Notes under the pieces: model-generated
What the model was told of the DNA's origin: nothing
Seen by the model: the letters and a program-made list of their open reading frames with translations, nothing else
Databases searched by the model: none
Program-made: the position numbers and the translations under genes
Shown here: positions 1 to 8,437 of the stretch, in pieces
How the letters are laid out: each line of letters starts with the position of its first letter
How positions within the stretch are numbered: position 1 is the stretch's first letter
DNA from: a virus
Length of the DNA: 8,437 nucleotides
Direction: 5' to 3' (one strand)
UHGV virus genome: UHGV-1436539

Positions 1-140
1 AAATGCCGGTGCATGATCCGTCATCAGAATCCTTTGATTGGGAAACTATCTTTGAAAGCAGTGATCGCTGTGGTGAGACTGTAGCGCGGACATGTCTATT
101 TGGTCAGAGACGGACATCTCAATTTAGCTACTGCAATATG

Positions 141-173
141 AGTGCGCATAATGTACGACTCGTTATGTTGAAA
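141..173 (+). other. Degenerate dif-like XerCD site at the left prophage junction, with expanded central region
   Basis: AGTGCGCATAA-TGTACGACTCG-TTATGTTGAAA. The XerC arm and the first 4 central nt match the canonical dif at 8385-8412 and the XerD arm matches 9/11, but the central region is 11 nt instead of 6. Confidence 0.7.
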
Positions 174-207
174 AGGCCGCTGCGAAAATCGAATCCCGCA
201 GCGGCCT
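174..207. terminator. GC-rich stem-loop, putative (bidirectional) intrinsic terminator downstream of the minus-strand CDS 240-1502; alternatively part of the phage att structure
   Basis: Perfect 11-bp inverted repeat AGGCCGCTGCG (174-184) / CGCAGCGGCCT (197-207) with a 12-nt loop. Only a 3-nt T tract follows on either strand, so terminator function is uncertain. Confidence 0.45.
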
Positions 208-239
208 CTTTAGCATAACGTCATTGTGCGAACCAATAA

Positions 240-1502
240 TTATCCCTCTATTATATTTTCCCTTTCCAATACCTCACGAATTTGTTGGAATACAGCACTT
301 ATATTCCCTTTAGGGAATCTTATTTGCCCTAATCCATTTATGTTGGAGAACTCTTCACATCCGTCTTCAAGAAGAATGATTGCCCGTTCAAAGCCCAGCT
401 TACCTTGAAAAAGTCCTGCTTCATGTATGACATTCATTCTTGCTTGGACTTTTCCTTCTTGAGTTTCATCTTCGGCAGTCATCAAAATAAAGGCAAATGC
501 AGCCTGCTCTAACATTTGATTAAGCCTTGTTATGTTTGTCACCCCGGCAATTGATACTCTATTAAATTCATCATAGGGTTGATGCAATTTATCTTTTATG
601 AAATCTTTAAGTTCAAGCCAAAGCTTTGATTTCCCATGACCAATAAATATATTTATTCCCGCATCTTTTTCACGCATCATCTTCCCCTCTAAGTTATTGA
701 TATGCTTGTATAATTTATCAATAAGTTTTTGTAGTTCATTACAAGATGAGTATGCACCCATAACTTCTGCAACTCGAACCCTGAGATTAATGTGTGGTGG
801 TACTCGTATTCCTTCTTGTAATGCCATGTTATCAGAGCTGGTTACTTGTTTTGGAAGGAAAAGTGACAGAATTTGTTTTTCGGATAAGATTTTGCTGTTT
901 TCAATTTTAGATACTAAGTCTTCTAAAAATTTATCTTCAGGTGGAAGGCTTTTTTTCTGTGCATAATATAATGATAAAGCGTCACTTTTTAAATCGTTAA
1001 ATATTGAATTTACCTCATTTGCTTTTTTAATCTCTTCCAATAAATCTTCTTTAGTTAAGTCACACTTATTTAATATATAATCAGTTATTTGTTCTGGATC
1101 ATATTCTACCCAATCACCTATACTTTTCATTCCCTCGGTTAAATATCCACCCATATTTTGAAATGGGCTGTTAAATCCCCAATCCTTGTTAAACACCGCC
1201 CCAGTCGGAGGTTTTTGCAGGCCATTGTAATAGACCCTTGATTGATAGCCTATAAATGAACCTGACCAAGATTCATCTAGTTTACTGGTTAACGTTAAAA
1301 CTGATGAAAGTTTGCTCACATCATAGTTACTTAGCTTCTTTAACTTATCCATTAAATCAAGGTATTGATTTGCGCTCACTGTGTAATCTCCAAGCCTAAA
1401 ATTTGCACAATTTAAAACGTGCAGTGTAGGTAATACTGCACGTTTGTACCATTCGTGGTACTTAATCCTTTTGTTTGGAAGACATGAGATCTTCTGCTGC
1501 AT
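240..1502 (-). CDS. Two-domain protein: N-terminal domain of unknown function (~aa 1-280) plus C-terminal TIR-like (PF10137-type) putative effector domain; candidate defence or toxin effector
   Basis: Long minus-strand ORF (~420 aa from ATG at 1500-1502; the track's TTG at 1518-1520 would give 426 aa). The C-terminal region (plus-strand coordinates ~306-659) has the motif series IFIGHGKS ... AFAFILMTAEDE ... ARMNVIHEAGLFQGKLGFERAIILLEDG, which matches my recollection of the TIR-like family consensus (FIVHGHD ... FAVVLLTPDD ... RxNVIFELGYFxGKLGRxRV). No strong SD at any candidate start, so the start is uncertain. Confidence 0.6.
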   Translation of the reverse strand: MQQKISCLPNKRIKYHEWYKRAVLPTLHVLNCANFRLGDYTVSANQYLDLMDKLKKLSNYDVSKLSSVLTLTSKLDESWSGSFIGYQSRVYYNGLQKPPTGAVFNKDWGFNSPFQNMGGYLTEGMKSIGDWVEYDPEQITDYILNKCDLTKEDLLEEIKKANEVNSIFNDLKSDALSLYYAQKKSLPPEDKFLEDLVSKIENSKILSEKQILSLFLPKQVTSSDNMALQEGIRVPPHINLRVRVAEVMGAYSSCNELQKLIDKLYKHINNLEGKMMREKDAGINIFIGHGKSKLWLELKDFIKDKLHQPYDEFNRVSIAGVTNITRLNQMLEQAAFAFILMTAEDETQEGKVQARMNVIHEAGLFQGKLGFERAIILLEDGCEEFSNINGLGQIRFPKGNISAVFQQIREVLERENIIEG

Positions 1503-1644
1503 CTTTAGAGTAGTTATCAATCAGATAACCTAAAATCTCTGTCCATGTAATTGTTTTTCCTAGTTTTACACTGGCGTTTATAGCCAGTCGTTCTAGTTTC
1601 ATTTTTCTTTCTTCCGTCACGTTATAAGTCGTGCGCTTTGCCAT
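1462..1644 (-). CDS. Small (60 aa) putative ribbon-helix-helix (CopG/Arc-like) DNA-binding protein; candidate repressor or antitoxin
   Basis: ATG-initiated ORF divergent from gII. The N-terminus MAKRTTYNVTEERKMKLERLA has the basic beta-strand plus helix pattern typical of RHH proteins. It overlaps the 5' end of the downstream CDS 240-1502 (ATG at 1502) by ~40 nt, suggesting an operon. Confidence 0.5.
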   Translation of the reverse strand: MAKRTTYNVTEERKMKLERLAINASVKLGKTITWTEILGYLIDNYSKDAAEDLMSSKQKD

Positions 1645-1813
1645 TTTTTACGCTCGTTCAATGCAATATTTGAAGTGAGTATACATGCTCATGAACTCAT
1701 ATCATCCAATCCTCTTGAACTCACTAGCTCACTGGTGTAATGTTAAAACACTAATGAACTACTGAACTCATGTGTTAGTAAGTCGTCATTTTTGCAATTT
1801 TGAGGATTTATTT
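1645..1813. promoter_or_regulatory. Divergent intergenic control region between the RHH gene and gII, with clustered direct repeats (candidate operators and promoters)
   Basis: TGAACTCA occurs at 1692-1699, 1716-1723 and 1763-1770, with a variant TGAACTAC at 1755-1762, and CTCACT occurs twice in tandem at 1720-1734. Candidate sigma70 elements: TTGAAC (1715-1720), 17 bp, TAATGT (1738-1743) towards gII; TATACT on the minus strand (1678-1683) towards the RHH gene. Promoter calls are weak. Confidence 0.4.
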
Positions 1814-2866
1814 GTGATCGATTGGCTTACCGGGATTTTCCCTTGCACACACAAACCGCTTCCGGCGGGGAGTGTTGTCAGCGTTGATGCTGACGGTGCA
1901 ATTGAGTGGGAAACCGTTAAGCGACTCACTGTTCGCGGTTCGCATGAAGCAACGATGAAAGTACGATCGATAGGATCTAATGGCGAAGGTAAAGCGACAC
2001 ATTTGTACATTGATGGTAATCCGTCCAAGTTTTTGCAGGGACATTCTGTTGTTGGGTCGGATGATATACAAGGGCTCATGTTGACGGCCTATGCCAGGAT
2101 TTTATCCTTATTGAATATTCCTCATGATTTAGCGTCTTATAAAGCCGTTATGGCCGGTCAGTATAAAATTTCTCGTGTTGACATTAATTACATGTATTCA
2201 TTATCTACGCTGGAAAATGTCAGATCATGGCTTTATGCCGCCGAATTTAAAGCTAAAACACGCCATGGTCGCGCATGTGGGAAAGGCGGTACAGTTTATT
2301 TAGGTAAAAACTCCCGTCGATGGAGTCTGAAATTTTATTCAAAATATGATGAACATGTTTCGGGTAAAAAAGGGCACCAGATAGCCGAAGAGTTTGTACG
2401 AGCCGGGTTACTGGACTGGACGAAAGATAAATTACGTATTGAATTAACATTAAGAACAACTGAGCTTATTGATTTAAATTTAACGCTTGGCGCTAACTGG
2501 AATATGAAAACACCACGTAAATTATTCTCTGAATATGTAGGGAGAATAGAAATGAATCAGAATGCTATTTTAAGTGATGAAAAAATAACGAAACTGCCAA
2601 GAAAAATACAGTCAACTTATTTACTTTGGAAACAAGGGGCTAACATGAAAGAAATGTTACCTCATAACACTTTTTATCGCCATAGAAGAGAGTTGCTTTC
2701 GTTCGGTATCGATATTAATTTCTATTGTGATTCACCAGACTCTAATAACGTTGTTCCGCTAATAAGAACGCTGGAAGCCAAGCCAGCGGAAATCCCCTTA
2801 TGGATTTATGAGAAAGGTTTTATTTTCGATTACAACCGTATTTCGCACGCCAGTAGCTGGCATTAA
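1814..2866 (+). CDS. gII: Replication initiation protein pII (rolling-circle nicking protein, Phage_CRI family)
   Basis: The segment VRGSHEATMKVRSIGSNG...HLYIDGNPSKFLQGHSVVGSDD resembles Ff pII/RstA-type initiators. GTG at 1814 is preceded by SD GAGGA (1802-1806) with a 7-nt spacer and gives an MID... N-terminus like Ff pII; the in-frame GTG at 1772 has no SD. Confidence 0.8.
   Translation: MIDWLTGIFPCTHKPLPAGSVVSVDADGAIEWETVKRLTVRGSHEATMKVRSIGSNGEGKATHLYIDGNPSKFLQGHSVVGSDDIQGLMLTAYARILSLLNIPHDLASYKAVMAGQYKISRVDINYMYSLSTLENVRSWLYAAEFKAKTRHGRACGKGGTVYLGKNSRRWSLKFYSKYDEHVSGKKGHQIAEEFVRAGLLDWTKDKLRIELTLRTTELIDLNLTLGANWNMKTPRKLFSEYVGRIEMNQNAILSDEKITKLPRKIQSTYLLWKQGANMKEMLPHNTFYRHRRELLSFGIDINFYCDSPDSNNVVPLIRTLEAKPAEIPLWIYEKGFIFDYNRISHASSWH
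2552..2866 (+). CDS. gX: pX-like protein from an internal in-frame start within gII (C-terminal 104 aa of pII)
   Basis: In-frame ATG at 2552 preceded by a strong SD GGGAGA (2540-2545) with a 6-nt spacer; this mirrors the Ff gene X arrangement. An alternative in-frame ATG at 2504 lacks an SD. Confidence 0.55.
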   Translation: MNQNAILSDEKITKLPRKIQSTYLLWKQGANMKEMLPHNTFYRHRRELLSFGIDINFYCDSPDSNNVVPLIRTLEAKPAEIPLWIYEKGFIFDYNRISHASSWH

Positions 2867-2877
2867 AGGAAAGTAAT

Positions 2878-3195
2878 ATGTCTAATTATGGTCTTTTCGT
2901 TAAGGGTAAAATGTTGGGAGCCCGCCAACGTAATAAAGTTAATGGTCAGGGCTATTATAATGAAATTGGTATTGGTCTTGAAATACCTGATGGTTTTGGT
3001 GGTACAAAGCAGGATCAAATTATTATTCGAGTTTCTCAAGCTCTCGTTAATGCAGGTCTAATGAACCAGGCGAATGCTTTCATTGGGAAATTAGTTCAAA
3101 TTCCTGTCTATGTCCGTGCATGGTCAATGGAGGGCAGGGAAGGTGTAACTTATAATGTTTCTTCCGATGGTGGCATCGCAGAGATCAAAGGTTAA
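2878..3195 (+). CDS. gV: Putative ssDNA-binding protein pV (assigned by position; sequence divergent)
   Basis: 105-aa ORF between gII and gVII with SD AAGGAAA upstream. Assignment rests on synteny with Ff phages; I do not see clear similarity to Ff gVp. Confidence 0.55.
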   Translation: MSNYGLFVKGKMLGARQRNKVNGQGYYNEIGIGLEIPDGFGGTKQDQIIIRVSQALVNAGLMNQANAFIGKLVQIPVYVRAWSMEGREGVTYNVSSDGGIAEIKG

Positions 3196-3197
3196 AT

Positions 3198-3284
3198 ATG
3201 GACGATGTTATTCAAATTTTGATAGCGTCTGGCATTGTTATTTCTTTTGGCCTCGGCGCTATTACTGCGGGGGTTTTTCGATAA
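3198..3284 (+). CDS. gVII: Minor coat protein pVII (28 aa)
   Basis: ATG 3 nt after the gV stop encodes MDDVIQILIASGIVISFGLGAITAGVFR, a small hydrophobic protein at the Ff gVII position. Confidence 0.65.
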   Translation: MDDVIQILIASGIVISFGLGAITAGVFR

Positions 3285-3379
3285 TGTATATTGTTTATTT
3301 CTTTGGGGCTTACACCTTTGGTTTTGCCCTTTTCTATGCGGTCGGTTCATTTAAATCATTTTCTGACCGATTAATGTAA
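3284..3379 (+). CDS. gIX: Minor coat protein pIX (31 aa)
   Basis: ATG overlaps the gVII stop (TAATG) and encodes MYIVYFFGAYTFGFALFYAVGSFKSFSDRLM, a small hydrophobic protein at the Ff gIX position. Confidence 0.6.
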   Translation: MYIVYFFGAYTFGFALFYAVGSFKSFSDRLM

Positions 3380-3398
3380 CCTTAATGGAGTTATTTCT

Positions 3399-3641
3399 AT
3401 GAAAATTCTGTCTACTGTTAAATCTAAAGTTGCTCTGGCTTCAACTGCGCTTTTTGTTTCTGCAAGTTCTTTTGCGGCTGAAGGCGCTACAGGCGGTACT
3501 GATTATGCAGGTCAGGCAATGGATGCATTACTGACTCAGGCAAATGATCTCATTGGTAAAGTATGGCCTGTTGTTGTGGCTGTGGTTGGCGCTGGGCTTG
3601 CTATTCGTATTTTCAAAAAATTCTCTTCAAAAGCGGTTTAA
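3399..3641 (+). CDS. gVIII: Major coat protein pVIII precursor (80 aa; predicted 26-aa signal peptide, mature ~54 aa)
   Basis: Signal peptide ends ...SASSFA before AEG..., as in Ff pVIII. It has an acidic N-terminus, a hydrophobic core and a basic C-terminus [12 protein letters not shown], closely matching the Ff/IKe consensus ...FKKF(T/S)SKA. SD GGAG lies 8 nt upstream. Confidence 0.93.
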
Positions 3642-3651
3642 ATTTCACTCA

Positions 3652-3674
3652 GGGGCACTCGTTGCCCCTTTATT
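3652..3674 (+). terminator. Rho-independent terminator downstream of gVIII
   Basis: Stem GGGGCA / TGCCCC with loop CTCGT (3652-3668) followed by TTTATT, at the same position as the strong terminator after gene VIII in Ff phages. Confidence 0.7.
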
Positions 3675-3687
3675 AAAGCGGGTTACT

Positions 3688-4908
3688 ATGAAAAGGAAAA
3701 TATTAATTCTTTCCGCTGTCCTCATTTCTCCTTTTTCACATGCTGATTCATGGGAAAGCATTACTAAATCTACTTATCAAAGCTCTGCCTACGCTGAAAG
3801 TAAGCAAATAACCAATCAGGATGGCTCTAAGACAACGGTTTACTATATTGATGCTGCTATGCAGGCCTCCGCTTGTCAGGGTGCTAAATCCAGTGCTCAG
3901 AGTGTATTTACTCAGGTTAAACTAACTTATGAGGGTATCTGGCCTGATTCTGAATTCCGTCTTGTTTTTACTGGTGATTGTACTTACAGCGATTCACCAG
4001 GGCAGAAGGATAAATATTGGTCTTTAACGGCTTATATTGTTGGTGATATTCAGCGTTCTGTTCCTGATGCAAAACCTACTGACCCGACACCAGAAGAAAT
4101 TTGCGAAGCGAAGCCGCCAGAAGAAGGTGTATTTAATAATGTCGATTCATATGATGGTGGTCGCTATATCTACTATAACGGCTGTGAATATGAGGCTACT
4201 GGTGTCATTGTTTGTCAGAATGATGGTACTGTTTGTGCTGCTACATGGAAGCCTACAGGGAGCGTAGCAGATCCATCTGATAAACCTTCAACTCCTCAAA
4301 ATGGCGGTGGTGAATCTGGCGGTGGTGAATCTGGCGGCGGTGAATCCGGTGGCGGTAGTTCTGGCGGTGGTTCCAGTGGTTCCAGTCTTTCTAAAGGTGA
4401 TATTCAGACTGCTATCGAAGGTGCTTCACCCAAAATAGCCAGCGATATTCATGATAAATTAACAGAGAAAGATACATCCTCAGATGATAAAAAATATGCT
4501 GATGAACAGACAAATAATAATATATTACGTCTGGATGATTCCTTAAATAACCTTACCCGTGGAGCGGGGCGTTTTGCTGACCCTTCTGGCGGTGATTCAC
4601 GCTATGGAAAGGGCGATTCTGAACTAGATTCTGCTTCAACTTTGGCAGATTCCGAATTAGGGATAGCAAAAGATTCGCATGGTGCTTTATGGGAAGCATT
4701 TTTAAATAAAGATGCTATGCTTCCTAACTTACCCAATGGTAACGGCTGCTCTGATTTTATTATTTTCCCCGGGGAGGTTTATCAGATTGATATTGGTTGC
4801 GATAAATTACTGACTATTAAAGATGTTCTTTCATGGGTTTTTTATTGCCTTACGTTCTGGTATGTCTTTACTTCTTTAACTTCATTGCTTCGTAAAGGGG
4901 GTGAGTGA
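3688..4908 (+). CDS. gIII: Attachment/adsorption protein pIII (406 aa) with signal peptide, N-terminal putative receptor-binding domain, N1-like TolA-binding domain, Gly-rich linker and C-terminal membrane anchor
   Basis: Signal peptide [47 protein letters not shown] resembles the Ff N1 segment YANYEGCLWNATGVVVCTGDETQCYGTW. Linker (GGGES)3(GGGSS) and a hydrophobic C-terminus are present. The ATG at 3688 is chosen over the upstream alternative start of the track ORF, which overlaps gVIII. Confidence 0.9.
4303..4386 (+). repeat. Tandem 15-bp coding repeats (GGCGGTGGTGAATCT-like, about five and a half units) encoding the Gly/Ser/Glu-rich pIII linker
   Basis: Near-identical 15-nt units are directly visible, translating to [25 protein letters not shown]. 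Confidence 0.85.
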
Positions 4909-5249
4909 TGCCTTTATTGTTAGGTATTCCTGCATTGTTGCGTTTTCTCATTGGTCTTGTCCCTTTGTTTATTGGCTATGTGGCGAGTTTTTTAGCTCGA
5001 CTTGCTACCAAAACAGGATTAATCGCCTTTGCATTGGTCGCACTAATTACAACAACTGTTACGCTTTTAATGCAGTACCTTGCTGAGGTCATGTATAACG
5101 GTTTACCTGCTGATTTCTCTCATTTAATGGCATCTGTATTACCTGACCATTTTCAGGCGTGTGTTAACGTTATTATGGTTACTCGTATCAGTGTTTTTGT
5201 TTTCGATTTAAAACAAAAATTCCTTGATTATGCAAACAGGGTGATTTAA
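4908..5249 (+). CDS. gVI: Minor coat protein pVI (113 aa)
   Basis: [13 protein letters not shown]... closely resembles Ff pVI (MPVLLGIPLLLRF...), and ...FDLKQKF resembles Ff FDVKQK. The start overlaps the gIII stop; SD AAGGGGG is present. Confidence 0.9.
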   Translation: MPLLLGIPALLRFLIGLVPLFIGYVASFLARLATKTGLIAFALVALITTTVTLLMQYLAEVMYNGLPADFSHLMASVLPDHFQACVNVIMVTRISVFVFDLKQKFLDYANRVI

Positions 5250-6344
5250 ATGGCGGTTCATGTAGTAACAGGCAAATTAGGCTCAGGTAAGACACTTGTT
5301 AGTGTTTCCCGAATACAGGAAAGACTTGCTAAGGGTTGTCCTGTTGCCACTAATCTTGATCTTAAATTGCATAATATGCCTATGGTTGGTCGTTATGCGA
5401 AAAAAACGCGCGTTATTCGCGTTCCTGATAAGCCTTCATTAAATGATTTACTGGCTATTGGTATTGGGAATACATCTTACGATGAATCCCGCAATGGCCT
5501 TCTGGTACTTGATGAATGTGGTACTTGGTTTAATTCCCGTTCATGGGGTGATAAAGACAGACAACCTGTTATTGACTGGTTTTTACATGCCCGTAAATTA
5601 GGCTGGGATATTATATTTTTGATTCAGGATATTTCGATAATGGATAAGCAAGCTCGTCTGGCGCTTGCTGAACATGTTGTTTATTGCCGACGTTCAGATA
5701 AATTAAATATCCCTTTTATTGGCTCCATTATGAATTTGGTTTCAGGGGCGCGATTTTCTTTACCAAAAGTACACTTTGGTATTGTTAAGTATGGTGACAA
5801 TATTAACTCAATCACTGTTGATAAGTGGATATATACCGGAAAATCTCTTTATTCTGCTTACAATACCAAACAAGCGTTCACAGATAATTATCCTCATGGC
5901 GCATTTTCGCTTTTGCCTCCATTTATCACACACGGTCAATTTTCTGTTCATAGGGGATTTAATTATTATATGCGCCTCACTAAAATTTATTTCCGTAAAT
6001 CGAATCGTCTTATATTAATGCTTTCTTTTCTGGTGCTGGGACTTGGTCTTGGTTTCTGGTTCCAGTCTGGAAAGAATGTTGATGAAATCACAGCTATTAA
6101 ATCTTCTTATGCTGAACAGGCGAGGGCGGTAACGCCTGATTCGTCCAGTGATTTACCCCGACTTTCTATTAATTCTTTTTCACAACTTGGTTTTGACGTT
6201 TCTGTTACATTTATTGATGCTAAAGGTATGAAATATCAGTATTTTGATTTAATTAAAGATGGTTATTCCGTTGATATTAAAGATGCCTGTCGTATTTTTA
6301 TCAGAAAAGGCCGTTATTTACAGACCGTTACCTGTCAGGAGTAA
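5250..6344 (+). CDS. gI: Assembly ATPase pI (Zot-like, 364 aa)
   Basis: Strong similarity to Ff pI throughout, including MAVxxVTGKLGSGKTLVSV (Walker A), LLVLDECGTWFNxRSW (Walker B region) and DWFLHARKLGWDIIFL. Confidence 0.95.
   Translation: MAVHVVTGKLGSGKTLVSVSRIQERLAKGCPVATNLDLKLHNMPMVGRYAKKTRVIRVPDKPSLNDLLAIGIGNTSYDESRNGLLVLDECGTWFNSRSWGDKDRQPVIDWFLHARKLGWDIIFLIQDISIMDKQARLALAEHVVYCRRSDKLNIPFIGSIMNLVSGARFSLPKVHFGIVKYGDNINSITVDKWIYTGKSLYSAYNTKQAFTDNYPHGAFSLLPPFITHGQFSVHRGFNYYMRLTKIYFRKSNRLILMLSFLVLGLGLGFWFQSGKNVDEITAIKSSYAEQARAVTPDSSSDLPRLSINSFSQLGFDVSVTFIDAKGMKYQYFDLIKDGYSVDIKDACRIFIRKGRYLQTVTCQE
5970..6344 (+). CDS. gXI: pXI-like protein from an internal in-frame start of gI (124 aa, membrane-anchored C-terminal part)
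   Basis: In-frame ATG at codon 241 of gI (MRLTKIYFRK...), the same codon position and local motif as the Ff gene XI start (MKLTKIYLKK). Confidence 0.55.
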   Translation: MRLTKIYFRKSNRLILMLSFLVLGLGLGFWFQSGKNVDEITAIKSSYAEQARAVTPDSSSDLPRLSINSFSQLGFDVSVTFIDAKGMKYQYFDLIKDGYSVDIKDACRIFIRKGRYLQTVTCQE

Positions 6345-6351
6345 TATTATT

Positions 6352-7617
6352 ATGCGCTCTTTTATTATTGCTTTTTTATTTACCTGTTCATTCTGCGTTT
6401 CTGCTGAAACTGTTAATTTAAATAATTCGTCTGTTCGCTCATTTGTTCAGTGGTATTCGTCAAAAACTGGCAAGCCTGTTATTGTTAATCCTGATGTTAA
6501 AGGGAACGTAACCGTATTTAATGCTGATGTTAACCCAACAAATATTGATGATTTCTTTAAGTCTGTTCTCAATGCTAACGGGTTTGTTATGCTTTCCGGT
6601 AATCCTGCGGTTGTCTCTTTGCCGTCTAAATTACCGTCACAAATGGCTTCTGACTCCGGCGACTCTGATAATCAGTCTTATGATTCTTTTCCTTCTGAGC
6701 CATCTTACCAGCCAGTACCTGTGGCGCTTACGGTCAGAAATTTTAAGCTGACAAAAGTTAGATCGTCCGATGTTCAGCAACTGATTAAAATTTATCTTGA
6801 TTCTAATGGTGGTGGTAATGTCGTGGATTATCCAGGCAATAACTCGCTGATTGTTTCTGCGCCTGACGAGCTGCTGCCGGTTCTGTCCGATTTTATCAAT
6901 TCTGTGGATGTTGCCCGCGATCAGGTTCTCATTCAGTCGCTGATGTTTGAAACCAGCTTGTCTGATGGCGTTGATTTATCGTTTGCGGCAGGTTCTGCAT
7001 CCGGTCATAAGGTTGCGGGGGGCTTTAATACTTCTGCACTGGGTAGCGCTCTTTCTACGGCGGGCGGTTCTTTTGGTATTTTTGATGGTAACGTGTTGGC
7101 GCTGTCTCTGCGTGCTGTCCAGAGTAATTCACGCTCTAAGGTGATTTCAACGCCGCGTATTCTTACTCAGTCTGGTCAGACTGGTTACATTTCCGTAGGT
7201 AAGAATGTGCCGTTTATCACCGGAAAGGTAACGGGCGAATCTGCCGGCGTAAATAATCCGTTTCAGACTATCGAGCGTCATGATGTTGGCGTTTCTCTCA
7301 AGGTAACGCCTGTTGTCATGGGTAACGGGCAACTAGTTCTGACTATCGACACTCGCGCTGATTCAATCAGCAATGATGATCAGGCATCCGATATTATTAC
7401 TAATCAGCGCCAGATTCAGACGACAGTCCAGATTAAGGATGGTCAGACGTTGTTATTGGGGGGGCTTATCGATTCATCGTTCAGCAATGCCGAGCGTTCA
7501 GTTCCAGTTATAAGTAAAATTCCTCTTATAGGCTGGATGTTCAGTAGCAAGGCAGACAGCAATGAACAGCGTATTATGTATATTTTGCTTACAGCACATA
7601 TCATTCGTCCACTTTGA
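6352..7617 (+). CDS. gIV: Outer-membrane secretin pIV (421 aa) for phage extrusion
   Basis: Signal peptide MRSFIIAFLFTCSFCVSA. Extensive similarity to Ff pIV, including the C-terminal secretin block VPFITGKVTGESAGVNNPFQTIER, QTLLLGGL and SKIPLIG. ATG at 6352 with SD AGGAG; the upstream track start overlaps gI and is rejected. Confidence 0.95.
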   Translation: MRSFIIAFLFTCSFCVSAETVNLNNSSVRSFVQWYSSKTGKPVIVNPDVKGNVTVFNADVNPTNIDDFFKSVLNANGFVMLSGNPAVVSLPSKLPSQMASDSGDSDNQSYDSFPSEPSYQPVPVALTVRNFKLTKVRSSDVQQLIKIYLDSNGGGNVVDYPGNNSLIVSAPDELLPVLSDFINSVDVARDQVLIQSLMFETSLSDGVDLSFAAGSASGHKVAGGFNTSALGSALSTAGGSFGIFDGNVLALSLRAVQSNSRSKVISTPRILTQSGQTGYISVGKNVPFITGKVTGESAGVNNPFQTIERHDVGVSLKVTPVVMGNGQLVLTIDTRADSISNDDQASDIITNQRQIQTTVQIKDGQTLLLGGLIDSSFSNAERSVPVISKIPLIGWMFSSKADSNEQRIMYILLTAHIIRPL

Positions 7618-7658
7618 TGGATAGCGGGTAGGTGCGTGAGCCCTGCTCGCTATCCATC
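7616..7658 (+). other. Stable hairpin immediately after gIV: candidate packaging signal or gIV transcript terminator structure
   Basis: Perfect 11-bp inverted repeat GATGGATAGCG (7616-7626) / CGCTATCCATC (7648-7658) with a ~21-nt loop and no following T tract. In Ff phages the packaging-signal hairpin lies directly after gene IV. Confidence 0.4.
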
Positions 7659-7686
7659 AAATGGACATTATTGATTGGGGTAACTA

Positions 7687-7995
7687 ATGGATTCTTATGG
7701 GATTTTATCTGCTCTGGCAGAACGAACGATTACAGCGGAAGAAGCAAAAACAATGACACTTGCAGCCAGAAGTTCTTCGGCTCAGGTAAATGAAGCATCA
7801 CTTGCTCTGTTACTGATTGATAATACTCTGGATGCGATCAAAGCAGCTGCCAGTGAAGGGAAAGGATACACTCTACTTCCTTCTTATGAGATTTCTGTAA
7901 AAGCCATTGATTTAGCAGAAGAATTTTTAAGGAAACAATGCGGCTATGTTATTGATAACCAGAATGGCGTAAGGACGGTCTATTGGTTTATATGA
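7687..7995 (+). CDS. Hypothetical protein (102 aa), accessory gene in the prophage right arm
   Basis: ATG-initiated ORF with a weak SD (GGGG) in the otherwise non-coding stretch between gIV and the right dif. I recognise no family. Confidence 0.45.
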   Translation: MDSYGILSALAERTITAEEAKTMTLAARSSSAQVNEASLALLLIDNTLDAIKAAASEGKGYTLLPSYEISVKAIDLAEEFLRKQCGYVIDNQNGVRTVYWFI

Positions 7996-7996
7996 T

Positions 7997-8041
7997 AACC
8001 CCGGACAGTGACAAAACTTGCTTTTGTTAGTGTCAGGGGTT
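7997..8041 (+). other. Long imperfect hairpin (~20-bp stem, 3 mismatches) followed ~20 nt later by a T7 tract (8062-8068); candidate terminator or replication/att-associated structure
   Basis: AACCCCGGACAGTGACAAAAC / TTTTGTTAGTGTCAGGGGTT inverted repeat with a 4-nt loop, visible in the sequence. Confidence 0.35.
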
Positions 8042-8112
8042 GGCCAAGCCGAACAATTCTGTTTTTTTAGCGTTATTGCTGATTCGGCGCGGCAGCATTA
8101 CGAGGAGATAAA

Positions 8113-8346
8113 ATGCAATTTTTCACATCCAGCGATACTGTAATGTTATGTGCGAAGACCTGCGATCGCTGTGGTCGCCATGCGAAGACGGTGGTAGATG
8201 ACATTGAGTTCAATGAGTTTCTGTCTGTTAATCACTTAGCTGGATACGGTTCAATTTTTGGTGACAGTAATCGCTTAAAACTAGATTTATGCCAACATTG
8301 CCTGAAAGACGTCCTGGGCCAGTGGATTACGGTCTGTGACCAATGA
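8113..8346 (+). CDS. Hypothetical small Cys-rich protein (77 aa), putative zinc ribbon
   Basis: Strong SD GAGGAG (8102-8107) 5 nt before the ATG. Cys pattern C-x3-C-x2-C ... C-x2-C (CAKTCDRCG ... CQHC). Function unknown. Confidence 0.55.
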   Translation: MQFFTSSDTVMLCAKTCDRCGRHAKTVVDDIEFNEFLSVNHLAGYGSIFGDSNRLKLDLCQHCLKDVLGQWITVCDQ

Positions 8347-8384
8347 CCGCACCGGTAACGCCAGTTCCCGCCATCCTTACCATT

Positions 8385-8412
8385 GGTGCGCATAATGTAT
8401 ATTATGTTAAAT
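8385..8412 (+). other. dif: Canonical dif site (XerCD chromosome-dimer resolution site) forming the right prophage junction
   Basis: Exact match to the E. coli dif 28-mer GGTGCGCATAA-TGTATA-TTATGTTAAAT as I know it. Confidence 0.85.
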
Positions 8413-8437
8413 TGAGTGTATGTGCGTAAGCAAACCT

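Follow-up and report, generated by a model that had tools for sequence, protein, structure and literature searches.

A TIR gene-carrying filamentous phage of the UPΦ group in the chromosomal dif of Klebsiella

The window, an 8,437-bp stretch that is one entire gut-metagenome contig with flanks of just 140 and 25 nt, holds a complete filamentous phage, IKe/I2-2-like and of the UPΦ group, inserted at dif of a Klebsiella chromosome. On the full reading, which we regard as very probable, a UPΦ-type (Lineavirus-like) genome of 8,244 nt came to occupy Klebsiella dif through a CTXφ-type folded single-stranded attP, bringing a TIR gene as cargo; in the window, a single prophage and a collapsed tandem would read alike.

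Gene set and relatives

The Ff core genes all lie on the plus strand in Ff order. Each was identified by Pfam or PHROGs, secretin gIV and Zot-like gI among them, and the complete Ff-type set claimed by an earlier, sequence-only reading is indeed present. Genes and non-coding elements between the attachment sites, cargo aside, are as follows.

1395–1460, minus strand: conserved terminator-like hairpins downstream of orf60 (fold z = −5.5)
1462–1644, minus strand: orf60, small reverse ORF at the 'h3' position in UPΦ (phrog_2503 at 3.7e-34)
1814–2866, plus strand: gII replication initiator, 350 aa (Phage_CRI at 8.6e-71 and G2P_X_C; TIGR01629; 57% amino acid identity to I2-2 gII)
from 2552, plus strand: putative gX, 104 aa, from an in-frame internal start within gII
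2878–3195, plus strand: gV single-stranded DNA-binding protein (PF17426 at 3.2e-51)
3198–3284, plus strand: gVII minor coat protein (PHROGs 19107; 70% amino acid identity to IKe)
3284–3379, plus strand: gIX minor coat protein (PHROGs 28333; 57% amino acid identity to IKe)
3399–3641, plus strand: gVIII major coat protein (PF19199 at 6.5e-19)
3688–4908, plus strand: gIII attachment protein (PF21443, G3P pilus-binding domain, and PF05357)
4908–5249, plus strand: gVI minor coat protein (DUF5455; phrog_1944; 51% amino acid identity to IKe gVI)
5250–6344, plus strand: gI, Zot-like assembly ATPase (PF05707 at 5.8e-40; 65% amino acid identity to IKe and I2-2)
6352–7617, plus strand: gIV secretin (PF00263, N0 and Secretin_N domains; 72–73% amino acid identity to IKe and I2-2)
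7613–7661, plus strand: packaging (morphogenetic) signal hairpin directly 3′ of gIV (fold −20 kcal/mol, z = −8.1)
7687–7995, plus strand: orf102, conserved ORF at the 'h1' position (phrog_4115 at 2e-68; 100% identical in UM146)
7996–8099, plus strand: conserved island between genes, including a hairpin (7997–8041; fold z = −4.8)
8113–8346, plus strand: orf77, conserved Cys-rich ORF at the 'h2' position (phrog_5435 at 4.5e-46; 100% identical in UM146)

The ten core genes and three conserved accessory ORFs are intact. gIII encodes three GGGES copies (residues 206–220), with a tandem 15-nt repeat at 4303–4371. The UM146 counterpart of orf60 is 98% identical, and I2-2 has an unannotated reverse ORF with 43% identity to it; orf60 is possibly a regulator, and domain searches detected no HTH domain in it. 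The island at 7996–8099, 87% identical in an otherwise unrelated prophage type sharing only gII/gV and attP, is a candidate replication origin. In domain searches, none of the window ORFs gave an integrase, a transposase or any other recombinase, which agrees with the earlier claim that no recombinase is encoded. A gIV-encoding, dif-integrated inovirus with no recombinase of its own is therefore read as an IMEX that would exploit host XerCD, a reading supported in every test run.

IKe and I2-2 (genus Lineavirus) share this gene order at 50–73% amino acid identity (gVIII 55–60%, gIII 50–58%). Their annotated morphogenetic signals match the 7613–7661 hairpin at 87–88% of nucleotides, and I2-2 retains the orf60-like reverse ORF with an adjacent intergenic hairpin similar to 1395–1460. 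Unlike the window phage, both are episomal and lack attP sites, the cargo slot and orf102/orf77. Closer are the UPΦ viruses (Shapiro & Putonti 2020, Virus Evolution; PMC7307601), dif-integrated, integrase-less IKe/I2-2 relatives from E. coli, Salmonella, Citrobacter, Yersinia enterocolitica, K. pneumoniae and gut metagenomes that have gII and gV in common with YpfΦ. Window and UPΦ agree in Ff gene order (with ~70% amino acid similarity to IKe and I2-2 for UPΦ), g3p GGGES repeats, dif integration without integrase, two ORFs after gIV, the conserved reverse ORF (h3) and variable ORFs by dif (h4/h5 in UPΦ). E. coli prophages with exactly these features are ~96.5% identical to the window in nucleotide sequence; they lie between hipA and fimbrial genes in 47 of 5,426 complete E. 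coli genomes, often as tandem arrays. The published features and this near-identity together point to the UPΦ group, UPΦ901 being compared by description only. A gIV-encoding phage at dif, which had been presented as unusual, is thus a known arrangement. What sets the window apart from UPΦ is a 379-aa TIR gene in the variable slot; it is without the 140-aa ORF found in E. coli copies. The published UPΦ account speaks of 'a copy of dif' as attachment site and makes no mention of a folded two-site attP (PMC7307601).

CUS-1 (E. coli O18:K1:H7) and YpfΦ (Yersinia pestis) are, like the window phage, dif-integrated and secretin-encoding, with variable attL-proximal ORFs and two small ORFs by attR. 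They have an intact 3′ dif, inverted XerC/XerD sites and tandem arrays, and are classed as CTX-type (PMC4246890; PMC4266046). The UM146 prophage was considered as CUS-1 and rejected; the type in E. coli TUM13881 fits the CUS-1/YpfΦ description instead. Against the window, this type has 87% (gII) and 94% (gV) amino acid identity and 97% nucleotide identity across attP, whereas its structural and assembly genes are all unrelated (27% amino acid identity for gIV, others undetectable) and its regulator is an HTH protein in place of orf60.

Hybrid junctions and the attP fold

Four elements make up the attachment regions.

141–173, plus strand: attL hybrid site, AGTGCGCATAA-TGTACGACTCG-TTATGTTGAAA
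174–207, plus strand: G+C-rich inner hairpin, tip of the folded attP (inverted repeat I1, 161–184/197–220)
208–234, minus strand: inverted second dif-like site, the attP partner, GGTTCGCACAA-TGACG-TTATGCTAAAG in minus-strand reading, with a 5-nt centre
8385–8412, plus strand: attR, an intact regenerated dif, exact copy of the 28-bp E. coli dif GGTGCGCATAATGTATATTATGTTAAAT

In attR, the XerC arm GGTGCGCATAA comes from the phage, and the centre TGTATA and XerD arm TTATGTTAAAT come from the host; all integrated copies examined share this right-hand sequence. attL is composed of the host XerC arm AGTGCGCATAA (141–151, one mismatch), the phage centre TGTACGACTCG (152–162, 11 nt versus 6 in dif) and a phage XerD-like arm TTATGTTGAAA (163–173, two mismatches). 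Because of this spacer and the arm mismatches, the left site is a hybrid junction and no second dif. Of the 'two direct dif-like sites' first proposed, the right one is exact dif, but the left has an 11-nt spacer and pairs with the inverted partner at 208–234. The 14-mer GTGCGCATAATGTA, common to attL and attR, occurs exactly twice (142–155 and 8386–8399; chance expectation 0.01). The empty Klebsiella dif is AGTGCGCATAATGTATATTATGTTAAAT; attL retains its Klebsiella-specific first base A and attR has the phage G, placing the crossover on the XerC side.

In the predicted fold of (+) single-stranded DNA, the first site is the pairing partner of 208–234. Fold energy for the 94-nt attP(+) is −27.5 kcal/mol (z = −7.8), a stability reached by none of 200 shuffles. 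This architecture recurs in other E. coli inoviruses, in Rosenbergiella, Xenorhabdus and Photorhabdus, and at gammaproteobacterial loci that include Marinobacter-like ones. A consensus fold from a small set of six sequences has 37 pairs, 10 with compensatory changes, part of the site complementarity being expected for any inverted Xer pair, because Xer binding constrains both arms too.

Together, the left site and its inverted partner have the folded single-strand attP architecture of CTXφ from Vibrio cholerae, whose two inverted dif-like sites also fold in (+) ssDNA. CTXφ attP1 and attP2 have spacers of 12 and 5–7 nt (PMC4246890), against 11 and 5 nt here, in an attP of ~150 nt against ~94 nt. 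Both systems show XerC-side exchange and dif rebuilt at one end, with tandem arrays in CTXφ and in the E. coli relatives of the window phage. The lineages are unrelated. CTXφ has no secretin and uses host EpsD, and its cargo is ctxAB.

By analogy with CTXφ, a mechanism of that type is most likely. The packaged (+) strand would fold so that site 1 (GGTGCGCATAA-TGTACGACTCG-TTATGTTGAAA) and inverted site 2 (208–234) form a dif-like duplex with a bulged centre, to be bound by host XerC and XerD. XerC would recombine a single pair of strands with chromosomal dif immediately 3′ of its arm, helped by the TGTA common to both sites, and replication would convert the intermediate to a prophage. attL, with its host XerC arm and 11-nt phage centre, should be unusable as a duplex Xer substrate; the perfect dif at attR would maintain chromosome dimer resolution and admit further elements. 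Such an architecture implies that integration would be essentially irreversible: excision by Xer would not be expected, and new phage would presumably arise via rolling-circle replication across tandem copies.

VGJφ- and TLCφ-type IMEXs likewise lack a recombinase and rely on XerCD at dif; they act reversibly, through a single duplex attP of 28–29 bp (PMC4246890). Had the window phage followed the VGJφ route, its double-stranded replicative form would have integrated via site 1 alone, XerC exchanging the first strand, with reversible excision and XerC-competent junctions. Site 1 does have recognisable XerC and XerD arms, with TGTA by the XerC arm as in dif, and the circular forms described below could be excision products. 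Its 11-nt spacer, however, departs from VGJφ-type sites, which are 29 bp overall; the inverted partner, needless for a duplex attP, is kept with compensatory changes in distant relatives; and tandem arrays in the E. coli relatives are as replication-dependent production predicts. We consider this route improbable and favour the folded single-stranded attP.

Other hosts, circular forms and the empty site

At dif in five or more other flank contexts there is a 99.8% identical copy of this phage; in each, the attL XerC arm has host-specific GG, GA or AG, and attR reads GGTGCGCATAA+TGTATATTATGTTAAAT throughout. Three independent 8,289-nt contigs from other datasets are circular permutations with 30-nt terminal overlaps, giving 8,259-nt circles. 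Each circle has a single attP junction, ...CCATT-GGTGCGCATAA-TGTACGACTCG-TTATGTTGAAAAGG, exactly the attP predicted. Instead of replicative form or virion DNA, these circles may represent collapsed tandem prophages. Near-identity across several hosts together with the circles argues for recent horizontal spread.

The same data bear on whether the window copy might be domesticated, a cryptic remnant retained for its cargo that can no longer be produced as phage. A lone CTX-type prophage cannot remake its circle by itself, and an attP-plus-cargo fragment (window 145–1471, 97% identical) persists as an IS-bounded remnant on IncFII plasmids. Such decay is slightly less probable still than the VGJφ route, given the intact core and accessory genes, the 99.8% identical genome in several hosts with its circles, and the virion DNA shed from UPΦ901 cultures (PMC7307601).

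Two stretches of host DNA flank the prophage.

1–140, no strand: host (Klebsiella) chromosomal DNA left of dif, matching K. pneumoniae records
8413–8437, no strand: host DNA right of dif, 23/25 identical to the sequence after the empty dif of K. pneumoniae NZ_CP079635.1

Identity is 98.1% between positions 1–155 and K. pneumoniae NZ_CP079635.1, and 99.1% between 1–109 and the K. pneumoniae strain 176 chromosome. Joining window 1–151 to 8396–8437 rebuilds an empty dif, aligning gap-free (188/193) to K. pneumoniae WRC19_AI1572C. The 8.1 kb left of that empty site is 98.5% identical to the 5.37-Mb strain 176 chromosome and adjoins pgtABC and aldo/keto reductase genes. The flanks are thus contiguous across an empty dif, bearing out the proposal of chromosomal terminus DNA on both sides, and the two window ends differ in their host DNA and in their hybrid sites, as those of a permuted free genome would not. 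Judged by flank matches, the host of this copy is Klebsiella and not E. coli. Two other readings of the window, as a phage genome (free or permuted) whose ends are chimeric and as an insertion at a plasmid Xer site, are together very unlikely. In their favour, the contig is short, left-flank positions 50–139 lie beside dif-like sites on 697 PLSDB records of many enterobacterial plasmids, and the record that best matches the empty site is labelled a 1.04-Mb 'plasmid'. Against them, positions 1–49 and the right flank match Klebsiella records only, and DNA left of the empty site is that of a K. pneumoniae chromosome. Centres are TCTATC or TGTATC in the plasmid sites shown, against the chromosomal TGTATA of attR; the hybrids at attL and attR are reciprocal, attL having a host-specific base; and true circular forms differ in having a single attP junction.

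The TIR cargo

One gene occupies the segment between attP and orf60.

240–1379, minus strand: cargo gene, 379-aa protein (Pfam PF10137 at 4.8e-23; PADLOC PDC-S35, TIR effector, PycTIR; PDB Cap12)

The protein has a CAP12/PycTIR-type TIR domain at its C terminus and an uncharacterised N-terminal region. GC content is 34.6% in the cargo gene versus 40.7% in the core. In the E. coli copies, the segment is swapped for other genes, homology restarting at the 1395–1460 hairpin region; the interval between attP and the putative regulatory orf60 thus appears to be an exchangeable cargo slot. No cyclase or sensor gene neighbours the TIR gene. From its domain assignments, the protein is most likely an NAD+-depleting abortive-infection or anti-phage effector.

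An integrase-less XerCD IMEX is a supported reading of the window and not a new one, UPΦ viruses having been published in 2020. With the remainder ordinary, the mildly new part is the TIR-domain, defence-like passenger gene alone.

Gene content of the element and its place in the chromosome

The window, 8,437 nt long, is one full human-gut metagenome contig (ENA ERZ28661258, SAMEA2737806, scaffold_3749), carrying just 140 nt of sequence to the left of the element and 25 nt to its right. ORF listing with Pfam and PHROGs searches recovers the Ff genes in full, ordered as in Ff and on the + strand; every gene of the set claimed by the sequence-only reading, secretin gIV and Zot-like gI included, was found.

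Features of the element (coordinates, strand, identity)
240–1379, −, 379-aa cargo gene
1462–1644, −, 60-aa reverse ORF (orf60)
1814–2866, +, gII, with an internal gX start at 2552
2878–3195, +, gV
3198–3284, +, gVII
3284–3379, +, gIX
3399–3641, +, gVIII
3688–4908, +, gIII, with three GGGES repeats
4908–5249, +, gVI
5250–6344, +, gI (Zot-like)
6352–7617, +, gIV (secretin)
7613–7661, hairpin after gIV (z = −8.1), matching the annotated morphogenetic signals of IKe and I2-2
7687–7995, +, ORF after gIV (orf102)
8113–8346, +, ORF after gIV (orf77)

No window ORF matches an integrase or recombinase family in Pfam, NCBIfam or PHROGs, consistent with the earlier claim that none is encoded. The reverse orf60 has no HTH match in Pfam or NCBIfam. 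Promoter and terminator scans of the window performed no better than shuffles, and Rfam returned nothing meaningful, its one sub-threshold sRNA match lying over the attP hairpin.

On the right, the element ends in a site identical to E. coli dif (attR, 8385–8412); on the left lies attL (141–173), formed by XerC arm AGTGCGCATAA, an 11-nt centre TGTACGACTCG and an XerD-like arm TTATGTTGAAA. The two sites have a 14-mer in common, found exactly two times where chance would give 0.01. The sequence-only reading had described two direct dif-like sites; this stands for the right end, and the left is a hybrid junction rather than a second dif. The junctions are reciprocal and fall exactly at dif, attL with the host XerC arm and attR with that of the phage.

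Window 1–155 and 8386–8437 map 38 nt apart in K. pneumoniae NZ_CP079635.1, and positions 1–151 joined to 8396–8437 align ungapped with the empty Klebsiella site AGTGCGCATAATGTATATTATGTTAAAT (188 of 193 identical). Flank contiguity, the check able to refute an insertion, thus came out for it, with the chromosomal terminus on both sides as had been proposed. NZ_CP079635.1 carries the label "1.04-Mb plasmid"; over the 8.1 kb left of its site it follows a K. pneumoniae chromosome of 5.37 Mb at 98.5% identity, beside pgtABC and aldo/keto reductase genes. The window flanks do not match E. coli and the left flank is unlike hipA; the E. coli relatives lie between hipA and fimbrial genes. Klebsiella dif begins with an A that is kept in attL, and attR begins with the phage G, placing the crossover inside GTGCGCATAATGTA, on the XerC side.

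Two other origins for the left flank were rejected. Plasmid DNA, to which 70 of the 72 E. coli matches of window 50–139 point, is countered by the Klebsiella chromosome extending for 8.1 kb beside the empty site. A CxxC "mobilome" gene from a neighbouring IMEX, whose 3′ end the 'DRCG' motifs had suggested, finds no family match, the flank being Klebsiella chromosomal DNA.

The same 90 nt left of Klebsiella dif (window 50–139) is present on 697 PLSDB plasmid records at 85–98% identity (L004, L005), mostly from Klebsiella and 517 of them conjugative, where it directly precedes a dif-like site (for example, GGTTCGCATAATCTATCTTATGTTAAAT). These copies may have begun as a chromosomal dif region that was captured, may serve plasmid multimer resolution, or may be left over from an IMEX. 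K. pneumoniae 176 has ISKpn38 ~30 nt left of dif (L007, 10110–11741), and its sequence right of dif is unlike both the window and the compared locus L006; the region is therefore variable within K. pneumoniae.

Lookup of the exact gIV protein in other datasets located the same phage, 99.8% identical with cargo gene included, integrated in at least five other flank contexts. The attL XerC arm is host-specific in every one of these (GGTGCGCATAA, GATGCGCATAA or AGTGCGCATAA), and attR is GGTGCGCATAA+TGTATATTATGTTAAAT in all four copies whose right end is on the contig. In three 8,289-nt contigs, all from unrelated runs, the genome is circularly permuted and the ends overlap by 30 nt; closing them gives an 8,259-nt circle whose junction (...CCATT-GGTGCGCATAA-TGTACGACTCG-TTATGTTGAAAAGG) is attP exactly as rebuilt from the two ends of the window. 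Such circles could be replicative form or virion DNA, or else collapsed copies of tandem prophages. That the window itself is a permuted free-phage genome fails on this comparison: the actual circular forms show one attP junction instead. Gene set, bounding sites and want of a recombinase therefore bear out the original observation of a dif-integrated, integrase-less Ff/IKe-like element.

An 8,271-bp Izhakiella contig, considered as a free form of the phage, turned out to be another relative, in which no dif-like site is recognisable. It has 336× coverage and is one of several short contigs with close or moderate phage relatives in assemblies of unlikely hosts (Izhakiella, Paenibacillus and Actinomadura; L012, L014, L018), which are probably episomal forms or contamination.

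Relationship to other dif-integrated inoviruses

Window proteins share 50–73% amino acid identity with IKe and I2-2 (gIV 72–73%, gI 65%); both of these Lineavirus members are episomal, whereas the window element is integrated. Prophages ~96.5% identical to it at the nucleotide level reside, frequently in tandem, in 47 of 5,426 complete E. coli genomes, with core proteins at 96–100% identity each save for gIII (88%).

The published UPΦ phages are IKe/I2-2-like and dif-integrated, with Ff core genes in order (~70% amino acid identity to IKe and I2-2), GGGES repeats in g3p, two novel ORFs after gIV, a conserved reverse ORF (h3) and variable h4/h5 beside dif (Shapiro & Putonti 2020, PMC7307601). 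Their gII and gV are >85% identical to those of YpfΦ, their other genes unrelated, and their hosts include K. pneumoniae (29 of 4,647 assemblies), with further occurrences in 64 gut metagenomes (PMC7307601). Set against this published description, the window element agrees in its Ff core (genes in order, 50–73% amino acid identity per gene), its three GGGES copies, the ORF pair orf102/orf77, the reverse orf60 and its variable slot.

A gII–gV search uncovered a second class of E. coli prophage at ~80% nucleotide identity. With the prophage of E. coli TUM13881, taken as CUS-1/YpfΦ from its layout rather than from a reference sequence, the window has in common only gII (87% amino acid identity), gV (94%), the attP region (97% nucleotide identity) and two short intergenic islands; there is no relationship between their coat, assembly or regulator genes, gIV being at 27%. 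This pattern agrees with the relationship published for UPΦ and YpfΦ, which makes the window element most likely a UPΦ-type rather than a CUS-1/YpfΦ-type phage. It also differs from the latter in having neither their ~99% identical 7.1-kb core (morphogenesis and secretion) nor an RstR-like HTH regulator.

The ~96.5% identical prophage of E. coli UM146 had been a candidate for CUS-1, bringing the window under CUS-1/YpfΦ; the UPΦ description (PMC7307601) and the second class, with only gII/gV and attP in common, overturned this. Strain UM146 is absent from the supplements of the UPΦ paper (PMC7307601). Its RefSeq record (L001, ~3940–4000) contains, just left of attL, many ambiguous bases that look as if the hipA 3′ end and the right end of the phage had been merged into a consensus; the annotation makes hipA a pseudogene at this place, citing 'too many ambiguous residues'. 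Misassembly of tandem prophages is the probable cause.

At L009, L013 and L015, dif has several different elements arrayed in tandem. In E. coli JNE25-005, secretin-encoding inoviruses of two types are present in at least three copies, and Rosenbergiella gaditana has four dif-like junctions. An E. coli-like contig, assigned to Nanosynbacter by binning, has a UPΦ-type prophage preceded upstream by a 3.4-kb dif-flanked segment; none of the ORFs in that segment is matched by Pfam. Around 1,000 of the 5,426 complete E. coli genomes contain a match to the attP-type region.

A predicted folded two-site attachment region

Inward of attL (site 1) lies a second, inverted dif-like site (site 2, 208–234, −), reading GGTTCGCACAA-TGACG-TTATGCTAAAG; its centre is 5 nt against the 11 nt of site 1, and a G+C-rich hairpin separates the two. 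The 94-nt attP(+) strand is predicted to form one long imperfect hairpin, pairing XerC arm with XerC arm and XerD arm with XerD arm around a bulged centre (−27.5 kcal/mol, z = −7.8; in silico, none of 200 shuffles was as stable). Other E. coli inoviruses, Rosenbergiella, Xenorhabdus, Photorhabdus and more distant gammaproteobacterial relatives have this layout too; a gI search of genome contigs contributed distant relatives to this comparison and no Yersinia or Klebsiella representative. A consensus fold from six sequences has 37 pairs, 10 of them with compensatory changes.

In CTXφ, the attP1 centre is ~12 bp and that of attP2 5–7 bp, neither site working as a duplex (PMC4246890); YpfΦ and CUS-1Φ are classed as CTX-type (PMC4246890; PMC4266046). 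The window resembles these CTX-type IMEX both in its two inverted dif-like sites with centres of 11 and 5 nt, and in having an intact dif at one end (attR) and, at the other (attL), an 11-nt spacer that would make the junction unusable as a duplex. Rather than being a plain dif copy, the attachment site of UPΦ phages is most likely a two-site attP that folds as in CTX-type elements.

From the fold, the junctions and the CTXφ architecture together we infer a XerCD pathway using single-stranded DNA. Host XerCD would bind the folded (+) strand, XerC would exchange one strand pair, and replication would resolve the intermediate, leaving an irreversible prophage with dif regenerated at its right end. 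New phage would then come from rolling-circle replication across tandem copies; the arrays of E. coli relatives and the circular or tandem junction contigs fit this indirectly. A CTX-type attP in UPΦ accordingly predicts both irreversible integration and tandem-dependent phage production.

The cargo slot and possible exchange of modules

Homology to the E. coli prophages is interrupted from ~240 to 1394, a slot filled in the window by the 379-aa cargo gene. The C terminus of its product is a CAP12/PycTIR-type TIR domain (Pfam PF10137, 4.8e-23). In PADLOC it matches PDC-S35, TIR effector and PycTIR models, the best being the single-gene candidate PDC-S35; a PDB Cap12 is matched at E = 0.002, and NCBIfam Cap12 at 36 bits, far under the 450-bit cutoff. 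The protein shares a TIR (NADase-type) effector domain with CBASS Cap12 and Pycsar PycTIR, but differs from both in having no adjacent cyclase (neither CD-NTase nor PycC is found anywhere in the window) and no recognised nucleotide-sensing N-terminal domain. The gene is low in GC (34.6%), and full-length homologues at ~50% identity are widespread. A defence role is plausible.

In E. coli copies, the slot houses AbiJ_NTD4+DUF7014, DUF6953 with a DpnII/MboI-type nuclease, Fic/Doc, a CxxC "mobilome" protein or an ECs_2282 zinc-binding protein. The DUF6953–nuclease pair (WP_001527024 and WP_001527023) is present under the same accessions in the CUS/Ypf-like TUM13881 prophage (L098) and the UPΦ-type prophage of E. 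coli 1368KP (L100), which also have gII/gV, attP and an intergenic island (window 7994–8099) in common. This sharing across two otherwise unrelated types suggests that dif-integrated inoviruses may exchange modules in mixed tandem arrays. Window 145–1471, comprising the attP hairpin, the TIR gene and 77 nt beyond, is also found 97% identical on IncFII plasmids (L090–L093), with transposase fragments (IS) at its borders and a degraded XerC arm; these copies are a phage-derived cassette stranded on plasmids.

Over its N-terminal ~105 residues, the nuclease cargo (L100, 677–1471, −) matches the N-terminal part of PADLOC PDC-S35 profiles; the window TIR protein aligns with these profiles in their C-terminal (TIR) part, which hints at one sensor domain joined to different effector domains.

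For CTXφ/RS1, rolling-circle replication across tandem arrays generates hybrid genomes. A similar route, across mixed arrays at dif, could plausibly turn attP plus passenger into an exchangeable, defence-enriched cassette that is swapped between lineages and deposited on plasmids, its TIR gene functioning in abortive infection; we hold this combined reading as a tentative possibility, and a rather doubtful one. Swaps of this kind would link unrelated inovirus lineages with a common gII/origin module, the receiving plasmids would be conjugative, and the TIR gene would be protection against lytic phages that a chronic, non-lytic phage brings to its host. In Vibrio inoviruses, a defence role was recently proposed for variable regions (PMC12715192).

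The phage group is already published, its host genus already reported and its Xer-exploiting class of integration already known. Our additions are modest: an explicit CTX-type attP for the UPΦ group; attP and replication modules common to UPΦ-type and CUS/Ypf-like phages; and a TIR-domain passenger gene, in a slot beside attP that carries abortive-infection-like genes (TIR, AbiJ-like, REase-like and Fic/Doc). The attP and the slot are of some practical value, and neither opens a long-standing question. The data mainly confirm that Lineavirus-like phages integrating at dif, probably by hijacking XerCD, are common in Enterobacteriaceae and cross genera almost unchanged.

Follow-up and report, generated by a model that had tools for sequence, protein, structure and literature searches.

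Our analysis indicates that positions 141-237 of the window (the whole stretch of DNA analysed here, 8437 bp in length) very probably constitute the attL junction of a filamentous prophage integrated at dif, made by XerC strand exchange from a CTXphi-type attP folded in the viral (+) strand, attP(+). The window, a complete metagenome scaffold (ENA ERZ28661258 scaffold_3749, locus L056), contains one filamentous prophage, which carries the full inovirus gene set and is integrated at the chromosomal dif site. Its features are given below with their coordinates and strand.

1-136, minus strand: left flank, probably the terminal ~136 nt of an IS1202-family ("ISNCY") IS; inverted-repeat end, 4 nt from the XerC arm
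141-151, plus strand: XerC arm of site A, AGTGCGCATAA; 10/11 against the E. coli dif XerC arm GGTGCGCATAA
152-162, plus strand: centre of site A, phage-derived, 11 nt, TGTACGACTCG; its first four bases, TGTA, equal the start of the dif centre TGTATA
163-173, plus strand: XerD arm of site A, phage-derived, TTATGTTGAAA; 9/11 against the dif XerD arm TTATGTTAAAT
174-207, no strand: apical GC-rich hairpin; predicted tip and spacer of attP(+), possible terminator of the minus-strand cargo gene
207-233, minus strand: inverted partner site B, consisting of GGTTCGCACAA (233-223), TGACG (222-218) and TTATGCTAAAG (217-207); spacer 5 nt
234-237, plus strand: CAAT, predicted base of the attP(+) stem, pairing with ATTG 8381-8384 in the circular genome; last conserved base before the variable cargo
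240-1379, minus strand: cargo gene, GTG start at 1379, for a 379-aa TIR-domain protein (PF10137 CAP12/Pycsar TIR, E 4.8e-23)
1462-1644, minus strand: regulator-like ORF, 60 aa
1814-2866, plus strand: gII, 87% identical to YpfPhi gII
after gII, plus strand: gV and small virion genes
3399-3641, plus strand: gVIII
between gVIII and gI, plus strand: gIII and gVI
5250-6344, plus strand: gI (Zot)
to 7617, plus strand: gIV (secretin), followed by two small ORFs
8381-8395, plus strand: phage ATTG and the phage's own XerC arm GGTGCGCATAA; other half of site A in the circular genome and left part of the regenerated dif
8385-8412, plus strand: regenerated perfect dif (attR), 28 bp; phage XerC arm, host centre TGTATA and host XerD arm TTATGTTAAAT

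The backbone of this phage is of the UPphi type (PMC7307601), and its attP module is identical to that of YpfPhi and CUS-1. Matches in the phage collection are limited to short stretches of gene I and gene IV of the I2-2, IKe and Erwinia PEar phages, and the window therefore has no close deposited phage genome. A Pfam scan of nine proteins, taken from outside the small gVII, gIX, gVIII and gVI ORFs, detected no recombinase domain, and no Rfam family reached its gathering threshold anywhere in the window. In the core genes, T accounts for 33.5% of the plus strand, a T-richness also seen in viral strands of the filamentous group. Since an Ff-type gII nick sequence (GTTCTTTAATAGTGGACT, with up to three mismatches) has no match in the window, the identity of the packaged strand is taken from gene orientation and base composition. 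An ORF at 3-218, which spans the IS end, the Xer site and the hairpin, was rejected as a gene because its left and right parts belong to different elements.

The initial annotation had described positions 141-207 as an XerC arm followed by TGTA, a divergent centre and a near-consensus XerD arm that runs into a perfect 11-bp hairpin. This account of the sequence is correct: the two arms match those of dif at 10 and 9 of 11 positions, respectively, and direct reading of the hairpin gives a perfect 11-bp stem between 174-184 (AGGCCGCTGCG) and 197-207 (CGCAGCGGCCT) with a 12-nt loop, which the XerD arm of site A abuts directly at 173/174. After TGTA the centre of site A is unrelated to that of dif, and homology with the dif centre is found on the XerC side only; the shared TGT(A) is the homology that lies beside the XerC cleavage point. 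The extent of the feature, on the other hand, had been set too short, as the inverted site at 207-233 was overlooked. Because site B and the long fold described below go past the 11-bp stem, the feature covers 141-237 rather than 141-207. A relaxed dif-like pattern (at most two mismatches per arm and a spacer of 4-13 nt) matches three sites in the window against 0.03 per shuffle, the third of them being the inverted site B, and the perfect 28-bp E. coli dif at 8385-8412 has a chance expectation of 0. Sites A and B are separated by 33 nt, and site B is found in every locus that has site A.

The sequence to the left of site A reads as an IS end rather than as host chromosome. Matches of E. coli sequences to the window begin at 136-142, and annotated ISNCY elements located beside plasmid Xer sites have an end that matches positions 50-139 at 96-97%. 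The same kind of IS end abuts dif or attL in six other loci (L004, L013, L015, L018, L044 and L054). Related copies of the IS encode a transposase of the ISNCY_2 model (NF033594, E 3e-114), begin with TTGTCAAAGCT and end with AGCTACTACAA, and, whether chromosomal or plasmid-borne, are spaced 4 nt from an XerC arm; the flank in the window probably includes the first transposase codons. Members of the IS1202 family are known to insert ~5 bp away from XerC arms, and targeting of dif has been described (PMC10132070; bioRxiv 10.1101/2022.12.17.520857). The flank at 1-136, and this part of the window only, resembles the ISAba32/ISAjo2 subgroup of that family in having the IS end 4-5 nt outside an XerC arm with the start of the transposase proximal to the Xer site. 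Like the related copies, members of the family occur on chromosomes and plasmids, some of them with passenger genes (PMC10132070; bioRxiv 10.1101/2022.12.17.520857), while the neighbouring Xer site differs, being a phage attL here as opposed to dif or pdif.

Passenger-carrying copies of the IS hold, just inside their far end and downstream of a SIR2 or STM4504 gene, a stretch that is 93% identical to positions 164-237 and comprises the XerD arm, the hairpin and site B. More than 1000 E. coli records contain such a stretch, with 550 of the places being on plasmids. The STM4504 homologues found in phage and IS contexts share 60% protein identity and ~72% DNA identity, compared with 93% for 164-237, and the 74-nt module is therefore far better conserved than the gene that adjoins it. 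Keyword searches of PMC10132070 and bioRxiv 10.1101/2022.12.17.520857 brought up no mention of an attP half inside passenger-carrying IS.

The composition of the prophage junctions locates the point of exchange. In a sister contig with the same phage and the same TIR gene (L055, circularly permuted or tandem), the junction consists of CCATCCTTACCATT, GGTGCGCATAA, TGTACGACTCG and TTATGTTGAAA in direct succession. This joins the right XerC arm of the window (8385-8395) to its left centre and XerD arm, and, as judged from the sequence, the L055 junction represents the native attP. The left XerC arm is GGTGCGCATAA in two chromosomal contexts of the same phage with the same TIR cargo (L052 and L053) and also in L005, L024, L032 and L049, where the true E. 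coli empty-site flank, ending in TTGGTTTATGTT, abuts the same junction. After IS-like ends, the arm is either AGTGCGCATAA (the window and L054) or AGTACGCATAA, and in Y. pestis the junction with the chromosome has GGTGCACATAA whereas the tandem one has GGTGCGCATAA. The right junction, meanwhile, is constant in every prophage examined and is made of the phage right end, the phage XerC arm, TGTATA and TTATGTTAAAT. A left arm that changes with its upstream neighbour for one unchanged phage is the signature of exchange at the boundary between the XerC arm and the centre. Similarly, since the left XerC arm follows the target, A141 came from the integration target and not from the phage; A141 is mismatched with C233, a position at which the phage's own G pairs.

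Site A (142-176) is present in 118 of the 5426 complete E. coli genomes, on chromosomes only, with a median of 2 and a maximum of 13 copies per genome. These multiple copies fit tandem arrays, which are seen in L020 and in Y. pestis (L007/L008). In other E. coli genomes, a query made of flank plus dif found the same hipA-side flank directly joined to an intact dif. Given that site A is rare and that the same flank is joined to an intact dif elsewhere, the left site is phage-borne and not a generic flank. The outcome that the initial annotation had named as contrary to its reading, namely a left site that is merely the flank of prophage-free chromosomes, is thus not what these genomes display.

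The complementarity around the hairpin outlasts its 11-bp stem. A repeat finder returned an inverted repeat of 24 nt with 88% identity between 161-184 and 197-220, and in a DNA fold of positions 131-250 the plus strand from 139 to 235 forms one long imperfect hairpin (-26.8 kcal/mol, z -5.63), with none of the 200 shuffles as good. When the circular attP(+) was reconstructed, the fold became more stable (-31.3 kcal/mol, z -6.87), its stem reaching the CAAT and ATTG listed above. The initial annotation had suggested looking for a forked hairpin at both prophage ends; the left end gives one, whereas the right end folded alone has no significant structure (z -1.82). From the base, the predicted fold consists of a stem of XerC arms, an asymmetric bubble of 7 nt against 1 nt (the 5' bulge), a stem of XerD arms and the GC tip. 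Within the centre of site A, the TG and CG are paired, the 5' bulge is made up of the intervening 7 nt, and the XerD arm at 163-173 pairs with 207-220. Sites A and B are thereby predicted to pair on the (+) strand into a single forked hairpin of ~95-100 nt, in which, according to both the prediction and the comparative data, the XerC and XerD arms are duplex around an unpaired centre. Because complementarity continues through site A and site B, the hairpin recognized at the outset is the tip of a larger structure. The proposal in the initial annotation that it could belong to a folded single-stranded attP is borne out by the fold with site B and by the compensatory changes among relatives.

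Both arms resemble one Xer consensus, and arm pairing alone is therefore no proof of the fold. As this complementarity exists by construction, we place the weight on matched departures from the consensus and on the conserved geometry of the bulge. Among 23 distinct enterobacterial attPs (alignment A2), 95.6% of the cells pair and compensatory changes occur in 15 of the 37 pairs; none of 500 shuffles equals the alignment on any of the five measures, and pairing falls to 31-50% when the partner is slid by 1-3 columns. For instance, a compensatory change from T:A to A:T is found in the XerD arm at A2 column pair 30:74, and a change from G:C to A:T is found at the end of the XerC arm at column pair 1:98, where an own arm that begins with A is matched by a site B that ends in T. 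The apical stem covaries as well, with GC/CG swaps at A2 columns 36-42. A set of 10 sequences that includes three with unrelated apical hairpins (L009, L010 and L026) gave similar results, with 94.6% of the cells pairing and double changes in eight pairs, values that no column shuffle reached (0/500). In those three loci the XerC stem, the 5' bulge and the XerD stem are kept while the tip hairpin is unrelated.

The same architecture recurs in viral contigs. A pattern scan requiring GCGCATAATGT, then 5-9 nt and then TTATG, in which TGT is fixed by the pattern itself, gave 99 distinct matches, 54 of which have an inverted partner and the same forked shape over a total span of 69-156 nt. The tips of these 54 folds differ widely in sequence and length. 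Among relatives, the interior of the centre is hypervariable and its length is most commonly 11 nt, with 10 to 13 nt also occurring, while the outermost two centre bases at either end, which pair with site B, are almost always retained. TGT is retained in all relatives that were found through the gII protein. YpfPhi of Y. pestis, E. coli UM146 (L001) and several further loci are 100% identical to the window over positions 142-237, and the corresponding sequence of Brenneria alni is 87% identical.

Based on these observations, the following route of integration can be proposed. In the circular single-stranded (+) genome, site A (GGTGCGCATAA, TGTACGACTCG and TTATGTTGAAA) would base-pair with the inverted site B to form the forked hairpin, whose passive tip would be the 11-bp GC hairpin. 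This pseudo-duplex and the chromosomal dif would be bound by host XerC and XerD, and XerC would cut the top strand of each at the boundary of XerC arm and centre and then swap the two strands, an exchange that the shared TGT would stabilise. Replication would turn the resulting pseudo-Holliday junction into a prophage. The expected left product is the target XerC arm followed by the phage centre and phage XerD arm, and the expected right product is the phage XerC arm followed by the host centre and host XerD arm, that is, the intact dif at 8385-8412. New phage would arise from rolling-circle replication across tandem copies. Here XerCD binding, catalysis by XerC only, the use of single-stranded DNA, resolution by replication and irreversibility are inferred by analogy with CTXphi, and the duplex left site would likewise be a poor XerCD substrate if it behaves as CTXphi attP1 does. 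In the duplex prophage the fold is lost and the centres of sites A and B are 11 and 5 bp, respectively, so that excision by Xer is unlikely. The suggestion in the initial annotation of a CTXphi-type junction with an over-long centre agrees with the 11-nt centre, site B, the fold and the XerC-side make-up of the junctions.

The composition of the junctions alone cannot distinguish a single-stranded (+) hairpin from a duplex site A used in the manner of VGJphi. In the latter case, the double-stranded replicative form would recombine through site A alone, by XerC exchange with resolution by replication, the process would be reversible, and site B and the hairpin would be irrelevant. Such a route predicts the same junctions (a left one composed of target XerC arm, phage centre and phage XerD arm, and a regenerated dif at the right), and the restriction of dif homology to the XerC side (TGTA) is also a property of VGJphi (PMC4246890). 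We nevertheless regard it as highly improbable. VGJphi has a single duplex attP of ~29 bp with a 7-bp centre, whereas the phage studied here has two inverted sites and an 11-bp centre in site A, and the analogous 12-bp attP1 of CTXphi is reported to be unsuitable as a duplex (PMC4246890). Moreover, a duplex route leaves unexplained a site B that is universal in relatives and covaries with site A, as well as the retention of the flanking TG and CG, which pair with site B, around a hypervariable interior. A TLCphi-type IMEX, with a degenerate XerD arm, a dif-identical centre and XerD acting first, was ruled out, as the XerD arm matches at 9 of 11 positions and the centre differs after TGTA.

The folded attP(+) should also be weighed against the idea, to which we give very little credence, that the hairpin at 174-207 is only an intrinsic terminator of the minus-strand cargo gene and that its dif-like surroundings are junction debris. 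On the minus strand, a GC stem followed by TTTT does lie 33 nt past the cargo stop codon (240-242), and in IS1202-type elements devoid of site A's XerC arm and centre, 164-237 is retained downstream of passenger genes, which fits the 3' end of a gene. A consensus terminator scan makes no call at this hairpin, because its loop is 12 nt long (the limit being 8 nt) and only 4 T follow the stem. A terminator alone, however, would not account for the ~30 additional base pairs to either side of the stem, which run through the Xer arms with compensatory changes, nor for the relatives in which the tip is swapped for unrelated hairpins while arms and bulge are retained. The hairpin may terminate cargo transcription in addition to its role in attP, but termination cannot be the whole explanation.

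The region adjoining attP carries a variable cassette. The cargo protein encoded in the window also matches the PADLOC PDC-S35 and TIR effector models and is probably an anti-phage defence effector; the exact protein is found in the same phage context on 12 contigs. The variable cassette covers exactly 238-1397, and homology with all relatives ends at 237. At its right border we observed an XerC-arm-like 10-mer at 1400-1410, inverted relative to site B, and a conserved strong hairpin at 1415-1445 (z -5.6). A complete Xer site was not found at this border, where only the XerC-arm-like 10-mer is present and the XerD arm is absent.

The least credible alternative holds that site B and the XerC-arm-like sequence at 1400-1410 are the borders of a cassette mobilised by Xer or by IS1202, comparable to the dif modules of Acinetobacter, with any attP role being secondary: it draws on the exact limits of the cassette in all relatives, on the flanking inverted 10-mers (TTCGCACAAT-like, with the outer faces of the XerC arms pointing at the cargo), on the insertion of IS1202-family elements ~5 bp outside XerC arms (PMC10132070) and on the 93%-identical 164-237 of IS-borne passenger modules, but 1400-1410 lacks an adjoining XerD arm, L006, L013 and L043 do not have the 10-mer, site B has a 5-bp spacer, none of 5426 genomes searched with a chimeric query carries IS-borne SIR2 cargo beside the phage side of the cassette, and the left limit at 237 is more simply the base of the attP(+) stem. 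As SIR2 was never seen in the phage context, the XerD arm is absent and the 10-mer is missing in some relatives, the mechanism of cassette exchange is speculative. A broader form of the idea is also unlikely, though conceivable. In it, 164-237 would be a portable docking or 3'-end module of dif phages and of dif-hunting IS1202 "transporter" IS, with single defence genes (TIR, SIR2, STM4504, Doc and PD-(D/E)XK) exchanged at one set position lying 4 nt outside the XerC arm of site B. If this were true, the cassette bracketed by the inverted XerC-arm-like sequences at 223-233 and 1400-1410 would be the enterobacterial counterpart of the Acinetobacter dif modules, and either XerCD or the IS1202 transposase would mobilise it.

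The CTXphi attP(+) of Vibrio cholerae, reportedly described by Val et al. 2005, offers a model for the folded attP(+) proposed here. In CTXphi, attP comprises two inverted dif-like sites with centres of 12 bp (attP1) and 5-7 bp (attP2), ~90 bp apart, which fold in (+) ssDNA (PMC4246890). XerC alone exchanges one strand pair and replication completes the process, and the duplex prophage cannot excise (PMC4246890). The phage in the window shares with CTXphi the inverted dif-like sites with one long and one short centre (11 and 5 nt, respectively, compared with 12 and 5-7 bp), the predicted forked hairpin in (+) ssDNA, homology with dif only beside the XerC arm, junctions that fit XerC-only exchange, and tandem prophages. 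Additionally, in both cases attP adjoins a divergently transcribed regulator and a region of cargo. The two differ in the distance between the sites, which is 33 nt here compared with ~90 in CTXphi, and the whole structure therefore measures ~95-100 nt as opposed to ~150. They also differ in sequence, with no similarity outside the Xer arms, and in host, which here belongs to the Enterobacterales, and the mechanism here is drawn by analogy.

Within the enterobacteria, the resemblance is closer. YpfPhi and CUS-1 have been listed as CTXphi-class phages (PMC4246890), and an inverted pair of XerC/XerD sites has been described for YpfPhi (PMC4266046). Positions 142-237 are 100% identical to the YpfPhi junction of Y. 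pestis NCTC5923 (L007), and since YpfPhi is already placed in the CTXphi class, the finding is already explained by that assignment. The window shares with YpfPhi (Yersinia pestis) and CUS-1 (E. coli O18:K1:H7) integration at dif, regeneration of an intact dif at the 3' end, tandem copies and a variable accessory segment that adjoins attL. It differs from YpfPhi in that its gII protein is only 87% identical and its morphogenesis genes are IKe/I2-2-like, and from both phages in that its cargo is a TIR-domain protein in place of YPO2271/2272 or CUS-1 orf1/orf1a, its left neighbour is probably an IS1202-family element and its left XerC arm begins with A. The UPphi phages of Enterobacterales (PMC7307601) have in common with the window IKe/I2-2-like structural genes, YpfPhi-like gII and gV, and dif integration. 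In them, too, reverse-oriented accessory ORFs come just past the dif-like site on the left, and the dif on the right is preceded by two small ORFs; the paper describing them mentions only a dif copy at the genome start (PMC7307601). During superinfection, YpfPhi is reported to integrate preferentially between resident copies, at the imperfect junction site (PMC4266046), a behaviour that is not predicted by a simple CTXphi model.

A CTXphi-type mechanism is thus already known or proposed for the sequence-identical module of YpfPhi and CUS-1, and what our analysis adds is the covariation evidence and the junction series for a folded attP. These results provide comparative support for a CTXphi-like folded attP that had earlier been proposed for the YpfPhi lineage from sequence inspection only. 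They also place the attachment module of YpfPhi/CUS-1 in a metagenomic enterobacterial inovirus with a UPphi backbone and TIR cargo. The position adjacent to attP emerges as a hot spot for single defence or toxin genes in such phages, and the probable IS1202-family neighbour indicates that several dif-exploiting elements stack at one locus. Prophages of this family should be delimited by the boundary between XerC arm and centre in the left site and by the XerC arm of the right dif, and annotation of the left "dif-like" site as a second functional dif should be avoided.

The predicted attachment site of this prophage (attP), a forked hairpin of the CTXphi type on the (+) strand, is shared without change with a phage of another structural lineage. 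Window positions 142-237 are 100% identical to positions 4386-4481 of L007, the junction of the filamentous phage YpfPhi in Yersinia pestis NCTC5923. In contrast, the gII proteins of YpfPhi and of the UPphi-type phage in the window are only 87% identical, and the structural genes of the two come from different lineages. Identity of the attP module despite this divergence therefore points to either its modular transfer between inovirus backbones or a very strong constraint on it. Forked-hairpin attPs were also found on many viral contigs from IMG/VR (loci L060-L175), with differing XerC arms, such as ACTGCGCATAA, ACCGCGCATAA, and ATTGCGCATAA, and elaborate tips of two or three hairpins reaching up to 156 nt. 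The CTXphi-type attP design seems to be widespread and diverse beyond Vibrio and Enterobacterales.

Adjoining attP, window positions 238-1397 form a sharply delimited, variable cargo cassette, whose content and right border are as follows:

Within 238-1397: a TIR-domain (CAP12/Pycsar-type) protein of 379 aa
1400-1410: XerC-arm-like 10-mer at the right cassette border, AATTTGCACAA in the window and AATTCGCACAA in most relatives
1415-1445: 13-bp hairpin following the 10-mer, strongly conserved (z -5.6)

In related phages, the same position is occupied by Doc toxin, STM4504/CBY_0614, PD-(D/E)XK nuclease, CxxC protein, or hypothetical genes, and is apparently a defence/toxin hot spot of the phage family. 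The 10-mer is inverted relative to the XerC arm of site B, the inverted dif-like partner within attP; it has no XerD arm beside it and is missing from three of the related loci (L006, L013, and L043). The hairpin that follows could be the terminator of the gene for a 60-aa regulator or an origin element.

Two further repeats lie elsewhere in the phage genome. In the gIII attachment protein, the Gly/Ser-rich linker with its GGGES repeats is specified by a 15-nt unit that occurs five times in tandem at positions 4287-4376; its copy number reportedly varies among UPphi phages (PMC7307601). Directly after gIV, positions 7613-7661 carry an inverted repeat with 20-nt arms that are 90% complementary, a candidate for the gIV terminator or for a packaging or origin hairpin of the phage intergenic region.

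The distal half of attP (164-237), comprising the XerD arm, the GC hairpin, and the inverted site B, has a 93%-identical copy in IS1202-type elements, at these positions in three related loci:

L002, 4001-4071
L003, 4118-4195
L004, 5001-5073

The elements concerned carry passenger genes, and the copy sits immediately internal to their far end, 3' of SIR2 or STM4504 genes; it is much more conserved (93%) than the adjacent gene (~72% DNA identity). On chromosomes it is found at dif, and many plasmids also have it: it turns up in over 1000 E. coli records and at 550 places on plasmids.

The left flank of the prophage is not chromosomal: positions 1-140 are probably the end of a dif-targeting IS of the IS1202 family ('ISNCY'), together with the probable first codons of its transposase.

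Within 1-140: terminal inverted-repeat end of the IS (...GGACATCTCAATTTAGCTACTGCAA)

Only 4 nt separate this end from the XerC arm of attL, the left prophage junction, which means that several elements exploiting dif lie side by side at one locus. The prophage-bearing E. coli contig L005 holds another dif-like junction (AGTGCGCATAA-TGTGTTGA-ACATGTTAAAT, 811-839), located upstream of the prophage, ~3.4 kb before the phage attL. The hipA-side chromosomal flank is present there a second time, immediately before this junction, which probably represents a small element distinct from the prophage, dependent on Xer and part of the same array. Site A, the dif-like site at attL, is present as many as 13 times on some E. 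coli chromosomes, which suggests very long arrays, tandem or mixed, of these prophages at dif.

Follow-up and report, generated by a model that had tools for sequence, protein, structure and literature searches.

The window analysed here, a stretch of 8,437 nt, carries a Ypfphi/CUS-1-type filamentous prophage, which XerCD has inserted into the dif site of a Klebsiella chromosome. The inovirus core genes follow one another in the canonical order, gII, gV, gVII, gVIII, gIII, gVI, gI/Zot and gIV; Pfam finds Phage_CRI and G2P_X_C in the window, and Putative_G5P, Inovirus_G7P_2, Phage_coatGP8, G3P_pilus-bind, DUF5455, Zot and Secretin are called in an identical prophage. The backbone is 96-97% identical to that of E. 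coli prophages of the same organisation, and the TIR-carrying prophage recurs, at 99.7-99.8% identity, in at least three chromosomal contexts. Near its left junction, divergent from gII, stand two genes: one encodes a 379-aa protein with a C-terminal TIR domain, the other a 60-aa protein (Table 1).

Table 1. Features of the locus and of the prophage junctions, in window coordinates.
Feature	Position	Strand	Basis or remark
Left prophage junction, dif-like hybrid site AGTGCGCATAA-TGTACGACTCG-TTATGTTGAAA	141..173		read from sequence
attP-type forked hairpin	144..234	+	ssDNA fold -26.8 kcal/mol, z -6.1, 0/200 shuffles as good
17-bp GC-rich stem-loop followed by UUUUC, directly downstream of the TIR stop	176..219	-	RNA fold -35.1 kcal/mol, z -5.8
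Variable cargo slot	238..1393		homology breaks against Doc-carrying and three-ORF-carrying E. coli prophages
Gene of the 379-aa protein (putative sensor-TIR)	240..1379	-	GTG start, GGAG 8 nt upstream, stop codon 240-242
CAP12/PycTIR-type TIR domain	315..653	-	residues 243-355
Invariant Glu codon, E320 (379-aa numbering) in NVIHEAGLFQG	420..422	-	42-homologue alignment
N-terminal domain, residues 1-240	660..1379	-	mostly helical, conserved loop/strand core
Spacer between the 60-aa and TIR genes, mostly backbone	1380..1461	-	82 bp, two hairpins
False N-terminal extension, out-of-frame backbone ORF (MITTLKMQQKISC...HVL)	1394..1520	-	overlaps 3' end of 60-aa gene
60-aa backbone gene, rstR position, divergent from gII	1462..1644	-	phrog_2503; putative phage regulator
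Divergent intergenic control region	1645..1771		repeats and promoter prediction
gII	1772-2866		divergent from 60-aa and TIR genes; ORF list
attR, right junction, intact E. coli-type dif GGTGCGCATAATGTATATTATGTTAAAT	8386..8413		perfect 28 bp, read from sequence

At the left junction, XerC-arm-like and XerD-arm-like halves flank an enlarged central region; the initial 14 nt of this site equal the dif core at 8386-8399, and homology to the E. coli prophages starts at 136-142. At the other end, prophage homology stops at 8412-8422. The forked hairpin pairs the dif-like site (144-170) with an inverted dif-like half (212-234), with a GC-rich inner hairpin between them; it is part of the backbone and forms the left border of the cargo slot. 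Integration is described as leaving a restored, intact dif on the 3' side, and the Ypfphi attP as an inverted pair of XerC/XerD binding sites (Ypfphi review, PMC4266046); the intact 3' dif and the inverted XerC/D-type attP sites of the present element agree with this description.

Where does the TIR gene begin? The preliminary description had drawn it as a 426-aa ORF that overlaps the 60-aa gene. Both ORFs exist (minus strand, 240-1520 and 1462-1644), but the length of 426 aa is an artefact of extension to an upstream TTG: the first 42-47 codons are backbone, closed in-frame in other prophages (8-13 codons beyond the junction in the related prophages L001-L003) and missing from all homologues, and the extension matches solely positions 1-36 of phrog_6875. 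The homologues begin with 'MSIS.EL', and starts are called, in homologues and by all gene callers, at GTG 1379 (379 aa, a product identical to WP_312029837.1) or ATG 1352 (370 aa). The true start at 1379 leaves an 82-bp spacer where an overlap had been seen; the N-terminal domain measures ~240 aa, not the ~280 aa first assigned to it. Purifying selection acts on the gene (dN/dS 0.07-0.31 against near-identical copies).

The 60-aa gene is a putative regulator of the phage itself and no component of the TIR system. It is present in all related prophages whatever their cargo, and its product, a member of a narrow family, is >90% conserved across Enterobacterales prophages; the E. coli form (WP_001335098.1) is 98% identical, with about 16,000 index blocks listed for it. 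In Ypfphi, the equivalent position is held by a putative repressor, YPO2273 (review, PMC4266046). The earlier label 'RHH-like' finds no support: Pfam, applied to the protein and 14 relatives, and phmmer against PDB sequences each return no match at E <= 10, the best Foldseek hit in the PDB has an E-value of 4.4, and the AF2 monomer, an extended N-terminus followed by two helices, is at most compatible with an RHH topology. The control region shared with gII holds three exact TGAGTTCA/TGAACTCA repeats (1692-1699, 1716-1723 and 1763-1770), that is, three of the four matches in the whole window, for which 0.33 are expected. Of the promoters predicted, only one could drive both the regulator and the cargo, a sigma-70-like minus-strand site (1705-1678) that lies upstream of the 60-aa gene.

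How, then, could the cargo be transcribed? The spacer sequence is conserved in L001-L003 irrespective of cargo and contains a hairpin with a perfect 11-bp stem (1415-1425/1435-1445, 100% complementary; z -3.65); its 3' arm closes with UUU, and UAAAUU comes next, so that the tail is short and of mixed T/A composition. This hairpin is not among the predictions of a terminator scan; it may be an attenuator or a leaky terminator placed before the cargo. Co-transcription of the two genes, which lie on the same strand 82 bp apart with no predicted promoter between them, is possible, although the conserved hairpin stands in the gap; the lack of a predicted promoter directly before the TIR gene, together with the hairpin, counts against assured expression in the lysogen. 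The stem-loop that follows the TIR gene is probably the terminator of the cargo transcript. It falls inside a block (142-237) common to prophages with other cargo and is therefore conserved backbone.

The TIR gene alone fills the slot, with homology breaks at about 236-238 on the left and 1393-1398 on the right. The placement first proposed, in the variable region of a filamentous prophage and divergent from gII, is borne out, the slot being attL/attP-proximal in a dif-integrating prophage; so is the impression that this segment is more AT-rich than the phage core, since the GC content of the cargo is 34.6% vs 40.8% for the backbone and lies under that of every same-size backbone window (minimum 36.2%). 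Behind the same 60-aa gene, at least eight unrelated cargo sets are found in E. coli and Salmonella prophages, one of them a Fic/Doc-family toxin gene without a separate annotated antitoxin. When PADLOC and Pfam are applied to ten alternative cargo proteins, they recognise only Fic/Doc (PDC-S23-like) and a weakly matching zinc-ribbon protein; because most alternative cargos are not recognisable as defence genes, the slot is not established as a defence hotspot. In a different inovirus lineage, a TIR homologue with 53% identity occupies the same attP-proximal slot. Literature searches on inovirus cargo, on IMEXs and defence, and on TIR and filamentous phages find no description of the slot, the Ypfphi review (PMC4266046) excepted.

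The C-terminal domain was correctly recognised from its motifs, IFIGHGKS, AFAFILMTAEDE and ARMNVIHEAGLFQGKLGFERAIILLEDG, all of which are in the translation: Pfam reports a CAP12-PCTIR_TIR match (PF10137; E 4.8e-23; 81.9 bits, curated gathering threshold 24.7) that spans profile positions 1-117 of 119, and the same domain is found on the 379-aa form. The domain has the TIR (flavodoxin-like) fold, and the matches that rank highest, by sequence as by structure, are TIR domains of Cap12. E320 is unchanged in 42 homologues, as are the GHG and NV.HE.GLFQG motifs, which align with Cap12. In pairwise alignments with Cap12 TIR-STING (9lmq and 7un8), E320 pairs with the Glu of RDNVVFEFGLFLG (NVVFEFGLFLG), which we take to be the catalytic residue of SfSTING/Cap12. 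The domain is a putative NAD+ glycohydrolase. PADLOC models of the CBASS-TIR effector, PycTIR and PDC-S35 match the TIR part only. A structural search of BFVD yields no viral relative at E <= 1e-3, and tblastn against 50,697 phage records finds only one partial TIR-level match, in a Microcystis phage.

The N-terminal domain, said at the outset to be unassignable, is indeed assigned by no library; Pfam has no model for it and finds no match on the protein outside the TIR domain. It carries the motifs SWSGS.(I/L)GY.SRVYY, PP.GA.F..(E/D)WG, GDW.EY, SxD and PPH and terminates in a 45-residue helix that runs into the TIR domain. The domain is conserved in 622 clusters at 50% identity. Among 106 N-domain proteins of at least 300 aa, PF10137 is found in 69, transmembrane tails in 6 and TIR_2 in 2, while a DpnII/MboI REase, Hypoth_Ymh, Pkinase and GGDEF/Cas10-palm occur once each; PADLOC has no matches to those with unassigned C-termini. 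Because its partners are so varied (TIR_2, kinase, DpnII-type nuclease, Ymh, GGDEF and transmembrane tails), the domain looks like a sensor whose effectors can be exchanged, and a sensor or regulatory role is proposed for it.

The fusion is not a one-off: the protein belongs to a large family, with more than 5,800 full-length-type matches, a lower bound, among 8,000 candidates scored. Full-length homologues among the matches listed are 45-56% identical and come from Enterobacterales, Vibrio, Methylomonas, Sulfurovum and Cloacimonetes. In every context examined outside inoviruses (chromosomes, islands and plasmids) the family occurs without the 60-aa gene; it stands as a single gene in Pectobacterium, Methylomonas and Morganella, and in the other inovirus lineage a member follows two HTH_3 regulators. 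Some contexts resemble defence islands: an integrase island with RT+SLATT, HipBA and HNH genes adjoining, others with adjoining ScoMcrA-type HNH genes or an adjoining SEFIR/TIR_2 protein, and plasmid surroundings that include TIR, KAP NTPase and AIPR genes. Several members lie amid housekeeping genes, which counts against a defence reading. The plasmid copies, 97-99% identical, keep the TIR gene intact, whereas of the 60-aa gene just the final 10 nt remain. Independent mobility of these copies is rejected: the segment that they share, window positions 145-1471, takes in the dif-like site as well as the 60-aa gene's tip, which marks them as remnants of this phage arm, truncated by IS elements.

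What is such a gene for? TIR NADases are established abortive-infection effectors, and the product is probably an anti-phage suicide enzyme. The reading that we favour, with moderate confidence, is a defence gene for a sensor-TIR NADase that acts as a single protein; the prophage would carry it as a one-gene cargo ('moron') in the attP-proximal slot. The lysogen would express the gene at a low level, by read-through from the phage regulator promoter over the conserved hairpin, and the protein would stay inactive until its N-domain senses a sign of infection; with no cyclase to supply a second messenger, this cue would be a phage component or perturbation. Assembly of the TIR domains would follow, NAD+ or a related nucleotide would be hydrolysed, the growth of the infected cell would stop, and abortive infection would protect the clonal population, and the prophage with it.

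Could the gene serve the phage rather than its host? It might exclude superinfecting or competing filamentous phages or dif-competing IMEXs, or kill cells that lose or over-induce the prophage. Two divergent members (53% identity) share the attP-proximal slot in two inovirus lineages, the gene lies downstream of the phage regulator and may be controlled by it, and Ypfphi lysogens show partial superinfection immunity (review, PMC4266046). However, the majority of the family resides outside inoviruses, and the mechanism would still be sensor-TIR abortive, differing from the defence reading only in target and beneficiary; we consider this role unlikely. Even less probable is a non-immune nucleotide-metabolising or signalling enzyme, with the TIR-like/NDT-like domain as a nucleotide N-glycosidase, a 2-deoxyribosyltransferase-type enzyme or a nucleotide-binding regulator. 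The database name 'nucleotide-binding protein' points that way, but Cap12 TIR domains head the matches in sequence and in structure, the N-domain is also joined to nuclease, kinase, transmembrane and further TIR modules, a pattern expected of conflict systems rather than metabolism, and the gene is patchy in distribution, low in GC and found on mobile elements.

Then there is the dedicated two-gene module of the preliminary description, a toxin-antitoxin or addiction pair in which the 60-aa RHH-like protein would neutralise or repress the TIR toxin and so stabilise the prophage. The shared strand, the 82-bp gap without a predicted promoter, the RHH-compatible topology and the Fic/Doc toxin gene that occupies the slot elsewhere, with no annotated antitoxin, can all be read in its favour. 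Nevertheless, it is very improbable: the supposed antitoxin is conserved backbone beside at least eight unrelated cargos and has no RHH match in Pfam, PDB sequences or Foldseek; its presumed toxin lives without it in the non-inovirus contexts examined and, in the other inovirus, next to two HTH_3 genes instead; and the genes, separated by a spacer with two hairpins, neither overlap nor are translationally coupled. The plasmid copies add that an intact TIR gene persists there with only the 10-nt tip of the 60-aa gene, a state in which an unneutralised toxin should not be tolerated. The least credible of all is a virulence or counter-defence factor, a TIR that disturbs host innate signalling or a phage enzyme that destroys immune nucleotides: CUS-1 and Ypfphi are reported to affect fitness in animal infection models (review, PMC4266046) and the host is a Klebsiella from a human gut sample, yet many environmental bacteria with no host association have members of the family, neither a secretion signal nor a partner is evident, the TIR belongs to the Cap12/PycTIR subtype, and BFVD holds no comparable viral protein at E <= 1e-3.

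The defence reading can be widened, tentatively, into a claim with two halves that is less likely than not: that the N-domain (SWSGSWLGYHSRVYY...PPxGAxFSxEWG...PPH) is an undescribed infection sensor coupling a phage cue to interchangeable suicide effectors, and that the attP-proximal slot of Ypfphi/CUS-1-type and related dif inoviruses is a defence/competition hotspot. If so, chronic, non-lytic filamentous phages would arm their hosts against lytic phages. To identify what triggers the N-domain would be to give bacterial immunity a further class of sensor. Filamentous prophages that integrate at dif in Enterobacterales are best known for modest virulence effects. They have a defined cargo slot, apparently expressed from the backbone, which swaps toxin-like and defence-like genes among E. 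coli, Salmonella and Klebsiella and remnants of which reach IncF plasmids; this bears on the spread of phage resistance in clinical Klebsiella and on the reasons for keeping such prophages.

Among phages, Ypfphi of Yersinia pestis and CUS-1 of E. coli K1 share the organisation of the present element: an attL-adjacent variable segment, a small regulator gene where rstR would lie, a divergent control region, modules for replication, morphogenesis and secretion, a pair of small ORFs by attR, the intact 3' dif and inverted XerC/D-type attP sites. They differ in carrying YPO2271/2272 or orf1/orf1a where the TIR gene stands here, and the likeness is one of organisation, the figure of 96-97% identity referring to the E. 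coli prophages. Like ctxAB of CTXphi and the defence 'morons' or hotspots of P2/P4-like prophages, the TIR gene is an accessory gene of atypical GC, with no part in virion production, at a fixed, exchangeable position of a temperate phage and makes use of backbone transcription signals; whereas ctxAB adjoins attR, the slot described here is attP-proximal, on the regulator side.

Among defence systems, CBASS Cap12 (TIR-STING, TIR-SAVED) is linked to a cyclase, whereas the window holds inovirus genes only, with no CD-NTase, STING or SAVED; as noted at the outset, no cyclase or other signalling gene is present in the prophage or its flanks (those of L011 and L012 included). With the NCBIfam Cap12 equivalogs, for which the cut-off is 450 bits, the protein reaches 35-36 bits, and the alignment is confined to the TIR domain. 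Unlike in Pycsar, there is no PycC and no cNMP-binding Pfam match, and the PADLOC PycTIR model is covered over profile positions 108-274, its TIR part. In contrast to both Cap12 and PycTIR, the TIR domain lies C-terminal to an unrelated 240-aa helical domain in a single self-contained gene. Thoeris, in which a ThsB-type TIR works with a separate ThsA-type effector gene, differs too: the cargo here is one gene, the slot has no SIR2, SLOG, Macro or TM partner, and no PADLOC Thoeris model is matched. The closest PADLOC relative is PDC-S35, a candidate single-gene system (best match, E 6.4e-15), likewise a single protein with a C-terminal PF10137-type TIR; the match pairs residues 258-403 (426-aa numbering), i.e., the TIR domain and the preceding helix, with positions 83-237 of the 264 in its profile, and the 240-aa N-domain falls outside the model. 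Literature searches found no paper on PDC-S35, and those on PF10137 single-gene systems found neither a description of this architecture nor enzymatic or phage-challenge data. To our knowledge, every known type of TIR NADase has a defined sensor, be it STING, SAVED, cNMP-binding or NLR-like domains or the ThsB signal; the present family joins a Cap12-type TIR to a widespread, unassigned domain that is also found on nuclease, kinase and membrane effectors.

The C-terminal TIR call of the preliminary description is correct: both minus-strand ORFs it proposed are present, the motifs it quoted are found in the translation, and the region matches Pfam PF10137 (CAP12-PCTIR_TIR; E 4.8e-23, 81.9 bits, cut-off 24.7). 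The protein matches the PADLOC models for the CBASS TIR effector, PycTIR, and PDC-S35; in the PDB, only Cap12 TIR-STING chains match its sequence, and NCBIfam Cap12 equivalogs align to the TIR part only, with scores far under their cut-offs. The Glu residue in NVIHEAGLFQG is invariant across 42 homologues and aligns with the Glu of Cap12 NVVFEFGLFLG. The exact protein is catalogued, under generic names only, as WP_312029837.1, a "nucleotide-binding protein" of the Klebsiella pneumoniae complex; this cargo is absent from every complete E. coli genome searched. As had been judged by eye, the cargo is AT-richer than the phage (GC 34.6% vs. 40.8%; lowest same-size backbone window 36.2%), and near-identical copies of the gene (dN/dS 0.07-0.31, from small counts) are under purifying selection.

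Where does the gene start? The 426-aa ORF first described, with its overlap of the 60-aa gene, was mechanically extended too far: E. coli prophages with other cargo become homologous again at 1394-1398, so codons 1-42 are backbone and that start is rejected. In the other-cargo prophages, the same frame meets a stop a few codons past the junction, and each cargo gene is equipped with an RBS and a start codon of its own. The aligned N-termini of homologues coincide with GTG 1379, 8 nt downstream of a GGAG, and gene callers give 379 or 370 aa in every case. Because the TIR gene starts at this GTG, it does not overlap the 60-aa gene, and its N-terminal domain (N-domain) is about 240 aa, not ~280 aa. 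The two genes are separated by an 82-bp spacer with two hairpins, one of which (11-bp perfect stem, then a short tract of mixed T and A; z -3.65) is missing from the terminator scan's list. The backbone ORF left at this junction (MITTLKMQQKISCLPNKRIKYHEWYKRAVLPTLHVL...) overlaps the 60-aa gene 3' end in a different frame, aligns with positions 1-36 of phrog_6875 (E 1.2e-18), and in each prophage enters the cargo for a few codons before a stop; it is probably an annotation artefact carried along in phage records, and conceivably a genuine short peptide.

If the two genes are separate, are they still partners? The 60-aa gene is phage backbone: its family is narrow, mostly >90% identical (phrog_2503), and the E. 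coli form, WP_001335098.1 (98% identical), is listed in about 16,000 index blocks. The proposed two-gene module is unsupported, since the 60-aa gene precedes at least eight other cargos and the TIR family occurs without it. A 53% identical TIR homologue (Salmonella loci L027/L028, 4944-7140) lies in the equivalent slot of a distinct inovirus lineage, at the Salmonella dif flank and behind two HTH_3 regulators, and this lineage has a gV of PF02303 type; other homologues are solitary in Pectobacterium, Methylomonas, and Morganella chromosomes, sit in integrase-bounded islands beside RT+SLATT, HipBA, and HNH genes, or adjoin ScoMcrA-type genes. Nor is an RHH fold of the 60-aa protein demonstrated: Pfam searches with 14 relatives (E <= 10) and a PDB sequence search gave no match, and the monomer model, an extended N-terminus followed by two helices, has a best Foldseek E-value of 4.4.

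The cargo occupies an exchangeable slot (see table) that is closed, on the side of the 60-aa gene, by the conserved hairpin following this gene. In E. coli and Salmonella prophages (L001-L003, L017-L026), the slot directly downstream of the 60-aa gene is filled by at least eight other cargo sets: a Fic/Doc toxin with no antitoxin annotated beside it; sets of 140+91+159, 140+155+123, 46+91+230, and 140+94+262 aa; a 140-aa protein with a CxxC "mobilome" protein and a 63-aa protein; a PD-(D/E)XK nuclease; and an STM4504-family protein. Most of these proteins have no family assignment; in many of the cargos, a conserved protein of 140 aa, predicted to lie in the membrane, comes first. Because the sole upstream promoter-like site, the hairpin, and the stem-loop flank the slot, any occupant appears to receive its promoter, a possible attenuator, and its terminator from the backbone. 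The TGAACTCA repeats in the divergent control region (expected count 0.33 per window) may serve the phage regulator or gII as operator or origin-related sites.

Features of the prophage and its cargo slot
Feature	Position	Remarks
Forked hairpin (ssDNA)	130-240	z -6.1; dif-like site (144-170) paired with inverted dif-like half (212-234), GC-rich inner stem between; CTXphi-like attP form
Dif-like hybrid site	141-173	left prophage end
GC-rich stem-loop, strong	176-219	z -5.8; slot border, attP-arm side
Cargo slot	about 238-1393	between attP arm + stem-loop and hairpin after 60-aa gene
TIR gene	240-1379	minus strand
Backbone ORF	1394-1520	minus strand
60-aa gene	1462-1644	minus strand
Divergent control region	1645-1771	127 bp, between 60-aa gene and gII; three exact TGAACTCA repeats (1692, 1716, 1763), near-copy at 1751-1760
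Sigma-70-like site	1705-1678	before 60-aa gene; only minus-strand one upstream of cargo
gII	1772-2866	Pfam Phage_CRI + G2P_X_C
gV, gVII, gVIII, gIII, gVI, gI/Zot, gIV secretin		in this order after gII
Glycine/serine-rich repeat	4301-4400	within gIII
Long, near-perfect hairpin	7607-7666	directly after gIV; ssDNA fold -24.5 kcal/mol, z -7.7
Small conserved ORF	7687-7995	phrog_4115; adjoins attR
Small conserved ORF	8113-8346	phrog_5435; adjoins attR
Dif site, E. coli-type	8386-8413	perfect 28 bp; right prophage end

The 8,437-nt window, from a human-gut metagenome scaffold (ENA ERZ28661258, scaffold_3749), contains a single complete filamentous (inovirus) prophage and short stretches of host DNA around it. 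Prophages in many E. coli genomes share the backbone at 96-97% identity (match in 804/5,426 complete genomes), and the TIR-carrying prophage recurs between different flanks in at least three contigs, at 99.7-99.8% identity over 8.3 kb. Glycine/serine-rich repeats, such as that in gIII, are typical of flexible linkers in inovirus pIII attachment proteins; gIII varies from 401 to 435 aa across related prophages. The hairpin after gIV lies where the packaging-signal hairpin sits in Ff phages. Ypfphi and CUS-1, two phages that integrate at dif through XerCD, have the same anatomy in a published account: a putative repressor occupies the rstR position, two ORFs adjoin attR, and dif is intact at the 3' end; the attL-adjacent segment differs between the two phages (PMC4266046). 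The two small ORFs match YPO2280a and YPO2281 of that review in position; the 77-aa protein of the pair has CxxC...CxxC spacing and weak zinc-ribbon matches. In one host with an identical prophage (L011), a 426-aa ORF without a Pfam match (236-1516) lies beyond the attR side, where the 77-aa gene is called in other loci; that it shares its length with the mechanical ORF of the window is a coincidence.

The arm carrying the cargo also occurs on conjugative IncF plasmids (IncFII contigs L004-L006; K. variicola pKGB1a, L010, 9001-10248). These copies, 97-99% identical, share exactly window 145-1471, which reaches from the dif-like site across the cargo into the final 10 nt of the 60-aa gene, with IS fragments at both bounds; they are what is left of this phage arm, with the TIR gene intact and the 60-aa gene gone. 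Such IS-bounded remnants suggest that the phage once integrated into plasmids via Xer and then decayed. Defence-like neighbours on the plasmids include a second PF10137 protein, a KAP NTPase, AIPR, TPR+TIR, TIR, and DUF4231.

The data do not support a unique fusion: the full-length architecture is common (>5,800 matches, a number limited by the 8,000 candidates scored), and the homologues among the matches listed are mostly 365-379 aa, 45-56% identical, and from several phyla. The N-domain alone finds 622 clusters among 1.84 billion representatives. Among 106 N-domain matches of >=300 aa, the C-terminal partner is PF10137 TIR in 69, a hydrophobic transmembrane tail in six, TIR_2 in two, and a DpnII/MboI restriction-endonuclease domain, Hypoth_Ymh, a Ser/Thr kinase, or GGDEF/Cas10-palm in one each; the rest have C-termini without assignment. 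Sensor-effector immune proteins follow a pattern of a constant domain with interchangeable toxic effectors, and the N-domain, a constant domain joined to swappable effectors, is by analogy inferred to have a sensing or regulatory role. None of the TIR subfamily, the prophage family, and its variable attL segment is new; the searchable literature yielded no description of the N-domain and its effector-swapping family, no experimental tests of the N-domain + TIR architecture, and no description of the Ypfphi/CUS-1 slot as a systematic cross-genus exchange site for toxin-like or defence-like cargo.

What, then, would the cargo do? Most likely, the TIR protein acts in abortive infection as a self-contained unit, and the lysogen makes small amounts of it: the N-domain would sense a cue, the TIR domains would assemble, and NAD+ would be depleted. 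An exclusion function serving the phage itself is possible, given the same cargo type in two inovirus lineages; a virulence or counter-defence role is unlikely for a TIR family spread in the environment. A toxin-antitoxin or addiction pair is contradicted by a 60-aa gene that belongs to the backbone beside other cargos and by TIR relatives that lack it. As an abortive-infection protein, it probably acts like the TIR effectors of CBASS, Pycsar, and Thoeris, yet it belongs to none of these systems because it comes with no cyclase or second-messenger sensor.

Follow-up and report, generated by a model that had tools for sequence, protein, structure and literature searches.

Clustered repeats between gII and a divergent small gene of a UPΦ-type filamentous prophage as probable operators of an RstR-like repressor

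Short direct repeats are clustered between two divergently oriented genes of a filamentous prophage, one encoding a 60-aa protein and the other the replication initiator gII, and the question raised by this arrangement is which of the two products the repeats serve. The original prediction, made from the letters alone, saw in them either operators for the small protein or a part of the replication origin. The window (the whole 8437-bp stretch of DNA that was analysed) represents a UPΦ-type (I2-2-like) filamentous inovirus prophage at dif, with a dif-like attL at approximately 141-173 and a perfect 28-bp dif at 8385-8412; a Klebsiella pneumoniae record provides an empty-site match covering both window ends. 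The order of genes on the + strand is gII, gV, gVIII, gIII, gVI, gI (Zot-like) and gIV (secretin), followed by a packaging-signal hairpin and two small ORFs, and the structural genes resemble those of the I2-2, IKe and PEar phages. The same phage, at approximately 96.5% identity, is carried by 47-48 of 5426 complete E. coli genomes (~1%) and by a 7.9-kb circular Salmonella replicon. An exception to this identity is the segment to the right of attL, where the cargo differs by strain and consists, in the window, of a 379-aa protein with a CAP12/Pycsar-type TIR domain. The prophage belongs to the group of UPΦ901/UPΦ (Shapiro & Putonti 2020, PMC7307601), with which it shares its I2-2/IKe-like structural genes, its integration at dif, its h1/h2 ORFs, its reverse-strand accessory ORFs by dif, and a gII/gV pair common to YpfΦ. 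In that description the 60-aa gene is one of the unnamed reverse-strand ORFs, and the terms 'repressor' and 'origin of replication' are absent from its text (PMC7307601).

The ATG of the 60-aa gene (1644) and the GTG of gII (1814) enclose a gap of 169 bp. The assignment of this GTG is backed by a GAGGA sequence at 1802-1806 and by alignment with the gpII of I2-2 from residue 1 (MIDW...), to which the gII protein of the window is 57% identical over its full length. The repeats that had been claimed for the gap are real: TGAACTCA occurs exactly at 1692-1699, 1716-1723 and 1763-1770 on the + strand, a variant, TGAACTAC, occupies 1755-1762, and a pair of CTCACT elements lies at 1720-1725 and 1728-1733. 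A fourth exact copy of TGAACTCA, at 8205-8212 on the - strand and within an ORF, is the only other one in the 8437 bp; shuffled sequences predict 0.33 copies per window, and four copies were reached in 0 of 200 shuffles. We attribute the copy at 8205 to chance, as it belongs to a repeated EFNEF codon context in the h2 ORF and is out of 8-bp phase. The original prediction listed TGAACTCA and CTCACT as separate motifs, whereas comparison with relatives shows both to be parts of a single element. This element is a box of 8 bp with the consensus YTCATGAR, composed of a TCATGA palindrome plus two further nucleotides, usually AC or GT. Such boxes run head to tail in three arrays, designated O1, O2 and O3 (Table 1), with TGAACTCA representing the junction of two boxes, and the offset of 24 bp from O1 to O2 preserves the 8-bp phase.

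Table 1. Positions of the genes, candidate operator arrays, putative promoters and neighboring hairpins in the window
Feature	Position	Strand	Description
Hairpin pair	1415-1445 and 1446-1461		Candidate (+)-strand origin and/or repressor-gene terminator; context, outside the operator
60-aa gene	1462-1644	-	Predicted ribbon-helix-helix protein, RstR-like (phrog_2503)
Inverted ACTCACT copy	1674-1680	-	Possible extra half-site; overlaps the P_R -10; weak
Putative P_R -10	1678-1683	-	TATACT; sole sigma-70-like site in the promoter scan; predicted start ~1671
Candidate operator array O1	1688-1703		Two tandem boxes, CTCATGAA and CTCATATC; TCATGA..TCA columns invariant in 10 gaps
Candidate operator array O2	1712-1735		Three tandem boxes, CTCTTGAA, CTCACTAG and CTCACTGG; TTGAACTCA invariant in 10/10 aligned relatives
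Putative P_gII	1715-1743	+	-35 TTGAAC 1715-1720, 17-bp spacer, -10 TAATGT 1738-1743; predicted start ~1750
Candidate operator array O3	1751-1782		Boxes CTAATGAA, CTACTGAA and CTCATGTG plus a weak fourth, TTAGTAAG; aligned array also in relatives
gII replication initiator	1814-2866	+	Phage_CRI + G2P_X_C; Pfam E = 8.6e-71

The 8-bp spacing is also apparent when no motif model is used. The gap has a lag-8 autocorrelation of 0.44 (z = 4.9 versus shuffles), which is the best value among lags 2-16, and the 100-nt segments beginning at 1701 and 1711 represent the window-wide maximum of the lag-8 value. The corresponding gaps of three relatives yield z values of 6.2 (L015), 3.5 (L019) and 2.7 (L016). 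Three in-phase pairs of boxes, scored as matches of at least 6/8 to YTCATGAR, occurred in 2 of 5000 dinucleotide shuffles; this pattern was chosen after inspection of the sequence, and conservation across loci is therefore the stronger evidence. A 23-nt direct repeat beginning with TAAGTCGT (1625-1647 and 1779-1801) was set aside as a further element because its first copy codes for the N-terminus of the repressor and relatives that carry the other gII family lack its second.

The arrays overlap both putative core promoters of the gap. A TAnnnT hexamer is found at the position of the P_R -10 in all relatives (TATACT, TAGAAT, TAAGAT or TATAAT). The TTGAAC of the putative P_gII is likewise invariant, and in every relative it is followed, after 17-18 bp, by a TAnnnT hexamer preceded by TG (TAAGGT, TATCTT, TAGTAT, TATTAT or TATATT). 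In the window itself, the putative P_gII falls below the threshold of the promoter scan, its -10 being weak. With respect to these positions, O1 spans about -17 to -32 of P_R, O2 spans about -38 to -15 of P_gII, and O3 covers about +2 to +33 of the transcript from P_gII. A function as a -35 element, and not as an operator, could account for part of the invariance of TTGAACTCA.

The 60-aa protein belongs to a small family, comprising 64 clusters at 50% identity among 1.84 billion representative proteins, and its PHROGs assignment is to a family of unknown function. Pfam returned no match for this protein, for 13 close homologues or for 5 distant ones, nor did a PDB sequence search or PADLOC for the protein, or Foldseek for its model. 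An AlphaFold2 monomer model (14 homologues; pLDDT 79) consists of an extended segment (residues 1-10), a helix (11-28), a short loop and a second helix (34-59). The model thus contains, at medium confidence, the strand-helix-helix arrangement of about 45 residues from which a ribbon-helix-helix fold is predicted. In the family alignment the helices are conserved and alternate residues of the N-terminal strand differ by subfamily, as would be predicted for a strand that reads DNA.

A relationship to known phage repressors emerged from a tblastn search of phage records, whereas blastn of the region against phage records gave no match. The 60-aa protein is 40.7% identical over 57 aa (E 4e-6 to 5e-6) to the rstR products of GQ466611, KR063268 and GU942563, a homology that applies to the small 'environmental' class of rstR alleles and not to RstR-ET, -classical or -Calcutta. 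The first of these records carries the annotation 'environmental RstR; cryptic phage CTXphi transcriptional repressor', and KR063268 is pre-CTX. The 'RstR-like' genes of Vibrio anguillarum VAI1/2 encode products approximately 41-42% identical to the 60-aa protein, and further homologues were detected in V. cyclitrophicus, Aeromonas and oral inoviruses. The coliphage If1 contains an intact but unannotated homologue, 56% identical, within its annotated 'major intergenic region', and I2-2 contains a frameshifted one in its intergenic region that is 43% identical after correction. Where the homologue was located relative to the replication gene (pre-CTX, VAI2, Dulem 53, D_HF5_61 and the V. cyclitrophicus phages, with If1 excluded), the two genes are divergent. 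The forward primer for rstR allele 6 matches the start of a member of the 60-aa family at 29 of 31 nt, and on the basis of this primer sequence allele 6 probably belongs to the family. Eight rstR alleles, allele 6 among them, have been compared by means of lux reporters, and each represses its own ig-2 promoter more than those of the others (PMC11509585).

If the repeats are operators of the small protein, they would be expected to accompany its gene, and if they are sites for gpII, to accompany gII. We therefore gathered loci in two ways, via the gII protein and via the 60-aa protein. The gII proteins of these loci fall into two types with no BLASTP similarity between them: type A comprises those of the window, I2-2 (56-57% identical), and YpfΦ and K. 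spallanzanii (86%), and type B those of five loci (L015, L016, L019, L021 and L024) that are 65-85% identical among themselves. The order of a divergent small gene and a replication gene is the same in all relatives. Wherever a locus encodes a homologue of the 60-aa protein (60-98% identical), the box arrays are found at the same distance from the start codon, and this combination of boxes and homologue accompanies type A as well as type B gII genes (for type B, in L015, L016-18, L019, L021 and L024). Conversely, the boxes are absent where an 86%-identical gII adjoins a different divergent gene, as in YpfΦ (L008/9), K. spallanzanii (L010) and L011, whose gaps are unrelated to that of the window, carry repeats of their own, and have lag-8 z values of about 0. 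The divergent gene of YpfΦ is YPO2273, a homologue of RstR (PMC4266046). At least three different cassettes of regulator and gap thus adjoin gII proteins that are 86-99% identical (window, YpfΦ and K. spallanzanii), and one cassette, that of the 60-aa gene and the boxes, adjoins both gII families. Because the boxes track the 60-aa gene across gII types, we conclude that the repeats belong to the 60-aa protein rather than to gII.

The conservation of the repeats in relatives, on which the original prediction could have failed, was borne out by this comparison. When 10 diverged gaps were aligned, the arrays were retained in all of them: the invariant columns correspond to TCATGA..TCA in O1, to TTGAACTCA in O2 and to the boxes of O3, and the spacers between them drift. 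The palindrome AACTCATGAGTT terminates O3 in L016 and occurs in the middle (O2) array of L015. The inverted ACTCACT copy is not conserved in the more distant relatives of this alignment. All 48 gap copies from E. coli are at least 98% identical and so are of no use for covariation. A DNA-first scan of IMG/VR for O1-N13-18-O2 gave 33 matches, of which 12 resemble the window gap, each with a homologue of the 60-aa protein some 45 nt away; the other 21 comprise a few unrelated sequence families that match by chance, and the scan consequently adds little.

An operator and its repressor would also be expected to change together, and a qualitative comparison of sequences across the family is consistent with this expectation, in that the word over-represented in the gap appears to change with the N-terminal strand of the protein. 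The strand KR[TA]TYNVTE (window, L015 and L019) is associated with TCATGA / TGAACTCA, KRYVYNVRE (Dulem 53) with TTCATT, GDTTVRINE (pre-CTX and VAI2) with GCATGC, KDTSVRVNE (D_HF5_61) with GTATGT, and QKYTSLRVKE (V. cyclitrophicus phage) with CATGTA. In I2-2, where the strand is VRTTASITTE, TATACA is part of a perfect palindrome of 18 bp that closely precedes gII. Most of these gaps contain at least three copies of their word, the first two of which are 23 bp apart in pre-CTX, VAI2 and D_HF5_61 versus 24 in the window. The 8-bp periodicity does not reach significance in the distant Vibrio homologues (pre-CTX and VAI2, z of about 0.5-0.6), and a tandem mode of binding might for this reason be specific to the subfamily found in the window.

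Taken together, these comparisons argue with good confidence that a small ribbon-helix-helix repressor uses the clustered repeats as operators to shut off gII, and that the gap serves a temperate filamentous phage as its immunity (operator/promoter) region, functionally equivalent to ig-2 of CTXΦ. The proposal that the repeats act toward both gII and the promoter of the small gene is in this respect supported by comparative co-occurrence, by cassette replacement and by the homology to RstR. As in CTXΦ, a small repressor gene diverges from rstA/gII, with promoters and repeated sites between the two, and the cassette is exchangeable between similar phages and would be allele-specific (heteroimmunity). 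The two systems differ in that the window encodes a 60-aa protein predicted to be of the ribbon-helix-helix type, resides in an Enterobacteriaceae host and has I2-2/IKe-like structural genes; in that the box is GCATGC in pre-CTX but TCATGA, in 8-bp tandem arrays, in the window; and in that no LexA-like site was seen in the window gap. The well-studied RstR proteins (ET, classical and Calcutta) are helix-turn-helix proteins of about 110 aa with long operators.

By its layout the gap also recalls MetJ of E. coli, a ribbon-helix-helix protein that binds cooperatively to 8-bp palindromic met-boxes repeated head to tail two to four times in exact phase. The likeness, that of 8-bp tandem palindromic boxes in exact phase, is one of layout only, as homology to MetJ was not found; by analogy, it suggests one dimer per box with neighboring dimers in contact. 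The omega repressor of pSM19035 and the inc18 plasmids differs in its 7-bp heptad repeat (versus 8 bp) and in having no sequence similarity to the 60-aa protein, and it is a regulator of plasmid copy number and partition, not a phage immunity factor. Under the proposed mechanism, P_R would drive the 60-aa gene, and P_gII would drive gII and, by analogy with CTXΦ, the downstream phage genes. The N-terminal beta-ribbon of each dimer (residues ~3-10, KRTTYNVT) would contact a single TCATGA palindrome, and adjacent dimers, 8 bp apart, would bind cooperatively in the manner of MetJ. Occupation of O2 and O3 would block RNA polymerase at P_gII and keep replication low, rendering the lysogen immune to phages with the same cassette, and occupation of O1 would result in negative autoregulation of P_R. 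As to relief of this repression, the protein carries no sensor domain. We infer DNA binding, its stoichiometry of one dimer per box, its cooperativity, the positions of both promoters and the direction of regulation.

The principal alternative, that the repeats are iterons of the (+)-strand origin bound by gpII, has a precedent in the Ff phages, in which, as is well established, the intergenic region preceding gII houses the origin and short repeats by the nick site are bound by gpII. Words of the Ff gpII-binding region (TGGACTC, TGGAAC and ACTCAAC) loosely resemble TGAACTCA. Against the origin reading stand the presence of the boxes beside gII proteins that BLASTP cannot relate to one another and their absence beside one that is 86% identical, as well as the folding of the DNA. 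As single-stranded DNA, the gap folds no better than its shuffles (z = +0.36), whereas the segment 1395-1470, beyond the far end of the 60-aa gene, folds into two adjacent hairpins at -18.1 kcal/mol (z = -6.2). This hairpin block is matched in 10 of 11 loci with type A gII at 84-100% nucleotide identity, whatever the upstream gene; they include I2-2, despite a gII protein of 57% identity, and YpfΦ, E. coli, Brenneria and L011. In K. spallanzanii (L010) the match is a partial one of 25 nt, downstream of gII, and none was obtained by BLAST in Rheinheimera (L013; gII 43% identical) or in the loci with type B gII. In CTXΦ, the origin was reportedly placed in ig-1 by Moyer and co-workers in 2001, and the hairpins of the window mirror that position on the far side of the repressor gene. 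Since a better candidate that tracks the gII type is found elsewhere, the reading of the repeats as an origin is abandoned here as very improbable. The hairpins are the better origin candidate on sequence grounds, and they may in addition terminate the repressor transcript.

Other readings assign the boxes or the 60-aa protein another role. The 60-aa protein might chiefly stimulate transcription, of gII from P_gII or of the cargo genes for instance, or operate as a switch in both directions. Some ribbon-helix-helix proteins do activate transcription, AlgZ/AmrZ among them, and with the TTGAAC within O2 serving as the -35 and a weak -10, the gII promoter might need help; moreover, UPΦ lysogens release phage, indicating that gII is not fully off (PMC7307601). 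The location of O2 over the -35 and spacer and of O3 just past the start nevertheless matches that usual for repression, RstR is the annotated name of homologues, and those rstR alleles that have been assayed repress ig-2 promoters (PMC11509585), all of which makes the activator reading unlikely. We give still less credence to a role of the 60-aa protein as the antitoxin or regulator of the neighboring cargo (TIR in the window, Doc elsewhere), with the repeats forming an autoregulatory operator like those of toxin-antitoxin modules. The cargo varies among strains (TIR, Doc, STM4504, PD-(D/E)XK and zinc-binding proteins) and the 60-aa protein remains 97-100% identical; it carries no C-terminal toxin-binding extension, two hairpins separate its gene from that of the cargo, and such cargo is missing from I2-2, CTXΦ-type phages and oral inoviruses, in which the homologue occupies the same site. 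Equally hard to credit is a reading that disconnects the boxes from the 60-aa protein and makes them targets of a host regulator or simple repetitions of a -35-like element. The sequence TGAAC does resemble the -35 consensus, and RovA binds the putative promoter region of the YpfΦ replication gene YPO2274 (PMC4266046). Simple patterns for LexA, CRP, IHF and Fur were not found in the gap, however, the box-bearing hosts range from Providencia to Klebsiella and yet the boxes occur only beside the 60-aa family, and the sequence of the box shifts with the beta-strand of the protein.

The preferred reading, that of operators for a small repressor, combines elements that are each of a known kind, namely a cassette of the RstR/ig-2 type, ribbon-helix-helix chemistry and a MetJ-like layout. 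What is new, as far as we have found, is the putative repressor of UPΦ-type prophages together with its operators, the architecture of 8-bp phased boxes, the relics of the 60-aa gene in I2-2 and If1, and the model-based indication that the small 'environmental' RstR class is ribbon-helix-helix-like and shares a single family with proteins of enterobacterial, Aeromonas and oral inoviruses. No paper linking rstR with the ribbon-helix-helix fold was found in the searchable literature. If the modeled fold is correct, the name 'RstR' of CTXΦ-type phages would span at least two unrelated folds. UPΦ-type prophages also occur in Klebsiella and Salmonella and contain a variable cargo slot, filled here by a TIR defence-type effector, and the identity of repressor and operators would offer a handle on prophage silence, on heteroimmunity and on a possible coupling of the cargo to the state of the phage. 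The series of strands and boxes would constitute a simple, testable set for protein-DNA recognition.

A wider hypothesis, which we put forward only tentatively and regard as somewhat doubtful, is that the 60-aa family represents a compact, unnamed class of ribbon-helix-helix repressors that coat about 9-10 boxes over both promoters in the style of MetJ, and that its cassette is mobile between dissimilar replication modules, surviving intact in If1 and frameshifted in I2-2. Were this the case, these classical 'non-temperate' coliphages would descend from temperate, immunity-bearing ancestors. An intact I2-2-like version of the protein is present in the protein library (P0117), and the boxes of the I2-2-type cassette read TATACACG.

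The gII proteins of YpfΦ (Y. pestis; loci L008/L009) and of the K. spallanzanii prophage (L010) are 99% identical, and the divergent upstream genes in these loci, together with the gaps that precede gII, are wholly unlike; this pair is a clean natural case of immunity-cassette exchange. A pair of neighbouring hairpins 3′ of the repressor gene (z = -6.2 for the ssDNA fold) accompanies gII of the I2-2 type, irrespective of which divergent upstream gene adjoins. Conservation of this block at the nucleotide level extends across the I2-2, YpfΦ, E. coli, Brenneria and L011 loci, and in K. spallanzanii the match is partial, covering 25 nt only. The second stem of YpfΦ carries a compensatory change, reading GTCTCA...TGAGAC where the window has GTACCA...TGGTAC. 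The hairpins are candidates for a (+)-strand origin and/or a terminator. The contigs of L006, a further compared locus, and L011 contain this enterobacterial phage and are assigned to metagenome-assembled genomes of 'Candidatus Nanosynbacter' and 'Aerococcus', an assignment that is almost certainly a binning artefact.

Features of the window and of the compared coliphages
Feature	Location	Strand	Description
attL	window 141-173		dif-like; central region longer and divergent: AGTGCGCATAA TGTACGACTCG TTATGTTGAAA
Cargo gene	window 240-1379	minus	379-aa protein; C-terminal CAP12/Pycsar-type TIR domain
Hairpin pair	window 1415-1461		stems of 13 bp (5-nt loop) and 6 bp (TTCG loop)
Direct repeat, 23 nt	window 1625-1647 and 1779-1801		copies 78% identical; common words TAAGTCGT and TTTGC.ATTTT
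Hairpin	window 7612-7655		directly 3′ of gIV; like the annotated I2-2 morphogenetic (packaging) signal
attR	window 8385-8412		perfect E. coli-type dif: GGTGCGCATAATGTATATTATGTTAAAT
Repressor homologue, frameshifted	I2-2 (L005, NC_001332) 2715-2918	minus	43% identical to the 60-aa repressor
Repressor homologue, intact, unannotated	If1 (L028, NC_001954) 5137-5301	minus	63 aa; 56% identical

Homologues of the repressor occur in two coliphages, in both cases within regions recorded as intergenic. That of I2-2 lies in an annotated 'intergenic region' and is broken by a frameshift; either the 1992 record contains a sequencing error or the gene is genuinely inactivated in this non-integrating phage. 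The protein library contains an intact I2-2-like homologue (P0117). Immediately 5′ of I2-2 gII there is a perfect 18-bp palindrome, ATACGTGTATACACGTAT. The If1 homologue is located in the 'major intergenic region', with GC-rich hairpins and ORF348 upstream of it.

The TIR domain of the cargo protein is recognized by Pfam (PF10137, E = 5e-23), and PADLOC matches it to PDC-S35 and PycTIR-like entries; the N-terminal portion of the protein returned no match. Because the same slot in related prophages is occupied by differing genes, encoding a Doc-family toxin, STM4504/CBY_0614, a PD-(D/E)XK nuclease or zinc-binding proteins, the stretch from attL to the hairpins is a variable cargo site, possibly one that serves defence genes. 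A segment of the conjugative IncF plasmid pKGB1a of K. variicola (L026, NZ_CP071736; 28800-30128) corresponds to window 145-1471 with 98% identity, preserving the order attL, TIR gene, hairpins and stopping within the repressor gene, in its 3′ end; the rest of the window has no match on the plasmid. This segment may be the leftover of a prophage, or it may be a sign that the cargo cassette travels alone.

The 23-nt direct repeat flanks the gap on both sides, with the first copy overlying the repressor start codon and the second residing in the gII leader, which is U-rich. Brenneria has both copies, and the second is missing in relatives carrying the other gII family; the repeat is possibly due to chance. 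The hairpin 3′ of gIV shares approximately 80% identity with the I2-2 morphogenetic signal across 44 nt.

What the first reader, a model, noticed from the sequence alone, without database searches (positions are those of the whole stretch)
7616..8068. Structured non-coding elements where the Ff intergenic region would be: a perfect 11-bp hairpin after gIV and a long imperfect hairpin plus T7 tract
The hairpin at 7616-7658 directly follows the gIV stop, matching the position of the Ff packaging-signal hairpin. The hairpin at 7997-8041 with a downstream T7 run could be a terminator for the 102-aa ORF or an origin-type hairpin. The replication origins and packaging signal of this phage are not otherwise identifiable in the window.
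Basis: inference. Interest (0 to 1): 0.4.

Follow-up and report, generated by a model that had tools for sequence, protein, structure and literature searches.

The report
Inovirus packaging signal and origin-like hairpins
Both hairpins downstream of the secretin gene of this Xer-integrated filamentous prophage are real: the first is a clear relative of the packaging signal of phages IKe and I2-2, and the second is half of a conserved two-hairpin module shared by otherwise unrelated enterobacterial filamentous phages, probably the site where the host starts copying the incoming single strand and not a transcription terminator.

Summary
The window is a UPphi901/CUS-1/YpfPhi-type filamentous prophage flanked by a dif site (8385-8412) and a dif-like hybrid site (141-173). 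Both reported hairpins exist and fold far better than shuffles.

Hairpin 1 (7607-7666, overlapping the gIV stop) is homologous to the annotated morphogenetic signals of IKe and I2-2. It has the same position and a conserved 21-nt apex. It carries the CGGGT..GGTG motif, and 10 of 20 stem pairs covary. It is the packaging signal.

Hairpin 2 (7997-8041) is not a terminator. The T7 run lies in the loop of a second, adjacent conserved hairpin (8043-8093). The ~100-nt two-hairpin element shows compensatory changes, and its G.T pairs point to the + strand. It occurs in phages with different Rep proteins, different structural modules and different neighbouring ORFs. It was not found in the phages that carry the Ff/IKe-type minus-strand origin. 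It lies between the packaging signal and the plus origin, as the Ff minus origin does. The best guess is a new type of complementary-strand origin, but this is unproven.

Positions 1415-1461 align with the f1/IKe core origin.

The parts
7607..7666 (+). Packaging (morphogenetic) signal hairpin. Outer stem 7607-7611/7662-7666, C7612 bulge, main stem 7613-7631/7641-7661, T7632 bulge, apex G7633-C7640 and C7634-G7639 with loop GTGA 7635-7638. It overlaps the gIV stop codon at 7615-7617.
   Evidence: ssDNA fold -24.5 kcal/mol, z -8.9. Homologous to the annotated IKe 6141-6196 and I2-2 2260-2330 morphogenetic signals. 10/20 pairs have compensatory changes and 92.8% of cells are paired.
7626..7646 (+). 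Conserved apex GGGTAGGTGCGTGAGCCCTGC of the packaging signal. It includes CGGGT (7625-7629) followed by GGTG (7631-7634) on the ascending limb.
   Evidence: Columns 26-35 and 38-45 are invariant in the alignment of 9 distinct hairpins including IKe and I2-2. The apex pattern was found in 14 inovirus loci of IMG/VR. The CGGGT..GGTG motif of the Ff packaging signal is described in bioRxiv 10.1101/2023.12.30.573655, citing Russel & Model 1989, and is visible in f1.
7687..7995 (+). ORF102 (h1 / YPO2280a homologue, phrog_4115, unknown function). It lies between the two structured elements and is not part of them.
7997..8041 (+). It has a 20-position stem (17 pairs plus 3 non-canonical positions in the window) and loop CTTGC.
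   Evidence: In 20 variants, 4 pairs have changes on both sides and 94% of cells are paired. G.T wobbles occur on the + strand only.
8043..8093 (+). Hairpin B of the two-hairpin element. It has a GC-rich stem GCCAAGCCGAA / TTCGGCGCGGC with a conserved AA/GC internal mismatch and a T-rich ~29-nt loop. The loop contains the T7 run (8062-8068).
   Evidence: (I4) and the fold. L007 carries two compensatory G-C to A-T changes and repairs the internal mismatch. A C/G co-insertion is seen at columns 62/97 in 6 sequences. The covariance model hits a Citrobacter plasmid copy outside the training set at 70 bits.
8113..8346 (+). ORF77 (h2 / YPO2281 homologue, phrog_5435, CxxC..CxxC, unknown function). 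It is given as context and is replaced by other sequence in relatives that keep the element.
1415..1461 (+). Plus-strand (viral-strand) origin core, outside the finding. The hairpin D equivalent is 1417-1443 (stem ACGTGCAGT/ACTGCACGT, loop GTAGGTAAT 1426-1434). The nick is inferred by analogy at T1431/A1432. TT follows, then the hairpin E equivalent GTACCA-TTCG-TGGTAC at 1446-1461.
   Evidence: 85% identical to I2-2 2667-2712. The alignment with the f1 and IKe core origins shows invariant T-TAATA-TG--AC--TTGT--CA. Fold z = -6.9. It was found only in loci that carry DNA matching this I2-2-like origin/gII block.
141..234 (+). Left prophage junction and phage attP remainder. It comprises a dif-like site (XerC arm 141-151, long central region 152-162, XerD arm 163-173), a GC hairpin (175-184/197-206) and an inverted dif-like site (207-234). 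It folds as a CTX-type forked hairpin in + ssDNA.
   Evidence: Sequence. The intact attP is seen in the 7,938-bp circular Salmonella episome L051, with fold -31.1 kcal/mol and z -8.0. The YpfPhi review describes inverted XerC/XerD sites (PMC4266046).
8385..8412 (+). Perfect 28-bp E. coli-type dif site at the right prophage junction (attR).
   Evidence: Exact match, none expected by chance.

Best explanation
The window is a UPphi901/CUS-1/YpfPhi-type inovirus prophage inserted at a Xer (dif-type) site. Its Ff-like intergenic region has been split up by inserted genes, but the cis elements are still there and in the Ff order. On the circular genome this order is gIV - packaging signal - [ORF102] - two-hairpin element - [ORF77] - attP - [cargo] - plus origin - [repressor-like gene] - gII. 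(1) Hairpin 7607-7666 is the packaging signal. It forms in the + strand ssDNA and escapes coating by the gV protein. It marks the end of the genome where assembly starts, presumably through the gVII/gIX/gI proteins as in Ff and IKe. The homology, position and covariation are shown. The function is inferred. My probability is about 0.85. (2) Hairpin 7997-8041 is one half of a ~100-nt module made of two abutting hairpins (7997-8041 and 8043-8093). The T7 run is part of the T-rich loop of the second hairpin. The module acts on the + strand. It is exchanged horizontally among enterobacterial inoviruses regardless of their Rep protein, capsid/assembly genes or neighbouring ORFs. It therefore most likely depends on host proteins only. 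I propose that it is the complementary (minus) strand origin. The two stacked hairpins would stay double-stranded on the SSB-coated infecting strand and recruit a host priming enzyme (RNA polymerase as in Ff, or primase/PriA). The enzyme would then make the primer for conversion of ssDNA to the replicative form. The structure, conservation, portability and distribution are shown. The priming function is inferred. My probability is about 0.45. (3) Neither hairpin is an intrinsic terminator.
For: Identity of the element: prophages 96-97% identical over about 84% of the window occur in 47 E. coli genomes. A UPphi901 primer from PMC7307601 matches 7711-7730. Gene content is gII/X, gV, gVIII, gIII, Zot-like gI and the gIV secretin. 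The window has a dif site and a hybrid dif-like site. Packaging signal: the IKe and I2-2 records annotate a morphogenetic signal that overlaps the gIV stop. The window hairpin shares the apex GGGTAGGTGCG..AGCCCTGC with them. 14 inovirus loci carry the apex after a gIV-like gene end, with differing but complementary lower stems. 10/20 pairs have double changes, 92.8% of cells are paired against 33-44% when slid, and 0/500 shuffles reach this. The CGGGT..GGTG motif is shared with the Ff packaging signal. Two-hairpin element: in E. coli genomes, 118 records match only window 7994-8099. The element is present in UTI89-type prophages with different gIII/gVI/gI/gIV and a different upstream ORF. It is present in A28 and Citrobacter pB72D, whose Rep is a Rep_trans-type 'replication initiation factor'. 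It is present whether the downstream gene is on the + or - strand. 20 distinct variants show 6 pairs with changes on both sides, 88.7% of cells paired against 31-53% when slid, and 0/500 shuffles. The wobble pairs are G.T on the + strand, and the + strand folds better than the - strand (-22.6 vs -18.8 kcal/mol). Orientation relative to the coding strand is the same in every locus. Distribution: the IKe/Ff-type minus-origin hairpins were found only in IKe, I2-2, L010 and L017, which lack the element, and all loci with the element lack the IKe-type minus origin. A structure-aware search with filters off finds nothing in IKe, I2-2, f1, L010, L017, L019 or L020, but finds the untrained Citrobacter copy at 70 bits. 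L019 and L020 have the same attP but other hairpins, so the element is separable from attP. Position: with the plus origin at 1415-1461, the element lies between the packaging signal and the plus origin, as Ff hairpins B and C do. Not a terminator: the consensus scan finds no terminator-like site in 7400-8437, and the tails after both stems lack T-runs.
Against: No experiment bears on either function for this phage family. The UPphi paper does not mention hairpins or a packaging signal, and the YpfPhi review names no packaging signal or origin. For the minus-origin proposal there is no sequence similarity to the Ff/IKe minus origin and no convincing -35/-10 mimic. I saw only a weak (T/A)ACA(A/G)T hexamer at 8052-8057, whose invariant A8053 is also explained by base pairing. 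The + strand is also the mRNA-sense strand, so the covariation and G.T wobbles fit an RNA element equally well. The mutually exclusive distribution rests on few independent lineages and is confounded with lifestyle, because the element tracks the Xer-integrating phages. Most variants are closely related (the effective sequence number of the model is 1.46), so the covariation rests on a handful of events.
Confidence: 0.55

Rival explanations
1. Hairpin 7997-8041 plus the T7 run is a rho-independent terminator that ends the gII-to-ORF102 operon.
For: The hairpin starts 2 nt after the ORF102 stop codon, and a T7 run lies downstream. Megablast homology between the window and the relative L007 breaks after the T-run at 8068.
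Against: The T-run begins 20 nt after the stem, and the stem is followed by GGCCAAGCC. The consensus scan finds no terminator in 7400-8437. The T-run lies in the loop of a second conserved hairpin and is interrupted or shortened in relatives. The inner stem is A/T-rich. The element is conserved as a ~100-nt unit, including unpaired bases, behind different or no upstream ORFs. L007 does retain hairpin B beyond 8068, with compensatory changes.
Confidence: 0.05
2. The two-hairpin element works at the RNA level on the + sense transcript. It could be a 3'-end stabiliser or processing site, a small RNA, or a 5' regulatory leader for the next gene.
For: The + strand is mRNA-sense. As RNA the element folds at -43.1 kcal/mol, z -4.8. 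G.U wobbles are well tolerated in RNA. In the window, UTI89 and A28 a small + strand ORF starts 20-30 nt downstream.
Against: In 7CC, WP9 and L007 the next gene is on the opposite strand or is different, so the element cannot be a dedicated leader. No Rfam family matches. No promoter-like site was found upstream for an independent small RNA. The complementary distribution with the Ff/IKe minus origin is unexplained by an RNA role.
Confidence: 0.2
3. The two-hairpin element is a binding site for a host factor connected with Xer-mediated integration, or with maintenance of the single-stranded attP substrate, and is not a replication origin.
For: The element co-occurs with the CTX-type attP in nearly all loci, and both are shared across lineages. 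Both depend on host proteins only. The stem of hairpin B is almost invariant in sequence, including a conserved AA/GC mismatch, which suggests sequence-specific recognition.
Against: L019 and L020 carry the same attP (84-91% identity) without the element. The element is separated from attP by 290 nt and a variable ORF in the window. To my knowledge, no accessory site of this kind is described for CTXphi-type integration (own knowledge, not tested).
Confidence: 0.12
4. Hairpin 7607-7666 is only a transcript-end structure for gIV (mRNA stabiliser or rho-dependent termination region) and not the packaging signal.
For: It sits at the 3' end of gIV. As RNA it is very stable (-46.4 kcal/mol). In Ff, transcription ends in this region by a rho-dependent terminator (own knowledge).
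Against: The apex is identical to the annotated morphogenetic signals of IKe and I2-2. The CGGGT..GGTG motif of the genetically analysed Ff signal is present. No T-tract follows the stem. The apex sequence is invariant while the stem covaries, which points to a recognised sequence and not just to stability. The two roles are not mutually exclusive.
Confidence: 0.07
5. The two-hairpin element is a second or alternative packaging signal, used by the UTI89-type and A28-type capsid modules and merely carried along in this phage.
For: In A28 it lies only ~60 nt after gIV. It is a + strand hairpin structure in the intergenic region.
Against: UTI89-type, A28-type and pB72D-type phages have their own long hairpin at or near the gIV end, in addition to the element. 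Packaging signals are recognised by phage-specific proteins, yet the element is shared by phages with unrelated gIII/gVI/gI/gIV. The window has a bona fide IKe-type signal as well.
Confidence: 0.05

Closest known systems
Morphogenetic (packaging) signal of the Lineavirus phages IKe (NC_002014, 6141-6196) and I2-2 (NC_001332, 2260-2330)
   Same: The position is the same: it starts about 10 nt before the gIV stop. The apex GG(G)TAGGTGCG..AGCCCTGC is identical. It is a long imperfect + strand hairpin with a T bulge below a 2-bp cap and a 4-nt loop.
   Different: The lower stem sequence differs (GATGGATAGC/GCTATCCATC against GAGGGTGCGG/CCCGTATCCTC in I2-2), with compensatory changes. In this phage the signal is followed by a protein-coding gene and not by the minus origin.
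Ff (f1/M13/fd) packaging signal, hairpin A
   Same: It lies directly after gIV, is a long imperfect hairpin, and has CGGGT followed closely by GGTG on the ascending limb.
   Different: There is otherwise little sequence identity. The Ff hairpin is longer (54-78 nt mapped).
Ff/IKe minus-strand origin (hairpins B and C, recognised by E. coli RNA polymerase holoenzyme, which makes a ~20-nt primer; own knowledge, Higashitani et al. 1997)
   Same: Both consist of two adjacent + strand hairpins located between the packaging signal and the plus origin. Both depend (by inference here) only on host enzymes. The distribution is mutually exclusive with the element described here.
   Different: There is no detectable sequence or covariance-model similarity. 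No clear -35/-10 mimic is seen. Hairpin B here has a large T-rich loop and a conserved internal mismatch. The function is untested.
Ff/IKe plus-strand origin core (hairpins D and E; gpII nick in CTTT/AATAG). This is relevant to window 1415-1461, not to the finding's hairpins.
   Same: The hairpin has ..GT/AATA.. at the 3' side of the loop, followed by TT and a second short hairpin. 20 of 55 columns are invariant across f1, IKe, I2-2 and the window. The gII protein belongs to the same Pfam families, PF05144 and PF05155.
   Different: The stem sequences differ (ACGTGCAGT against GAGTCCAC). gII is only 21% identical to IKe gII but 56% identical to I2-2 gII. The origin is separated from the packaging signal by ~2.2 kb of accessory genes and attP.
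CTXphi-type attP(+) forked hairpin (Val et al. 2005; proposed for YpfPhi in PMC4266046)
   Same: This phage has such a site, with two inverted dif-like sequences that fold into a long hairpin in ssDNA.
   Different: It lies at 141-234 plus 8385-8395 and is not either of the two hairpins in the finding.
Single-strand origins and ssDNA promoters of other replicons (ssoA of rolling-circle plasmids with its CS-6 TAGCGT loop motif; Frpo of F; G4-type primase sites). All are recalled from memory and are leads only.
   Same: These are folded ssDNA structures recognised by host RNA polymerase or primase. The window's hairpin B loop happens to contain TAGCGT (8068-8073).
   Different: TAGCGT is not conserved among variants (CAGCGT, GAGTGT, TTGCTT). 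No homology could be tested against these elements with the tools available.

Membership tests
IKe/I2-2/Ff-type inovirus packaging (morphogenetic) signal | Long imperfect hairpin in the + strand immediately at or after the 3' end of gIV | tested here: met
   The hairpin spans 7607-7666 and the gIV stop is at 7615-7617. dG is -24.5 kcal/mol with z -8.9. In IKe and I2-2 the annotated signals likewise overlap the gIV end.
IKe/I2-2/Ff-type inovirus packaging (morphogenetic) signal | Sequence homology to a mapped or annotated signal, with the structure kept by compensatory change | tested here: met
   The apex is shared with IKe and I2-2 (19 of its 21 nt invariant in the 9-sequence alignment). 10/20 pairs have double changes and 0/500 shuffles reach this.
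IKe/I2-2/Ff-type inovirus packaging (morphogenetic) signal | CGGGT closely followed by GGTG on the ascending limb (Russel & Model 1989, as quoted in bioRxiv 10.1101/2023.12.30.573655) | tested here: met
   CGGGT is at 7625-7629 and GGTG at 7631-7634. f1 has CGGGTGTGGTG.
IKe/I2-2/Ff-type inovirus packaging (morphogenetic) signal | Cognate assembly proteins (gVII, gIX, gI) of the same lineage are present | tested here: met
   gI is ~77% nt identical to I2-2 gI over 5394-5866. A 'tail virion protein G7P-2' gene is annotated in the near-identical UM146 prophage. Zot/gI and the gIV secretin are found by Pfam.
IKe/I2-2/Ff-type inovirus packaging (morphogenetic) signal | Confers orientation-dependent packaging in cis | not testable with these tools
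   This needs a phagemid and helper-phage assay.
Rho-independent (intrinsic) terminator | GC-rich stem-loop followed within 0-2 nt by a U/T tract | tested here: not met
   The scan found 0 terminator-like sites in 7400-8437. Hairpin 1 is followed by ATGGACATTA. Hairpin 2 is followed by GGCCAAGCCG, with the T7 run 20 nt away.
Ff/IKe-type minus-strand origin | Sequence or structure homology to hairpins B/C of f1 or IKe | tested here: not met
   There is no blastn match of the IKe or I2-2 minus-origin segments to the window or to any element-bearing locus. The covariance model of the element finds nothing in f1, IKe or I2-2.
Ff/IKe-type minus-strand origin | Two adjacent + strand hairpins lying between the packaging signal and the plus-strand origin | tested here: met
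   The hairpins are 7997-8041 and 8043-8093. The packaging signal is at 7607-7666 and the plus origin at 1415-1461 on the circular map.
Ff/IKe-type minus-strand origin | Promoter-like -35/-10 mimic in the folded stems, recognised by sigma-70 holoenzyme | tested here: inconclusive
   There is no consensus promoter in the region. By eye there is a weak (T/A)ACA(A/G)T hexamer at 8052-8057, with invariant A8053 and T8057, 16 nt after GTGTCA. This is post hoc, and A8053 is also a stem pair.
Ff/IKe-type minus-strand origin | Directs primer synthesis on SSB-coated ssDNA | not testable with these tools
   This needs an in vitro priming assay or in vivo RF-conversion assay.
Ff/IKe-type plus-strand origin (as a possible identity of the finding's second hairpin) | Nick-site motif T/AATA at the 3' side of a hairpin loop, followed by TTGT and a second hairpin, and co-variation with the Rep type | tested here: not met
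   Hairpin 2 has the loop CTTGC and no such motif. It occurs with both II/X-type and Rep_trans-type Rep genes. The motif is instead at 1415-1461.
CTXphi-type attP forked hairpin | Two inverted XerC/XerD-binding dif-like sequences | tested here: not met
   Neither hairpin of the finding contains dif-like arms. The only dif match is at 8385-8412, and the dif-like sites are at 141-173 and 207-234.

The most novel reading that the evidence does not exclude
The ~100-nt two-hairpin module (7997-8093) is a previously undescribed class of host-recognised complementary-strand origin, or ssDNA priming/promoter signal. It is unrelated in sequence to the Ff/IKe minus origin. It is swapped as a cassette among enterobacterial Xer-integrating inoviruses with different Rep proteins and different capsid/assembly modules.
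Probability: 0.4. Interest if true: 0.6.

Novelty: new variant of a known kind. Interest (0 to 1): 0.45.

Why it matters
UPphi/CUS-1/YpfPhi-type prophages are common in uropathogenic and invasive E. coli, Salmonella, Klebsiella and Yersinia pestis. Their cis-acting signals have not been mapped. The UPphi paper and the YpfPhi review name no packaging signal or origin, and a 2023 preprint states that packaging signals of integrative filamentous phages remain largely unknown.

This analysis gives a complete, testable map: packaging signal, plus origin with a predicted nick site, attP, and a candidate minus origin. Such a map would allow phagemid or helper systems and clean deletion mutants to be built for these phages.

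If the two-hairpin module is a minus-strand origin, it would be a second type of such an origin for E. coli inoviruses. To my knowledge (not checked here), the Ff/IKe-type origin is the only one characterised in E. coli inoviruses. It would also be an example of a host-dependent cis element that moves as a cassette between phage lineages. The first hairpin on its own is an ordinary homologue of a known signal.

Tried and rejected
- Rfam 15 scan of the whole window at E <= 10: nothing at either hairpin, only chance miRNA-like hits on the attP and packaging-signal palindromes.
- Consensus promoter/terminator scan of 7400-8437: no terminator, and one promoter-like hit that is simply the dif site.
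- Genome-contig scan with an ORF102 alignment: one hit only, an apparently contaminated Nanosynbacter MAG contig. Species-level diversity for hairpin 2 therefore had to come from E. coli genomes, IMG/VR and metagenomes.
- blastn of the window's intergenic segments against the IKe and I2-2 intergenic regions: only the packaging signal and the plus-origin block match, and nothing matches hairpin 2.
- Phage GenBank collection search with the element: no match.
- Plasmid collection search: the five matching records include at least two small circular inovirus genomes. No match to a conjugative-plasmid leading region or rolling-circle plasmid sso was seen.
- Literature full-text search for the element's sequence strings: only irrelevant hits.
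- Metagenome scan with the hairpin B pattern: many GC-rich chance hits, and the true hits were the same variant types from gut samples with no new genomic context.
- Ideas considered and dropped:
  - A CS-6-like TAGCGT motif in the hairpin B loop is not conserved.
  - A PriA-site AAGCGG motif: only AAGCCG is present.
  - A G4-type CTG start is not conserved.
  - A dsDNA sigma-70 promoter for ORF77: the hexamers are poor and the downstream gene varies.
  - Hairpin 1415-1443 as a - strand terminator of the repressor-like gene: a T-rich tail is present in the window but absent in I2-2 and L017, while the loop and stem are nearly invariant.
- PMC135385 (Gonzalez et al. 2002, CUS-1) is not held in the library.


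Full report
**What the window is**

The 8,437-nt window carries, on the + strand:
- gII (1772-2866; Pfam PF05144 and PF05155)
- gV (2878-3195)
- gVIII (3399-3641)
- gIII (to 4908)
- gVI (4905-5249)
- a Zot-like gI (5250-6344)
- the gIV secretin (about 6352-7617)
- two small ORFs of unknown function, ORF102 (7687-7995) and ORF77 (8113-8346)

On the - strand it carries a TIR-like cargo gene and a 60-aa repressor-like gene.

A perfect 28-bp dif site lies at 8385-8412, and a dif-like hybrid site lies at 141-173. Prophages 96-97% identical over about 84% of the window occur in 47 complete E. coli genomes. The cargo slot next to the left junction varies among them.

The primer CTGGCAGAACGAACGATTAC, published for UPphi901, matches 7711-7730. 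ORF102 and ORF77 correspond to the YPO2280a/YPO2281 pair of YpfPhi and CUS-1. The window is therefore a UPphi/CUS-1/YpfPhi-type inovirus prophage. Neither the UPphi paper nor the YpfPhi review names a packaging signal or origin.

**Checking the observation**

Both hairpins are real.

Hairpin 1:
- Its arms are 7613-7632 / 7642-7661.
- As + strand ssDNA it folds over 7607-7666 at -24.5 kcal/mol, against -6.6 for shuffles (z -8.9, 0/200).
- The perfect run is 14 bp, not 11 bp.
- The structure starts before the gIV stop (7615-7617) and includes it.

Hairpin 2:
- Its arms are 7997-8016 / 8022-8041, with two mismatches and one G.T pair.
- The region folds with z -5.0.
- The T7 run is at 8062-8068, 20 nt beyond the stem.

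**Hairpin 1 is the packaging signal**

The GenBank records of IKe and I2-2 annotate a 'morphogenetic signal' that overlaps the end of gIV, at IKe 6141-6196 and I2-2 2260-2330. Reading those sequences shows the same apex as in the window: GGGTAGGTGCG(T/C)(G/T)AGCCCTGC.

A scan of IMG/VR with the apex pattern returned 22 loci. Fourteen of them are inoviruses in which the motif sits at a gIV-like gene end. The rest are chance matches without a hairpin.

I aligned nine distinct versions, including IKe and I2-2. The apex is invariant and the lower stem covaries:
- 10 of 20 pairs have changes on both sides.
- 92.8% of cells are paired, against 33-44% when the partner is slid by 1-3 columns.
- No shuffle out of 500 reaches the observed values.

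The ascending limb carries CGGGT (7625-7629) followed by GGTG (7631-7634). This motif is reported for the genetically analysed Ff signal (Russel & Model 1989, as quoted in bioRxiv 10.1101/2023.12.30.573655) and is visible in f1. No T-tract follows the stem, so it is not an intrinsic terminator.

The homology, position and covariation are shown. The packaging function itself is inferred from the relatives.

**Hairpin 2 is half of a portable two-hairpin element**

A sensitive search of E. coli genomes with 7600-8112 gave 49 genomes with the full region. It also gave 118 records that match only 7994-8099, at 80-87% identity.

Those short matches lie in other filamentous prophages:
- The UTI89 type has different gIII, gVI, gI and gIV genes and a different upstream ORF, but a similar gII.
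- The 7CC and WP9 types have a - strand gene next to the element.
- The A28 type, and the circular Citrobacter element pB72D, have a Rep_trans-type 'replication initiation factor' as Rep.

An alignment shows a conserved unit of about 100 nt. It consists of hairpin A (7997-8041), one unpaired G, and hairpin B (8043-8093). Hairpin B has the stem GCCAAGCCGAA/TTCGGCGCGGC with a conserved AA/GC internal mismatch, and a T-rich loop.

On 20 distinct variants the two-helix structure has:
- 6 pairs with changes on both sides
- a co-insertion of C and G at columns 62/97 in six sequences
- 88.7% of cells paired, against 31-53% when slid
- no shuffle out of 500 that reaches the observed covariation

L007 converts the internal mismatch of hairpin B into two pairs and changes two G-C pairs to A-T. 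pB72D has a hairpin A of different sequence but the same shape, joined to a conserved hairpin B. A covariance model that was not trained on pB72D scores it at 70 bits.

Many pairs are G.T on the + strand, which would be C.A on the - strand. The + strand also folds better (-22.6 against -18.8 kcal/mol). The element therefore acts in the + strand, either as packaged ssDNA or as mRNA-sense RNA.

**Not a terminator**

Neither stem of the element is followed by a T-run. The consensus scan finds no terminator in 7400-8437. The T-run is interrupted or shortened in relatives. The unit is conserved regardless of what is upstream.

**Where the other cis elements are**

Window 1416-1461 is 85% identical to I2-2 2667-2712. 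The window gII is 56% identical to I2-2 gII and only 21% identical to IKe gII.

Aligned with the f1 and IKe core plus origins (the IKe stem-loops are annotated as the viral-strand origin), the block has the same architecture to the nucleotide:
- a hairpin whose loop ends in ..GT/AAT(A)
- then TT
- then a second short hairpin

Twenty of 55 columns are invariant (T-TAATA-TG--AC--TTGT--CA). By analogy with the f1 nick in CTTT/AATAG (own knowledge), the nick would fall between T1431 and A1432.

The second hairpin covaries among relatives (GTACCA..TGGTAC against GTCTCA..TGAGAC). The block occurs only in loci that carry the I2-2-like replication module.

The phage attP is of the CTX type. The 7,938-bp circular Salmonella 'plasmid' NZ_CP140410 is the free form of this phage. 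It shows two inverted dif-like sites around a GC hairpin, which fold at -31.1 kcal/mol. This agrees with what the YpfPhi review proposes.

On the circular map the order is gIV - packaging signal - [ORF102] - two-hairpin element - [ORF77] - attP - [cargo] - plus origin - [repressor-like gene] - gII. This is the Ff order A - (B, C) - (D, E), with genes and attP inserted.

**What the two-hairpin element most likely does**

These observations bear on its function:
- It is independent of the Rep type, so it is not the plus origin.
- It is independent of the capsid/assembly module. Phages that have it also have their own hairpin at the gIV end, so it is not the packaging signal.
- L019 and L020 have the same attP but other hairpins, so it is separable from attP.
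- It is always in the same orientation relative to the + strand.
- It was found only in enterobacterial hosts.

A cis element that depends only on host proteins and sits between the packaging signal and the plus origin is what the Ff minus-strand origin is.

The distribution fits this reading. The Ff/IKe-type minus-origin hairpins are found in IKe, I2-2, L010 and L017 and in no locus with the element. The element is found in none of those four phages, by blastn or by covariance model with filters off.

I therefore propose that the element is a complementary-strand origin of a new sequence type. This is inference. The caveats are:
- There is no similarity to the known origin.
- There is no convincing promoter mimic.
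- An RNA-level role fits the covariation equally well.
- The distribution is confounded with the integrative lifestyle and rests on few independent lineages.

I put the origin reading at about 0.45, an RNA-level role at about 0.2, a host-factor or Xer-linked site at about 0.12, and the terminator at 0.05.

**Comparison with known systems and novelty**

Hairpin 1 passes every membership test for the IKe/I2-2/Ff packaging signal that can be run in silico. It is a new member of a known kind.

The two-hairpin element fails the homology test for the Ff-type minus origin, but it shares that origin's position, strand and two-hairpin form. It has no Rfam family and no mention in the literature I could search. 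If it is an origin, it is a new variant of a known kind of element.

**Verdict**

The claim that the origins are not otherwise identifiable is incorrect for the plus origin.

Interest is moderate. The first hairpin is ordinary. The second exposes an undescribed, portable, structured element in a medically relevant prophage family.

Noticed in passing
window 1415-1461: Plus-strand origin core. A hairpin with loop GTAGGTAAT is followed by TT and a second hairpin. It is near-identical to I2-2 2667-2712 and aligns with the f1/IKe nick-site hairpin and gpII-binding hairpin. The predicted nick is at T1431/A1432.
   Followed up: yes
window 141-234 and 8385-8412; L051:2030-2130: CTX-type attP. Two inverted dif-like sites surround a GC-rich hairpin, and the prophage splits them into a hybrid left junction and a perfect dif on the right. 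The free circular form (7,938 bp, filed as a Salmonella plasmid, NZ_CP140410) shows the intact site.
   Followed up: partly
window 240-1520 (- strand): The cargo gene has a C-terminal CAP12/Pycsar-effector TIR-like domain (PF10137, 4.8e-23; PADLOC PDC-S35, PycTIR and TIR effector models). Relatives carry other cargo in the same slot, including a Doc toxin, a PD-(D/E)XK nuclease, STM4504/CBY_0614 and a CxxCx11CxxC protein. The slot looks like a variable defence or addiction-gene slot.
   Followed up: partly
window 1395-1520 (- strand): The maximal 426-aa ORF runs across the plus-origin hairpins. Its residues 7-42 hit a different PHROG (phrog_6875) from the rest of the protein. This probably reflects translation of conserved non-coding origin DNA, and the real cargo start is likely further downstream, for example the ATG near 1352. 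In UM146 the same block is intergenic.
   Followed up: partly
window 1-145 and 8413-8437: The left flank (50-145) matches mostly E. coli plasmids, where it lies next to a plasmid-borne dif-like site (AGTGCGCATAATCTATCTTATGTTAAAT in pEC416_1) beside an ISNCY transposase. The 25 nt to the right of dif differ from the UTI89 chromosomal flank. This copy may therefore not sit at the E. coli chromosomal dif locus.
   Followed up: partly
window 1692-1770: There are four direct repeats, TGAACTCA at 1692-1699, 1716-1723 and 1763-1770 and TGAACTAC at 1755-1762. They lie in the divergent region between the repressor-like gene and gII and could be operator or gII-binding repeats.
   Followed up: no
L019:7820-7930 and L020:7290-7390 (after orientation so that gIV is on the + strand): Two IKe-like, attP-bearing phages have a third kind of conserved hairpin set after the packaging signal (GGCTGCGG..ATGCCCA.AGGGCAT..GGCGG..CCGCC). 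It replaces both the IKe-type minus origin and the two-hairpin element.
   Followed up: no
L003 (I2-2) 2560-2600: I2-2 keeps only a remnant of the IKe-type plus origin: ACTCTTGTTGCAAAATCGCAAC without the nick-site hairpin. Its functional origin is presumably the 2668-2712 block next to its different gII.
   Followed up: partly
window 4303-4371: The glycine-rich linker of gIII ([10 protein letters not shown] repeats) is internally repetitive and varies in copy number between relatives. This shows up as staggered blast hits.
   Followed up: no
L026 (JARKOR010000214.1): A contig assigned to a 'Candidatus Nanosynbacter' MAG carries this enterobacterial prophage region at ~98-100% identity. This is most likely binning contamination.
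   Followed up: no

What the first reader, a model, noticed from the sequence alone, without database searches (positions are those of the whole stretch)
7687..8346. Two small accessory ORFs (102 aa and a 77-aa Cys-rich putative zinc-ribbon protein) between gIV and the right dif
In Ff phages the segment after gIV is the non-coding intergenic region holding the origin and packaging signal. Here it carries two ORFs, one with an excellent SD (GAGGAG) and a C-x3-C-x2-C ... C-x2-C cysteine pattern. They could be cargo (morons), regulators of the integration or lysogeny state, or a second small addiction or anti-defence module. I recognise no family for either.
Basis: seen in the sequence. Interest (0 to 1): 0.5.

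Follow-up and report, generated by a model that had tools for sequence, protein, structure and literature searches.

The report
Two accessory genes of filamentous prophage
The two small genes after the secretin gene of this dif-integrated filamentous prophage are real and conserved. They were already published as the unexplained genes h1 and h2 of the 'UPφ' phages; the new result is that h2 belongs to a very large, unnamed family of acidic four-cysteine proteins on phages, plasmids and transposons.

Summary
Both ORFs exist exactly as described: 7687-7995 (102 aa) and 8113-8346 (77 aa, GAGGAG 5 nt before the ATG). Both are under strong purifying selection (dN/dS 0.05-0.13) and match function-unknown PHROGs (E 2e-68 and 4.5e-46).

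New points:
- h1 and h2 are separable. h1 occurs only in UPφ-type genomes. h2 occurs without h1 in other inoviruses, tailed-phage contigs, plasmids and chromosomes.
- h2 belongs to an unannotated family of at least 1,238 cluster representatives. It has four near-invariant cysteines (C17, C20, C60, C63) and a GYGSxFGDG loop, and 95% of domains are acidic.
- The only domains fused to it are antitoxin-type (PF09722, DUF4926, TacA).
- The ancestral intergenic hairpins remain. The IKe-like packaging hairpin sits before h1. A second structured element, supported by covariation, sits between h1 and h2 and accompanies h2 on other replicons.

Best guess: two independent cargo genes, with h2 a small zinc-stabilised protein-binding or neutralising factor. 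A toxin-antitoxin pair, a DNA-binding regulator and an enzyme are all less likely. Function remains untested.

The parts
7613..7661 (+). Hairpin I1 (20-nt arms, 9-nt loop) spanning the gIV stop codon. It is the homologue of the IKe 'stem loop, potential transcription termination, morphogenetic signal'.
   Evidence: the repeat finder. Alignment with IKe 6125-6215 and L006 shows a shared core CGGGTAGGTGCG..AGCCCTGC. IKe annotation.
7687..7995 (+). h1: 102-aa acidic (pI 4.7) cytoplasmic protein found only in UPφ-type inoviruses. Predicted alpha/beta fold with a weakly winged-helix-like C-terminal half.
7997..8041 (+). Hairpin I2: 20-bp stem starting 2 nt after the h1 stop. It is conserved with compensatory changes across different replicons.
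   Evidence: 7 of 20 pairs with double changes, 92.5% of cells paired; DNA fold -22.6 kcal/mol, z -3.8.
8043..8093 (+). Second helix I4 (arms 8043-8053 / 8083-8093) enclosing a T-rich loop. It is part of the same conserved element and of the h2 leader.
   Evidence: (3 of 9 pairs with double changes, 81% paired).
8102..8107 (+). Shine-Dalgarno GAGGAG, 5 nt before the h2 start codon.
   Evidence: Sequence. Conserved as GAGGAG, GAGGGG, GAGGGA or AGGGA in the homologous leaders of L002, L010, L011 and L016.
8113..8346 (+). h2: 77-aa acidic (pI 5.4) protein with four conserved Cys (C17, C20, C60, C63) and a GYGSxFGDG loop. Member of a large unannotated family carried on mobile elements.
   Evidence: phrog_5435, E 4.5e-46; 1,238 representatives at E<=1e-3; dN/dS 0.045-0.12.
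8385..8412 (+). Exact E. coli dif site (attR side), 38 nt after the h2 stop. It marks the right end of the prophage.
   Evidence: 0 mismatches; 0 expected by chance.

Best explanation
The window is a dif-integrated inovirus of the published UPφ group. Its morphogenesis genes are IKe-like. By the UPφ paper's comparison, its gII/gV replication genes are YpfΦ-like.

The two ORFs are that group's conserved accessory genes h1 and h2. They are real protein-coding genes inserted between the cis-acting hairpins of the ancestral intergenic region. The order is: packaging/terminator hairpin, h1, a second two-helix structured element, h2, attP/dif.

They are two independent cargo genes rather than a two-component system. 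h1 is a lineage-restricted, acidic alpha/beta protein. h2 is one member of a very large, unannotated family of small acidic proteins that bind zinc (inferred) through CxxC...CxxC. The family is spread over filamentous and tailed phages, plasmids, Tn7-like elements and chromosomes. The same domain also forms the N-terminal module of proteins whose C-termini are antitoxin-type toxin-binding domains.

Inferred mechanism (not shown): h2 acts as a zinc-stabilised protein-binding module. It would be a small inhibitor or neutraliser of a host or rival-element protein (antitoxin-like or anti-defence-like), expressed from the prophage or episome. It is not an enzyme, a toxin or a DNA-binding repressor.

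The stated confidence covers the whole statement. By component: real genes about 0.95; identity with UPφ h1/h2 about 0.9; independence of the two genes about 0.8; the protein-binding/neutraliser mechanism about 0.35.
For: Real genes:
- Full-length PHROG matches.
- dN/dS of 0.05-0.13.
- 49 complete E. coli genomes carry the region.

UPφ identity:
- GGGES-repeat pIII, and gI/gIV about 77-80% identical at DNA level to I2-2/IKe.
- Two ORFs in the IKe intergenic position and reverse-strand cargo next to dif, as described in PMC7307601.
- Strain ECONIH2 from that paper holds the same h1-h2 DNA at three places.

Independence of the two genes:
- h1 without h2 in Salmonella prophages L006-L008 and in L083.
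- h2 without h1 directly after gIV in other inoviruses L010, L011/L016 and L091-L093.
- h2 without h1 on plasmids (L002, L012-L014), in tailed-phage contigs and in chromosomes of many phyla.
- No conserved neighbour across 60 genomic and 41 viral loci.

h2 family and zinc site:
- 1,238 representatives at E<=1e-3 and 611 at E<=1e-10.
- C17, C20, C60 and C63 are 96-100% conserved.

Protein-binding rather than DNA-binding:
- 95% of 155 family domains are acidic, median pI 4.9.
- The conserved side chains are mostly acidic: D18, E32, E35, D51, D58.

Link to neutralising modules: among 146 representatives, every significant fused Pfam domain but one is antitoxin-type. These are PF09722 Xre/MbcA/ParS_C (8), DUF4926 (2) and TacA (1). 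The exception is a single weak double-zinc-ribbon (DZR_2) match at E 7.7e-4.
Against: - The fusion partners could equally mean that the domain is the thing being neutralised. In L035, L036, L042, L043 and L048 an Xre-HTH/DUF2384 antitoxin-like gene lies just upstream of an h2-like gene, which is the slot normally held by a toxin.
- The two PF09722 fusions examined sit in Tn7-like cargo with no recognisable RES/ART toxin nearby. Their status as antitoxins is itself unproven.
- The diverged h1 allele (61% identical) coincides with loss of h2, while gIV stays 95% identical. This could instead mean that h1 and h2 are functionally coupled.
- No promoter was detected for either gene by the simple consensus scan.
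Confidence: 0.5

Rival explanations
1. h1 and h2 form a type II toxin-antitoxin (addiction) pair. The upstream acidic h1 would be the antitoxin and the small zinc-ribbon h2 the toxin. The pair would stabilise the episome or prophage.
For: - The gene order, a small acidic protein first, fits the usual TA layout.
- h2-like genes sometimes follow an Xre-HTH/DUF2384 antitoxin-like gene (L035, L036, L042).
- The domain is fused only to antitoxin-type domains, as in fused toxin-antitoxin proteins.
- The UPφ authors thought the two genes probably interact.
- The divergent h1 allele coincides with absence of h2.
Against: - The genes are separated by 117 nt that hold a strong conserved hairpin element, not translationally coupled.
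- h2-like genes stand alone, with no conserved partner, in the great majority of about 100 loci examined. A free toxin would not be tolerated.
- h2 directly follows gIV without h1 in at least three other inovirus lineages.
- No catalytic-looking conserved His or other nuclease-type motif is present.
- Neither protein matches a PADLOC or TA family.
Confidence: 0.1
2. h2, and possibly h1, is a DNA-binding regulator of the phage. It would control lysogeny, replication, or Xer-mediated integration and excision at the adjacent dif/attP site.
For: - Position next to attP/dif.
- In the fusion proteins the h2-like domain sits N-terminally, where antitoxins usually carry their DNA-binding domain.
Against: - Both proteins are acidic: pI 4.7 and 5.4, and 95% of the h2 family is acidic.
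- The putative recognition helix of h1 is acidic.
- Some h2-like fusion proteins appear to carry an excisionase-type HTH (L034, L042, read by eye and not scanned).
- Most h2 relatives are in elements that do not integrate at dif.
- The phage already has a small repressor-like gene next to gII (h3, 1462-1644).
Confidence: 0.15
3. h1 and/or h2 are host-directed fitness or virulence factors, occupying the position that ctxAB holds in CTXφ. They would change host physiology in urinary-tract or invasive E. coli.
For: - They occupy the slot after the assembly genes and next to attR, as ctxAB does in CTXφ and YPO2280a/YPO2281 do in YpfΦ.
- UPφ prophages are enriched in urinary isolates.
- Many of the E. 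coli hits are human isolates.
Against: - Neither protein has a signal peptide or transmembrane segment (sequence), so neither is an exported toxin.
- h2 relatives are found in environmental Betaproteobacteria, Desulfobacterota, Chloroflexi and archaeal MAGs. A host-animal-specific role cannot explain the family.
- No similarity to any known virulence factor.
Confidence: 0.1
4. The ORFs are incidental. The conserved feature would be the DNA or RNA structure of the old intergenic region (packaging signal and origins), with the reading frames arising by chance.
For: - Two conserved hairpin elements do lie in the segment.
- No promoter was found.
Against: - dN/dS is far below 1, with synonymous sites saturated.
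- h2 has thousands of protein-level relatives with conserved residues.
- The hairpins lie outside the ORFs.
Confidence: 0.02

Closest known systems
h1 and h2 of UPφ901 / 'UPφ viruses' (Shapiro & Putonti, Virus Evolution 2020, PMC7307601)
   Same: Same phage type, same position (the region that is intergenic in IKe, I2-2 and M13) and same neighbours (dif, reverse-strand cargo, GGGES-repeat g3p). Strain ECONIH2 from that paper carries the same h1-h2 DNA at three places.
   Different: Nothing differs in the two genes. The variable cargo on the other side of dif does differ: here it is a TIR-domain protein instead of h4/h5. The paper reported no homologues outside UPφ prophages; this study finds that to be true for h1 but not for h2.
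YPO2280a / YPO2281 of YpfΦ and their CUS-1 homologues
   Same: Two small ORFs of unknown function immediately adjacent to attR of a dif-integrated enterobacterial inovirus.
   Different: No homology was detected. The motif scan of one genome per species returned no Yersinia locus, and the UPφ paper found homology to YpfΦ only for gII and gV. A direct alignment was not done because no YpfΦ sequence was fetched.
ctxAB slot of CTXφ
   Same: Accessory cargo between the assembly genes and attR of a Xer-dependent filamentous prophage.
   Different: ctxAB encodes a secreted AB5 toxin. h1 and h2 are small cytoplasmic acidic proteins with no signal peptides.
Antitoxins of the Xre-RES / ParS-ParT / MbcA-MbcT type (PF09722 C-terminal toxin-binding domain), DUF4926 and TacA antitoxins
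   Same: The h2-like domain is found fused N-terminally to these antitoxin domains in 11 of 146 family representatives.
   Different: The window's h2 is the bare 77-aa domain with no PF09722, DUF4926 or TacA part. No RES, ParT or GNAT toxin lies next to it, and no toxin was seen next to the two fusions examined.
MqsA N-terminal zinc-binding (YgiT-type) domain
   Same: A small CxxC...CxxC domain at the N-terminus of an antitoxin that binds a protein partner. This is an architectural analogy only.
   Different: No sequence relationship was found.
Intergenic region of phage IKe (morphogenetic signal and minus-strand origin hairpins)
   Same: Hairpin I1 aligns with the IKe morphogenetic/terminator stem-loop at the gIV stop. 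Further hairpins follow downstream, as in IKe.
   Different: The I2/I4 element does not align with the IKe minus-origin hairpins.

Membership tests
UPφ viruses (Lineavirus-like dif-integrating inoviruses), genes h1/h2 | IKe/I2-2-like gI-gIV and g3p with GGGES repeats | tested here: met
   gI is 76.8% and gIV about 80% identical at DNA level to I2-2/IKe. [15 protein letters not shown] is present in pIII.
UPφ viruses (Lineavirus-like dif-integrating inoviruses), genes h1/h2 | Two conserved ORFs in the region that is intergenic in IKe/I2-2/M13, with dif and reverse-strand ORFs next to them | tested here: met
   The same DNA is in ECONIH2 at three places, matching the published tandem triple.
UPφ viruses (Lineavirus-like dif-integrating inoviruses), genes h1/h2 | Direct sequence identity to the deposited UPφ901 h1 and h2 | not tested
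   The UPφ901 sequence is not in the phage collection searched. Identity is inferred through ECONIH2 and the description in the paper.
Zinc ribbon (CxxC...CxxC, four-ligand zinc knuckle pair) | Two CxxC pairs conserved across the family | tested here: met
   C17 96%, C20 99%, C60 100%, C63 100% in 157 sequences.
Zinc ribbon (CxxC...CxxC, four-ligand zinc knuckle pair) | Zinc actually bound, and a zinc-ribbon fold | tested here: inconclusive
Type II toxin-antitoxin pair | Two adjacent, co-transcribed, usually overlapping genes that always co-occur | tested here: not met
   There is a 117-nt spacer with a conserved hairpin element. h1 occurs without h2 and h2 without h1 in many loci.
Type II toxin-antitoxin pair | One partner toxic, the other neutralising | not testable with these tools
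   This needs expression assays.
Xre/MbcA/ParS-type antitoxins (PF09722) | C-terminal PF09722 toxin-binding domain | tested here: not met
   The window's h2 has no PF09722 match. Only longer relatives carry it.
Known anti-phage defence or anti-defence components (PADLOC-DB 2.0, PHROG functional categories) | Significant match to a catalogued model | tested here: not met
   h1 has no PADLOC hit. h2 has only a chance-level Cas8b hit at E 0.023. Both PHROGs are 'unknown function'.
Winged-helix DNA-binding proteins (for h1) | wHTH fold with a basic DNA-contacting surface | tested here: inconclusive

The most novel reading that the evidence does not exclude
h2 would represent a previously unrecognised, very widespread family of small acidic zinc-binding inhibitor proteins carried by phages, plasmids and transposons. 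The family would be a new antitoxin-like or anti-defence module.

In addition, the covarying two-hairpin element that accompanies h2 would be a portable single-strand DNA signal, such as a complementary-strand priming site. It would be shared between ssDNA phages and conjugative plasmids, marking genes that arrive in a new cell on single-stranded DNA.
Probability: 0.2. Interest if true: 0.6.

Novelty: already known. Interest (0 to 1): 0.3.

Why it matters
UPφ prophages sit at dif in roughly 1% of complete E. coli genomes (49 of 5,426 here). They are also reported in Salmonella, Klebsiella, Citrobacter and Yersinia, with an excess in urinary isolates. h1 and h2 are their only universally conserved non-core genes, and the original authors named their characterisation as the first open task.

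Three results narrow that task:
- The two genes can be studied separately.
- h2 is not phage-specific but belongs to a family of more than a thousand sequence clusters that no database names.
- The domain keeps company with antitoxin modules and is acidic, which argues for a protein target rather than a DNA target.

If h2 proves to be an inhibitor of a host toxin or defence protein, the family would add a sizeable new entry to the catalogue of counter-defence genes. If not, these remain ordinary orphan cargo genes.

Tried and rejected
Searches that found nothing useful:
- Pfam, NCBIfam and PADLOC scans of h1 and h2 gave nothing above threshold.
- A profile search of all PDB sequences with the h2 family gave only generic C2H2 or ribosomal zinc-finger noise, E>=0.026.
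- Foldseek of the h1 model against BFVD found only uncharacterised phage proteins, E>=6e-3.
- The afdb50 fold library was not available.
- tblastn of both proteins against 50,697 GenBank phage records found no match. UPφ genomes are not deposited there as phages.
- Rfam on 7560-8437 gave only sub-threshold miRNA-hairpin noise on I1.
- The promoter/terminator consensus scan found no terminator and one promoter-like site inside dif.
- A literature search for a zinc-ribbon/DUF2384 antitoxin link, and for follow-up work on UPφ h1/h2, found nothing relevant.

Hypotheses rejected:
- MqsA N-domain homology: hhalign probability 0.5%.
- A His-Me/HNH mini-nuclease reading of h2: considered because of the CxxC...CxxC spacing and a beta-beta-alpha prediction. 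Rejected because no conserved histidine or asparagine is in the expected places.
- A GDSL 'FGDS' motif in h2: the serine is not conserved, and the family consensus is FGDG.
- A conserved partner gene for h2: all-against-all clustering of neighbours in 60 genomic loci gave only antisense artefacts and local relatives. Pfam scans of neighbours in genomic and viral loci gave a mixed bag of mobile-element genes.
- Homology of the I2/I4 element with the IKe minus-strand origin: no convincing alignment.

Full report
**What is there.** The window is a complete filamentous prophage. The gene order is as follows.
- A reverse-strand 426-aa TIR-domain gene at 240-1520.
- A reverse-strand 60-aa gene at 1462-1644.
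- gII (1772-2866; Phage_CRI and G2P_X_C domains) and gV (2878-3195).
- The small coat genes, gVIII (3399-3641) and gIII with GGGES repeats.
- gVI, gI (5250-6344) and gIV (ending at 7617).

An exact 28-nt E. coli dif site lies at 8385-8412. A degenerate dif-like site lies at 141-173. Between gIV and dif are the two ORFs of the finding: 7687-7995 (102 aa) and 8113-8346 (77 aa). GAGGAG lies 5 nt before the second start codon.

**Are they genes?** Yes.
- Each matches a PHROG of unknown function over its full length (E 2e-68 and 4.5e-46).
- RefSeq annotates both as hypothetical proteins.
- 49 of 5,426 complete E. coli genomes contain at least 80% of 7600-8437; the top listed hits are about 99% identical.
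- Against diverged homologues, dN/dS is 0.13 for the 102-aa ORF. This comparison is with a Salmonella allele that is 61% identical, and synonymous sites are saturated.
- For the 77-aa ORF, dN/dS is 0.045-0.12 against homologues 77-82% identical. The adjacent gIV gives 0.07.

**Already published.** The phage matches the 'UPφ viruses' of Shapiro & Putonti (2020, PMC7307601).
- Its morphogenesis genes are IKe/I2-2-like.
- The paper reports gII and gV as YpfΦ-like.
- Strain ECONIH2, described in that paper as a tandem triple lysogen, contains the h1-h2 DNA at three places.

The authors found no homologues outside UPφ prophages. They listed characterisation of h1 and h2 as the first item of future work. 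A full-text search found no follow-up. The finding is therefore a rediscovery, and what follows is what can be added.

**The intergenic signals are still present.** A hairpin with 20-nt arms (7613-7661) spans the gIV stop codon. It aligns with the stem-loop annotated in IKe as 'potential transcription termination, morphogenetic signal', sharing the core CGGGTAGGTGCG..AGCCCTGC.

A second element starts directly after the h1 stop. It consists of a 20-bp hairpin (7997-8041) followed by a second helix (8043-8053 with 8083-8093). This element is conserved in eight loci on different replicons.
- 89% of cells are paired, against 32-50% when the partner columns are slid.
- Ten pairs show changes on both sides, against 3.9 in shuffles (0 of 500 shuffles reach this).
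- It folds better than shuffled sequence as single-stranded DNA on the + strand (-22.6 kcal/mol, z -3.8).
- Its conserved G·T pairs favour the + strand over the complement.

In every fetched locus that has the motif, it lies either just 3' of h1 or just 5' of an h2 homologue. It is kept in Salmonella prophages that have h1 but no h2, and on a plasmid contig that has h2 but no h1. It does not align with the IKe minus-origin hairpins and is not a canonical intrinsic terminator. Its role is unresolved. Candidates are a complementary-strand initiation signal, an atypical terminator, or the h2 leader.

**h1.** Homologues are few, about ten clusters in 5.8 billion proteins. All lie in UPφ-type genomes, immediately after gIV. 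Two allele types exist, about 61% identical to each other, while the adjacent gIV is 95% identical. This points to cassette exchange with a breakpoint near the packaging hairpin.

**h2.** The word-indexed search found only 14 relatives. A profile search of 1.84 billion cluster representatives found 1,238 at E<=1e-3 and 611 at E<=1e-10. tblastn found copies on Klebsiella, Proteus, Providencia, Ralstonia, Variovorax and other plasmids.

In 157 aligned members, C17, C20, C60 and C63 are 96-100% conserved. So are D18, E32, E35, G44, Y45, S47, F49, G50, D51, G52, D58, Q61 and G69. C13 and C75 of the window protein are not conserved. The signature is CDRCG ... ExxEF ... GYGSxFGDG ... DLCQHC ... LGxWLR.

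Of 155 family domains, 95% are acidic, with median pI 4.9. Pfam, NCBIfam, PADLOC and PDB sequences do not recognise the family. The structural model is too weak to place it.

**Where h2 occurs.**
- Without h1, directly after gIV in at least three other inovirus lineages: L010; L011/L016; and L091-L093.
- On a plasmid contig with StbA/ParM, UmuDC, YubE and a methylase.
- On 7-kb Proteus plasmids next to a SIR2 gene, on Klebsiella IncF plasmids, and on Ralstonia pRSI13.
- In tailed-phage and very large viral contigs, inside co-directional arrays of small ORFs near methylases, terminases and homing endonucleases.
- In chromosomes of Beta- and Gammaproteobacteria, Bacteroidota, Desulfobacterota, Chloroflexi and archaeal MAGs, next to TniQ, transposases, integrases, KfrA, Lar and GNAT genes.

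No neighbour is conserved across loci.

**Fusions.** About a third of the listed representatives are longer than 110 aa, with the h2-like domain at the N-terminus. Of the four significant Pfam families found among 146 representatives, three are antitoxin domains: PF09722 (8 proteins), DUF4926 (2) and TacA (1). The fourth is one weak double-zinc-ribbon match.

In several betaproteobacterial loci, an Xre-HTH/PF09722 antitoxin-like gene precedes an h2-like gene. Two PF09722 fusions examined lie in Tn7-like cargo with no recognisable RES-type toxin.

**Interpretation.** Three observations argue against h2 being a toxin, and so against h1-h2 being an addiction pair:
- the h1-h2 spacer holds a conserved structured element;
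- the two genes occur apart;
- h2 relatives mostly stand alone.

The acidity of the whole family, its conserved acidic residues, and an apparent excisionase-type HTH seen by eye in some fusion proteins argue against a DNA-binding regulator. The lack of conserved catalytic-type residues in a roughly 60-residue core argues against an enzyme.

The remaining reading is a zinc-stabilised protein-binding module. As a free protein on mobile elements it would act as a small inhibitor or neutraliser. As a fusion it would cooperate with other toxin-binding domains. This is an inference from distribution, composition and domain company only. I put it at about one in three. The toxin reading, the regulator reading and a host-directed fitness role each stand at roughly one in ten, and the remainder is unassigned.

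**Verdict.** It is wrong in treating the two genes as a likely pair and in the cysteine motif. The finding as stated is already in the literature. The size and spread of the h2 family, its antitoxin-domain fusions, and the portable hairpin element are new but modest leads.

Noticed in passing
window 240-1520 (- strand): The variable cargo slot on the other side of dif holds a 426-aa protein. Its C-terminus is a CAP12/Pycsar-effector TIR domain (PF10137, E 4.8e-23), and it also matches PADLOC PDC-S35 and PycTIR models. Other UPφ copies carry different cargo in the same slot: a Doc-family toxin in the 7,938-bp Salmonella episome NZ_CP140410.1, and an ECs_2282 zinc-binding protein plus two hypotheticals in UM146. 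The slot seems to collect toxin- or defence-effector-like genes with no obvious partner other than the small upstream gene.
   Followed up: partly
window 1462-1644 (- strand): A 60-aa gene (phrog_2503, E 3.7e-34) equivalent to 'h3' of UPφ lies between gII and the cargo, and its ORF overlaps the start of the TIR ORF. By eye it looks ribbon-helix-helix-like. It could be the phage repressor (the YpfΦ review calls the equivalent YPO2273 RstR-like), the regulator or antitoxin of the downstream cargo, or both. No Pfam or NCBIfam hit.
   Followed up: no
window 7997-8093; also L002 3849, L010 8007, L011 2406, L012 5886, L020 5913, L006 10316: A two-helix structured element with clear covariation occurs between h1 and h2. 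It accompanies h2 into other inoviruses, a plasmid contig and a Klebsiella chromosome, and stays behind with h1 where h2 is absent. Conserved G·T pairs place the structure on the + (viral, sense) strand. Its function is unknown; candidates are a single-strand initiation signal, an atypical terminator or a leader.
   Followed up: partly
window 141-173: The left-end dif-like site AGTGCGCATAA-TGTACGACTCG-TTATGTTGAAA has good XerC and XerD arms but an 11-nt central region instead of 6. The right end is a perfect dif. It is followed at 174-210 by a GC-rich inverted repeat (GGCCGCTGCG...CGCAGCGGCC) that could terminate the reverse-strand cargo gene.
   Followed up: no
L006/L007 10313-10726 (Salmonella enterica prophage): A UPφ variant has gIV 95% identical to the window but h1 only 61% identical, and about 400 nt of unrelated sequence in place of h2 before dif. 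The whole post-gIV segment therefore behaves as an exchangeable cassette. The replacement sequence holds only short ORFs (up to 60 aa) of unknown status.
   Followed up: partly
L015 (JARKOR010000214.1, labelled MAG Candidatus Nanosynbacter sp.): A contig binned as a Saccharibacteria MAG carries UPφ genes. Its h2 is 100% identical to the window and its gIV is nearly identical. This is almost certainly an enterobacterial contig mis-binned into the MAG.
   Followed up: no
L013 1880-4940 (Proteus terrae plasmid pZF2-7kb) and related 7-kb Proteus/Providencia plasmids: An h2 homologue (55% identical) lies divergently next to an 845-aa SIR2-family gene on a small plasmid that also carries a RelE/ParE pair. 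Together with the TIR cargo near h2 in this window, this is a second case of an NAD-related effector domain in the vicinity of h2. It may be coincidence.
   Followed up: no
L002 3962-5156 and L045 5623-6853: In a plasmid contig and a Thiobacillus MAG, an h2-like gene is followed within a few hundred bases by a GNAT acetyltransferase gene. One family member is fused to a TacA antitoxin domain, and TacA antitoxins pair with GNAT toxins. This hints that some h2-like proteins work with GNAT toxins.
   Followed up: no
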